Source: Iphione sp. A-MEVVRFRX5
Taxonomy: Eukaryota
Direction of reading: 5' to 3'
Assembly: GCA_976226885.1 (NCBI GenBank)
Contig: OZ320314.1
Location: 57,846,001-57,910,000 of the forward strand
DNA: 64,000 nucleotides
Shown: positions 1 through 64,000 of the stretch, piece after piece
Numbering within the stretch: position 1 is the first letter of the stretch
Layout of the letters: each line of letters starts with the position of its first letter
Notes under the pieces: model-generated
Seen by the model: the letters and a program-made list of their open reading frames with translations, nothing else
The model's database searches: none
What the model was told of the DNA's origin: nothing
Position numbers and translations under genes: made by a program

Positions 1-86
1 TAGGGATAGAAAAAAAATGGTTCCACCCTTGTAGTATCAGGGGTATCATCCGAAACCCCCCAGACAATCTCCTGGCTACGGGCGTG
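1..86. mobile_element. Possible right end of a small hAT-like MITE
   Basis: Ends in CTCCTGGCTACGGGCGTG (reverse complement CACGCCCGTAGCCAGGAG), resembling CAGGCCCGTAGCCAGG-type TIRs. The partner TIR would lie outside the window. Confidence 0.3.
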
Positions 87-3000
87 CATTATCCATACTT
101 TATCCAAATCCGAATTTTCCGAAATCCGAACGATTTTCACAGAAACGGCGATCGTTCGGTTTTGGAATTCTCTCTGTATAAACTATGACAATTAAATATT
201 TTATCCCTATTTCATTTATCAATTAATTAACAAAAGAGCAATATTCAAAGAGTAAATCTAATAAAGAATGGGTGATAATAGGGGAGTTTGCACATATACA
301 CAAAATAAGGACAATTTAGATGTAAGCACTTGATCTAAAGACAGTTGAGGGGACGAGAGGAAGTGAGAGACGCGCGCTACAAATTGTAAAGTAGCACTAG
401 GTGCGTACATTCGGTGAATCTAAACTAGTTTAGAAATTCTTGCATTAGAAACACCTGCTGTTTGGTACACAATATTTTAGTTAATTTCAAGGCATAAAGA
501 AAATATAATATCAACGACAAGACAGGAGCCCATATGATTGATTTCAGAGAACATCTTTTCCCAAACTACTTATACCATGCCGGTCATGTAAAAATCTGTC
601 AATGAGATGCAGCATTGCAAATGACTGTCGGGAACCATTTTGGGTTAGACTAGTGTGGTATGAGCCAATAAAGTCACATGTCGAGCGAGCCTTGACGAGT
701 CATTCGACAAACACTTCAAGATGGGACCGAGGATGAAATATCGACAAGCTACCGGGCCCCAATACACGGCCTTGAACGGTCCCTGGCTTGGCGGTCCGGA
801 AGTGGAGAGCGGCCGGCGAACTGCAAAGCAAACACGACGGTCTCATCAAATCATCCTTACATGATGAACTGTGGACCCAGTCCCTTTCCCTGTGGTCATA
901 TAGGGGCGGACAAATCTACTAGATGTGACCATATAGACGGATGCCAAAATGGAGTGTTCCCAAATTCGAATCAATTTCTGCAAAAAGGACGTGGAGAATA
1001 TAATGAAGGACAAGACAATTTCAGCTTTTCATTCATCCTCAAAACGAATGCCACAGACTGTTCATTTGAGACATTCAAGACTAGAGAAGGAAAATATGCA
1101 GTTTTGATGTACAATGGCCGATGATTGTCTGTGGACACACACAAGTGCAACAATGAACGCTGATAATTATATTTCACACATATAACTTGAATTTACAGAG
1201 TGAAAATATATGTCACAAACCAATAGCAATGGGACAGCGAATCGACAGAGAAGTAAAAAACAGTCAAAAAAAAGATATTATGTATTGATTTGAGCGCAAC
1301 TACATACGTGGAATGTTAAGTCTTACGCCACCAAATGCAGACATCTCCCTGAAGAACAATCTATTTCCCTCACTGCTTATTTGGAAGCACCAACCTGCGG
1401 CCGCAGATGAAGCTGTGATCAAGTAGTCTGAGGAGGATTGATTTATCTCAGTTATGATTCTATCGGGAAATGAATGGCTACCCGTTCTCCGCCCAAGATT
1501 AAAACTGGGGGATTTGTCAGTAGGCATGCGGCGCCAGCATGACAAGTGTGACGGCAGAAAGTTATCTTTTATTACTGCCTTTGATGTGTTGTGGGATTTG
1601 ACGTGGCGGTAAATCAAGAATGAAATCTCCAGCTAGGCGCAGGCAAATGAAGACGGAGACAATTGACTGGCCCTGAAATTAGTAGAACAAACGTATTTAA
1701 CATGCACTCTTATGTCTTTCTATAGATATCCTACCATATGGAACCGCAGAAGGAAATACGCAGTCATCGTAGTTTTGTACCCAAACAACTGGGCAACTTT
1801 CGTTTCTGTAAATATGCATGAAAGGAAAAGGACATAAGAATTATGTTTATAAAATCTATGATAAATGTATTGTACGGAACAATATACACCGAAACAATAT
1901 CAATGACTATGTTTGTTTGCCTCGTGTCCCTTCCAGGCAGATACTATTTCTCTATAAAAAAAAAAAAAAATGTCCCCGGCATACAGAATTACATGTACAT
2001 TAAAAATGCACACAAATGGCAATGGATCCATTTTTCGCCGATAATCTAGAAGTATATGGTTGACTGTGGATCATAATATGCTGATTTTGTCGCATGATCA
2101 AGAATGGGATGTATGAAATACACAGGTGCTCAAATCAACAGATGTACATATATGTGCACAACCATACTTATTTGGCGATAAAGCCTAAACAAAAACTGTC
2201 TGTGTTTCTAGTTACCCAACCAACCCTACGTTAGAGCCAATTGTGACTTTTTGTTTTTTCTTGTATTTAATAACTTCAGAAAGAATAATGATATTCACAT
2301 CATTTTCTTCCTGATGTTACTAGCTTTCATTTGATATAAGTTTCTTTACAATTGAACCAGTAGAAGTGATATAACCATACACATTTCTTCCTGCCAGTAT
2401 GAATTTATGTCAATAAAAGTTATGAACACAGCAACACAACACCGGAGGTATGATTTGAAGTTAGGTTTAATGAAAATCCCCAACATTTCGCCGTATATCA
2501 GCCTTCTTAAGTATGAATTCATATTGATAAAAAAAATTAAATGGCACCTATCAACTGATTCTATATATTTTCCGCGTGTTACTGGAAACACAGATTTTTT
2601 AGGCCTATGAAACATGATTCGTGCTCCTTTTGGATAGAAATTATAGGTGTATTTCCGGTGTATTTTGCAAATATTCATAGAGGAGTTTTTTGCGAGTTCT
2701 CTTATGTCCGACACCATTAGTGCCATGAAAGGTACCTTTTGAACCGTGTTGAACCGCATCACTTCTCAGCTAAATTATACTGCCTTGGTCCCGGTGGCAT
2801 GACAGTGGAAATCTCAGGCAGGGGAACGAGAGAAGTGTAAATACGTCAGAAACAAGTGATAACACGACAGCTTTAGTGTAGAGCATGTTCATAAACATCG
2901 CCCCTGTGTGATGAACCGCCCGGCCGTCTGTCCCTGATGGCCTTCAGGGATAGGGATGAAAACGCATGAGCGACCTGCAATTGTTGTCTATCTTTATGGT

Positions 3001-6000
3001 CTGGCATCATGCCCTTCACGGGAGCCGTGCTGCTATCGTCCCGGGCCGACCTGGAGGGCCACACTCGCCTTTTAAGTGCACTTGCCATCGCTGTGCACAC
3101 CACGGAGATTGCGAAACTCTACTCGGGATATTTTCTTCACGTTATCTTCTGTGATGTGTACATTTATTGCTATACCCTGAGACAACGCGCAAAATAATTA
3201 TAGTGTCCCAGTAATGGTAGTCTTAGATAATTTAGTACATAATACCGCAAAGGAATTGGTTCTGAGAATACAAAAACTTTCAGATTTCCACAGACCGACA
3301 GAGCCCCAAAATATGTTGGTTTTCTATGCCCCTTGGTTTGCTTCCTGTGATTAGTATAACGCCTGTTAAATGTATAATGGATTGGATAAGAATACTTATC
3401 AGATGTCATGGGTTCGATGCATATTTATAGCAAACCATTTCTATTATGTGGTCGTTTGAGGTACAGCTCTAACGTCTCCCTAAGTATATCTACTGGATAG
3501 TAAATTAGGCGCATACGCTTTAATTTCTTCTGCTGAAGAAATCATCATGGAAGTCATGCTAGTTGCCGTGTCCTTTGAGACTTCAGTCCCTAGAGGGAAC
3601 AATACTACTAAAATCACTTTGTTCTTCAGGCAACTTAATGGATATTAAACATTTAGCATTTAAGTCCCTGATGGAAGTCGGCTGTTTGCTCAGGTTCTCC
3701 TGGATCACCTTCATCAAGTTCCCAATCTAAGTGCGTTTCTAGGCTTACTTGTCAATTAATATTACACATGTCCCTTGCTGTTTGCAAAAGCAGATAGCAT
3801 AGTCAACCTGCCACCAAACGCCTCAGTTTTATGACTTACATTACATCTATGGGATTCCGTAGTAGAAAGGCCTTCTCCAACTCTTTCTATCGATGCACGT
3901 GATCTTTTGTGTTTAGTTTCAACGTTTGTCGGACTTTTTCTCAAATACATCGGAAGTACATGTAATTCCATGTCAGTTTCTGAATTACGTAACTTATTGT
4001 GCACTGCTGCAACAGGGACAGATTATATTTGTCAGTTTGTATCCTACCCCCTGTCCGCATCTCTCATTCAAGCCCCAAGTATTGTGACTACTGAAATAGC
4101 GAACAGTCATGAACAGTCTCCTTAATAAAGGACTCATCTTGATTTGCTTCTGAGAGAAATGACTAGCAGCCATAACAGAGGGGTGGAATTGGGTCATTGT
4201 TATCAGGTCATACCTCAGACAACCTTTTCATGTAGAACTTAGTGTCGGTTTGGTATGCTGGTTTAAGCAACGGTATGGTGACGCGTACATGTAATTAAAT
4301 TAAATCAGTAAATGTACTGTATTTGTTTCCGTCTATATACTATGGTCAGCTCTGTCAGTGTCGGTCCGCCAGTGTAAAACGTAGGTTAGAGAGGATGGTC
4401 CTTTCGTAAATGTCGTCCTTTCGTAAATATAACTTAATAAGGGCACTATACTATACATGTACACTATGTACTTGGTTTAATTCAAGACACGTCTTCATAG
4501 GCATAGGGAGGTCAAAGAGACAAGTGTATTATGTATATATAAGTGTTAAAGGTTTTGGTGATTAAAGATGCATACGCAGTATTGTACGAGTTGCATGAAG
4601 TATAGTTTTGTGTTCAACATGAATCGAAGTTATTTGTATTTGTATGGAGTAATATTTACAATAAAATGTGTGCACATTTTGATACACGCAGTACTCCTAT
4701 ATGATGCAATCTGAGTAAACCTGCATGCAAGTTACAGACTTAGCATTTTCAACACTCTGTAAACTTCTGTCAAGCTCTGCAGTAAAAGCAAGAACCGAAC
4801 CTACCAAGTGAGCGTTCTGACTAATACGTTGTTAAAATGCATATGATGCTCATTTATGATGCATACCGCACTGATACATAGATCTGTTTTGAATATCATT
4901 ACAGTATCAATGAGTAGCCATTGTATATGCATATATGTATGAAATAGTATATGGGTGATATCAATCAACCAACACGCCATATGATATGCCTTTTCCATCA
5001 TTAACCTCTACTGGTATTCCGCTGATATGCGGTTTTACCTGCCTGTAAATGGTGCCATTATGATAAAGCTTGAAATGGCTAATTAATTGAAAACGCTCAG
5101 ATGGAGTGACGATCGTGATATGTTACGTAAACTATGGAAGCGCATAATTCATGTATCTCTGGATGGCACTTGCTTAGAATATGCCGTAAGAACGAATGTA
5201 GTGATTTTTTAATACCGCTATTTCCTCCCTTATAGCACCATCTTCAGGATTAGAGGGAAGATTTACATTCGATATACTATATGAAAACGACCTTGTATTT
5301 TAATCACCCCGGGGCCATCATAATATCAACACGTTACGTTTGTTGATGTATTCCATATTTATGCTTATCAATGATGCAATATTAGACAGCTAGAAAGTGG
5401 CACAACGTATACCGGACAGTTATTGTAAATAACGCTAACATGGTGGCTTCCTCCTATAGGATGTTTTATATTTATCATGGTGATGTATTGTCAGACATAG
5501 GACTGTCCGTAAGGAATCTAGATACAAGTGCACCTGGAGCAAAACTTTTTCCACAAAAAGACGCCGGAACTTGCACAGAGATCTCATTTCAGAAATCCCA
5601 TTTGGTACTTACTAGGCGTTGCTAAATTCAGACTGATGGCCACATTATCTTGGGCATCATTTCTCTGACTTGGCTTCCTCTATGGCTGCCTGAGTCAGTC
5701 GGATGCCCAGGACCGACCTATTTGGGGTCTGATGCGTAATTATTGCGAGTGCATGTTGCTGTCCGCGACAGGGCCCGACTGGGGGTCAAGTGACCATTTA
5801 GTGGCCGAGGTCACCGAGGGAGGGCCGTGTTTCTGAGATTCCTCTCCATCCCAAGCTGATTAGGTAGGGCTGATCTTTATGGAACAAGTCGGCGCGGTTG
5901 CTTTGAGTTAATCCTGCGGTATCAAAGCACTCCAACGTCGGACGTTGTAAGCACAAAGGAGGCATTGGACGTTGTTGTAAAGCTGCCTTTTCATGTTTTG

Positions 6001-8048
6001 CATTCTCAAAGCAATAGGGGGGATTACCGTAATGCAAATGAAGCCATAAGTTCACATTAGTGGTAATCCATGGATAAGATCAATGGGCTCGTACAGCAAG
6101 ATCACCACAAAATTAAACGTTTAATTAGAGTTGATCATGTTGTACCAGTAACCCAACTAAGAGACCGTATAGCTTCACTTGAAACCGAACATGATTTTAT
6201 TTATTATGTAGCAAATTAGAAATAAGGATGTACGTTGTTTACTGATGTGGAGAATGCAAGATGGGCATATGCTTCTGTCCCAGCAGATGTAATTTTGTGT
6301 GTCCACTATGTTTGCCTTGCTCATTCTTTACTCTCAGGGATACCACACCTCTCCAGTGAGCCTGTGACATGTAAATTCCTGCGCCTTCCAAAGTGGATGC
6401 TTCCCTCCTTGGTTGCCTCTCTGGTGTATCGGATCAATGCTCCACGGTCAGCGGGGGAAATCAAACTGCGCTTAATAATGCATGGAAAAAGTCATCGGTG
6501 GGACAGAGGGTCTCTGATTCGCACTGACCGATGGGAGTTGGTGGTGTAGGGAGATAGACGGGCCCGCGAGAAGGTAGCAGATGCTAGTGCGACTGTCACG
6601 AATTCTGCCGCTGCCGGGAGCCGCGTGGATCTGCCCCTGACACTGCCTATCGGCTGGAATGCCTACCAGAGTCCCCACAGGGCAAGTTTGATACACCCCA
6701 AGGCCTCGCCCAATCGACACCCTACCCACCGCGCTTAACTGATGACTCCATCTTCAAATTAATCGTGCTACACACGTCATGGCAACAATCGCCATGCAGC
6801 AGAGCTGCTGTCTTTATGAAAAGAGAAAATACATTGTAGGGTCATTTTACACGTATATTTGTATACGTACCTTATGTATACATATATTGCACACGTATTC
6901 GACCTACGATTTGAAAAAAAATGTATTAAGAGCATTTGGTTGGCTTTCAATGAGGAAATGTGTGTAGCATGTAAAACCCTAGATCCCTATTTAGAAATCG
7001 GTGCACTTTTACTCACTTGACACCTTTCTGGTGGACCAGCCCATAAAACGTTGACGGATGTGCAACTATAGAAGGGAATACAAAACCGTTTACTCTGTGT
7101 TGTTGAGACACGAAACATTTCACCATCACAAAGTGTTCCGTGTTTACCATTAAAGGTAGAACTCTGTGACCATAAGGGACATTTCCATTGAAAATGACTT
7201 GCATGGAAATATCTTCATTAGCAACAATTGTTTGCATATAACTTACACGTACTATTGTAAACTACATACGGTTCATCTAAATGACGTCATGTTCAAAGCC
7301 CGAATACTTCTATAAAATAATGCATTCAAACAAAAGAGTGATTCAGAGGGGAAATGTGAAGTTTACTAAATTCTGTATGCCGGTCAGTCATTTAGAAACA
7401 GATAAAACGTCGACTTCTGGGGCACAAATCTTCATCATGCATCATTGACGATAACGGGGCAGGGAGTGAGTGACTCACGGATAATACCCGACAACAAACT
7501 CCACTTTTACGTCCTTCCATCAGCGTTAGGGGCCCAAGTGAGTATTAAAATGGCTGCCAGCGGCAGGCCATTGTGCTCCCCTGCCCCGCTAGAGTCCCTC
7601 CTTATCCCTTAAATCATGAACCTTCCCTGTCTGGATGAGGCGCTTCCAGTGTTACTCCAGTGTCCCTCCAGCATCGCTCTAGTGGCACCTGGTGTGAATT
7701 TATCAGACAATTAATTGTTTTATGCTGTATCCTTCCCGACGCACCAGTGTACTTGTCCAATATCTGTCTCGGGGTGATGACCTGTCAGTGGAAGTCGCCA
7801 TCCCGCCGTTAAATGTTACTTAACTGCGTTTATATACTGCCCGATATAGGATGTGGCGGTGGTGGGGGACGTGCTATAGGAACAGGGAGGATTCGACTGG
7901 GAAGGCATTGAGTGAGACAAGTACGCACTCGTGGGATTGAAAATCTGGAGATACGGCGGACAATATGGATGAAACCAATGTCCCCGGTAGCCGAGTGCGT
8001 CCCCTGGGATGTGTCCCAGTTCTGAGTTGCCCGGTGTGTGGCTGCATG

Positions 8049-8085
8049 GTGTGTGCATGTGCGTGTGTGCGTGTGTGTGTGTGTG
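8049..8085. repeat. Imperfect (GT/GC)n microsatellite
   Basis: GTGTGTGCATGTGCGTGTGTGCGTGTGTGTGTGTGTG. Confidence 0.85.
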
Positions 8086-11000
8086 CCTGCGAAAGGATAA
8101 AGGATTGGGATGGGATGGCCGCTCCTGTGATGGAATGTCTGTCCATCACCCTTCATGCTCGTGACACACCCCCATTTTGGTAAGGAGTGCCCATTTTGTT
8201 CTATGTGTCATGGTTTAGCGATGACTAAAACAGTGGAATGCACCAGAGCCACTACTAGCAACTCTTTTTTCGAATGATTCGTTAATGGGATCATCTGTAT
8301 ACTTGGACTATTTTCGAGGTTCATGAAAAAAGTCAAATACGAACAATAAACAAAGTATTAGACCTTTACGATGGACTGAATATTGAGGTACCTTTGTACG
8401 GTTATTCTATTCATGACTATTTCTTGTTTCGGGCATGCTCGTAGCAGTATTAATACTGCCTATAAAATTACCATTTTTAGACGTTTTATATTATTTTCCA
8501 AGTATCACGTTAACGAACAGGTGTCCACATGGTTCCTGATAATACATGTATATATTATTACATTATGTTTTACTAATTCTAGGACGAGTGAGACAACTTT
8601 ACCATATTGTCCGTGCCTTGCCTTCGACACGATGAATAAAAACTAATTGAGTAAGCTCTTTCTTGCAGTGTCATATCATAGGCGCTCTCGTGATTATTAT
8701 GAACCTGCGTTCTTCCTCAATTAACCATCAAGGTCATTATATCCTCGATTAAGGTCAATGTTTTGAAGGTGACATGTGGATTACCGGTTAATTATAACAT
8801 CATGTAACAACTTGCAAATTCCTTCTGAGAGACCCTGTCATTTCTTATGGTTCGTGTCGAAGACGGTGGTTATGTCAGGAAAAACCCGACGAGCACATGC
8901 CGGAATCTCCTTTCGTTGGCATGCGCACACATGATATGAGAATGTCAAAGGTTGTCTGAAGGTCACATCAAGGTTACCCTAACCCTAAAACGGAATTGTG
9001 ACGAAATCCCATTTGGAGCTTAATTATTCTAATGATTGTTCATTTAGTTTAAAACAAACAACCCATTTAATCTGCATACTTTAGTCATGCTTGCGTGCCC
9101 CATGTATGGAGCGGCCAATACAGCAGCCAATTAGGGGAGGTAAATGCTGTGATGCAGCGATAGCAGTTGTCAGCTCATACATTATGAAAGCATGTACGCC
9201 AATCCGATGGGAAGACATGGTAAGCATTATGGACGCCAAATTAGGGACGTACAAAATAGCTGCCCCGGGTCTGCCCCAGCATTCCAAACAACCCATTAAT
9301 TAAAGCTCTACCTCATCTGTAACAGCTCAACAAAGTCCAAAATAAATTACACGGAACAGGACAATAGAGGAGAAATACTGCTTGAAGGGACTGACGCTGC
9401 CCGAAGTGTGCTAGTTCAGGGCTCAAGGAAAGAGAGCATTGTGAGCCGTTTATAACGTCCGGTATGACAGACGCCAGGAATGCCTGCTAAATCACTTGTT
9501 ATTAAGTAGTGGGTTGAGCGGTCGCATGCCTCGCGCCTACACTATACATCAGGTGGTAGGACCGTTAATGATATAGGCCCTGGAGATGTATGGCATGGAA
9601 TGAAGCGGAGGGTAAATGGCATTACTGATCGGCCTCCGCTCGTTGAGTCAACTATTCATTTGGTAAGGTTGTCAGGCAATATGTAAATATATATTCTCAT
9701 GTGTATAATGTACATGTATATCATCTAAGTTATAATTACCCACAGAACATGAACCAACCAGCCACCCAAGATACGACGACCAGAATATTGAATTATTAAA
9801 TCGATCACGAGGTTCGTAACAAAAACCCCGGCTGTACTGATTTCCGCAAAGCACTCTGTTCTCCTATTTTTTCATACCAATACCTTCTACAATATGATAT
9901 TTGCTTTCGTTTTTTTCATATAACAACATCATAGCACGGCAGCTAAAACGCTGTAAAGCTAGTTAAAAAGAAAAATGAACTACATCCCACTGCCGATATG
10001 TCAGTGCCCGACACCTCTGTGCTAGGAGATCAGGTTGATATGTAGTTCCATAGGTCGCGAAGGGACCCCCCACTCCCTCCCCACAATACCATATAACTAC
10101 CACCCAACGCTAACCCACCCTCCTCCACATCGCGGCATTGTTCTGTGTTGTACTGAGTCGAGGGTTGAGGGTCATTGATCAGTGGGGCTCCTGGGCCTTG
10201 ATGGCCTGTCCTCCGGTGCGATGTATCATACTTCCTGTTCGATAGGGCTGACCTCCCTTTTTACTTTTACTTAAAGGGGCGAGCTGGTTGTTGAAACCGG
10301 AAGTAACCAGAAATGGACCAAACTAAAGATGCACTGTGAATTAATTTAATTCATGTTCCAAAGTGCATCACTCAGATGAGTATCACCCTTTCCTATATTT
10401 TTTCAAAGGTATTCGACGGACGTATAGGCCTAAGTGGAAATGACTCAAATGGAATCTGCCTGATGATGGAATTATTGCTTGAAGCGAATGACAAAAAGTT
10501 GGTTTGTTATACTTCAAAACTGTCACATATTTTTTTTCATATTCTCTTTCTCTTACCATCTGTCCATTGACAAGGTTATTTTCATCAGTTGGGTAGAGGG
10601 TTCCTTCCCAAGGCCGAATGGATGGTGGCTCCCCAATAAGGGCTCTATTTCAGACATGATGTTTCAAGGGAGTACGTTTTGAACTGTAATCTAAAATAAC
10701 CACTCAAGTATAAAGCAACAACTAAATTATCATTATCATTATTTTTCTTTCTTATTGTCATGGAGAGTTTTCTTTTCCTTAATTCATTATCGCCATGTCC
10801 ATTTCTTTTCATGGCTTCCCTTACACATCGGCCCTGGAGCAAATGCAACTAGCATTTTCGGTTATCGTTTAGTGCTAGGAAACACTTTTAATCTGTGCAC
10901 ACTCCATCAGGGATATTCCTCCTCTGATAGTATTTTTTCTCGTTTTGTTGGATACCAGTGTGATGAATCGGTTACAACAAAGTAATCCACCTGTCCTGTC

Positions 11001-13439
11001 TGAAGGATACGTTTCCTACGGCAACATACATCTCACTTTAGCATCATACATCAGGACAACTATGTATGATTAAAAGACGATGTCCAAGTCTGCCTATGGT
11101 GGCTATCAATCTAGCCATCCGCTCTGCAGTATTTTTCCTTGGACGCCCAAACTCACATTCTTAATTTACTCCTAAGAACGCCTGCGATAATAACACATAA
11201 GGAAAAGCAAAAGAATGTCAATATATGCATGTTTTGTTGATGAAATAGATATACATTTAAAGCCTAATTCTAACATACATGTTCAAAATTTTTACGAACA
11301 TACATGGTTATCCACATTCCTTACCCTGAAGTAAAGTATGTGAGGACTGTGGAAATTACTATAGATTCTATGATGTGAAGCACCATTGCTCGTGAACATG
11401 TTTACACCTATACTAGATTTGGGCAGAACCCACCCATCCACCCCATTAATGGGTGCACCTGCCTCGGGGAAAGAAGCGTGAAGGACGATATTTTCCTGGC
11501 AGCCAACGTGGATTTTAAGAGGAGGAGTCTTCTCTATCCGTTGGCTAGGCCACCTTAATTCCTCCTGGAGCCGTCCTGGAGAGCAACCCCAGGAGAAGCA
11601 GCAGGAGGAGGAGGAGGGCTTTGCGTGACTGGCAGCCGAGGCCAGCGGCCGGGAGACCTAATCAGCGGCGGCGAGCTGACGGGCGCGGCTGCCGAGCCAG
11701 TCGGTCCATAATGTGCTGACATTTACTCACGTTAACGAGCAGCTCGGGCTGCCAAATGAACCTCCGCTACATGCGATCCATCCGTCCGCATCTACCTCCT
11801 AACTCCCCAACCTGTTCCTGCTCGACCTGCCCGTCTTCCCTTCCCTCTCATGCTCGACACTCACCATAGAAATAGAAATAACCAGACAAATAGATTCTAA
11901 GGCAAGTAGTCAGCCGGGCAGACGGATGTGATACATAAACATCAATATTCACAAGGCATCGCGTTTCAATTATTTCAGGTTGATATTTAATCATTATTGC
12001 ACACCTTTGGGGCAATTCACACTAGGGAGTTATTAATTCAGTGAGGTAGAACCCTGGCATAACCATTATTCATACTTGTTGTTTTTTTGCAGATTGTGAC
12101 ATACTTGCTGATACTTTCTTTACTTCTTCTGTGATAGAAATATTAAACAAAGATCTAGAGTTAAATCTTTTTTATACCACGAGGACATGTGCAAAACGTG
12201 TATTCAACAATTATTGTGATGCAAGTTTATTACACGTATAGTGACGTCCTCAAAATACATACATATTTTACTCGGGCAGGAGAACCACTACGTCGTAGAA
12301 ACTATAACAAGGAAGTAAAAGAATGTTTTTCAATTAACAACTTTTGCCGCTCGTTTGATTTTCTAGCTATGCTTTTTTCATCTTATTGCCAATCGTTTTC
12401 TACTTTGGTCTTAGCAGCTTCCCTGGCGCGACAGTGACTACCAAAACAAATTCGGGAAGTGCCATGTGTCAGCAAGTAATCTTATTTCATTTCAATATGA
12501 CAGAAGATTTCTCAAACAATCTGATGCCAATCAAGAAGAAGCTTGACATCGCATGCACATCCCTGTCGGACGATATGATCATGTCAGCCAATATGGAGCG
12601 GCTGCTTTCCTAGGGTGACCCCTGCCGTGCCTTCCAGCCACTGTGGGACTTGGGAGAGACCCTGAGGATCTTGCTGAATTATGACACTATCACTTGAGGA
12701 TCAACTCTCGCCGTGGGAGGAAAGGACTATTTGATCGTTGAGTCACCACGAGTAAGAAGAGGTCTGAATCAGGATTTTTCCTGGTCGTGTGCCTTTTCAA
12801 TCGGTGGCTTCTTGAAGCCACCATTGTAATTGGGCTTTCGCCTGCGCCACTTGTACAGCTGGGACCGGCTGGCCCCTGGACGCAAGCTCACCGAAGACCC
12901 TTCCTTTGTTTGGAATTGTGAAATTACAAAAAGGAGAAGCAGTGAATTTCTACAAAACTCTGCGGCATTGGAATCAAATATAGGTGTCGGAAGAATTAGT
13001 TCTGAATGTTTGTCTTCGTATAAATCAACATTTGGCTTTTAAGCACAAAACCCAACGTTTTTAAGAAATCAAATTTGTGTGACTCCCAAAACAACACCTC
13101 AAGCGCGAAAAGATTGAGTCGTTTGTATCATATACATGTACTATCATGCATAAATGTCCGGTCTGAGGGCTGATCCCAAATGAAAGGCAAGCTTGACACT
13201 CATTGCTGCCTCATGACTGAGAGGCCACCAATACATCATAATCCCTAATCATGCCACCGCGATGGGCTAACGTCTAGGAGGTATGAGGGAATTGCCCTGC
13301 GTAGGTATAACACGGGGGGCTGAAGTTCCGTTTACGGCTGGCCTATTCGCAATGATCTTGTTTGTCACGTTGGAGAGAGAACATCAACACGACATGAGTC
13401 AGAATCAAGTGGGCAAGGGGTGCCTCCTTCTCGCTGTCC

Positions 13440-13920
13440 GATCAAGCTTCGTTAGCGAGGCCAACGGCAGCGGCCGCGCCGCCCTGTGGTGGGTGGTAAG
13501 CAGCCAACCGCCCCCCCCCCCCAACCCCGTGCGATCGCGCCCGATAAGGTTCGCATGAATCGCAGTGTTGATTAATTGCGGCCGGTCGGTTCTAGGCGAG
13601 CGGGAGATGGAAAATGGGGAGAGTGGCCGCGCGGCCAAGCTGGCGCAATGGCGGACGGGCGAGTGACCGGGTCCCCGCCCTAATATGCAATCACTTAGGT
13701 CCTGATGGCGGGCAGCGCGCCTTGTGATTACCGCTGCTGTGTTCATCTAGTCGGCCGTGATGAAGCAGCTATCGGGCATTATCACGCTGGCCGTGTGACC
13801 GACCGCCGCCCTAGAGAGGCTTGATGGAGGGCCTCCTCTAACCTGCCAGGTACGTGAGGGCCATTTAAAGTCCCCCGACCGTCGCCACTATGGACTCACC
13901 CCAGCCCCGTCCCCACCCTC
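13440..13920. promoter_or_regulatory. GC/CpG-rich island, candidate regulatory element
   Basis: CpG-dense with GATTAATTG, TAATATGCAAT and GATAAG motifs. No credible ORF. Confidence 0.35.
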
Positions 13921-15779
13921 TGTTGAATTGTGGTGTGCCAAAAGGTTGATCGCTCGGATCAACACTATATTAGACACATCGCCGAGGGCGCCGTACCAAT
14001 CAAGACATACAGCACAGATAGTATGCTTGTGGGATTTCAGATTACATTGTGGACCCAGTCGTTTTAATCAGCCGCCCATTTGTCGAGGGGGGGGGGGCAT
14101 CAAGGGGACTCAGGTCGGCGGAGCGGTGGATGTCATTACAAATAGAATCTAATATAAAATTATCACGCTCCACGAATTGGATATGGAAGCTGGCACTCAG
14201 CACAAAACAGAGCGCCGGCATAAATTTGAATACGGTGACCATTAGATATATTCTATTCCGCCTCATGTTACTAATGGAAATTCCGTTTTCAAAAAAGCGG
14301 AGAAGTCCTACACTTGTGCCTTGGGCTCTTTTTGAGTATAATCTAAAAAGGATCTATGGACCTCGGTACCCTCTTCAACTTATTATCATCAACATTTAAG
14401 AGAATGAAGAGAACGCAGCGGGAACGTGAAATAAACGCACTCCAGAAACAAAAACCTATCCGTCTGATAAGATATTTTACTGCAAATAACAACATGTTGT
14501 GCACAGACTAGATATCCACCGCACGTTTTAAAACCGAGGCAGGAACATATATGGCAAGATATCACAGAATGACTAAGGACAGTTGAATTAGTGACAGGAG
14601 GTTGGTTCAGACCAAGATTGCCATTAACGAAGGGTTTTCGGATTTATTATTGGGCACGATCTATTGCATTCGGTTATAGGAGATTGATTGTGGGAGACAG
14701 TGACGCCCTATCTTTCTGCTTAGTTACCAAGAGGGCCTGTTACCTTTGCCTCCCCTGATACCGCCTGGAACAGGCATTCACCTTCCGAGCATTATGACGA
14801 TGGTCATCACGTTTGGCTGAGTGGCTAGCTTTCCGATGGAATGTCTTATCAGAGAGACAGTGAACGTTCCCTGCCTTTCTCTCTGTCCCTCGGTGTTCGC
14901 CTGTCCGTGCGAATGTGCGTACGTATATATGTGCGGGCATTTATCACACACACGCGCACGTAACCAGTCTGGGTATTTCTCGCTCGGGGCTTGTTCCCTA
15001 TTATTGCATCATATCTATTGCAGATGTCCGCCCTTATAAGAAGTCCCATCGATAAATCCATCTTGCACTAAACTGCTCTTGCTATCCGAGCATCAGTATT
15101 GGGAGAATGTGTAGCTCCTACGGGGGAGCGCGCCAATCCCCAGAGCTGCATACCTAGCTTCCATAATATCTGCAGGAACGGAAATTATGATCCTCCGATC
15201 TGGTGGGGGAGATGGCTGAGGTGGTTACGATAGTAACGTTTAATTCCGCTCTATTTAGAGGGTCACGATTAGCAATAACGTCTCGGGCTGACATTCCAGT
15301 AAAACATCTATGGATTGGTGGTGCCAATGGCTACACACTGTTAAAGACCAAGGCTAATATCCGTTATGTGCCTCTTACCACAAAGCACGCACATTTCTGC
15401 TGCGTTAAGTTTTTGACACGTATCCTGTATTATTGTGCATAGTGAAGTGAAATAGATATTTAATAAGCAAGAAAAAGATCTGTATAGCAGAACTGGTAAT
15501 CAAAGATAATCACTGACAAACTTTGATAAGCATTGCGATGCAGATTCATCTCAGTCGAACATTACGATTGATTATAATCCTAAAATATAAATGGTAATTA
15601 GACAAATATACATGGGATTCCAAATCCTTTTTGGTATATAATGAAGATATGTTGAGGACTAGCTATAATGCTGGAGAATGATTCTCTTGCAGATCACGAA
15701 TGTCCTGATTGGTCTAACCCTTTCCAGTACACCAGAAATAGGGTTTTCAGTACACAGAACTATCACATAAGTTATGATT

Positions 15780-16450
15780 TAGTACTGCCAGCCCTGTGGT
15801 GACATTTACTGTATCATTCTATATATCAAACTGAAGAATTTGAATTATAGCTATTTCAGTTGTAGTGCCATTTGATTTCATTGGATACCATAGCAACTAC
15901 ACATAGTTACATAATATATATTATTGAGAAAATTTCCTTAAAATTTCCATAAATTTCCATAATTTGCCATAAAACAACAATAAATATTTACTTTACAGAA
16001 AAATACCAATTACAAAAATGTTCAGGAAGTGATTTGCTGTGTTTTCATGTAAAGATAGTTTAGATGTTTGAATATCGTCATGCTTTATCAATATCTGTGA
16101 TATATATTCTTTGCTAAAATGGCCCATTTTTGACATCACTGATATCATTGATGTAGAAGTGTAGAATATTGATATGTTGCCATAGCAACAATATATATGA
16201 TTTATTCAAAGTTTTATTTTTAATTGTATCTTTCTCAGGTAAGATAACATTTCTATACAGAGTTTTGTATAAAGATGTAAGGCCATCTGATATTGATAGT
16301 TTTCATATTTATTACATCAATTGCCATACTGTGCAGGTCCTGATATGAGCCATAAGAAATAAGTTGTTATGAGGGTGACTTTGGGTCTAATATCAGCTAT
16401 GCATTTTTTTATAGTGTATAGGATGGATACTTGTAAAAATGCTCACAAGT
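15780..16450. mobile_element. AT-rich DNA-transposon-like relic
   Basis: Repeated CCATAGCAAC motifs, an AATTTCCAT short tandem and very low GC. ATACTGTGCAGG is shared with the similar AT-rich block at about 41850-42500. No TIR pair established. Confidence 0.25.
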
Positions 16451-17674
16451 AAAGGAAATTTGATATTTTTAATTACATATAGAGATGTGTGGATAAACTT
16501 CATCAAATATTAAATTTCAGGTCAAGTTGAAGGCAAAGTGACTACATTTCAATGAATGAAACACTTACTAATTTTAAATACATGTATCACATTTCCAGAA
16601 TGGTAAGAAAACCATCATGCATTTGTGGATGATATACCACTGGGCGGCCTGGAAAGGGCTAAAGATGACAAACCTTGTAAATAATTTGAGATGCACACTG
16701 GTTAGGCTATGAATACTTGGACCAGTCAGATCAAGACAAACATTGATGTACTAGAAGTAAAGAAGTTAGTAAATTCACAAATGAGAGCAAACCGTCAGAC
16801 ATTGAATGTCTTCTAAGGGGGTATTTTCATGTGTGCGTGGTCAGCAGGGCCCTGCACACGGGGCTTAGGAGACGATATACTTCAGTGGTCTGCGTGGATC
16901 CACGGGTAGATCTGCACAACTTGCATCCATGGGCATACCCTCATATGATATGCTGTAGTCATTTTCCTCACTTGTGTACAACCTGCATGCATGGAAATAT
17001 CCCCTAACAAAGCACATAAATCAAAACAGCCTTCCCCAAATTGATACCCAATCCAACCCAGATCATGAACCTCTCAATCTCCGCAAACCAGCCAAAATCG
17101 AGGCCAACAGTAACATCAGTTAATGATGGGACCAACCTTAGCTCCATCTAATATTATGGACCCATTTATAAATGTATTAACCACAATATTAATAACGCCA
17201 TACTTGAGGTAATATAACTCTACACATTCTCCGTGACAGACGATAAATTGCGCTGGTCTCTGCCGGGTAAATGAGAATATTCTGAAAGAATCCGATCCAT
17301 TTTAATGATGAAAATTCGACAGACATGAAGAACATGTTTTCAAAATATATATCCGCACAGTTCATGTATCAATACCCCGTACGAGGCTTTGACTGAAAGA
17401 AAAGATCTTGGCTTCACGTTTATGACATATGGTTAAGTCCCTTAAGTCTTCTAAATTGTACTGCATACACTTGCTAACAGCATAACACATCCTAAACTAC
17501 ATAGGGAGAATAATAAAAAGATATGTTTTATAACGAGATACTTCTAGTTCATTGCATTATTCAATCTCCGACTGAATATGGTAATCTGTCTATGAAGAAA
17601 GGCCAATCAGAAAATGTAATTAGGTTAAATACGGTACACAATTAGGTCTAAAGAATACAGAACATATATAGTAA

Positions 17675-17990
17675 GGCCCAAAAAATAGGTGTGTTTCTGG
17701 TAATGATCAGTCACAACCCACGTAGGGAGGGGGTTCTTTTTTCTCTTTTTTCTTCCTCTGGTTTTCAATACCGATAAAGATAATATGGAGAATTTTGACC
17801 AATTTGCAGTTTTACAGTTTTTTGCTGAATTTCAATGGATTTTGTTGTTTTTCTACTGAATTTACCAAAAACATGTGCTGTGAAAATACGTAACTAAGGA
17901 AACTCTTTGGGCCAAAAAATTTGTAGCTAGGGTGAGGTCTTACTAGGTAGGGGTGGGTGACTAGAAACCCACCTATTATTTTTGGGGGCC
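17675..17990. mobile_element. PIF/Harbinger-type MITE (316 bp)
   Basis: Imperfect TIRs GGCCCAAAAAATAGGTGTGTTTCTGGT / ACTAGAAACCCACCTATTATTTTTGGGGGCC, with TAA on both sides (17672-74, 17991-93) as TSD. Confidence 0.8.
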
Positions 17991-18332
17991 TAACAACTGC
18001 AGACAGTGGAGATATGCATTTGCCAATTAGTATTGGTTTAATGATAATACTTTCATTTATATTAGATTAGGCAAAAAAATCAGTGTCTCCGGTAACGTGC
18101 ATAGAAAATATAGAGTCGGTAGGTAGGAAGCTATTTTCTTACATTTCTTTTTTATTTCTTATTGGAGCCCAAAAGACAAATGTGTTTCAAAACCTGACAT
18201 TAAAACTTTCGCTGCATGGGTCTTAATTATATTATGTGAAGGCTGAGGACCTAAGGAAGAAAATGGTGTATTGTATGAGTCTATAGCTTTAGTGGTTCTC
18301 AAGGTATTGGCAAAACAATTATTTTTTAAAAG

Positions 18333-18611
18333 GTGCAATAGCTCTGAAAATAGGTTGCAGGTTCAATCCTTTGCCCCGGACCCTTGATGATGACCAGACA
18401 GATTTACTGTAGCCCCAGTCCAAAATATGTACAATGGATACATAAGGTTCTGCCCCCTATGCATAAAAAGACCCCAGAAACCTATTCGAAATAAGAGTAG
18501 GGGGCAATCCTGCATAGTCTGGCCTCTCAATTCTCAATTATAGATAGTAGTATGCTAACCCAGGAGGATATGGAAGAGCAGCTTAAATGATAGCTGAATA
18601 TCTAGTCCCTG
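18333..18611 (+). mobile_element. tRNA-derived SINE (degraded)
   Basis: Head GCAATAGCTC...GGTTGCAGGTTCAATCC (Pol III B-box-like); body AAAAAGACCCC...CCTATTCGAAATAAGAGTAGGGG. The 3' part recurs at about 43052-43171. Confidence 0.6.
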
Positions 18612-21519
18612 TGTCAATTTAAGATGTAATGAAATGGTCAAACCAGCATTGTCGATTACTGCAGTTGCCGTCTATGGGAAACGCTGCCTATTGAAATGCA
18701 AACGCTAGCCAAAACATCGTTGTTGTAGACGTCTATACCATACATAATATGGGGAAGTCATCTTGAGCTGTGAAACGCAATTCTACTATAGTTATTGTTC
18801 CTTGGACTGCGAACGGGGGTCCTCTACGAGCTGTCCAAATTACAATCAGTAAACAACGTGACGATATGTAGTTGTCCAGTCCCCAGAACTAACCATTACA
18901 CATGTAGAAAGAAGATCTCGACCATTCCTTTTTCTGTACAAACCCCTTTATCATCTTAGGTATTTCCTTGTTTTTATGTGGTTAAAGCATTTTGCCTCCT
19001 GACTCGTTTACGGTACATGTAGATATCCAATTAAGTTCGAACACTGATCCAATGACCATCGGTCAACATTTCTTTGTTGAAGATCAGCACCACCCATTAT
19101 TTTATGACTCTGACCCAGGTGATAAACACATTTTTCTATTTAATCCGGGCTTTATGATTACCGAACATTTGTAGGGGTCGAAGTAATTCTAACGAGGTTT
19201 AACTAGATGGTCAACATCCAAAAAGTTTACGGTCGAACTCTGCATACGTGTTTACATGTGCATGTAGTTCATTGACATCGGAAAGTAGAAATGAAACTGC
19301 ATTGTTTGAAGCAATCTGACTCGTAGTGATATGCCCCTTCGATCTTTTTCAAACTAAAATTCGGTCAACTAATATTCCATGGGAGCAGATATAGAGCTAG
19401 CACTGGATCTGATACATGATGGTATCCCTCGTCTCTCCTAAATCAACGTGTTGGACACAACAACTGCCTCTGAACCCTTCTGTGAGACATCGCCTCTTAT
19501 CCGAGGGGCAGGACTGTCGTGTGCGAGTCAAATTACACCTCCATGGTCACAGTCCCGTCGGATGGATATGAAAATGGGTGGTGTGTATGGGCCTTTGATG
19601 GAGAGCATGGGGTGGACTCAGGGAAGAGCTGTACTAACGTGGTGCCAAGCATCGATGCCATTGATCACAGACCTCAACCATCTCCCCTCCCTTATCACTG
19701 CGGTTACAAAACCCATTGTTTGCGCCCAGAGACAATGGGAATATATCGCATACGAGATCACGGTCAGGCCGAGGTTCAACTCAGTAGGAGACGCCCGAGA
19801 ATTCCACGAAACAGTGGCTTTGCGACAGAAGAACATTTTAATGCTTCCATGTACCTTGGAAAGAGCAATTGCAGTTGAAATGTGTTGCTCTGTGTAACAC
19901 AATGCCGCATACACTATAGCGTTACCGACGCGTGGGGAGCGTTGTTTCGGACGCTTCTTTATGTTTTAATCCGATATAGATGACGAGCTGTGTTCCTGCA
20001 GTCACTCACATGTCCCCACGGAGCAGGCTTTGGGATCAGGCCATCCCCGCCATTACACCATAATGACCCGGGTAGGGGTGCTGGGAGGCAGCCACGAGCA
20101 CCACCTCGCGGCGTGGCAGGCTCCCAGGCCGTTTTATGATCGGCAGGAGGCGGCGATCAGCAGGCGGCACACACCCAGTCGACTTATATCAGAAACGGCC
20201 ACAGAAGATACCCTTCGCTCCCTGGACGATAATGATTGGCCTTTGTGATGGGAATACTTAGGATGAGGCAGTGAGGGCTGGCAAGAGTGGCCCATGGGCG
20301 TAGTGCGAAGTATTCCGTTTCAATTTAAAGTTTAAAGATGCACATGCCATCATTTTTATAGGTATGACAGGGACGACTTGACTAAATCCATTATACCACG
20401 TTCATTTAAATGTCATCCAGGATTCTTATATGTTCAGGATTAAATTTTATTCTCTAGCCCAAAAGAAATTACCAAATGAAAGGGTGCACCGGATTGTACA
20501 TGTAGTTTGTTGTTGATTTTTTCCCCTATGCTACAAATGGATTTGCATTTGCTTACAAGTAAAATATTTACGTTGTTAGAAATATCTAGTATGACCAAAA
20601 TTCTCAATACAATCCAACTGTGTGCATGTCCCATTCTCGAAAAGAAGAATGTCCAATTCGCTGGAGAAGCAGGTGGTCGGGTCTCTTTTTATATAGAAAT
20701 ATTACATTCTGGTTCTATTAAGACCTACTCTCTTCCTTGGTTTGGTCTCTTCTGTGATCTGGTCTTTAACTGACAGCTAACTTATCTCTTTTTTCCAGTC
20801 TTTCTCCTGACACTGTCAGTGTGAGTTAAATGTCAGAGAACAGACACAAAACTTCTTGAAAGGGAGAATACAGACGAGGTAAATTGATATAAAAGCCTCG
20901 TTTGGTCACCTCAGTGCACAGCCAAGATATTTGGGCATAATGATAGGTGTATAGTCGATTGTTTTATATTACACACCAGATTGAAATATTAACTATTAAT
21001 GTCCTTCGTTTATGATAAGATAAGCTAGGCTCGTCATATTACTTCGTAACATTTGAAATAAGTAGACTATTTAGTATGTTGTGTTATACATTTTATATAT
21101 AAGGATGTGGCAAATAAGTTGCATTTCAGTTTCAGGAGAGGCACTTTTGGCTGTAGTAAGTTGTGGTGTCATGTTTTGCTTCTCCTACAGGGCTAAAAGG
21201 GGTGATTAACAAGACTACGCCTGTATATTAACTATTTCTTGAGTAAATTATAAAAAGAATCACTCTAGGGAACATTTCTCACCTCTTTCCTGCCAAGTGC
21301 ATAGTTTTGGGAATTGCCGGTAGGCGAACACCTGCCAAATAATATAAAAAGTTAATACTTTCAACAGAAGCCACCTGTCTGACGCCTGCAATCGTCTGAA
21401 CGTGTCGTCCATGGGCAAAGACAACTGAATATTCACAAGGCTATGGGCCAAATCATCAATGCGGAAGCAATCAAGCAATGAATAATTAATTCGTCACTAA
21501 CTTGTTTTTAGTGAGCGGA

Positions 21520-21730
21520 GCGCCATGTCTGCGAACAGTTGGTGGCTGTCTCAGAACAACCCACAGGCCAGTTCACCATGAATTGCCTCCAGTGCGATCT
21601 GATTAAGTGCTAATTGCCAGATTTATTGAATTACATTCGCCAAACATATTAGCTGGATTCCTTCTCTCCTGCATGGCGGCTGGGTCAAGCCAAGGGTGAC
21701 ACACTGTAATAAGGCTTCACACATTCCGTT
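21520..21730. promoter_or_regulatory. Candidate developmental enhancer
   Basis: Clustered TAAGTG (21604), TAATTG (21611) and TTTATTG (21622) in non-repetitive, non-coding sequence. Confidence 0.35.
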
Positions 21731-21871
21731 AAAAATAGGACAGGAAACATTACCCTATATTTTAAAGTGACTTATTTAGCGAATAGGAAAATACAAACAA
21801 ATCTGTGGTTAAGTAACTTTTTCAAACATCAAATGAATCAATGCAGCCACCGGCGGAATTCTTGCACCTTA

Positions 21872-22290
21872 GGCCTGGTTTCCTTACCTGCAGTGGTGTG
21901 TGGTGTGGTACAGTGGAGGTCTGCATGCGTTTCCAGTGCGTTTATCTGTGATTTTGTTTAAACACACTCTCCTGCACAGGGGTGTCCTTCAATGTGCATG
22001 CATTGTTGTTTATGAATGATGTGAAAAAGGATGGAAATGATGCTAAAAGCCACAAAAAAATGACAAAAATAACTGGAAAAGTGTGGAAAAGGACACACAT
22101 GTGCGAAAATGTGTGAATATGTCCATAAATCAAGTTGAAAAGTCAGTAAAAGTGAAGACATTTAAGTGCGTTCGTGTGCATTGCTGTGCATTTGCATCAA
22201 ATTTACAGACCTGGTCCAAAAATGGGAAACACACTGTGATGCACAACAATGCACACACACGCCACTGCAGGTATGGAACACCCTTCACTA
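21872..22290. mobile_element. Non-autonomous TIR element (MITE)
   Basis: Inverted repeat TTCCTTACCTGCAGTGGTGTGTG (21880-902) / CACACGCCACTGCAGGTATGGAA (22256-78). The exact ends and TSD are unclear. Confidence 0.6.
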
Positions 22291-25200
22291 ATAGCCTATA
22301 ACCCGATAATGACACAATTCACTGCAAAGAATCACACATGGACACCACCGCAGGGAAAGAAACCGGGCCTTACCCAGAGTCATCAGTTTTGGAGGCTGAA
22401 TCGAAATCAAAATAATTCAATCTGAACAGACAAATGTTAAGAGATATTTTCTTCAAGAAAAACGTCTTCTTATTTACCCTTCATGCCATAGAGGCCCATG
22501 TATATACAATGTACACATATTAACATTGCAGTATCGCTGAATGCATGAAGGTCGTCAGAGGTATGGTGTCACAGGTGCAAAGTCATTTATTCACGTGGAT
22601 CAATGTATCCATTTGAAAGCAAATCCATTTGAAAGTATACAGGGTTCACGACAATTTCACAATTAACGGGCAGTCAAATTATTTTATAATACCTTAAAAA
22701 AATGCAACATGTGAAATAAAATCAAGCTCGGCCTGATTTGTTACATACACAAGTATTATGTACTTATACATTTAAATATATGTTCAAGTTATTTGTTCAA
22801 ACGAAAACATAATTACTCCCACATGTTCTATATAGACTTCCGCTGGCATATCTTCCTGGATCATGACCTTCATCTGCTTTCTTCAACTAGGCTGGCGCCT
22901 GGAGCGGCCACCTGTTTAGGATCATTGACCTTAATGTGTAATCCTGACGCTCCAGCCGTCTCAGAAGCCAGGCCCCTACAGATGGCTGCCTTCCAAGACC
23001 CCAGTGGCATGGTAGGTCCTCCAGACGCCCCTCCTGGTTTGTGTCGACCGCAACCCTCAAACTTTAGCAACGATATTAAGAAAATGGAAGAAATTTGCCT
23101 GGGTGAAAGATAGAGGCGAAAGTAAAAATAGAAGAGGAGAGATGAGAACAACCTTGACGAGAGGTCCGACGATATGGAACTATAAATGCAAGGGTGGAAA
23201 TGTTGAGGAAGGACCAAAGGATGGCGAGACCGACAGATCTTGCGACTAGGGAACAAAAAGGCTCGGAGGTCGAAGGGAGGTCCTTCATGCTGACTGTGGG
23301 GCACCGTAGCTATCGTCCGGCGGCCGCCCATCGCGACGCTTACGGCCGCGTCTACCACCAGCAGCCATCCCTATCCCCCACACCAGTCAATACCGACCAA
23401 TTGACCTGTGGTCAACGGCGGAGTGGCCGCCAATTCAAGCGACCAGATTGAATCAGCCCAGGCAGGTAGTGGGGACCGGAGGCTGCAAGGAGGGGTTAGG
23501 CCACCGGGGGTATAGAGGGGTCAGATGCCAGGCCCCTTCGGGTCGACCTGGCCAGCATTCCTCCAGGTCATTGCTAGACCATGCACCCGTCCTTTCTCCT
23601 AGGAAACGTACGTACATACGCATATATGTAAGCACACATGTACACATTAGTATATAATACATGTGGATTCTCTGTATCTTTTCACCGTGTTCAAATCTTC
23701 ATCATGGAGCTAAAGCGTGAACAATCAGATACCGAACGCGATTGCTAGTCAATATTAAGATGTCGAAGATGTGGCAAGGAAGACTGTAGGCTTTTCCAGT
23801 CACCTGACACAGGCACGTTGGGGAAATACGTTTCTTGTACATATGCGTTTATGACAAAGACTTCTTTGATATGACCTCAAACCTGAAAAATAATACTGGG
23901 ACAGACGGGATCATAACACTTGAATCAAAATTCCTTTCTTAAAGTACATAGGATATACATGTTTTATACAAATCCGGAGTTTAAATAAACATGGACTTGT
24001 GTATTGCACGAGCGCGTTTTTAGTTTAGATTCGCATGCACATACAATGTATCTTCATGTTTAGACATCTGTCCTCCGTACATAAGATGTGTCTTCATCGA
24101 AACCTAGAAGCAGACGTAGAACAAGGTTGACTGCCTGTTATGTGAGGCCCATCCAATAGGCTCTTTGCACCTGTCCGGGACTGATCACAAGGTTAGCGCC
24201 CAAATACTCACAGTGCCTGGCGAGGCTCCCTCAAGCGACCATTGCATGTAAATCTAATCTGACAGACGAGTGGGAGTCTCCTTACCCACCGTCCCACTGC
24301 CACCCTAAGAACATGTCTACTGTGGCAGGGCGAGCTACTTCCAAGCTCCATAATCTGTTTGAAACGACCAACGCTGATCACTTTCAGATTCCATTTCTGT
24401 AGATGGGGCATTATCCGTATAAACCCTAGTACCATTTTTATGCCCCAGTGCACGATAGAGGGAAGTTTGAAATCAATTCTCTGTGAGTCCTTTTCTTCCA
24501 ATGGAACGGTCGGCTATGATTGGCTCTGCTACGCATGATTCTAAATCATCTTCCTCTAGTACTGGTCAGCTGTGGGCACAACAACCATTCATACGCATAC
24601 TATATGGATGCCACCGCCACAGCGATTGTTGGGCACATATAGTGAAAGTACACTCGACATAATTTTGACAGTTTGATTTAATCTTTAGTGGCATCAATGC
24701 AGGCACTACGAACCGGTCTTCACCGAGGGGATCCCCAAAGGGTGCTCTTACTCTAGGCCGACCCTGAACACAGCCAGCGATGAACCGAGTGACCCAAAGG
24801 TTCAGGAGAGCCCTTGATTCAAACGCCATTCGCCTTTAGGGATGTTTTATCACCCGGCGCTCAGGGGTCTCAAGGGAAAGCGACCCAAATAGAGTGCTGC
24901 TCAGCAGGGAGAATGACATAGAGCGGGAGGGCAGCAGTATGTTCATCCTCACAGTTGGAAGACCAGCAAGGAGTAGGTGTTTTGTCCATTCTATATTCTG
25001 TGTGCATACACACACATGGAGACACACGTAAGCACAGAGACACAGCTACCTTAAAGCGTGGTTGAGGTCAATACCCAAACAGAGACCGAGAGCCGCGTGA
25101 CCTGACCCCCTTGCCGTTTTGAGATAAGGGTTGTAACAGGGAAAATAATGTTGATATTAAACAAAGCTTCTCGCCTATAGTGAGGTAAAACAAAAGCACA

Positions 25201-28200
25201 GAGGGTGCAATAAAACTGCCATACAATACGGCGCTTTCTGAGGTTTAAATAGCCTATTTCCAGAAATGTTGCTTCTTTCGGACAGGACTGAGAATGAATG
25301 TTGTACTCGGTCAACCGACCGCTATCTCTTAACATTGATAAGAATGCTGTCACTGTGCTCACCCAAATGGTCGCCCGACCACTCCACAGTGATTATCATT
25401 TTTGCACATAAGTTACGAAGGCCATGGTTGCCTTGGGGGTATCTTCACGAATGTATCAACTAAGTTGTACAGTAAGATAGTGCCGAATGCAGTCTGGAAA
25501 ATATTCCAAGGTCAATAACGTGTCTTTATGAAAATGCAGCGGTTGCCTCCATTACAAATCTATAAATGTTTTTTTAAATGTCATTGTAGGTTATCATTCC
25601 TGGCAGTGGTCTGCTTTATATCTTGATTGTATTCTTAGACTGACTTCATACCATCTTTGGAAAGCAAGTCGAATAGAATGGGCGTCGCATGTGTTTAATT
25701 CAGGCATGTCATTGTGCTTAGATCCACAAGCTGTCAGAAAGACTCGGCATCTCTGCACGACCTTAAAGATAGACGAACTCAAAAGGTAAATAATAGAGCC
25801 ACGCAGGCATCTCACCATCTTTGCCCCACCTTTGATTCTTGGTAAATGGGCGTTTTCTGGTCGATTGCCGCCTGAGTGGTTGCTGCCACCTACCCCTGAG
25901 GAATAAAAATATATACCATCGTCTCTATTCAGATTTGCACTCCCCTCAGGGACCTACTGGCTGATCCTTATTGATCTTAATCCTCCAATTCGCACAGTGC
26001 CAGTCTCTATCCACACATCCTCTTTCCTCCAGCATCCCACCCAGTCAGCCAGCGTTAAACCTGACCAATTTTCAATCAGCTCTTCAAGCCCCGACGACCG
26101 CTGGCGGCCGTCGCCCGACGCAGTAGCGCCGATTCACCGTATGATATTGGTTCTAGCAGTCCCCTATAGTCACCAGTATACTTGACCAGCCTAGGGGAAA
26201 ATTTTGTATCAGCTGGCCGCGGGAGTTCGCTACCGGATTTTCCGGCTGACCACCTCGTTGCGAATGCCAGGCCAATGGGTAAGGGTCAGCTTTGTTCACA
26301 GCATCCCCACCACTTTCTTTATGTTTAATGCATTTGGGTTTGGTTGGAACCTGCGAGATCCCGGTATTTACTGGTGATTAGCATGACTGTCTATTCCCAC
26401 TGATGTGGAGACAAATAAATACATGGCATGTACGTCTGCGACCAGTATATGCTATATTCAATGCCCCACTCCCAAGTAATTTATTAAAGGTTCTACTACG
26501 TCTTTGTTGAGACGTTCATTTTACGTAAGTATTATTTTGGTATGAACGTGTAATGTAAAAAAAAAGATACATCTACATATATGTGCATGTATGTGGTTGG
26601 GGTTGATCATAATAAGAACATTCATTTACAATGTACAATAAAAACAACCTGTGCTAACTACATTTTCCCATTACTAAACTTCTATCCTCATTTTGTCGAC
26701 TGAGGCTGAGCTTGGAGGAGACACACATTGTAACAGCTTGCATTAGCCGGTGCTTCATAAGATTTACACAGTATAGCCATTAAGTGAAAGTCGTACCTAC
26801 TTTATTCCTAGGTGAAGTCCGTATGGCCTACTATTATATGGTCGATATCTCTGGGGATGCAGCCATCCATATGTGACGCTCGTAGTCGCTTCTCATCTTA
26901 GCTTATACCAAATATGTTTCGATCAATGATGCTCCTTTTCTCACGATACACCCACCGTGTAAGCCATGGCCTTATCTGACTGGCGTGTCCCTACCGCAAA
27001 CCAGACATCACCGATCCATATTCGGCAGATGAGACTAGGGGTCCCTCACGTGTAAGTATACATACAACCTCCGACATTTACCCATTGATTTTCTATAGGA
27101 AGCATTGGCTAGCAGTGGTTGGAAGCCGGCAGTTAGGGACATCCTTTGGACTGGCATCAGGGATGGAAGCCAAAGGGTCAGGCTCTATGGACCCTCTTGG
27201 TGGACTGGGGTGTCTGGATTGGCTTACCAAGACCACCCAGCATTCAGCCTTATGCTGACCTTACAGCCTGGCAATGCGGTCACCTGGGCGACCAATGCCA
27301 TTTCAGCATAGCCTGGATAGTATCAATGAAACTTATTTGTGCTGTGCGCGCATAAAATGTTATCACTGGTAAAAACTGCACCTGCTTACCAGTGACGTGA
27401 ACTAGAATCCATAACCACAAGTATTCTCCTTATAAAAACACATTCAAAGTGGTTCTTTCCAGACTTCTAAGAAATTCCAATCGACGCAAATATAATGAGG
27501 TCTTCTATAGTAGGAAATAATTTTAATACATCCCCTTCCATGGGTATTACATGGGAAAAAATGTCGTCTAGTTGAGGTCTGGCTTTCTGTGAATATTATA
27601 AGGCTGTATGAGATAAATGAGAGCATGTCTCTTTCACTCAGTGATTGCACTTGGGGAACCTTTATTACAGATGACGCCGGACAGTAAACACAATGATCAT
27701 TTGGACAACAAGCTATCCCCAGGGACTGCGCAGGTCAACAGACGCAAAGGACCACCCTGGTAAAGGGGCGGGTCTCCTGCCATTGCCAACACCCAGTTGT
27801 CGCCCATCTAGCCGTACAACAATTTACATGTGCCATAAAATCCTATGGAACAATTAAATCGACCATGAAATAAAATGTCCAAAGGCTCTCCGAGGGATTT
27901 CTTGGGTCTACATGAGCAATTGGTCGTGAGATGACTTTCTCCATTATGTGTGTCTTTATTTGCATGATGGAGTGCCATGTCCAGTATTTTTCATGTTCTA
28001 TGAATTGGAAATATCCAGATATTTCCACTTCTACTGGCAGAAGACAAATGTTCTCAAATATCGCTCTGATTTCCAAACGGCATGCCGCGCCAAATGTGAG
28101 AACCGGTCTGGAGAAGGATTCAAATATTTACACTCATTACAATATGCACCATCACAATTGCATTCCCATGCGGCTGGTTGCCTTCTGCATGTTCTGGTGA

Positions 28201-31200
28201 CATTCGAGTGGGTTGGACAGGTTGAGGTATGAGCAATTGGGCTGTTGACCTAGACTTTGAATACAAAGGCGTCCATTGCTGTCAGCCGCAGGTCTGGCCT
28301 GGCGGGTGAGGATGAGCAGAACGTGACAGCTCATTTACTTGTGAGCTGCTCACTGACACAGCCAGTATCGCGGTCAGCCCACTTCATCCGACCCCCACCG
28401 ACCTTTTGTTGATTTAACATTGTTAACGATCACTCAAAGAGTGTTTTGTCCCTTCCCTCCTCCCTTTTCTTCTTGGTGGCAAATATAGCAGGATTTTGAA
28501 TTTATTCAGCGAAGTTTTGCAACGATAATAAGGGTAATACTCTTGAATATGGCGCATATTGTTATCATTAATGTGATTGAGCGAAAATCATTAATGATAT
28601 TCTTCTCATCACTGACAATAGAACAAATAAAATCTTATCCCCAGGCCACTAGTTTACTGCCAAAGACCAAATGAAATACATAGTACACTTTTTTTACGGA
28701 GAAAGCAGTAACAAATATACATGTACACAAAACGTTTCGAGGGCCGACAGTCATAATGCATTTTCGTCAATGTGTACAGTTGGAAGAATTCTTATGCGAA
28801 TTACTTGCTAAACCACCGTTGCCTCATTCAGTCCTCAAGTACCGGCAATAGACCTATCCAAACGTGCGCAGGTCGAGTGAATGAACCCCGTTTGTCGCTG
28901 ACACACCTGTGTGAGACTGGCCCCAGCCGAGGTCGGATCGTGATGTGCCGTTTGCGTGTGGAAGCCTTGCCAGCCACGCCCGGGCCCCACTTGGCGGCCT
29001 CCACCGGTATATTTGCTGCCCCCAACCCCAACGTTCTGAAGGTTCTATCCCACGCACATTCTCTACCTTGTGAAGTACGCCCGACGCGGCTGGTGAGAAG
29101 CCCGGATCCCAGTAGCTGGGCAACGCCGGCAGTGGAGGCGGCAATGTCGGCTTCACAAAGGCCTGAGCATGCCACGCTCAATTACTCCCCTGTTCTCTAA
29201 TTACGTGGATCCCCCGTCTAGGAAGCCATGGTGCCGACAACATGATACTAATGCCAAAATTTTCCTTCACAGCCCAGGAGAAGCTGTGGAGAAGCGAGAG
29301 ACACACCATACTAAAACTATGTGTGATGGGCGCAGTGAAGTAATCCTCATTCCTTACCCCTTATAGTAGGCCAGTTTCACCTTAGTGTATTTCCGAAAAG
29401 CAAGCCACTCTCTGCTGTTGCCCATCATTACACAGTATCCTGTACTTCTGTCTGCCTTTTGTCGCCCCCCCCGCCTACCCCGGTTGTGGGCGGCACCCAG
29501 GCTCAGTCGCCGCCGTTCCTACACAGATTATCTCCGTGAGCCACTTTGGCAGCTTCTCTTCCTGGGTTTCTCCTGTGCTTGGGGTGCGAAGTGAACACCG
29601 TCGGCCCGGTGCTGAGCAGCCCTGTCACGCACCCTTACACATTACAACAGCGTGGAGAGCGTCGCCGTAGCTCTCAACTAGGGACAAATTGGTCGGCCAA
29701 GGTATCGACCTCCGTCGATTTGCTATTGTTGATTGATTTGCTTTACAACTTAGAGAGGGCCACCTTGCTGCAGGAAGATCTGCTGCTCTCTGTTTACTTT
29801 ACTGGAAGGAGAGGAAAAGGGACCGCATGGCAAGTGCCGGTGATATTATCGTGAGTAGTCTACGGAAAGGGGGCGTTGTGTCCGGGGTATTTGAAACATT
29901 GAACCGTAAGAAAGACTAATACGACCTAACTTACTGTAGACACTCAACATTATTTTTAAATTTTACTTGTTAAAACACGGGTCCAATCAGGCCCAATCGA
30001 CCTGTAGGCAAAATCTAAACCTTCAGGTTAATATTTCCTCAGTCTTATTCGCTGCCAATAGTGCCGCCATTCAGACGTGATTGCCGTTTATACTCGGAAT
30101 TCACCCACAGATGTTGAGCACAACCTTCAGTTCTGATCAATAAATCATTTATAACTAGGTTTAATGGTAAACAGCGCACACGCTCTGGGTAAGTATATAC
30201 TACCATAACGCCAAACAGAATAATAAAATGAACCTCATTTCGCCTTGTTTTGAATTCAGAGAATCGTGAAATCCCAGTCATACACAGAGGACTACTAAAA
30301 TTTGCCGTACATATATTTGGCAGGTGATTACCAGGAGCGTCATAGCAATCACGATACACAATACAAAAATGGAAAGGTACGAGACGGTATTAGTTTTAAT
30401 ACCTTAGCTACTAATTCGGGATTTACACAGCGACGGGCGTGGATGCAGGTATTAGATCCATCACTGTAGTGCTGGTAGAGGCAGCTGCCTATTGTATAAA
30501 TATATGAGGGTGTTTGGGGCTGGAGTGGCCAATGCTGGTATAGATTTATTGCGACCTTTATATATAGTCATCTGTGTCGATATACATGTATCATAGATAT
30601 AACGAAAAAAGGTGTTACTGGTGTATTCTTAAAAACAATGCAGAATATAGCAATATACAAATCAATATGAAAAACGTTGAAGTGACCTCCTGTAATGAAT
30701 AAATATGTCTATCCTTTGCTAATTTCTATGTCATACGTCCATTCAACAATTGCCTTGGAGGTAGAATTACTGAGCGTATGTTCTCCTAGGGCTAATGGTG
30801 TGATTGGCTGACTCAGGATTAGAATTATGTGAAAAATAATATTACGGTAGCATGCCTAATACTGGAGGGCCCGACGAATATACAATGAGATGATGCTTTT
30901 TTAATCACTACACTGTGAGAATATTTTCTGTCTTAAGCTTTTTTATTTTTTATTGAATAGAAATGTTTAATCAGTTACACTTTCAATAAAACGGTGTTAA
31001 TTGCAGTATCTACATAAACTTAGACTTTTAGATATCGAACCTATTCATCTTTCTTCATAAACACTACTGAAGTATTTAAAAAGTGTCAGAAGCTGTCAGA
31101 TACGTTAATCTATTCATTTCTATTAAAATGTAGGTATTAATGCTCATTAACACCTTATTATTTACGAGATATGTTAGACAAAGAGTATCTTAAACTAAAC

Positions 31201-31756
31201 ACTTGTTTTTGCAGTGTATCATCTGTGAACTAAAGCCAATACGAACTTCCATATCTCACTCCTCAGTAATAATAATTGTTGGCCGTAAGGCGCCAAGAGA
31301 ACCAGAACGCCTTCGTTACTTTGGATATGATTGCAACATTTGAGCTGATGAAAAAATAATCATAATAATTCAAGACGTGTCTTCATAGTAAACAATATAA
31401 CATCTAACACCAAGTACAATTGTGGTTTAAGGCAAATTTCAAAGGCATTATACATGTGCACCTGCAGTAAAATTTACATAATAGAAATATTTTCTTTACC
31501 AATAATGAACGTAATCCTTTCGCCCACATCCTTTCAGCATTAGCTGTAATTCCTTCCGGTAGCTTACTTATCGTTGTAATCCAACCTCAATTATAAATGT
31601 GTTTTTTTAAAGACATTCCAAGGTACCTACCCTCTATCCCTTCCCTGGGAAAATTGGAATATTCCAGATTCCTCCATTCTGTCTCCCAACCTCGCTTGGA
31701 TGGGATGTACAAGGACATACATTCTTACATACATATACTTCAGTTTAAATTACTAA

Positions 31757-32060
31757 GGCCGTATTCACATGCATCTGTATTAATTGAAAACGGACACGGA
31801 GCGGTGGATGGATTTTAGCCACCCATAGCAATTGTACTAGAGGGTTCACATGGCTCCGTTTCAAAATGGATCCGGCTCCGTGTCCGTATTCAAAACCCAT
31901 CCCAGATGGATTTTTTACGGATGCAGATCCTTTTTTTTCATAGAAAGCAAGGTTGAAGTGACATCTGGTGTTACATATGGTTAGGACTTGAATAAACACA
32001 GCAGGGGGGTTCCTACGTCTACGGATCCGTAGACGTTTTTTTCTTATGGATCCATGTATA
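31757..32060. mobile_element. Partial Harbinger-like MITE
   Basis: TAA-GGCCGTATTCACATG left end; internal inverted repeat ACGGACACGGAGC (31790-802) / GCTCCGTGTCCGT (31875-87). The right TIR is degraded. Confidence 0.5.
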
Positions 32061-32121
32061 CACAGATAAAACTGATCAGTTCAATGTACTAAGTACTGTA
32101 ATAAATAAAATTTATTTTCAG

Positions 32122-32352
32122 AGGCCGACAAAACACTCAACAAAATGAATGCTCGTAAGTCTTTAATTTTAATCCATCCATACAGATGACATTATAGCAG
32201 AGTTATTCATAAATATTACACGCGATCCATTCTGTTTCAGTACATGAATTTCATCCTGAAGTCGGAAATCATTTGATCATAAACCTGTAGCAAGGAGGCT
32301 GGCTTTAAAACGCCCTATGCATTATGTAGCGACAAAGCGGAATCAATGGAAG
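32122..32352 (+). pseudogene. Two-exon relic of an unidentified gene (32122-32154 + 32241-32352)
   Basis: TTTTCAG|...|GTAAGT and TGTTTCAG|...|GTAATA with compatible phase give ADKTLNKMNALHEFHPEVGNHLIINL*QGGWL*NALCIM*RQSGING, with three in-frame stops. Confidence 0.3.
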
Positions 32353-34199
32353 GTAATACACCTCATCATATGGCAATGCCTCTCTTACCTCATGGATTGT
32401 AGTGTTAAACGTTGTATTGTTTAGAGCTTATTTGTTATTGTGATGGTTTGAAATGCTTTCAACCCCCCTCCTCAATTCTCTTGCTATGCGTGGAGGATGG
32501 CCGTCTAGTGTACCCTTTTATATTCTGTTTACCCGTCCTCAGCTCCACTGGCAGTCAGAGCAGGTCCTTTTTACCCTTCCCTACACCTCCTATGGTTCTT
32601 ATAAACGCCACTCTGTCCACCAATACACAGAGGATGACGCTTATCTATTTGCATGTTGTCATGTCAACCATTGTAGACCCGGTTCGACCGGGATTATCTC
32701 CTCTTCCGTTTCGCTGAGAGACACGCCGACGACCATCTGTCAATCATGCTGCGCCTGCCTTGGTTATAAAGTACACGCCGAGATTATCGGCTATGTATTT
32801 TCAATATCCATCACCGTACAATGAGCTGGCTCTGCTGCTTTGAAATGAGAGCTAAAAATGACACCTTATAATATGGTGTATGCTATGAATAGACAACTTC
32901 TATCCTCACTGAGTATGTGCTTTAAAAACACATCACGTACCTATGCGAGTGTGCATTTCTTTTCCTGCTACTTTTATCTTGATTAAAAATCTGTATCTAA
33001 AAAGTGATGGTTCATTTTTATAATACAGCACCTTAAAGACTGGTACTACACGCTGTTACTCGTATCGTCTCCCTTGTTGCTCGTGTATGTGTTACGATTC
33101 CTTTGTATAGTTTTTACAATTGCATTGTATAGTTTTTATGATGAGTATGAGATTATTAGACCTCCATTTTGAATACGGTCAGAATCAGCAGAAGGGAAAA
33201 TCAATCATGGTCGTACATTTCGTGCCGTAATAATAAGTGGCACAAAAATGGTGTGAGATAAGTCATGGCTGACATTGTGTTGTGGGACAGTCACACCACA
33301 ATACGACCGTTTTTGTTCCTAGATTGTAAATTACTGCACAATTAGACTTTTTCATAGATTACGAAATGAAAAGTAGAAGCCCGATGCTCATCTCCCTAAA
33401 GGTAACCCGAGGGAACATGAGCGTTTAACAAGATTAGATCTTGGTTATAAATATTGAAACACTTGAACGGTAAGCCTGATCCACGGACAGCAACATGGGG
33501 GTGATGTTAATGACATCTTGAAGATCAGTCACGCAGGAAACCTACTTCAAAATACAGTATTTGGCTAGGAGAACAATAGGATGTCAGTCTGAATAAAACT
33601 TCACATGGTATTAGTGTGGCGCTTGGGTCCAAGCTAGGGTGCAAAACTAATTTAGCTCCGTGTTTTTCGTGTGGGATGTTGAGCAGGGAGAGAGCTGAGG
33701 ACGAACTAATTTGCCCGGACAGTTAGGAGTGACAAGGGTGTCGACAAGGGGCGGGTTCATCTGGCTACAGGCAGTTTAACACCCTAGCAGATGTTCTCCT
33801 CATGCCCGGCCAGCCCTTTACGTCACCAAGGCCCACCCCATGAAGTAGGGATACGGCATGGTATTTCCCATCAGATGCGTTCAATGAGCTGATTCCCTAT
33901 GTAGTATGGAAGGGGACCGGCTTACCATGGAGGTGCCTAGGTCAAGTACGCACATTGGTTGCCAAGGCAGGAGGTGTTTTAAGCCGAGATTGCTCCATGC
34001 TCAGGGCCTTCAAAGCAAGGCAATAGATCTAGCTGTAGAGCGTGAACAGCAAGCGTCCATACCTACATCGCTCATATCAAACATGAGAGTATGTACTCAT
34101 AAGTGCAGCAGCATGTTCACTTGCCCCACTTGTCCCATATGCTATAACTATACGTATGACACCATGTGGCGAATGCATTGAAGATTATCTAAGTAGGTT

Positions 34200-34410
34200 C
34201 TTATGAGATTATCCTTCCGAAGTCGGCCGAATGAAACCACACATTCATACTAATGGATTAATGTACATGTCGAGAGCCGCTTGCGCTTGTATATGAGAAA
34301 CCAATTCCCTGAGCTGATTGATTTATTAACGGCTCGGTGAGGGCGAATCGAAAACAGTCTTCCCGTGATATAATCCTCTTATAGCACCATTCTCAGCCAT
34401 CAATGTCTCT
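34200..34410. promoter_or_regulatory. Candidate Pbx/Hox-type enhancer
   Basis: Overlapping TGATTGAT (34315) and TGATTTAT (34319), plus TAATGGATTA and TAATCC nearby. Confidence 0.35.
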
Positions 34411-37400
34411 TAAGAGTGTTCGGAGGCAGTCGTTTTTAGATCAGCCTAGGCAAGATTCGGAGACATTACAGCAAGAGTCATTTGCGTCAGTCTTGTCCTG
34501 TCTCTCGGTGATCGCCTCTCTTTAAGATTTCATCCTCGAGAACATTTAGTGACATTTCATTTCCTTCAAGCATGCCCCTATAACGTTTCTATACGTGCCC
34601 ATATAAATGTATCGGTAATATGTATGCAACTTTCACAGTCACAGGTCTTGTAAATGTGTCATCTTCTTGATTGAGAACAATGTCGGTCCATAAAATATAT
34701 CACAGCATAGGCACATGTTGATGACATTATGTTAAATGTTTATAATGTCCATATGCATGTTTATCTAGCCGAGCAATATATTACCATTAAAAATATCTTC
34801 ACCAGTTCCTACTCAAACGCATACTAAAATTTAAGGTACAGGAAAGGGATCATTTCGCCAGTAAAGTTGCATCATTGCAAGAACGGGAGAATACTTCATC
34901 TTCTCGAAGCGATTCTTGTAACTTGCCGCCGACGTGAACCCACAAATAAAACTGGGTAACTTTGGCACCCTGAAGGAATAATGCCTGAATCTCAACAAGC
35001 ACAGCTTCCTTGGCTTGTTACGCACGTCCTGAGGCGAGGACTGACACGCGGACTATGAATGAATGAACTGCTGGCCACCAGGGCGGGCAGGGGGATGGAG
35101 TAGAGGGAGGGAACCAGGAGGAACGGATCGGGCCGCCAGAGGCGACCTGGCGTATTAGCCATGCAGCGGCAACACATCAACATAGCCGCCACGGAGCCCA
35201 TTGGCCGAGAGGCCGTGATTGACGGTGGCTTTCCCTATCTGGGCGGCCACGGGCCCAACGGCAGGCAGTGGCGTCCGTAGTAGCAGCAGCAGTGGCGCTT
35301 GTTGGGCTGGTGCTACTAGTGGTGGTGGTGGTGGCGGTGGTGGCTAACAGTGAGGAAGAGGCTGAGCACATGTCATCAATCCGTCCCCGCACGGCGCGCT
35401 GCCAGACCCACGCCGGGCCTGGTTGATGACAGTCTGGCCACGACGCCGAGTCTATCGACGGCTCCCTTCGCCTGCCTCCCACCGACCACAGGTACTGCAG
35501 TCAACATCACGCTGACCTATCAAATGATATCCCCAAGGCTGCAAGCAGGTACAGCCCGAACTGGCAAGTCCTACAACAGTCGCACGAGCCCTCTGAAAGA
35601 CACGCTAACCTAACGACAGGAGGACGAAGAGAATAGTTAAATGCAAGCAGAATCGCTCGCGCCCACCTAACCCTTCAAAGCAGTGTTACCACGTCACGAT
35701 CTGACTTCTGCCGGCCTGATTGTCCATGCTGCTCCTGTTGGAGGGAGTGCTGGCTTGACCACAATCACAGCGGCTGTGACAAGCACCCCGGTACCATACC
35801 GCTGCACAGATTCCAAGCGCCGTGACAGACTGCAAGGCGTTGTTTTCATCCACACTGACTGTCCCGTCATGCATGCACTTGACGGCGGCATTTAGATCAA
35901 CACATCGGATGTCTTGACAGCCGCGCCGATCACAAATCTAGAGGGGATAATGCACAGAGACAGAACACGAGAACTTGTAATAAGGCACCAGATTCCTGCT
36001 ATTTGTATCACAGGTAAGGTGAGGGAAGAGGACAGTAAGAAATAGAAGAAAAAGGTCAGAAAGACCGCCCGTATCAAGCCTGCCACCGCCGCCACTACTC
36101 GGGTTTCCCTGGACAGCCAGTGCCTGGGGATTACCTGGTTATTACTTGACCGGGCTTGACATTCAGGTAAGATTAAGACATACTCCAATGGAAAGAAATA
36201 ATTTGTTGGCTAAGATAGTTACATTGCGACTGACATGGAGCTTTTTTTAGTATCACAGAGTATTTTGGTGCATCATTGCCAACAGATATACTTCATTGGA
36301 GATTCCATAAGCATTACGTACAAATTTTGACTCAAGCTCAGTACGATTCCTCTATAAAGTGTCCCTACTCTGTCAGCTGACACAGATTACATGCCTATTT
36401 GGAGTTCTTACCAAGCCACGAAAACACGGCGAAGCACTGGTGTAAAATTGGCCTAATTCGAAGTCTTCAGAGATTTGGCACTTAGGAAAATACCGGCCTT
36501 AGAATCTAAAGATGTTGAGCTATCCTATTTCAACTATCCTCTTTGTAGCAGCACTCCAAGCTGGCCGTGGTGCGTTTTTGTGCTTATGCCGCTGCAAAAT
36601 GTATTTTCACATTCCTAGTCACATCAAGAAAGTCTCAGCGTTCTGTTCATAGAACCATCTTGGGAGTCAGGAATTAATACAGATGGTATAAACAGGACAT
36701 CATTGCAAATGTTATTTCAATTTCTACTCCTATGTTTGAACGTCACTTTTCTCTATAATTCTCATTTGAATAACATTTTATCTGCGCAAACAATAACAGC
36801 TTTGATGCAGGGACAGTCGTTAGTACAGAACAAATGAGATATCGAATAATAGGTGCATTCTTAATTATTAAAATACCCTTTTTCATGTCTCTCATAATAA
36901 ATTTAACTCTTTAATAAAACATGATATCTCAGTAGAGACGAACGTGTCCCGCCATCAGAGTCGGCCGCCTGTCAATTAGCTACCAATACTGCACTGGAGC
37001 AGGAAAGCGCGTGGCATTTAAGTTGAGGGTTTATCTACGCCTTGATCGATCGAATGATCTGTCCGTGCGTTACACAACATGTTAGTCTCTTCGATCGGCC
37101 ATAGGGGCCGATCCGGAAGCCATACAATCAATGCCCGCGAGCACATACCAGGTCTCCTATAGCATTATGTCCTGTGAGAGTGCACTGCTAAGCGAGCATG
37201 AAAAAGTCGCTGAGTGAAGATCTAATGAGTAAGGCCCGTGGCAATTCATATCAATCCACGCCGTTGTGTCTAAATAGCAGAACTGCAAATGAGACAAATC
37301 ATAGCAGTGCATACTGTTGGTATCTAAAAGGCAAGGCACCGGATGAGGTAAGGCACCTACACATTTGGGTCTAAATAGCAGCGCTTTTAAATCTTATGCG

Positions 37401-40324
37401 TCTGGTCATATCTAAAATGAGAGAGACAATTCCTCTAGACTATTTTGTGTATGTAGTAAAACTACATCACTGCAATTTTTTTAAACAGCAAACCTGTGGT
37501 CAGAGTCATTCACCTATGGCTTTAAATCTAAATAACAGAACTTTGAATGTCAGAGACACCAAGCTATCGTCCTCGAATGTGAATAGATGCAGTTGTGATG
37601 TTCATTTTGTGATGTATGAGCAAGATTGAGAACATGCTGTTTATTATGTTTACGTGTTTACATTTGGACGTAGTGGACCAGCAGAAACGTATGGAAAACT
37701 GGCGATATTCTCTGTCAAGCTTTCGACCCAAGATCAGAATGCGGACATGTATACTAGTGCAACGAATCACACTGTGTATTTTCATGACCGCTCGGTCCAA
37801 ACAGAGATATTAATACATTCAGCTCGCGTGGCTAGACTTAGTGTTTCGTGCAAAATTATTTCACTCATATCTAAAATGTCCATGGTTTATGCCTCTTGAG
37901 GAAATGGCTGTGACATATATGCGTATGCAATGACATATTTCGCAGTAAATCTGAAATAACGCGACTGAGGAAAGTACCTCACGCATTTGCTAGGTCCATA
38001 TTGTTTTGGTCCCGTAATGAAGCTTTGGAAATCAACTGTAGAGATCTTTTGTCACAAGATAGCATGTTACAACACAGTTGGGTGGGGAAAAGAGTCCAAA
38101 ACATTGCCGGTGAACGACACAAATGCCGACGAAAGGCGGGAAACGTCAAGCGTTACTCAGCATTAACTATTTGAGAGCACTCGACGTTATTGTCACGAGA
38201 CACTCCTCGGTAAATTCAATTATGACGCTGGACTGCACCAGCGTGATAAATCATTCGGGAAAGCAAAGAGATGAGCTTTCCAATGACAAGGCGCTTGAGG
38301 TAGTGAGGCAATGGAGGGAGGGGATATTGGGCAAGTGCTTGAGCTTTGCACACGCAACAGGGACACAGTCAATGTTAGTTCGACAGGCCGTCTCACCTGA
38401 AAACGTGCGTGTGAACGGGCGTTTCACCTAGGCAGATGCCCCGGTAAGCTAGGGATGGGCCCCTCAGGGTTTATGGGGTGGTCACACGGGTTGTGCGGGG
38501 TCCATCTGGCGCCGCCCACGGCTGGTCCTCTCTTGGCGAGGCGCAAACCATTTGTACTTGCGATACGATTATAGAGTAGCGGAAAGTTGCCCAGGCGACG
38601 TCATGGGCGGGGAAAAATTATGAGGGGAGGGACGTCTTAGTAAACAAGTCCGAAACGTCATGGGTGATGTCTCCGGTCTGCAGATGGCGCCGCGCAGTAT
38701 GGTTACATGGACCGGGAGAGGGCGTGCATGAAACATACGTCTTCAGGACAATGAGGCCGAGGTGAGCTGTCATATGTCACCGGCCCACTGAAGTCACGTG
38801 CCCACGCCGCCACACAAGGGACACTCATCAATCCACATGTACAATGTATACAGGTTATACAAGATAGAACCTTTTCTCTCCTGAGCACAATGTTCACGTA
38901 TACGGGAGAGGATCGCTCAGTTTATGTGAGCATCAAAATAGAAGAGTTCCTACAGAAGAAGATGTATCCTGATATGGGCGCCCACAATGCCGAGGCCATG
39001 CACCTACATGTCTACAATTTTCATAAATACGTGTCAGTGTCATGTCTTTTGTATATGTAAATGTGCAGGCGTTCATAAAAGTAGATTATTGTTAATGCCT
39101 TAGGACCCCTATGCCACATTTTGAATTGAAAGTTATGCTATTATCTGCCAGGTTACCTTTAGCATGAGAAGCTTTGTCCGTATAAAACAAAATGATCCCA
39201 TATGTGGAGAATCTCCGTCTTAATACTAAAAAGAACGTTTACCTCCGACATCATGCTTGAAAATATGCATTTATAGGAAGAATGTCTCAAATTCTGACGA
39301 ACGTTATTAGTAATACATGTATGTGAAAAACAATCGAGAACCACATATCACGATTCTGGTGAGTGTTATCAGTTGGAATATCTGGAAATGCAGTATACCA
39401 AGATTTTTTCTTACCTACCAAAACTGAAATGACGAGGAATATGAGGCAGAGCACCAGATGAAATAACAAGAGGGTCAGTTGTGTCCTGTATGCTCGTTTT
39501 GGTAGTGCGGGCCGCGTCGAGATAACGGTGGCAACATAAATAGTAGGTTATCTCGTGAAACTTCCTCCAAGCTAGAGTTTCATACACACTCTGTCTTAGC
39601 TGAAGACGCACAAACCTTTTTCTGTTATTTGTGCAATCACTATCCTATTACAACATATCCTGATGAGAAGGTTTTTTTTCCAAATACAAACATTGATCAT
39701 ACACGATAATAGGACGGTTGCAGTCACTTGGTGCGTGATTATGCTCCCTTCCTCCACGGTAAAAACAGTAGACAATGCCTTCGTAAGAACTCTCAAGATG
39801 AAATCTTTGTTCTGTATAAACTTTAAATGCAGTGAGGTAAAGTCTTCTATTCAGGGCCAAATATTAATCATTATAAAAAAAAACAGGACAAGGATCGGTA
39901 CTTAGAGAATAACTATCACTTTATATACAGGAAGGGGAGGCAGGACTTCGCATGACCCTCTGTTCACCTCCATGGGACCGCGTCCGTATGTCCCCTTGAG
40001 GGCTTTTTGTTCGGCTCTCGTGTAGTACATACGTTGTTGTCCAAAAAAGACCCTTGTAGCTTGACACAGGTAAACCAAACAGTGACTATGTAAACATGAT
40101 GGGCCTTCACCATCTCTACCAGATGGCGATATTCCTGCATCTCAGTTAGCGTCGCATGGGTGCGATCCAGGTCTCGCTTGTCTTTTGGTCGGAACCCAGT
40201 CAACTATCATTGAGCCTGCTGGACGGGAGCCAACCTGACCAAAGCCGAACACATATTGTATTACAGTTCTCTAGACCTCATCTGAGGCCGCAAATGTAGA
40301 CCTTTTGTTTAGTGAATAGCAATA

Positions 40325-40462
40325 CAGTGGAACCTCTCTACTATGGACAGCAAAGGGACTGACCAAAAACTGTCCATAAAAAGGGGTGTCCTTTATAGCA
40401 GGGGTATGCTTGTATAGATTTGGTTCTGCTTCCAGTCTGTCCATGGTGAGGGGTGTCCACTG
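40325..40462. mobile_element. Tc1/mariner(pogo)-type MITE (138 bp)
   Basis: TIRs CAGTGGAACCTCTCTACTATGGACA / TGTCCATGGTGAGGGGTGTCCACTG flanked by a TA TSD (40323-24, 40463-64). Confidence 0.8.
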
Positions 40463-40689
40463 TACTTGTACGCAGTTCTTGCTGGGTGTCTTACTCGTTA
40501 TGTCGTATTATCTTCCTATATACCATATGTGCAATGATAAAATCTTGAATTAAAAATGGACGATTTTCGTCAGAGAAGCAAATAACACTGGTCATATGGT
40601 CTTACTGCCCTCTAAGAAAAAAAAAGGATCCGGTAAATAAAGGGTCTGACCGCGTTCCTCAAGCAAGGTTCAGTCGGACTGTGTGAACC

Positions 40690-40960
40690 ATGCTCAGTAA
40701 TAGTCCGCTCCGATGGCCGGCCCCAAATGGTGGGACGGCCCGACGACGGCAGCATAGCGTGGCCCGGTCCGTAAACAATAGACAGCAGGGCGGCGTGCTG
40801 CCAACGGCCTGCTCATTCCAAAGCTACCACCGGTGGGGCGATGCCCAAGCCGCCGATACGGCTTTTGGCGAGTCCGCTGAACTATTGTCATCAAACTGGG
40901 CCATTATATCCAAGCTATGGGCGTGTGTGGTCCGCCTCTCTCATCAGACTTGAGTGAGGG
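40690..40960. promoter_or_regulatory. Candidate Fox/Sox enhancer (GC-rich island)
   Basis: GTAAACAATAG composite site (40771-81) and CTATTGTC. Confidence 0.35.
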
Positions 40961-43051
40961 ACACATCAATGGTTGGGGTGTATGTGAATACCTGTTTTGT
41001 AAAGTATACTCCAATACGGCCCATACGCGTCAGCGTCATATCCGTCGGTCTTTTTGAGATGTCATCAGTCTAACATTTTCACGCAGAGACATTTCATTGG
41101 GAAGACGAGGAAGGCGTCCTTTCTGAACGTTGACCTTCAACCTGTACTAGAAAACCACTGATTTCCCACCTCTACTACATATAGTAGGACGCTGATTCGC
41201 AATCAGAATCGGTGGAATGTTACAAAATTGCGCCCATGTTAATGAACGAGTCCAATATCTCATTTTGACTGCATGCCACAGCAATCCACATATAGGTGCG
41301 TATTAATTTAGACATTCAGATAATCATAGAACTGTTGTCAATAACTTTTAGTCTTTCATCATCCCTTTATAGGCTATCAGCTCTTTCACCTACTGATGGT
41401 AAAGGAGGTACACTCAGGGAGAAACAATGTCACCATGTAATGTTACTGTACATGAATGGTCCATTTAAACGTGATGCAATAGAGAATATGATCAATATCC
41501 ATTTCCCGGCCGTAGAGGTAGATTGTGCCGTGTAAAACCTATAAAAAAGTGTATACATAGAACTGAAATCACCCAAGGTGCACATTGTTGGTATTATCGC
41601 CGCTCCTTACGTACTGCCTATAGGGAAATGTTCTAAATTTGGCACATACTTGAGGCTATTATTTATATTTAGACAGGCAGAGGGATAATATTTTACAACC
41701 CTCTCTGGAAGTTTACAACCCTCGGTTCTGCTTCAGTGAACAGGGGGGTGTAGGAATACACCACTCTGTGCAGAAAGAAGAGCCTCATATGTCAGCCTCC
41801 ATGGCCGGACTACTTTCGGACAACGTTTTATATAGGTAGTGTAAATATCACATCCTTATATCCTTTATAGGTCAAACAAGATGAGTTTGCAGTGCTTCTC
41901 GGAATTTTAAGACAGAATTCATCATTAGAAATGGTTGTAATTTAATAAAGGTCACATGACCTTGGAAACATCATAATTTGCTCTGAATATTATCAATACC
42001 ACTCGCCACATCGTCAATAGAAATTACTGACACTTTATGAGTAACTTCCTAATTTACAATATACACGTATCGTTCCACCAGACTAAGGGATTTCATTTAT
42101 GCTTTCAATATATTCACTGTTAATAGATTTAGCTTTTATCATTGGTCAAGAAAATTAAATTGATTGCATAAATCAGCGCCTTGGCATAGCTTGCCCTATG
42201 TATATGCATCAATATTAGGCAATTGTAGCCAATAGGTCTATATACTGTGCAGGCCATGGGGCTTCTCTTCACATGACTCTTTTTACCCAAAAATCTACCA
42301 AAAGCTTCATTTCTATGGGACTATTATATGCATAACCAACTTTGTGATTAAGTCTCAATTTGATGCCTATTATAGCCTCCTCAAAGTTTCTAGACTTTCT
42401 TTTCATCTATCACAGGATATTGCATGCCATTAAAAACTAGGTATACTTGGGACCCTTTCTCTTTCTACTCTACCTTAAGGACCTACCCACTTCAATATGA
42501 CCTAGTGATGACCTAATGTTGATTGCCATAGAACACAGGCGAAAAAGCAGCATATCAATGTTTAAAAATGCCTCAGTGAGCTACAAGACTGGGCTGAAAA
42601 TGATAAGATGAAAGTAAACTAGATCAAGTAGTTTGCCTATTAAGCGATCAATGAAAATACCAGAGTGAAGTGCACTAACCCTGCAGAGGTAACTAAATTC
42701 AGTTACACCTGGCAGTCCTATTAGGCAGGAAACTAAATTTCCGTCTGCATAAGGGAATCACTGATCAACCAGGGTTATGTTAAACTGAAACACTTTCCAA
42801 AAATAAGGAAATGCATGAAGTCCTTACTAGCAGGCAATTTAAAATAGTAAACACAATAATAATAACTCATTATAGATTATGGATTAAGGTTCACTAAAGG
42901 ATTAAGGTTCACTTAAGATAAACACAATTATAAGGTTTTGGACAGGTAAGTAACCTTCAGAAGAAGAATGCACCGATTAGCTCTAAATAAAAAAATACCT
43001 CATGTCACAATCTAGAAAAAGAATTACGGGATTTTAAGATATAAACATACT

Positions 43052-43171
43052 GAGAGTAGGGTATCAAATAAATCCCGGGTATTCTGGTCTCTCAATTCTC
43101 AACAATAGATGGTAGTATGCTACCCCAGGAGGATATGGAAGAGCCCTGCCATGTGATTGGGAATATCCAGT
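43052..43171 (+). repeat. Second partial copy of the SINE 3' region
   Basis: TCTGG(T/C)CTCTCAATTCTCAA..ATAGAT(G/A)GTAGTATGCTA(C/A)CCCAGGAGGATATGGAAGAGC is shared with 18518-18579. Confidence 0.8.
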
Positions 43172-44265
43172 TCCTGGTTAAAGATACAATGAAATGAAAT
43201 GACATGAATATACATTAAACCTGATTCCATCACCTCCCTATCGACCATCCTTGCTACTCTACACACAATTCCTTGGAACAGAATTGACAATTTTCTCTCT
43301 ATACCACCACCATCCCAGGCATATTCACTTGGAACCAAGCAGTGTCAGAATGGTTAGTACTGTAGTTGGGCCAAATATGGATCCAAATTAAGGGCCAACC
43401 ACTTGAGGGAGTTCATACCAGAATAAAGAACAAAACGGAGCTACCTAATCAATGTAAACCAAAAAAGGAGAACTCATTTGTGTATCTTATTGATATCTGT
43501 GATATGAAACTAACAGTCAAAGAGGCTCATCTTCCTCCTAGCGCTTTTCAACAGCTGAAAAAGAAAAATTGGAGACGCTGTGTTATCAAAGCAGATTTCC
43601 AGGCACCTTAGACAGTTGTACTTGGCATTGCCCAATGGAAATTAAAATCATTGATAGTATAAGCAGGGTGTTACCCTTGCAAAATTACTTGGAAATGAAA
43701 CATTATAGTCAGCAACATTGGGTTTCACCGTAGAAATAATGGTATGTTAGCAAGTGTAAGAAAAAATGTATGAAGTGCTCATGACATAATACTCAATGAT
43801 CTTAAGATTGTTCGCTTGTACTAATTGTAATCAGTGTCATAAACGTGGCCAATCACATCTCGTCCGCTCACCTGTAGGCCTAGATACCAGCAGGAAAAAG
43901 ATGTAATTCGACTGCACTGGACACACGTACACATTGGTAAATAACCATTCCAGTATAAAGATGATTACAAAGTGTTTATCAAATGCGTCTATAACATACG
44001 GGTATGTTGACGCAGACGACGATAAAGATCATGCAGTCGACTATCCTGTTTGAAGTAAAACGACAGCAGCGTAATATACATGCATTGAAGTGAATTTTCG
44101 GGAAGCTTAAGCGATTTAGGACACTCTTCATTGTGCTCGAGTACGCCAACGGGGACGTTATGTTTGTCAGGGACTGTACCCTTGCTCCTCGTACTTGTCC
44201 TCCTACTGTTATTGTCACTGCGGTGAAGCCGCCCCTGCAGTCACTAATGCGATCGGTGCTTCCTC

Positions 44266-44266
<1 letters not shown>

Positions 44267-44298
<32 letters not shown>
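44267..44298. repeat. (TG)16 microsatellite
   Basis: Direct read. Confidence 0.95.
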
Positions 44299-44301
<3 letters not shown>

Positions 44302-47300
44302 TTTTTCGTTTGTGCGCGTGGTGGTGGGTGTAGTGCGGTGCCGTGACACCGACACCCCACTCACACACAAAACCTATGCCATCAGTCCGTGTGATGGGAC
44401 TATATCTACCTTTACTCACCACATTCATTGTTTCCGTGCCTCCAGGGATTTACGTCTTCAAACTTAGACCTGACTGCCGTCAAATGGGAAATTTAAATTC
44501 AGCCTTAGGACTTGTTTGCCGACTACACTAGCGGTTTTCATAGTTAAGTGACTACAAATGAAGACTTGAGGCTGTCGTGGAGCACTTTTTGAAGTAAATG
44601 ATTGCTACACCGTGGGAAGAATATCTGTTGATAACACTATTACACTAAAATTTCAGTTCATTTTGTTTAACGTGAAGCACATTTACAATGATTCACTTTT
44701 TTAAACAAAAGTTGAACCTGGTCACCCGTTCGTGATGAAGCCAGCAAAATTAACGGATCTGAAACTGGATCCGTGCGTATGTCGTTTTGAGAGTAATCTT
44801 TACTAAACCGTTAAAATAATATAATAATTTTTGCCAAAGACAAAATCATTTGTAGAAACTATTATAGAATCAAATCACCATGGCTGTATAGATGTGTATC
44901 TTCCTCTAAAGGCCCATCAGCTCATGGTGTCCTATTAGTCACACGGGGGCGCGTGTGGCTCTTCACGCACCATTGGAGTAATGCTCATTGTTCCCACGTA
45001 GTTCCATCAGTGATTAATACTATGGGTTGGTAACAGAGAGACCTAAATGGAGCTGGCAGGGGAACACCCTCCCGCTTCTGTGCCTTCACAAACCACACTG
45101 CCGCCTGCTCTGGCCGCGTCGTGTTCACCTGAAGCCATCTGATGACTCAGGTAACTGGACCCCTGCTGCACCCACCCATCAACCCTCGCCGCTGCACACA
45201 TTCAGGGACCGACTGATATCCATGTCAAACATCATGTAACACGAGCAGAGCTCTTTGTCTAACATGTCCCCGCATGACATTAAAAAGTCTCACACATCTG
45301 TTCCCTTTCCTCCTCCTCGAACTCCTTGTCAAAATGTTGAAAGCATCTCTGCGTAGGATCTAACTATAGAAGACAAGATCCTCACAGTATTCTTCATCCA
45401 CACCTCGTGAATTCAACTAATCATTTATGATAGACTGAACGACATTATCCTCCCTTCTAGTCCACCGAAAATAACCACCTGGCCTTTAGAAGTGACATTA
45501 TAGTCGTGTCCGGGTTGTAATTGTTTCACTTGTCTTTGAAATATTTTTACGCATCAGTATTTTCATAAGATCATAAAAATATAATTATTCGTGTACTAAA
45601 AGGCTGATATCATGTGTAGAATGAATTGAAAATTTGAAAATTTACTTTAGAAATACTTCTCTTGTAACAAAAATAAGTGCACTACACCAAAAAGGTTTTT
45701 ATTCATCAGTTTTACTCAGGAGACATACAGCAACAGCATCAGGTAGGCGAGTCCAGAGAGAGCGGTTTGGGCTCCCACCATATATATGCATCTACATTTG
45801 TAAACAATTTTACAAGATTGACCCTAAAGGTTATTTCTTTAGAAGACGTTGAAAAGAACATTTTCTCTTCTAATTGATTCCTTTACTCTAGTAATTTATG
45901 ATAAACTTTCAGTAACGTCCAGTTTCTAACTCTTTTGGATCCTTACTTAAACAACTGGAATAATACTTTTAAGAGTTTTCATAATTTGATGTGCCAGATG
46001 GCATTATTACAGGCAACTCTCAAGTGTCATGAAACATCTTATTATAAGAACGAAAACGACGTACAAATGCGCACTGTAGTAAGAAATCAAAGAAACAAAT
46101 TTGACATATCCATAGCAGAAAAACTCTGAGTATGGCTTATGTCTAAAGAAAGCCTTTAGTAAAAACCCAAACTTTTGAAGCTTCCCCTGCATAGTTCCTC
46201 TTCATTGATCAAAGCCGCCCTTTACATAATAACCTAGCAGCTCTCACACTAGCCACATTCACAAAGCATGCAAGGGAAGCTTAGTGTCTCCATCTTTATC
46301 ATTATTTTGTTGGCTTTTTTTATGTCGGCTCAAGGAAAACAACGGCAAAGCTTTTGTCCTGGTATCCGAACGCCATCTTCCTTCTGGTGTGTGCAGGGTG
46401 TGGTAGATAGGTGGAGCTTGTCTGGAGGTGAGCGGGTTGAGGATGAGTAGTGTGGGTGGGTTGTATTGGCTGTTTTTGTGTGGCATCCCCTTGTGGCGAG
46501 GGGCTGTTAGTAGAGTGCAACCGTTAAATGGACACGAGGATGGGCCGGGTAATAGGGAATCGACCGGCCATCGGTGGGGTCTTCTGCAGGACATGGACAG
46601 GCGCCGTTAGACCAAATAACTGTAGGATTGAATAATGGAAGGCGCAATCAATGTCCGCCGTGCTTCTGGTGATGGATCAAGGAAGGTCCCCATGTTGGTT
46701 ATGTCCACAGTTCAATCGTCTATTTCCATTTATGTACACATGTAGAGAGTTCTCTTTGAAGAACCTGCGTACTTAATGATACTCAAGTGGACCTTGCGTT
46801 TCAAGTAAATACATGACCATTTCCCATCAATACCACAAACCCGCAAACATTTTTCATGGCATGTTCTTTTGGTTTGCATGCAACGCGTATGATTGTATCA
46901 AAGTTGGCAAGAGCTTTCTCACAAATAGTGGATCTGAGAAGGAAATACAGTCTGTTATAATTTTCTTTACTGTCTCGGCGTACTGTTTGCCACAAACTGT
47001 TTTCAAACCAGAGATTTCATCCCGACCGCTGTTTTAATCATAAGATGACCTTTAAGATCGAAGCGAAGAACTAATAGTATCATAGCTTAAATATAGACTC
47101 GGGAAATGTCAGATATTGAAAGAGGTCAACAAACGCTGCATTCACCATTCGCGGTTTAAAGTGTGTTTTATCCGACCCAAAAATCTATCCTTTGGTTAAT
47201 TATAGAATTTAGGTTTCAACCGTAGCTAGAATAGGAGTGTTCTCTGTTAAAGGTTTTGTGGTTTTCGCTGGACATCAATAATTTTGCTGTGGCCTGTGCC

Positions 47301-48044
47301 TTGATTTGTTTGGCCAATGCTAAAAATGCAATGTGCGATCTTTCTTTCCCAGGCAGCATGCATGTCGTGGTTCAGTTCGTTCTTTAGGTTATACACTGTT
47401 TGGTGACTGGAAATTAATTTTATTCAGGTGCGTGTACATTGATCCTCTTTACTTTGAGTTTTGATCATCACGCAGCCGTGAATAAATTTCTTGATGAACA
47501 ACCCTTCCAGGTCTCAAAATTGTAATTCTTATGGGTGTCCATTAAGCGCCAGCAGATAGTATAGATTATTGTCCTCTGTACTTGCAAAGGACCCAAACTC
47601 AGGTGAGAATAGTTTGTTATGCAAACCTGTATCAGCATGCAAGCTGAGAGGCTCCCTAACAGCAGTATCACAGGACTTTCCACGCATGCAAATTGGAAAT
47701 CTATTTTGTTAAGTAGCCATCAGGTGTCTAGGGCGTGGTAATTGGGTGTCACTGGCGGAGCCACTGTCGCTTACCTGACCGATTGCTGTCAGACACATGT
47801 TAATTCTATATAGTCAGTAATGGCTTTGACCTGAGAGAGCAACAAGGACAGCACAAGCTCTACACAGCATCCTATACGGGTTGTCAGTTATGTTCTTAAA
47901 AATAAGAAAGAGCTGCTCTGTAATGACCTTATTAATAAGGTTAGTGAAAAGAGAGCTTGATGTCTCTCTCAAAAATCTGTGGAAGGTGCAGTGGGTCTTT
48001 CTGTAGCGTACTAGTATATACTTTATACAGTCTTTCCATAATAA

Positions 48045-48628
48045 GGCTGGCTTTCCATGCATCCGGAAATTACCTCTGGAGCATGTGGTCCATGCTCTGG
48101 AAAAAAAATTCTATTGCTCACAACTTAAGTGTTCCCACAAATGCATGCTATGTGCTCCATGCTCTGTGTCCAGAGGTAAAAAAAAGAACCTGGGCCATAA
48201 AATTCTCCGGAAACCAGAGCACAGAGACCCACATAGACCAGTAGAATAGGGAAATAAGGGTGAGGATCATGTAAGATGTGGGTGCAGGTCATGTAAAATA
48301 AAGGTGATGGTCATGTGAAATATTATTGAATTTGCATATCATTTGCATTAAACTACACAATTTCAGCCGATATGTGTAAACCTCCGTGAAAAACTGCACA
48401 GTTTCCACCAATATGTGTAAACCTCCGTGAAAAACCACATGCACAACTTCCACCAATATGCTTCTCCTATCCTCTTTCTCTCTCCCCTTCTCTCTCTCCA
48501 TCTCTGGTTCTCTCTGGTTTCCGTATACATACATGGAAAGTACCTCTCCGGAGAAGGACAGAAAACGGTCTTATTCTCTGGACGCTCACACAGTGTGGAA
48601 AAAAATCTGTATACATGGAAAGCTGGCC
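48045..48628. mobile_element. PIF/Harbinger-type MITE (584 bp)
   Basis: TIRs GGCTGGCTTTCCATG / CATGGAAAGCTGGCC (13/15 match), TAA TSD at 48042-44 and 48629-31, and an internal duplication of ATATGTGTAAACCTCCGTGAAAAAC. Confidence 0.8.
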
Positions 48629-51600
48629 TAATTCATGAGTTAAATTTTCACGGGTATCTTTTCTTTGAGCAACGAACTCTGCATTTGATATGAAGAGTAT
48701 CCACTTTAGCATACTCCCACTAATTAAGCTTAATGTAATAATTTATAAGTGAATAGAAACATTCGCGCTTGTCCTTTTTTACCCGGAGACCAAAATGACA
48801 GGAAAGTCTTAGCAACCACACAGTTCCGAGTGGTAGCACCATATGATTTCCTAATTGATTCCATTACGCTTCGTGGTCCCCAATCCATAGGCAGTGGTCC
48901 ACATTTCCTTTACACAACACTGTCTATAGGAAATCGTTGTCCCGTGTTTCAGTCTTTTTGATCGGCGGCGAATTTTCTAATTAAACGTCTGAAGAGCGAC
49001 GCGGACGGTGCGCCGACATTGATGAATCGATCTGCAGGCAGTGGTGAGCCAGTGCAGCAGTCGCCAAAGGCGGGCCGAGACACGGCTGACATGTACCAAG
49101 CCTGGAGACCTCAGCAGCCTCTTGTTATAACGCAAATGACATTGCTGGTACTATAGATGTGCGAGAAGAATTGCAATTCTACGCAGATTTAATATTTAGA
49201 GCTTTGCTTTAGTTCTTACACTTAATGGGTAGTACATTTTAGGTGTAAACCCATTCTATAAGTAACGAATAAAATGATTAATATTATTAGTTTGTATAAC
49301 TAGTGTACCTGCTATCCTAGAAGTCAACAAAGTATACGCGTGGTACAAATCTTGTCCTTCAGTCTATGAGATTTGTTTTTCATGAGTATCTAAACAAATA
49401 ACTTTGTTAGGAATTTATCAGAGAAGGGTTTTTTTATGCCTTTCCTTTCCGAACATCTGTAGATATTCTCTCAACATCTCACTCTCTGGCGGATCTGCTC
49501 CTGGCGACATCACTGCTACACGTGCTTTGTGAGAACGAACGTAGGCGATAAACCTGCGTTAAAGCGTTTGATAGTTCTTTTACTGTCGTTTCCGCTGGCA
49601 AGAATATACGTACCCACTTGGATTATCCCATGCCAACCGTCACTTTTTCCTGCTAATTTTCGTTGCGGATGTATGTTTCGGTTATGGAGTTCCGTCTTTA
49701 GTCGCTACATTTAATTATAATCAGCACCAAATTTGACAGGATTCCTACGCACGCGTGCTTTCATCAGATAAAATATCCTCAAGTGTGTTCATTTCACCAT
49801 TCAAAGATGCAGTCTTGTGAATGTAGTCGATACTTTCCCCTCTAATTATGTTTACATAGAATTTATTAATAAATCTACATTGAAGGTGTATTTTGTGGTT
49901 TCCATCAGTATGATAAACTGCCTGCCCCAGACAATACATAACCACAGGTATGTTCGATGATATTATTAAAACGAATAGAAACAGCTGTGCTCGCGATGTG
50001 TGTACATCACACAGAGGCTTACCACTTGCAAGCCCAACTATTCTAAATGTAGCAGAGCCCGGACAATCCATCAGTATAAGCGACACGGACATAAACACCG
50101 CATTAACACAGTTTTTGTGTCCAGAGTAAATCCAGCTTATTGAATTATACTATTTCTCATACGTTCTTTGATGACCAGGCAATGTGTCTGGGATAACAAC
50201 AATTTGATAAATATAAATGTGAATATTACATTATTACATGCACGTTACAGATTTGACGTGTTGATGGTCCTTCACCGATGCTTGCCCTCTGAACTGCATT
50301 GTCCTTGAAAAATAGTAGCGGACCTCAATTTTATTCCCATATATGATGAAACGTGTCTTGATAAACAAATACTTGTAGATGAGCAGGAATTGAATATCAG
50401 TCTTCATATATATACTGTAGCAAATATAATTAATTTGCTCCCAAACCAAATACAGGCCACGGTAAATTGCGTTATCCTATTGCAAATGCGGTGGAATAGA
50501 TTTCCGAAAGAACATGTTTAGAGATACCTAGATATACACGAGCGAGTGTATATATGTATGAATGTATACATATATATAGGTCCTAGGTAGAAAACATCCA
50601 TTCGAGATGCAAGTATGCAGTGAATGTGTTGACATGCGCAGCCGGCGGTACACGCAGGAGTGTGTCGTCCGCCACTTCCCAGGGTCACACTGGCCTGACA
50701 TGGCCTCAGGCCCTCGTGTAGAACTATAGGCCCGTGTAAGGCAGGAGGTCCAGGTGTTAATAGGCCATCACCAATGACATGTATGTATACATAGGAGACA
50801 CTATTCGTGGCCACAGGGCACAGCCAACAAGCATGGTTTTGGTTTCATTATTGACCCGCTGTTGCCTATTGTTTTTGTTTGTTCTTTAAGCTGACTTCAG
50901 CGATAGAATCAACAGATTACATTCTGTAAGGGGCAGGGAAGAAAGAAATAATAATTCATAGTATCCAGCCTTTCCTGAAATAAGAAGCATTATGTGCTGA
51001 TAGTTACTCCCCTGTCATTGTACAACTTTATACCGGGAACCCCACCTTTTCCAAGCACTCCATTAGGAGGATAAAGACGTGGGGTGGGGTAGACGTCAAC
51101 ACCAGCACGATTCCCTGCCTATTGGGGGATGTATTTATGGCCAGATGCGTAATATTTCATGTCACTTCATACTTCTTTAGTCGTTTCACTCGTGTTCGCT
51201 TTCTACACACCAACTAGATGCATTGCTGGAGGTGACCATGGCGCGGATGGCAACGACGTAGGTGTAAATGATCGTACGTAATAAAGTATGGTAGACCAGC
51301 AAGTGTCTGATCTAATGAGACACGCATTTGACTCGTAACGCTTGTTCAACTGGCCGTTGCCCACGGCAGTCATCCATCACTTGGTTTACATGAGAGACAC
51401 AGCCCACATGTGATGGTGTGGTAAACTCGACCAGAGAGTGTCTCAGTGACACCAAACGTTTGTACAGACTGAGTGTGCCATTTGAGAATAGTACAAATAT
51501 TTCATTCTGCGTTTGCCTCCAGCAGAATGGTAATGTTACTACCGTCGACATGACACGAACCGTTACATGCCATTTTCTTAAAGGCAGTAACATGTAAGCA

Positions 51601-54600
51601 ACAGGTTCCCATCATACACCGACGTCTAAACTTTAGGTTTACACTCCCGTTAAATGAGTTGATAATACTTAACCAACAGTACTAGAACATGAACATGGTT
51701 GCCTGCATGGATGGCATGGCACTGCTAATACAAGTGCAGGCTTGAGTGAGTGGATGACACTATGCCAATGGTGCTAGTACATGAACACACGTAAATGAGT
51801 GGACTCCACAGTGGTACATTTATATGGTATATGTTTCTACTGGCACATGATGTGAGTGGATTACATTCTACGGACGGTGCCAGTACACAGAAGCACATCC
51901 GTTCTTTCGTCCGTTCTTTGAGAACCCGGAGAGCCGTATGAAACACAGCTCTACCAAGCTTCAGTTGGCGACCGGGGTGCCATTTGTAAAACTGCTGATA
52001 TGCCAATTTCCGTGTCTGACCCTAGGGACCCTGACAGAGCAACACACGCACCAGGCGCGCGCCATCAAAGCTCTCCTCTGAGGGGTTCTCCTTAGTGCCG
52101 TCCGTCTACTGTTTGATATCTGAAACAAACAGGACAAGAAAATTGCAATAATCGCCTCATATGGACCACGCGCCGCCATAGTAATAGGCCTCCAGGTTAG
52201 ATGTTCAGTTGTGCCTGTATTTTTCCTGTCATCCATGTTTTCTAGCATCGTTTACTTCTCTTTTTGCCGCGCGATATCTGTCTCTCAGTCGCGCACGCTT
52301 TCTCCGAGTACATACAAATATCTATATATACATATATATTTATATGCTCGGTGTATATGTAAAACCACTGTGTTTCAGGGGATGTCCCTTGATCTAAGTT
52401 TGCCTCCAACATCGCTATCTTTGCCTTGTGTTATTTTTGTCTATCTCTGCGTTGTGTTACTTTTGTCTATTAGAGATAACCCTCGGCCGGGTGCGGACAG
52501 GCCAATTCAATTACCACGTTGCCATAACAGCCGATCTGTTGCCCGTGAGATAGGGACCTAAAGCACAGGTCCTCTAATGGCCGCTCCTCAGTGACTCACA
52601 GCGCCGGGTGAGCCTTGCGTGCTATACTACTCAGAAATGTCCGTTTTCCGCTGGCGCACCCACGCTCCGCCTCACCCGTGCACCCACAGGGCATCCATTC
52701 CTCCCATGTTACAAACGCATGTCGTTTTCAGAACTAACCTGCCCTCTTCCACCAAGTGAACATTCCCCTTGCACTCTCGGGAAAAGAAAGCCGGTCTTGC
52801 GGGTCAGGCTGTCCACGTGGCCCGCCTTAGAGTGTACACATTACTGGCCTTTTGAGTCATTAATATTTCTCATGCCATCGATTGGGTACATGGATTAGGT
52901 CCATCGTGATTTATTGCTAGCATTTGCCTACTTTTATGGACAGGGGCGCCTGATCGGCTATGCTTTAATGGAGTATTACTCCGGGTGCCGTGGCAGTATA
53001 GTCCTCATTCATATCGAAATCTCGTCCCTAACGTGAAAATTAAAATTAATTATTGTCTCACGTTTTGTCTCGTTCGCATTGCGCCATTGATAACATACAT
53101 ATCTTGGATGAGACGTTACAGTTGCTAAATATGAACTTTAATGAACGCGTGACTATCTAAGGCCAAACAATGTCTATGCGTGCCTTTCAGCTACTGCGTA
53201 TATTGTTCTACCGTGCACCACTGTGATAAAGGCAACATTGATACCCAAAATGCCCCTGCAACACAGTATTTAAGTAGAGTAGAGTAATTGAATGAGATTA
53301 TTTGCCCTAAACTATTTGTATACATGTTGGGTTGGACTAAGACTAATGTACAAGGCCTGTAGAATAGGGTTTAACTTCAGCCCTTCCTTGAGGCATACCT
53401 TTTAAACACAAAATATTACACCGCACTTAGAATGTTGCCTCAGCTTTTAAGTTTTTTCATCCTTATAAGATAGATTCATAAGCCATAGGGGAAAATGATG
53501 CTTAAATATTAGATGTGCTGTGGGTTAAAATGATATTGATCGGAAAGCTACAACTAAAACCCGTTACCTTGATCATTTTGGCTGAAAAGTAAGCGGGTGA
53601 TGACGACCGGTGTCTGAAAATTGACTTTGGAAAAACAAATCTATTCCCAGCTTGTCTCTCTGCTGTTACCGTCACCATATCTCGCCCAGGAGCATTGCTA
53701 GGACGGGTGCAGACAACTACATCCAGTTCCTAATCAGCCAGAACTCCTCCAGTGGCAGGGCGAGTTACACTCTAACCATCAGGGTCCGCCTGTCCTATTA
53801 CCGTGCTGTTTATTGCCCTTCTGGTGCCTCACCCCAACTAAAAAAAAACCTTCATACAACTACAGGCAGCGATACTACGGCTTAACTGATGACCTGCACA
53901 CGCATGTTTGTCAGACTCTCAAGGCCTGGTGGACCCCCTAACGACCGGTGCGAGTCGAGCGGTAATTATCGCTATAATGTAGCCCTCGGGTTCATCCCCC
54001 TTGAAACTGCAAAGAAAACTACACGTAGCTTTTAGTCATTTAGTCCCAAATGGTGCCGTCATGTTACATAGGAAAGTGCATTACTTCATTTATTTGAAAA
54101 TGGGCACCGCGACGTGGGGAACGTGACTGCATTTTCATGCAGGAAAGGCAAACAACGATGGGCGGAACGGGAACTTGCCATTTTTCATTTTACCTGAGTA
54201 CAGTTCTTGCATTATGTATTAACAATTCCTTTAAGTCAATTTTATTAAACAAAGTGTAACTTGAAGAAGTTCCGTCCAGCATCAGTGTCTCCCTATTTGT
54301 CTTTCAACGTATACAGTGTTTAATAGACGCCTAAAATGCATACATACTTATATACAAGATATTTCCCTCTAAATTCCTTTTCTTCTCAATTAAGCCCGGT
54401 TCAACACATATAGAATGGAATATGGCATGTGATATCTACGTCCACCTATCAGTGAGACTTACAATGTAGTTCCCTGTGATCCCACGCTCTGTGCGAATAT
54501 GCCTGAACCACTTTGGCCACATGATAAATCAAGTCTAACGTATTCACGGGTGCGTCTCTCCTAAACTCCCCTCTCGATGAGCTGATTCGTTGCACACGGG

Positions 54601-57600
54601 ATGGTGGCATTTTCGAGGTAGACCGCCCCAGCTAAATTCCGGTCATCGGGTCGCTTTGACGTTCTATTTTAGACCCATAAATCACAATGACGAGGGGACT
54701 TTTCCTTGTAATTTGGAAACAGCAGAATGATAAATGTCTAATGCTCTTAACGTTAATGTTTTAAGACGTTTCAAATATGCACACTACTGGTAATTGTCCC
54801 TGCATTTCGGCTACCTAATAGGGGGAAATCTATATTTTCTGTATAAGATGTACTGTTTGGCATCAATACTCGTTAATGAATTGCACACGTTACCGCTTCA
54901 TTTTCTCATCACGTTTGCCTAGCGGAGACACGATTGACGCGTAGCCATGTTCACAATAGCGAATCCCCAAGATCATCTGTCTATAATGAGGCTACTAAGA
55001 TTCATATCTTATCTAATTGACACAATTACTGCTACAATTTTATCAAGTACTAATTTGATGAAATATTAGCCACATTAGATTTTTCCCGTTCGAATACCGC
55101 GGGAATAGGCAATGCCAATAACGCCAGTAAGGTCCTCCACAAAAGTGTTTTACGAACATGACAGTAGCGTGGTTCTAGCTTACGTTATGATGAATATTCT
55201 CTGGAGATTTTAAACAACAAACAGGTGCTAGTCTGTAGAGTACAATTACAATAAAAGCGTTGATGATATTTTACCGTTTAGTTCCATCTTGCTTCGTACT
55301 AAGAGTGCCGTGCTCTGCAACACACGTACATGTAATTAGAGAATAACATAGCTTTCTAGCGTCAATGGTTATTTTCAAATTAAAAGGCAAGCCCGAAGTC
55401 TACGAAATAGTTTCTTAATAACTACCACAATTCATCGCATGCGCGCATCATACAGGGGACTACCTTTTTTGCAGTAAAGATCGCTCATATGGTTCATACT
55501 TATGGCACTTTTAAAACTACTGCTAAGACTAGGGGATTAATTTAGCGCTGGTTACTCAGTGTCCTTTCCCAGCCGATTGCTGCGTCTGACCGAATTCCGG
55601 AAAATGCACAGATAATAGTCACGGGACACGAAGCAAACGAACCCTTTCTCTCAGACATTTGGAAAACAATTGCGTCTCTACACGTGTTTTTGCGTGGTTC
55701 GTGACAATATTTCCCAGGAACCCCGGATTCAGCACGTTTATGTCCATTGTCTGTGATTAATATTTATTCAGCGAGGAGAACAATTCCCCGGACCGAGAGG
55801 AAGTACCAATAAGACAGCGATGTGTCCTCATCAAAGAAAGCAATCTTCAGACAAGAGAACAATATCTTACCAGGAGATATTTATTTACGAGATCAGAATT
55901 CAGTCCAAAGACGTCTTAGACTGTGTGTCTGTGCCAGATCAGCAGAAGCAACTCCCAATTGGAAGATGAGGGATTGGCAATAACAAAAAACCTATGGTGC
56001 GGTGTGTTTTCTCTTGACAGTTCCCATATGCGTTCTGCTCGACAGTCAACATTGTCGCTAGTAATTGATGCGATATGAATGTCACCGTTGGTCTGCTTTA
56101 TAGGAAGAAGATCAATACGCTTTCTTGGTGGCAAGAGCGAAAAAACACTAGGCTAAGAAATCGCAAACGGCCCTTGGGAGATTCAATGTCATGGTTACTT
56201 TCGGAGAATTTGCTGTCACATGTACCGTGTCTACTACTACACTGCAGAACGGGAAAACATATATTACGAACAGATGTTTCTTCTGAAAGAAAGTGTGAGT
56301 TAGCAATAAAGATTGTTCTGCAGCCAAATGTTAAAGAGTGACAAGAAAAGCTGCTTATATTAAAGTCTCCCGTGAAGAGGTCTGCCATGCGCCACCCTAC
56401 GGTTGTAGGCGTTATGCGGCAACCGTCAAGGCGTAAGTCTGGCCAAGAGTTAAAAAGAGCCGAAATGAGAAGCTCAGCTATTCAAACACGCCAATCCCCT
56501 GTGCTTGGCAACCCGGCAAATTCCGTCACATTTCTTGCTCAGGGACTGGCTCTGTAGGTAGTGGGGTCGGTTCAGTTCTAAATAGGGACGAAGTTTTCCG
56601 CGGCGGGGATGAAAAATGCCTCCAACTCTAATTGTGTTTTCGATCCATGTTGATCAGCCTTTGCTTGCTTCGGGAAATGAGCTCATTGCTGGCGTGATTG
56701 GATGATCGAGTCAAATTAGGACTGACCTTTTGTCAGGCTTAGTGAGCCAGCCCTTTGTGGGCGCTCAGGGGTGCTAAAGGGTGAGAGAGCACCACCGCCC
56801 GTGGATGGGACGGACTGGGCTGGTGAACACACTGACAGCAGATTACAGCCAAGAGAATTAGGCAGTGCTTTATAGCTGTTGGAATCTCGGGAAAGCTCCG
56901 TCGCCACTGGTCTGACATGCTGAGACCTTTGACAATCATATATCGGTTCCTCGCCACATTCATTCATCTTTGTAGTTTTGCCAATATTGCCATAATTTGA
57001 TACGTTCGTGTAAAATGTTTGCGTGATCTGGATTTGAAAAACGCCCTGTTAAAGTAGAATTCACATATACACGTACGTGTATGATGAAATCATTTCAATT
57101 CCATTAAGACAAATTTGATCAGCAACACTGATCTGCAACTTCGTATCATTTTAAAGCCATATGATTTGCATGGCCACGCAGATATCACAGTGCACTATGA
57201 ATCAAATCCCTAGATTTATCATAATTGTTCAAGAGAGAGGCTCTCTCCGTTTAGCACTTACTTGATAGAGCCAAGGTAGTGGTCGTCTTTATAACCGCAA
57301 ATAAAGTACCATCCAGCTCGCCTTGGGCAGTGGACACCTCTTTCTCTCTCCTAACTGCGTGATCCATCCCCTTTATGTGATTATTTTACCGTGCGGCTAG
57401 AAGAGGAGAGGTTAGCACCCAAACCACAAACTCCCGTCTGCAATGGCTTAGAGAGGCGACCATAAACTTTATGATGGATGCTGAGGGACAAACCTTAGCT
57501 TTCCGCAACGCCACAGGCCCGTAGCCCTCTCTGCGGGCTCGGGGTGTGAGGGAGAGTGCGCCGAAGGAAGAAAAAAAATCCTGGTGTTGAGCCGCCACCT

Positions 57601-57954
57601 GACAGCCCCTTACCATCGTGATCAATCATAGCCGAAAGGCATTGTAAGCTCTTTTAGTGGCGCTCATATTGGTCGAGTGTGTATGTAGACAAGGGTGAAA
57701 GTATGCGGGTAGGGGCCATGAGAGCGGTGGGGAGGCCAACGAGGAGCTACTGGCAAGCAAGGCAAAGTCACACCCCGGTCCGAGATCGATCAAGGATCCA
57801 TCCCCACCTCTCTTGGCCATCTCCCTCCGTATGCGGTCTTGCGATTGTTTATATTGTGCATAAACCCATTTCGGTAAAATGAATTCAAATGAATTTACAT
57901 GGGAATGAATTCAATTAGATGCGTGTATTTACTTAAAGTACTTAGGTCAAGGAG

Positions 57955-58612
57955 ATGCGGACGATCGGACACGTACTAGTAATCTCCATGGATTGGTGGA
58001 GTCAGTTGTATGGATTCTACGGTGTAGAACAGAATAGAATGTATGGAAAAGTTTTTAAGCAAAACACATCAGAAAATTTTCTTGAACGATACAAGAAGTG
58101 TTACACCCAGAGTGATTATCAGTATTTTCGTACTGAAAACCGCAATCCATCTCTTAAATTGCTTAGTAGTTCCGCGATTGACGGAATGATCTTTCAAAAG
58201 GCAGTAAAACATAAATATTCGTGTTTTGCCTTCTTAACATGGGTCTGTGGTCAAACAGAGAAATCGATTGCGGCCTCGCCTTTGCCGTAATTTTAGGTTA
58301 ATAAGCAGACGTGTTCGCCAGTATCAGCCATCTGTTTTTCTTTTACCTTTCACAAGTTCGCCACGCTAAGGGATTACCTCACTTACATCGACTGGGAAGG
58401 AGAAGTGCACATACAAAATTGATGACACCTGTTCCTGGTCCTATACTGTTCCATGAAACCGAGTGCACATCGATAAGCAGTTTTGCTGGCCTCCTGCTTG
58501 TGGTAATTGGCTTGGTCGAAGAGTAACTGCCTTTACGTACTGCAGTGAATGGCGATCGAGCAAAGACTGAGCCTACACCCGAAAACAAATCCGTAATCAC
58601 TACGTTCACGGC
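57955..58612 (+). pseudogene. Degraded coding-like sequence truncated by the Maverick-like insertion
   Basis: 111-aa ORF (DWWSQLYGFYGVEQNRMYGKVF...) followed by protein-like fragments in shifting frames (FATLRDYLTYIDWEGEVH; KQFCWPPACGNWLGRR), ending at the element terminus. Family not recognised. Confidence 0.25.
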
Positions 58613-58650
58613 AGTAGTGTAGTAGGAGCAACCCTTGGACACAGTTTTAA

Positions 58651-58820
58651 GGTCACGTGACCAATGACGTCACATGTCACGTGTCCTGTGACGTCACTGG
58701 TCACGTGACAGATCCTCAGAGGGAGGGGGCAACATCACGTGACAAGCAAACGTCATGGGTCACATGATAGATAGTATGGGGAGGGAGGGTGCAGGAGGAA
58801 TCACATGATCACTGACGTCA
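58651..58820. promoter_or_regulatory. Subterminal E-box/CRE array: 24-bp unit x2.5 plus dispersed copies
   Basis: Units GGTCACGTGACCAATGACGTCACA (58651-74), TGTCACGTGTCCTGTGACGTCACT (58675-98), GGTCACGTGACA (58699-710). CACGTG at 58654, 58678, 58702, 58736; TGACGTCA at 58665, 58689, 58813. Confidence 0.8.
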
Positions 58821-59068
58821 CAAACGATATATATTATGTAAGATTACATAGTATTAGATGTAACAACGTAAAGATGATAAGATAGAACGTCAACACAGAA
58901 TATACGAGATAACAGAAGGGATATATGACATAATAGAGCGAGTAACGTCCAGCGTAAGTACAGATAACGCACACACCACCACGGACTTAGTACACACGGA
59001 ATGGAAATAGAATAACGAAGTGGATACTCCATACGAGAGAACAAATATAGTTACCACGCTCAAACCAT

Positions 59069-59263
59069 TCACACATATACACACATAACAGTTAAGGCAA
59101 TTAGTTGGATGTGAAGACCACGTATCCACACAGAGTCGTAATATCCATTTGTAGTAAGAACACAACAGATAGATACACGGCGTGAGCGCAAGTAAATAGC
59201 GAATGCCATCAATAAGATAACCATTGCGATATATATTCCTCCACTTATATAGAAATATCCCAC
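59069..59263 (-). CDS. Possible divergent small single-pass membrane ORF or exon (GYFYISGGIYIAMVILLMAFAIYLRSRR...)
   Basis: Hydrophobic stretch of about 20 aa followed by RSRR (positive-inside pattern). The start is GTG, not ATG, and there is no homology support. Confidence 0.2.
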   Translation of the reverse strand: MGYFYISGGIYIAMVILLMAFAIYLRSRRVSICCVLTTNGYYDSVWIRGLHIQLIALTVMCVYV

Positions 59264-59331
59264 ATCGTTTCACTCCAAAGGAAGATACTCACGTTAGGTC
59301 TATATATCGATATACAGCGACTTTTGCAAAG

Positions 59332-60569
59332 ATGGAACCAATCTCAAGTAACGTATACATGGAGATGTATCAAGACACAGTGAAAATCGAAAGGAGAAGA
59401 GGTAATGCGACTATAAGAAAAATCAGAGTACACAGACAACTATTTGACATCGCCGACCAGTGTTGGGCAAACTTGCAAGAGGGTGAAGAAATGAAAGTGA
59501 CGGTAGACCACAAGATCTGGGTCATAGAGATGAAGACATATGCAGGGAGAGAATACGTTTGCTTTGTTCGTCAATCTAGAGATGGTGATCGTATTAAGTA
59601 AGTGACTAGATAAATAATACACGCAATTTAGAGTGACTATACTGACTCATCAGTAATCGCAGATAAGCAGTATCACACACACACACATCTTTATCGAGTG
59701 ATGTACATTGATTGATATTAATAATCTATATATATAATGGACACAGTATCAATTTCTACTGATATTAGGAGTTTAACATCGTACAGTATAGGTACTATTA
59801 TTGCAGTTACGATTGTTTCAATCTTACGGAGGACGAGTGTATGACAGCAATTGAACGCATAAAGAAGGAAACAAGGGTCACAGAGCAAGACAAGGGGCAA
59901 GACAGAGACGAGACAAAGGAGAAAGTCGCAGAGACCACAAATAAAAAGGACACTGAACAGGGAGCAGACGAAGATGAGCCAAGTAAGAAGAAGATGAAAA
60001 CGGAAGAACCAAAAGAAGCGGAGCCAATCAAGTATAACCGTTATACATATCTATTAACGTCTTGTGTTGATGGGAAAGCGGTTAGTAGTAAACGTTCGTA
60101 TATTTGTCGTGATTTCTGTGTTGCTGAGGCCACAATTGAACAAGCTGCCAATGACATGGTTGAATTTCCAGTAGATGAAGACCTATTAATCAAAGTTAGT
60201 GAACTGGTCGAGAAAGTATATGCATTTATGATTCAAGCAGAATACAAAGCTAAAATAAAGGAATGGTGTAGGGGATGTGACTGCGACGAGGGTAACCAGG
60301 CAGCACATATCCCAGGATGTGTGAAACTACCAGACGAGTTAGATTCAACCGCTGTTCATGCAGCTCATATCAGGGTATCCGTCACAAGGCTGATAGAAGC
60401 TAGCATTCGCATGTACAAAGTGTACATAGGTAATAAGCACATTGAGGACGATGAGGTACCAATTGACGTCGATGTATGCAGAAAAGTAATCGAAGAAGGT
60501 GAAAAGTATGCAGAAGTGTACATGACTTTGGAATTTGAACGAGATTATGATATCATCGCTAGAATGTAA
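59332..60569 (+). CDS. Two-exon gene (59332-59597 + 59807-60569, 342 aa): N-terminal PC4-like ssDNA-binding domain, acidic/Lys linker, C-terminal domain with WCRGCDCDEGNQAAHIPGC Cys/His motif
   Basis: Donor AA|GTAAGT at 59598 and acceptor TTATTGCAG| at 59806 (209-nt intron) join two ORF-track ORFs in frame: ...RIK-N-YDCFNLTEDEC-MTAIERI. TATATAT at 59301 lies about 30 nt upstream of the ATG. The PC4 similarity (WVIEMKTYAGREYVCF...DG...FNLTEDEC..AIERI vs RYVSVRDFKGKVLIDI...G...ISLNPEQW..LKEQI) was judged by eye. Confidence 0.8.
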
Positions 60570-60576
60570 TTGAGAG

Positions 60577-60747
60577 ATGAGGATATTCATGCTGTTGACA
60601 CAAATTATTATTACCACAATATATGTAAAACAGAAGAGTAAGTCATCTGTCAAAACATTTATTGATACTGTTGTAACCAATTATTACTACACTAATAGTC
60701 TTTTGTCAGATCACGATAGCTATATAACCACCACCTTGAATATATAG
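60577..60747 (+). CDS. Putative spliced small hydrophobic peptide (60577-60637 + 60710-60747; MRIFMLLTQIIITTIYVKQKNHDSYITTTLNI, 32 aa)
   Basis: Canonical 72-nt intron: GTAAGT at 60638, branch-like ACTAAT at 60691, TCTTTTGTCAG ending 60709. The ATG is 7 nt after the stop of the PC4-like gene. Confidence 0.35.
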   Translation: MRIFMLLTQIIITTIYVKQKSKSSVKTFIDTVVTNYYYTNSLLSDHDSYITTTLNI

Positions 60748-60749
60748 AT

Positions 60750-60884
60750 ATGCGCTACAATTTGGTCGTTGCAAATACGAATACAGAAAGAACACCTCTA
60801 TGTTGCAAAGTCAAACACGTTGACATCAAGCAAACCAAGTTAGAATGGTTACATAAAATTACGACAAGTATAGATTCCAAGTGA
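60750..60884 (+). CDS. Putative small ORF (MRYNLVVANTNTERTPLCCKVKHVDIKQTKLEWLHKITTSIDSK, 44 aa)
   Basis: ATG 2 nt after the previous small ORF's TAG; TATATAA at 60721. No homology recognised. Confidence 0.3.
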   Translation: MRYNLVVANTNTERTPLCCKVKHVDIKQTKLEWLHKITTSIDSK

Positions 60885-60967
60885 ACAAGATAGATTGGAT
60901 CATATAATGGAAATTATCATTGTATATTATAATAAGGAGATGTAACTACTTCACATGTATAGAAGAG

Positions 60968-61200
60968 CAGTGATATATTATATGTGTATTATTAATATAT
61001 GTTATCCAAGTTTTGAAGGCATTATGCAGCATATAAGAAACTGAACTGTCACTATCACATGTTCAGTCAGTAGCAGTAAATATATAAGTTATATATAATG
61101 TATGCATATTATTAAATATATGTTATCCAAGTCTTAATGGGTATGCGGTATATAGGAGGAACCGAACCGTCACTATCACTTGCAAATTCAATAGGAGTGA
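60968..61200. repeat. About 121-bp diverged tandem duplication
   Basis: GTTATCCAAGT at 61001 and 61122; GTCACTATCAC at 61048 and 61169. Confidence 0.8.
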
Positions 61201-61544
61201 ATGTATAGTAATGTTTTCGTAGTGATCTCGTAGAAGTAACACATACTGTTACGCACGGACCTATATAACAACTTCCCTTATCGTACACACCATATATAGT
61301 AATATGTTATACGGTCAAGAAACCACAATAAACATGGTCACAAGGGCGATTAGATCAGAGTGGGGAAACTTACTGAATAAAGCACATATGCACCAACATA
61401 TTGATGTTATTGACTAAGCGCGTTATTATTACACACTCACCCATTGCCTAGTGTCAGTGGGTATGTTTACACTTATAATAGGGATGCATATGGATACGAG
61501 AAGTCTGTGAACAAACCCCACACATACACCCACAATGGTAGGTT

Positions 61545-61623
61545 AACATCTGAGTAGCTCACGAGGATTTAAAAGCGTTATACACACATTAGTTGGACAA
61601 ACATCTGTGTAGCTCACGAGGAT
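61545..61623. repeat. 24-bp direct repeat
   Basis: AACATCTG(A/T)GTAGCTCACGAGGAT at 61545 and 61600. Confidence 0.8.
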
Positions 61624-62163
61624 AAAAGGACTTATCTAAGCTAATGAACATTCGCAATACAAGCTCCATATCTGTTATGCAAGAGTTACTACATAATGAA
61701 TGTCTATACCTATAACTCTTACAGAGGTCCACATATCTCTTTGGTAAATTACCACACTTCGAACACACACATGCTCGCATAAGCCGGGTTCCAGTATGAC
61801 TTCAATATCTAATATATGCTGAACTATCTAAAAAAAAAAAAAAAAACCCATATCTATTACGTACGAGCTATTATATAACGTGGTCTATATCTGTAACTTT
61901 CATAGAGGAACACCTATACCCTGTAAAATTGCCACATCGGGCACACGTACTCATATAATCCGAGTATCAACATGGTTGCATAAGATCAGATATATGCTAA
62001 ACGAATAACAACAGATACATGCTAAACGAGGGTAAAAAAAAAAAAAAAACTATAAACGCAAATTTCGTGAACATCCACTACACGTCAATCGCGTAAGAGA
62101 AATACGACCCCACGTCTAAAATATATAAGGCACGTAACGTCTCTGACTATATGAGGTGAAATC

Positions 62164-62307
62164 TTAATTACTGATGTTTCCATCATCATCATCAAATGTG
62201 GATAATAAAAGTTGCACTAAGCTGTACAGCCTCAGCATGTCATCTTCATTCTCGTTGCCCGTCTCACGCTCAAAAACGTCCCAAAGAGGAAAACCATCAC
62301 AGTCCAT
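62164..62307 (-). CDS. Putative acidic small ORF (MDCDGFPLWDVFERETGNENEDDMLRLYSLVQLLLSTFDDDDGNISN, 47 aa), or an alternative terminal exon of the upstream gene
   Basis: Open frame with protein-like acidic/aromatic composition. The ATG overlaps the predicted upstream stop by 11 nt. An alternative acceptor CCCGCAG ending 62314 would fuse it in phase 0 to the S/T/P-rich ORF. Confidence 0.4.
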   Translation of the reverse strand: MDCDGFPLWDVFERETGNENEDDMLRLYSLVQLLLSTFDDDDGNISN

Positions 62308-64000
62308 CAAATTCTGCGGGCAAATTCTGCAACTGCAACGAGAAGGAGGTATAAATACAAAGCAAGAACATTATATAGATAATTTACAAAGCATGAACCC
62401 AACGCATAGCAAAACGATATGATATATTAAGTATATGAACACACTTACATATATATTACACAGGCACATAATGCTAGTTAAAGCATGAACCCATCGCATA
62501 GCAAGTGATATGAAATATTAAGTACATTAACACACTCACACATATATATATACACAGTCACATAATTTAGCTAAACTCGTACCCGTTCAGAGCGACGAAC
62601 GTGAGGAGGTGTGGGACTCCCAGCAAGACGACCACGACGAAGATCGTAGCCATGTATGGATTGAGTCTCGATCAAACTGCTATCGGACACAACAGACGAA
62701 GTACTATCCCGTCGCTCACGACGACTCCAATTACAAGATGATGGAGATGGCATCATTTCAAAGTCAAGTTGTCTGGGTCGAATTTTCCTTTTCTTATGAG
62801 TGTGACGTGGAGTTGCTTGTATGGCAGTGTCTGACACTGTAGAAGACACACTCGGATGTCTAGACCTTGATTCAGGTGGTGGTGGAGACAGAGGAAACGA
62901 GGCAGCGTATGCTGTTGCTCTGGCCTTATCAACGTCATGTCCATGTTCCACATATCGAGGGCAATTAGCATTTGTGAGTGTCACGTCAAGCTCACTATCA
63001 GTCCCATTATCAGGAGAGGTCACAGATGATAACGGGTGCGGTATGTCACCACTACCAGATGTCGCAAGTATAGTGCGTATCCTGTCAGTGATCGAAACTG
63101 AAGAGCAAGACATTGAAGGTGGAAGAGGATAATACTCATCAGTTTCTACCATCTCTGATTCCTCTCTAGTCGGCGAATCAACTAAGGGAGTCTCAAGACA
63201 AGCAGAACGAGAAGGAGTGGCACAATTGTTGGCTGTTGTGGAGGTGGCTGTAGAAGTTGTAGAATGCACGTTCAGACGCGTTGTAGTGATAGATAGACAA
63301 ACTGGTGTAACATCTCCCCGACAAGGGGCTGGTAACGCCCGTCCCGTGAAAGGGACATGGTACGACGTAGACGTAAACGACGAACATGGAATACGTGAAT
63401 GGTGCGATCCATCAAAGATGACACTGTCTTGATTACCGACGGTTGTCGACACACATGTGGATGAATATCCAGCGTAGGGCGCCACTAGTAGAGTAGATGC
63501 AAGCAGATTTGATAGCATGGACGAGGTCGACATTGATGGTGTAAAACAGGGACGTCGTGAGTCGCCAAGGGCAACAGTCCACAATACAGCCAAAGAAGTA
63601 GGTGTAGACGACAACTGTGAACGTGAGAGATGGGGCAGTGGCGTTCCAGACAAACCAGTCAGGAGATTACCTCCCATAGAAGCACAATATGATGAATAGT
63701 GAGGGTCACCATTCATCGGCAACACTGGGAGAACGGGTGGAGAGGAAACAGATGCACGACACACGTTCCCAGTGTAGCGCAAGTGTTGTGGAGTAGCATC
63801 AAGCGAAGTAGGTACAGTTGATAGCATTGCTGTACCACATGCGAAGAGACGTTTCTCAACAGGGGCGACCCTAGTGTTTGCAGATATGGGAGACATCAAA
63901 GTAGAAGCCGGTGGACGAGCAGAGGGAAGTGGAGTAGACATCAGTTGCAGAGGACGAGAATAACGACCATCAGTCGTAACACGTGAAGATGTATGTTGTA
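62297..64000 (-). CDS. 5'-incomplete Ser/Thr/Pro-rich, probably disordered protein (>476 aa in the main exon 64000-62583, plus a putative terminal exon 62332-62297 encoding LQNLPAEFDGL)
   Basis: The 456-aa ORF frame stays open to the window edge. Donor CGG|GTACGA at 62582 and a strong polypyrimidine acceptor CTCCTTCTCGTTGCAG ending 62333 give ...RRSER-LQNLPAEFDGL*. The ORF contains HKKRKIRPRQLDF and HGYDLRRG. The splice is predicted only. Confidence 0.65.
62388..62571. repeat. 92-bp diverged tandem duplication inside the predicted intron
   Basis: AAAGCATGAACCCA(A/T)CGCATAGCAA...ATATTAAGTA...AACACACT...CACATAAT begins at both 62388 and 62480. Confidence 0.85.

What the first reader, a model, noticed from the sequence alone, without database searches (positions are those of the whole stretch)
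58613..64000. Left arm of a Maverick/adintovirus-like endogenous virus carrying an intron-containing accessory cassette instead of core genes
Seen: an AGTAGTGTAGTAGG terminus, a TF-site array, and two convergent spliced genes each followed by small ORFs. Known: Polintons/Mavericks have TIRs starting with AG/AGT microrepeats, 6-bp TSDs, and core pPolB, integrase, ATPase, protease and capsid genes. Inference: this 5.4 kb is the variable accessory region of such an element. The splice signals look intact, so it may be young or active.
Basis: partly seen in the sequence, partly recalled or inferred. Interest (0 to 1): 0.8.

Follow-up and report, generated by a model that had tools for sequence, protein, structure and literature searches.

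The report
Left end of a Maverick-type element
The last 5.4 kb of the window is most likely the left end of an integrated Maverick/Polinton-type virus-like element, a known kind; its first gene belongs to an unnamed family that sits beside Maverick core genes wherever its surroundings could be read.

Summary
The observation largely holds. AGTAGTGTAGTAGG occurs once, at 58613, where the + strand turns A- and purine-rich. A dense array of CRE and TCAYRTGA sites follows at 58650-58830. Two convergent genes fill most of the rest.

Gene A (59332-59597 and 59807-60569) has no Pfam, PDB or word-search match. A full HMMER search found 19 unnamed relatives. In all nine related loci I read, from two datasets, the relative lies beside Maverick genes: rve-chromo integrase, A32-like ATPase, protein-primed polymerase. 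The exception is one copy that keeps only the arm.

In the closest relative, three copies become alike exactly at AGTAGTATTGTAGG. That is 12 of 14 bases of the window's terminus, and a CRE and an M-box follow it. (AGT)2 is the commonest published Maverick end motif. Gene A's phase-2 intron sits at the same place in that relative.

A confident model of a full-length relative shows a PUR-alpha/Whirly/PC4-like fold plus a Cys2-His-Cys helical domain.

Not shown: core genes, the right repeat and the target duplication, which would all lie beyond base 64000. Gene B's intron and any activity are also unshown.

Verdict: a new member of a known kind, of moderate interest.

The parts
58613..58626 (+). 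Left terminus of the element. It begins with the (AGT)2 end motif, so the element starts at 58613.
   Evidence: It is unique in the window and lies at the composition change point. 12 of 14 bases match the copy-defined terminus of the closest relative. (AGT)2 is the commonest published Maverick end motif (PMC8097293).
58650..58830 (.). Terminal enhancer-like array of alternating TCAYRTGA (E-box/M-box type) and TGACGTCA (CRE) sites, including a 58-nt palindrome at 58652-58709.
   Evidence: Motif census, repeats and fold z = -6.2. Relatives have the same kinds of site at the same end. In L001 a CRE and an M-box lie 36-50 nt from the terminus. In L004 three GTCATGTGA sites lie 170-210 nt in and are followed by TATAAA.
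59332..59597 (+). Gene A, exon 1 (88 codons plus 2 bases). It encodes most of the predicted PUR/Whirly/PC4-like N-terminal domain.
   Evidence: ORF and donor GTAAGT at 59598. 31% identity over all 88 residues to the matching ORF of L001, E 3e-11.
59598..59806 (+). Gene A intron, 209 nt, GT-AG, phase 2.
   Evidence: Same position and phase as the intron of L001, read from the L001 sequence. Full-length relatives P0005 and P0013 read across the junction in a single ORF.
59807..60569 (+). Gene A, exon 2 (1 base, 253 codons, stop). It holds an acidic/basic linker and a helical domain with an invariant C-x2-C...H...C motif.
   Evidence: HMMER search found 19 relatives, the best at E 1.4e-17. Alignment A2. 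11 of 11 near-invariant residues are kept. 3-base periodicity p 1e-10.
60570..62162 (.). Spacer between the two genes. It is AT-rich, with several local two-copy tandem duplications (units of about 121, 55 and 203 bp), two A-runs (61830-61846 and 62034-62049) and small ORFs of 37-56 aa of unknown standing.
   Evidence: AATAAA occurs at 61111, 61327 and 61376. No similarity to relatives.
62163..64000 (-). Gene B. Its large exon is rich in Ser, Thr and Pro and is open to the window end (62583 or 62571 up to 64000 and beyond). A possible last exon lies at 62163-62313, behind a 269-nt candidate intron that contains a 91-bp tandem duplication (62388-62566). No relatives were found.
   Evidence: Pfam found nothing. 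Word search found nothing. No counterpart in L001-L005.

Best explanation
Bases 58613-64000 are the left-terminal arm of an integrated Maverick/Polinton-type element, that is, a self-synthesising, virus-like DNA element of an animal-type genome. The rest of the element, if present, lies beyond the window.

Shown:
- The element begins with the (AGT)2 end motif.
- Within about 220 bp of the end lies a dense, partly palindromic array of CRE (ATF/CREB-type) and TCAYRTGA (USF/MITF/TFE-type) sites.
- The first gene, pointing inward, is a spliced member of a conserved, unnamed family.
- A convergent orphan gene rich in Ser, Thr and Pro follows.

Inferred:
- The terminal trinucleotide repeat serves the integrase, and serves protein-primed initiation with sliding-back, as terminal reiterations do in adenovirus and phi29. 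This rests on established knowledge, not on a test here.
- The site array is a host-factor-driven enhancer and promoter for the terminal gene, much as ATF sites next to adenoviral inverted terminal repeats drive early units. This analogy is from my own knowledge.
- Gene A's product binds single-stranded nucleic acid through a PUR-alpha/Whirly/PC4-like domain and binds zinc through a Cys2-His-Cys domain. It would act as a replication-associated single-strand-binding protein or as an early regulator.
- Gene B is a lineage-specific accessory protein, largely disordered and probably nuclear.
For: Boundary: the unique 14-mer lies at the composition change point.

Family linkage: HMMER found 19 relatives of gene A's exon 2. 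Their surroundings were read in nine loci.
- L004 and L005 are two copies, 99.89% identical over 11.2 kb. Similarity starts 285 bp upstream of the homologue. The gene order is homologue, A32-like ATPase, rve-chromo integrase, then the convergent protein-primed polymerase.
- L003 has the same order.
- L001 and L007 are two further copies. Similarity starts exactly at AGTAGTATTGTAGG and runs through the arm into an integrase block.
- L002 and L008 carry the homologue and an rve-chromo block.
- L009, from another dataset, has the homologue next to an A32-like ATPase.

Terminus match: 12 of 14 bases, the only hit in L001, against 0.09 expected.

Same site types at the same end in relatives.

Shared phase-2 intron.

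Fold: the AlphaFold2 model of relative P0013 has pLDDT 89.5. Its top PDB matches are PUR-alpha repeats I-II, MRP1/2, Whirly and PC4/Sub1 (E from 3.6e-3, probability 1.0, TM about 0.5).
Against: - No Maverick core gene is visible in the window (Pfam; tblastx with four relatives' elements).
- No inverted copy of the terminus lies in the window, and no target duplication can be checked. Membership therefore rests on linkage seen in other genomes at about 30% protein identity.
- Eight of the nine loci come from one assembly (ERZ25767047).
- One relative copy (L006) keeps only about 3.8 kb of arm, so arm-only remnants do exist.
- The fold matches are marginal in E-value. They were obtained on a relative, not on the window's own protein; the single-sequence model of the window's exon 2 failed at pLDDT 41.
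- Gene B has the opposite third-position bias to gene A and no relatives.
Confidence: 0.78

Rival explanations
1. The region is an arm-only remnant or a non-autonomous derivative. The terminus, array and gene A do come from a Maverick-type element, but the core modules are gone, through truncation, internal deletion or rearrangement. On this view gene B and what lies beyond are not part of a complete element.
For: One of the three copies of the closest relative (L006) shares only about the first 3.8 kb with its sisters and has no core genes downstream. Gene B has no counterpart in any relative and a different codon bias. About 96% of vertebrate Maverick loci are reported as degraded (PMC8097293).
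Against: Gene A and gene B both have long open frames. Gene A keeps 11 of 11 conserved residues and canonical splice sites. The + strand skew continues unbroken to the window end. In L002 and L008 several kb of non-core genes also separate the homologue from the core block.
Confidence: 0.15
2. The region is an ordinary or domesticated pair of host genes. Gene A would be a host copy of a gene family that Mavericks also carry. The CRE/E-box array would be its normal promoter, and the AGTAGT string a coincidence.
For: No core genes are visible. Gene A has a host-type intron, and intact vertebrate Mavericks are reported to lack introns (PMC8097293). The array consists of ordinary cellular factor sites.
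Against: The 14-mer sits at the composition change point and matches, at 12 of 14 bases, the copy-defined terminus of the closest relative, which also carries the intron. No relative examined lies outside a Maverick-type context except the arm-only copy. The rest of the window is nearly free of ORFs.
Confidence: 0.06
3. The region belongs to another class of mobile element or integrated virus, for example a cut-and-paste transposon or an ambisense parvovirus-like insertion, which would explain the terminal palindrome and the convergent genes.
For: A palindrome rich in ACGT cores lies near the end, and the genes are arranged convergently.
Against: No transposase, Rep/NS1 or capsid family matched any ORF. 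No inverted repeat pairs with the terminus inside the window. The only relatives found are linked to a protein-primed polymerase and an rve integrase.
Confidence: 0.01

Closest known systems
Maverick/Polinton elements of animals, as described for vertebrates (PMC8097293)
   Same: The 5'-(AGT)2 end motif. A non-core 'accessory' region between the terminus and the core modules. In the relatives: an rve integrase with a chromodomain, an A32-like packaging ATPase and a protein-primed family B polymerase in two modules.
   Different: The terminal gene has a spliceosomal intron; none was seen in intact vertebrate elements. That gene is conserved across at least six lineages rather than variable. There is a dense CRE/E-box array next to the terminus. 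The core genes, inverted repeat and 6-bp duplication were not seen for the window's own element.
Adintoviruses (proposed Adintoviridae; PMC8502044)
   Same: They are animal-associated and combine an rve integrase with a protein-primed polymerase. They carry many accessory genes of unknown function (the 'Adintoc' and 'Oncoid' classes), some with paired Cys motifs.
   Different: No virion-protein or accessory-gene likeness was tested or found. The fold search against predicted viral structures returned only generic small phage proteins.
PUR-alpha / Whirly / PC4 / MRP single-stranded nucleic-acid-binding fold
   Same: The N-terminal half of the gene A family is predicted as repeated beta-beta-beta-beta-alpha units. 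These are the top PDB fold matches.
   Different: There is no sequence-level match in Pfam or PDB, and E-values are only 1e-2 to 1e-3. The family has an extra C-terminal helical Cys2-His-Cys domain that has no structural match.
Early transcription units next to adenoviral inverted terminal repeats (own knowledge, an analogy only)
   Same: A linear protein-primed replicon with short terminal reiterations, and ATF/CREB-type and USF-type sites close to the end that drive an inward-pointing early gene.
   Different: No homology was shown. The function of the array and the timing of gene A's expression are untested.

Membership tests
Maverick/Polinton | Protein-primed family B DNA polymerase gene | tested here: inconclusive
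   None in the window (Pfam; tblastx), but only 5.4 kb of the element is visible. It is present beside gene A homologues in L003, L004 and L005 (PF03175, 158 bits).
Maverick/Polinton | Retrovirus-like (rve) integrase gene | tested here: inconclusive
   None in the window. It is present in L001-L005, L007 and L008 (rve 36-44 bits, often with Chromo).
Maverick/Polinton | Capsid genes, protease and A32/FtsK-like packaging ATPase | tested here: inconclusive
   None in the window. An A32-like ATPase sits next to the homologue in L004, L005 and L009 (25-28 bits, above the cut-off). Capsid and protease were not identified in any locus with Pfam.
Maverick/Polinton | Conserved end motif 5'-(AGT)2 or (AG)3 | tested here: met
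   AGTAGT lies at 58613, at the composition boundary. The same start is found at the copy-defined terminus of L001, L006 and L007. The motif is as published.
Maverick/Polinton | Terminal inverted repeats | not testable with these tools
   The right end would lie beyond base 64000. There is no inverted copy within the window. Exact-protein look-ups of the window's two ORFs found no public contig to extend it.
Maverick/Polinton | 6-bp target-site duplication | not testable with these tools
   Only the left flank (58607-58612) is visible.
Maverick/Polinton | Multiple copies with unrelated flanks, as a sign of mobility | tested here: inconclusive
   There is no second copy in the window or in the searchable collections. 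Relatives do show it: L004/L005 at 99.89%, and L001/L006/L007 at 98.5-98.9%.
Adintoviridae (proposed) | Adenovirus-like virion protein module together with the polymerase and integrase | not tested
   The virion genes are not visible in the window, and named animal viruses were not fetched as comparators, by rule.
PUR/Whirly/PC4-like fold (gene A product) | Repeated four-strand sheet plus helix units that match solved members | tested here: inconclusive
   The model of relative P0013 has pLDDT 89.5. Foldseek probability is 1.0 but E is 3.6e-3 and TM about 0.5. There was no sequence-family hit. The window's own full protein was not modelled.

The most novel reading that the evidence does not exclude
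The gene A family is a so far unnamed, conserved 'terminal early gene' of a large branch of animal Mavericks. It would be a protein that binds single-stranded nucleic acid and zinc, transcribed from a host-factor enhancer (CREB/ATF plus USF/MITF/TFE) built into the element's end, and in some lineages processed by host splicing. On this reading these elements carry a terminal regulatory and replication unit analogous to the early units next to adenoviral terminal repeats.
Probability: 0.3. Interest if true: 0.6.

Novelty: new member of a known kind. Interest (0 to 1): 0.42.

Why it matters
Mavericks/Polintons are the largest DNA transposons of animals and are now viewed as integrated viruses. 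Their core genes are well catalogued; their terminal accessory regions are not.

This locus and its relatives point to a conserved, unannotated gene at the very end of the element. It has a predicted nucleic-acid-binding fold, a shared intron and a recognisable promoter architecture. That gives annotators a new marker for element ends. It also gives a concrete candidate for how these elements plug into host transcription.

For the window itself, the practical result is an annotation. The coding-dense, strand-skewed block after 58613 is mobile-element DNA, not a pair of host genes.

Tried and rejected
Searches that found nothing:
- Pfam on all gene pieces and on ten other window ORFs.
- PDB sequence searches with both gene A exons and with the family profile.
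- Word-based protein searches with gene A's exon 2 and gene B's large exon. With the family alignment, the word search found only P0013 and one close relative.
- Exact-protein look-ups of the window's two long ORFs, meant to extend the contig: not on record.
- tRNA and Rfam scans of the window.

Other dead ends:
- A single-sequence AlphaFold2 model of the window's exon 2 reached only pLDDT 41 and was not used.
- The fold search against predicted viral structures gave only generic phage hits.
- There is no DNA-level similarity between the window and any related locus, nor among most lineages.

Ideas considered and dropped:
- An ambisense parvovirus-like insertion, suggested by the palindrome and the convergent genes. 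There is no NS1 or VP match.
- Cut-and-paste superfamilies, judged by their terminal motifs. There is no transposase and no paired repeat.
- An arm-wide, replication-linked strand skew. In the relatives the A excess follows the coding strand.
- A second terminus at 52622-52631 on the minus strand (AGTAGTATAG). It is at chance level, with no site array and no composition boundary.

Steps left out by rule:
- The joined-exon protein of gene A was neither built nor searched. The exons were searched separately, and natural full-length relatives stood in for the joined product.

Things to declare:
- The look-ups of relatives' proteins returned host contigs that carry integrated Maverick-type elements. 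Neighbouring genes with DEG/ENaC-channel and Death-domain matches suggest the hosts are animals, but they are not named. I read and compared these loci as they stand.
- A slip: early in my reasoning I wrote a rough PC4-like motif from memory. The likeness was later tested only through the fold search.


Full report
**1. The observation**

The window reads like DNA of a large eukaryotic genome.
- GC is about 0.42, there are no N, and CpG observed/expected is 0.7-1.0. It is therefore not vertebrate-like, and I do not take it for human.
- It holds no tRNA or Rfam match. Only three ORFs of 150 aa or more occur in 64 kb, and two of them lie in the finding.
- AGTAGTGTAGTAGG occurs once, at 58613-58626, with no inverted copy in the window.
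- At this point the + strand changes character. A-T skew goes from about 0 to +0.25 and purine excess rises. Two-segment change points fall at 58548 and 58718. The stretch from about 58.5 kb to the window end is the most skewed 5 kb of the window.
- Bases 58650-58830 carry all three TCACGTGA and three of the four TGACGTCA of the whole window, plus TCACATGA variants and CRE half-sites.
- Bases 58652-58709 form a 58-nt palindrome (DNA fold -25.1 kcal/mol, z -6.2).

**2. The genes**

Gene A (+):
- It starts at ATG 59332 and has a GTAAGT donor after 59597. Exon 2 starts at 59807, after a TTGCAG acceptor, and the stop is at 60567-60569. The phases (2+1) fit.
They were searched separately.

Gene B (-):
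- Its large exon is open to the window end, at least 471 codons.
- It is rich in Ser, Thr and Pro (181 of 471 residues) and has strong codon periodicity. It is far longer than any ORF in shuffled sequence.
- It may splice to a 49-codon last exon, with the donor after 62583 and the acceptor before 62313. Or it may simply stop at 62571-62573. Nothing decides between the two.

The 1.6-kb spacer between the genes holds several local two-copy duplications and two A-runs. Its small ORFs cannot be told from chance.

**3. Relatives of gene A**

- Pfam, PDB sequence searches and the word-based protein search were blank.
- The full HMMER search of 1.84 billion representatives found 19 unnamed relatives. 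The best had E 1.4e-17 at about 30% identity.
- They share a core with invariant Cys, Gly-Cys and His residues (C-x2-C, then His, then Gly-Cys) and an Arg-rich helix. The window's protein keeps 11 of 11 near-invariant residues.
- Full-length members (P0005, P0013) read through the region that the window's intron interrupts.

**4. Genomic context of the relatives**

The context was read as it stands.

- L004 and L005 are two copies on different contigs, 99.89% identical over 11,224 bp, with unrelated DNA to the left. Similarity starts 285 bp upstream of the homologue. The gene order is homologue, A32-like ATPase (28 bits), two small ORFs, rve-chromo integrase (44 and 31 bits), three ORFs, then a convergent 1437-aa protein-primed polymerase (PF03175, 158 bits).
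- L003 has the same layout.
- L001 and L007 are copies of the lineage closest to the window. Their similarity starts exactly at AGTAGTATTGTAGG. It runs for 11.6 kb through the homologue, a 2-kb spacer and a convergent block with an rve integrase and a large NADAR-ending protein.
- A third copy, L006, shares only about the first 3.8 kb.
- L002 and L008 show the homologue, some non-core ORFs and an rve-chromo block.
- L009 comes from a different dataset. There the homologue sits between a Death-domain gene and an A32-like ATPase.
- The hosts are not named. A neighbouring gene in L006 has a DEG/ENaC-channel match and L009 carries the Death-domain gene, which suggests animals.

**5. The terminus**

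- The window's 14-mer matches the copy-defined terminus of L001 at 12 of 14 bases. It is the only such match in that locus, against 0.09 expected over both strands.
- In L001 the only TGACGTCA of the 20.6-kb locus lies 36 nt inside the terminus, next to a TCACATGA.
- The L004 terminus reads AGCAGCATAG. Three GTCATGTGA sites and a TATAAA follow within 240 bp.
- Published work gives 5'-(AGT)2//(ACT)2-3' as the commonest end motif of vertebrate Mavericks. [quoted passage not shown]
- L001's homologue has a GTAAGT...TTTCAG intron at the same codon position and phase as the window's. By that standard the intron is shared by relatives.

**6. What gene A may do**

- An AlphaFold2 model of the full-length relative P0013, built with the family alignment, is confident (pLDDT 89.5).
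- Its N-terminal half consists of repeated four-strand-plus-helix units. The best PDB matches are PUR-alpha repeats I-II, MRP1/2, Whirly and PC4/Sub1, all binders of single-stranded nucleic acid (probability 1.0, E from 3.6e-3, TM about 0.5).
- The C-terminal half is helical, carries the Cys2-His-Cys motif and has no structural match.
- I infer a protein that binds nucleic acid and zinc. A single-strand-binding replication factor or an early regulator are the likeliest roles. This is inference, made on a relative.
- The adintovirus and double-jelly-roll virus papers I read name no such protein.

**7. What remains open**

- No core gene similarity exists anywhere in the window. The right end, the inverted repeat and the duplication are out of reach, and the contig could not be extended.
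- Whether the element is complete or, like L006, only an arm cannot be told.
- Gene B is an orphan. Its T-rich third positions contrast with gene A's A-rich ones, so the + strand is A-rich over both genes. In the relatives the A excess follows the coding strand. This is unexplained.

**8. Verdict**

This is the terminal, non-core arm of a Maverick/Polinton-type element: a new member of a known kind. Two points are worth recording. One is a conserved, intron-bearing, unnamed terminal gene family with a predicted PUR/PC4-like fold. The other is a CRE/E-box array built into the element's end.

- The joined-exon step was left out.
- The look-ups of relatives returned host contigs with integrated elements, which I only read and compared.

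Noticed in passing
window 58613-64000: The + strand is A- and purine-rich over both gene A (sense +) and gene B (sense -). Gene B's third codon positions are 42% T, while gene A's are 34% A. In the relatives the A excess follows the coding strand instead.
   Followed up: partly
L001 12768-20627 and L007 (same block): The integrase block has GC 0.52 and CpG observed/expected 1.3. The arm that moves with it has GC 0.37 and 0.6. The block's 1472-1574-aa protein ends in a NADAR domain (64 bits), and no PF03175 hit occurs in the 995 residues visible.
   Followed up: partly
L006: This copy of the L001-type element shares only about the first 3.8 kb (terminus, gene A homologue, spacer) with its sister copies and has no core genes downstream. 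It is an arm-only remnant or derivative.
   Followed up: partly
L009 197-751: A Death-domain gene (48 bits) lies just upstream of the gene A homologue and the A32-like ATPase, on a 3-kb contig from a second dataset (SRR14906797).
   Followed up: no
L005 1-860: A satellite with a 25-bp period, each unit containing a TCAYRTGA motif, lies about 9 kb to the left of the element copy.
   Followed up: no
window 52622-52631 (minus strand): AGTAGTATAG, an (AGT)2-type string, points leftward. About one such match is expected by chance, and there is no site array and no composition boundary. I judge it to be chance.
   Followed up: yes
window 18506-18579 and 43071-43144: Two dispersed copies of a 74-nt sequence at 88% identity, probably a short interspersed repeat of the host.
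   Followed up: no
window 62388-62566: A 91-bp unit is duplicated in tandem (85% matches) inside gene B's candidate intron or 3' region. The A-B spacer holds similar two-copy duplications (units of about 121, 55 and 203 bp), the 203-bp units each ending in a 16-17-nt A-run.
   Followed up: no
window 8044-8092 and 44255-44329; 48350-48431: (TG)n microsatellites at the first two places, and a 41-nt tandem duplication at the third.
   Followed up: no

What the first reader, a model, noticed from the sequence alone, without database searches (positions are those of the whole stretch)
59332..60569. Hidden spliced gene fusing a PC4-like ssDNA-binding fold to a CxGC...QxxH...C module
Seen: the ORF track shows two separate ORFs, but a canonical 209-nt intron joins them, and the splice completes the PC4-like pattern exactly at the junction (RIK|NYDCFNLTEDEC). 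The protein is [PC4-like]-[acidic/Lys linker with PSKKKMK NLS-like motif]-[helical domain with WCRGCDCDEGNQAAHIPGC, potential metal ligands]. Known: PC4/Sub1 folds bind ssDNA. Inference: this is a viral ssDNA-binding replication or transcription factor. Residues about 5-45 may be a second degenerate PC4-like repeat forming a single-chain pseudo-dimer.
Basis: partly seen in the sequence, partly recalled or inferred. Interest (0 to 1): 0.7.

Follow-up and report, generated by a model that had tools for sequence, protein, structure and literature searches.

The report
Maverick's spliced PC4-like first gene
A virus-like jumping element (Maverick/Polinton), repeated many times in an animal genome, begins with a gene split by an intron whose position is kept across very distant copies; its product is predicted to join a PC4/PUR-type nucleic-acid-binding fold to a likely zinc-binding domain, and is likely the element's own single-stranded-DNA-binding replication helper, which I did not find described for these elements.

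Summary
The gene is the first ORF inside the left end of a 22.3-kb Maverick/Polinton (117-bp TIRs, 6-bp TSD; pPolB, ATPase, integrase, capsid genes). The 209-nt phase-2 intron sits at the same codon in 40 of 40 related copies and 17 of 18 deeper copies tested, at 79-606 nt long. Single-ORF homologs from other samples run straight across the junction. No RNA reads were available. Cys-Cys-His-Cys is invariant, Gln is not. The N-terminal domain is predicted to be two beta-sheet/helix repeats. Its best structural matches are PUR-alpha repeats I-II and PC4-containing clusters, consistent but weak (E 0.05, Z 5.3, TM 0.65-0.73); Pfam PC4 is not matched. The gene is under purifying selection and tracks the core genes' phylogeny, so it behaves as a core gene, not cargo. 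Most likely role: the ssDNA-binding protein for protein-primed replication (about 50%). Main rival: an early transcriptional activator. The scan noted a similar spliced PC4-like gene beside a Polinton polymerase in another genome; I found no paper describing it.

The parts
58607..58612 (.). Left 6-bp target-site duplication (CACGGC), repeated after the element's right end beyond the window
   Evidence: four other copies show their own 6-bp TSDs
58613..58729 (+). Left terminal inverted repeat (117 bp, starts AGTAGT) of a 22,338-bp Maverick/Polinton that runs past the window end
58652..58709 (.). Palindrome inside the TIR; the first 260 bp hold 4 CACGTG and 4 TGACGT-type sites (E-box/CRE-like, names recalled)
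   Evidence: no chance control run
59230..59307 (+). TATA-like boxes before the start codon (14 of 15 families have one in the last 130 bp; AT-rich region, no chance control)
59332..59597 (+). Exon 1 (88 codons + 2 nt): predicted repeat 1 (strands 8-13, 16-23, 26-34, helix 35-49) and three strands of repeat 2
59598..59806 (+). 209-nt GT-AG phase-2 intron; the donor holds an in-frame stop, so the unspliced product ends at 89 aa
59807..59891 (+). Start of exon 2: last strand and helix of repeat 2, aligning with the C-terminal strand and helix of PC4
59892..60008 (+). Variable acidic/basic linker, predicted disordered; basic cluster PSKKKMK at 59979-59999 (NLS-like, untested)
60024..60566 (+). 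Conserved C-terminal domain (beta-rich part plus helical bundle); no clear structural match
60267..60320 (+). C-x2-C-x9-H-x3-C motif, likely zinc ligands; low-confidence loop in the apo model
62571..64000 (-). 3' part of the element's convergent Ser/Thr-rich ORF (885-aa open frame, continues past the window)

Best explanation
This is a spliced, vertically inherited first gene of a Maverick/Polinton whose product likely acts as the element's single-stranded-DNA-binding protein during replication. Shown: position, splice-site conservation, purifying selection, co-phylogeny with core genes, invariant CCHC residues. Predicted: two PC4/PUR-type repeats fold into one pseudo-dimeric domain, with conserved basic residues (R21, K/R22, R23, R29, R80, R87) and a hairpin aromatic (Y/F70). 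Inferred: host polymerase II reads it early from the TIR-proximal promoter; the host spliceosome removes the intron; the basic linker takes it to the nucleus; the N-domain coats strands displaced by the protein-primed polymerase; and the zinc-type C-domain mediates oligomerisation or partner binding.
For: Element anatomy. First gene, 384-1006 bp from the left end, in 37 of 40 copies. Present in lineages whose capsid is only 29-30% identical. Distances track ATPase, integrase and capsid over 12 elements, rho 0.92-0.96 for exon 1 and 0.75-0.77 for the C-domain. dS saturated in 91 and 82 of 105 pairs; dN/dS at most 0.34 in the rest. The exon-1 model (pLDDT 94) ranks PUR-alpha first in three searches, with PC4, MRP1/2 and SsgB also listed. 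An unsplit homolog's N-domain returns PC4-containing clusters at TM 0.64-0.73. Repeat 2 aligns to PC4 over 50 columns across the junction, above all 60 column shuffles. Other protein-primed replicons encode their own SSB (10.1101/2021.03.25.437074, passages), and phage T5 has a PC4-type SSB (PMC7145681, passages).
Against: Fold scores are in the range the tool calls common (Z 4.9-5.3, rmsd 4.0-4.7; Foldseek E 0.046) and come from a model lacking the last strand and helix. hhalign probability is only 20%. Pfam PC4 is not hit by the window's exons, 46 homologs or 16 further proteins. The PC4 base-stacking Trp at the end of strand 3 (W89) has no conserved aromatic counterpart in the alignment. 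PC4/PUR-type folds also bind RNA and act in transcription, and the gene lies at the opposite end from the polymerase. Vertebrate Mavericks are described with eight conserved intronless ORFs, none named as such a gene (PMC8097293, passages), so it may not be needed by all Mavericks.
Confidence: 0.5

Rival explanations
1. An immediate-early transcriptional activator: the PC4-like domain would bind melted promoter DNA, and the acidic linker and zinc module would recruit host machinery to switch on the element's other genes, much as a terminal spliced early gene does in adenoviruses (analogy recalled).
For: First gene behind a TIR rich in E-box/CRE/CCAAT-like sites with a TATA-like box; it is spliced, while the core replication and capsid ORFs of this copy are long open frames; PC4 is a coactivator (PMC7145681 passages); acidic linker.
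Against: The linker's length and acidity vary strongly and it is nearly absent in deep lineages. LxCxE is found in only 1 of 37 exon-2 products and 2 of 46 homologs, so it is not an 'Oncoid' as defined in PMC8502044 (passages).
Confidence: 0.27
2. An RNA-binding or host-defence modulator: the PUR/MRP-like domain would bind the element's transcripts or host small RNAs.
For: Top structural hits are PUR-alpha, and MRP1/2 is listed, including a guide-RNA complex; RNA binding by PUR-alpha is recalled.
Against: Counter-defence genes usually turn over fast (general knowledge), whereas this gene keeps its place and follows the core phylogeny.
Confidence: 0.15
3. Two separate ORFs, with the intron a coincidence or rarely used.
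For: No junction reads could be examined. A Met lies 12 codons into exon 2 of this copy.
Against: Splice sites are conserved in 40 of 40 and 17 of 18 copies while intron length drifts. A Met in the first 30 codons of exon 2 occurs in only 18 of 37. A profile made from in-genome copies alone matches 7 single-ORF proteins across the junction at E 4e-8 or better.
Confidence: 0.03

Closest known systems
PUR-alpha repeats I-II (PDB 8cht, 5fgp, 3k44)
   Same: Two beta-sheet/helix repeats in one chain; the exon-1 model aligns over 88 of 88 residues (Z 5.3, rmsd 4.0-4.3).
   Different: 7-9% identity; repeats shorter; no third PUR repeat; fused to a CCHC domain; encoded by a mobile element.
PC4/Sub1 C-terminal domain (Pfam PF02229) and phage T5 PC4-type SSB
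   Same: Repeat 2 aligns in register over 50 columns, including the aromatic-Gly hairpin and the last strand-helix; PC4 chain 6ycs at Z 3.7; PC4-containing clusters at TM 0.64-0.73.
   Different: No Pfam hit; hhalign probability 20%; predicted single-chain pseudo-dimer rather than homodimer; W89 counterpart not kept.
SSBs of protein-primed replicons (Bam35 ORF2, phi29 SSB, PRD1 P12, adenovirus DBP)
   Same: Proposed role only: coating displaced strands for a protein-primed polymerase (10.1101/2021.03.25.437074, passages). Zinc binding by adenovirus DBP is recalled.
   Different: Different folds; none appeared among the listed structure-search rows.
Maverick/Polinton accessory and cargo genes (intron-bearing nematode cargo next to the left TIR; Adintoc/Oncoid genes)
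   Same: Intron-bearing gene just inside the left TIR (10.1101/2022.07.12.499685, passages).
   Different: Not low-conservation host-derived cargo: kept in place, under purifying selection and congruent with core genes; no LxCxE.

Membership tests
Maverick/Polinton (host element) | Terminal inverted repeats with AG...CT ends and 6-bp target-site duplication | tested here: met
   117-bp TIR, AGTAGT ends, 6-bp TSD in 5 of 5 close copies with both ends held
Maverick/Polinton (host element) | Protein-primed PolB, retroviral-like integrase, A32-like ATPase | tested here: met
   Pfam rve E 3e-11 (over cut-off) plus chromo; DNA_pol_B_2 E 7e-5 and Pox_A32 E 0.009, both under cut-off
Maverick/Polinton (host element) | Major and minor capsid proteins and adenain-like protease | tested here: inconclusive
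   ORFs of fitting size and order are conserved across lineages but gave no Pfam hit; names assigned by size, order and recalled motifs
PC4 (PF02229) | Pfam match over the curated cut-off | tested here: not met
   No hit for separate exons, 46 homologs including unsplit ones, or 16 further proteins; a genome-wide PF02229 search found one locus, the host gene
PC4 (PF02229) | Four-stranded sheet plus helix, paired as a dimer | tested here: inconclusive
   Predicted topology fits as a two-repeat pseudo-dimer; scores middling
PC4 (PF02229) | Base-stacking aromatic residues on the sheet | tested here: inconclusive
   Hairpin aromatic at 70 is kept in 96% of 55 rows; no conserved aromatic at the W89-equivalent place
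PC4 (PF02229) | Sequence-independent ssDNA binding | not testable with these tools
   Needs a binding assay
PUR repeat proteins | Tandem repeats forming an intramolecular domain | tested here: inconclusive
   Top hit in three searches, Z 4.9-5.3; repeat 1 versus repeat 2 sequence score is not above shuffles
PUR repeat proteins | Pfam PurA match | tested here: not met
   No PurA hit
Adintovirus 'Oncoid' proteins | LxCxE motif beside paired CXXC | tested here: not met
   LxCxE in 1 of 37 exon-2 products and 2 of 46 homologs
CCHC zinc-binding module | Four invariant Cys/His ligands | tested here: met
   37 of 37 in-genome copies; pattern in 42 of 46 distant homologs; invariant. Metal binding itself is untested

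The most novel reading that the evidence does not exclude
A whole branch of animal Polintons carries an overlooked core gene, hidden from ORF-based annotation by an ancient intron: a PC4/PUR-fold single-stranded-DNA-binding protein with a zinc module. [quoted passage not shown]
Probability: 0.4. Interest if true: 0.72.

Novelty: new variant of a known kind. Interest (0 to 1): 0.55.

Why it matters
Polintons are thought to copy themselves by protein-primed strand displacement (general knowledge), yet the Polinton papers I searched name no ssDNA-binding helper for them, and intact vertebrate elements are described as intronless. A conserved, spliced, core-like gene with a PC4/PUR-type fold gives a concrete, small, easily purified candidate. 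It also shows that ORF-only annotation misses conserved Polinton genes.

Tried and rejected
RNA evidence: no RNA holder was listed, which is no evidence either way. Word-based homolog search with exon 2 found none among 212 candidates; with the homolog alignment, 3 proteins. PDB sequence searches gave nothing useful. The Atlas gave no feature hit for the C-domain or for the homolog's N-domain. Fold searches of the exon-2 model gave no clear match: best Z 5.9 over 47 residues to a topoisomerase, viral best E 0.007; this does not show that the fold is new. The viral-library search with exon 1 gave only unnamed or uncharacterised top hits. The genomic context of outside homologs was not obtained: viral contigs, metagenome contigs and phages were blank, so I cannot say that those homologs lie in Polintons. 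No unsplit copy was seen in this genome: open frames were 63-149 aa for 150 exon-1 matches and 183-288 aa for 127 matches to an unsplit homolog. Repeat 1 versus PC4 and versus repeat 2 was not above shuffles. Complex prediction, meant to dock the exon-2 strand and helix on exon 1, was not available. Oncoid membership was rejected. The bay-scallop two-domain PC4 genes (PMC9223095, passages) were considered as prior sightings; they match PC4 by SMART, and I did not compare their sequences.

Full report
Observation. Exon 1 runs 59332-59597 and a 209-nt intron 59598-59806 starts GTAAGT and ends TTGCAG. Exon 2 runs 59807-60569, and the product is 342 aa.

Context. The window lies in a 1.18-Gb genome. 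Its own PC4 exon is closest to nemertean, bryozoan, mollusc and brachiopod proteins, so the host is probably a lophotrochozoan animal. Comparison with five other copies defines an element of 22,338 bp that starts at window 58613 (four copies were held whole, one only in part). It has 117-bp TIRs, AGTAGT ends and a 6-bp TSD. It encodes an integrase with chromodomain, a PolB and an A32-like ATPase (the last two under cut-off). It also has ORFs that I read, by size, order and recalled motifs, as capsid proteins and protease. It is a Maverick/Polinton. Exon 2 has 675 candidate places, of which 150 were scored.

Is the splice real? I took 40 of those 150 places, chosen to span the identity classes; several are near-identical family members, about 15 families in all. 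All 40 have GTAAGT and AG at the same codon, with introns of 79-351 nt in all three classes mod 3. A search with an outside homolog gave 127 deeper matches, of which I took 20. Two were dropped: L091 showed no donor at the exon end, and L107 has a broken exon 2. Of the other 18, all have a GT donor and 17 an acceptor by my test, with introns of 125-606 nt. A profile of the C-domain found 46 proteins among 1.84 billion. Several are single ORFs of 305-344 aa that continue across the junction. A profile built only from in-genome N-domains matches 7 of the 79 stored proteins over positions 4-110, spanning the junction at 89, at E 4e-8 or better. P0021, P0050 and P0052 lie on contigs of 1-5 Mb, so they are probably unsplit genes. 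None of the 10 homologs looked up carries a name. Direct RNA evidence is lacking.

Core gene, not cargo. A left end lies 384-1006 bp before the start codon in 37 of 40 copies (a 38th by BLAST). Of six 30-kb regions around moderately diverged copies, five show the same gene order, and one is followed by a second Maverick. Of six around deep copies, five hold capsid, integrase and ATPase matches, down to 29% capsid identity, and one holds none. Among 15 families, dS is saturated in 91 (exon 1) and 82 (C-domain) of 105 pairs; the other pairs give median dN/dS 0.23 and 0.22, maximum 0.34. Over 12 elements, distances correlate with ATPase, integrase and capsid (rho 0.92-0.96 for exon 1, 0.75-0.77 for the C-domain; Mantel p 0.0015 or less). 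The deep clades are the same in all four trees, while shallow nodes differ. This holds within one genome only.

Fold. The exon-1 model (33 sequences, pLDDT 94) has three strands and a helix, then three more strands; exon 2 begins with a short extended stretch and a long helix. PUR-alpha repeats I-II rank first in Foldseek (E 0.046, TM 0.53), in the wide search (Z 4.9, rmsd 4.7, 88 aligned) and in the second look (Z 5.3, rmsd 4.0-4.3). SsgB, PC4 (Z 3.7) and MRP1/2 also appear, among unrelated rows of similar Z. The Atlas model of unsplit homolog P0024, residues 1-118, is itself of low confidence (pLDDT 0.52). It returns a viral cluster with 42% PC4 members (TM 0.73), two PC4 clusters (0.65, 0.64), a PurA-aligned part and three unnamed, mostly arthropod clusters, all under the service's bar for naming a family. 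Profile comparison of repeat 2 (55 rows) with 13 PC4 domains aligns 50 columns across the junction: score 19.7 against a maximum of 16.0 in 60 shuffles, probability 20%. Repeat 1 shows nothing above shuffles. Pfam gives no PC4 or PurA hit. So it likely works like a PC4/PUR domain but is not a member of PF02229 by the family's own test. Conserved basic residues (21-23, 29, 30, 73, 80, 87) and aromatics (63, 70, 75, 78) fit nucleic-acid binding, though I could not inspect which face they lie on.

C-terminal domain. W-C-x-G-C-x9-H-x-P-x-C is present in 37 of 37 intact exon-2 products. A looser C-C-H-C pattern is in 42 of 46 outside homologs, and QxxH in 28 of 46. A fifth invariant Cys lies upstream. 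The motif region is the low-confidence part of the apo model, as would be expected of a metal-bound loop (inference). No convincing structural match was found.

Mechanism. The best reading is the element's ssDNA-binding protein (0.5). Protein-primed strand displacement exposes single strands; Bam35, phi29, PRD1 and adenovirus carry their own binding proteins (10.1101/2021.03.25.437074, passages), and phage T5 uses a PC4-type SSB (PMC7145681, passages). The terminal position, promoter-like TIR and intron fit an early gene, which equally fits a transcriptional activator (0.27). An RNA-directed role is possible (0.15). Every functional step is inferred.

Prior knowledge. A search for at least two of Polinton, PC4 and Maverick listed 20 of 160 papers; one of the 20, a C. 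elegans annotation paper seen only as a listing, holds the word PC4. Adintovirus with PC4 and Teratorn with PC4 gave 0 papers. Searches listed nothing on this gene (listings only). PC4 does not occur in the main texts of 10.1101/2024.03.18.585575, 10.1101/2023.08.22.554363, 10.64898/2026.10.13.758929, PMC8502044 or 10.1101/2022.07.12.499685 (term searches, passages only). PMC8097293 reports no introns in intact vertebrate Mavericks (passages); 10.1101/2022.07.12.499685 reports intron-bearing cargo beside the left TIR in nematodes. I read no supplements; the unnamed 'Adintoc' groups of PMC8502044 or repeat-database annotations may already hold this family under another name. An earlier unchecked note of this scan (e1-9963988) describes a spliced PC4-like gene beside a Polinton polymerase in another genome; it is a lead, not support. 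Sequence look-ups of the scan found no look-alike.

Verdict. This is a real, conserved, spliced, core-like gene of animal Mavericks with a probable PC4/PUR-type domain and a CCHC module. It is a new variant of a known kind; interest 0.55.

Noticed in passing
L012:5991-9998 (-), residues about 1211-1334 of the part held: The protein-primed polymerase ends in a NADAR domain (Pfam PF08719, E 1e-10, over cut-off).
   Followed up: no
L070:2031-3182 and 3540-4866: One family carries two tandem, diverged copies of the PC4-like gene, each split into two ORFs.
   Followed up: no
L085-L087 (G000:C19:27406501-27436500): A Maverick's left part is followed by a second, more distant Maverick (capsid 53% identical) with its own copy of the gene; nested or adjacent insertion.
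   Followed up: partly
L011:7472-8146 (-) and 8832-9656 (+): Head-to-head pair of small predicted membrane proteins, conserved in most lineages; earlier scan notes describe it as an LRR pair.
   Followed up: partly
   Followed up: no
L108-L110 and L114-L116: In the deepest lineage (capsid 29-30% identical) the best polymerase match lies on the left of the capsid module and in the opposite orientation.
   Followed up: no
window 60994-61140 and 62388-62566: Short direct repeats (121-bp and about 91-bp spacing) in the non-coding stretch between the convergent genes.
   Followed up: no
G000, whole genome: A very large Maverick load: 675 candidate places for exon 2 (150 scored), with several protein-identical copies per family, suggesting recent activity in many families.
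   Followed up: partly
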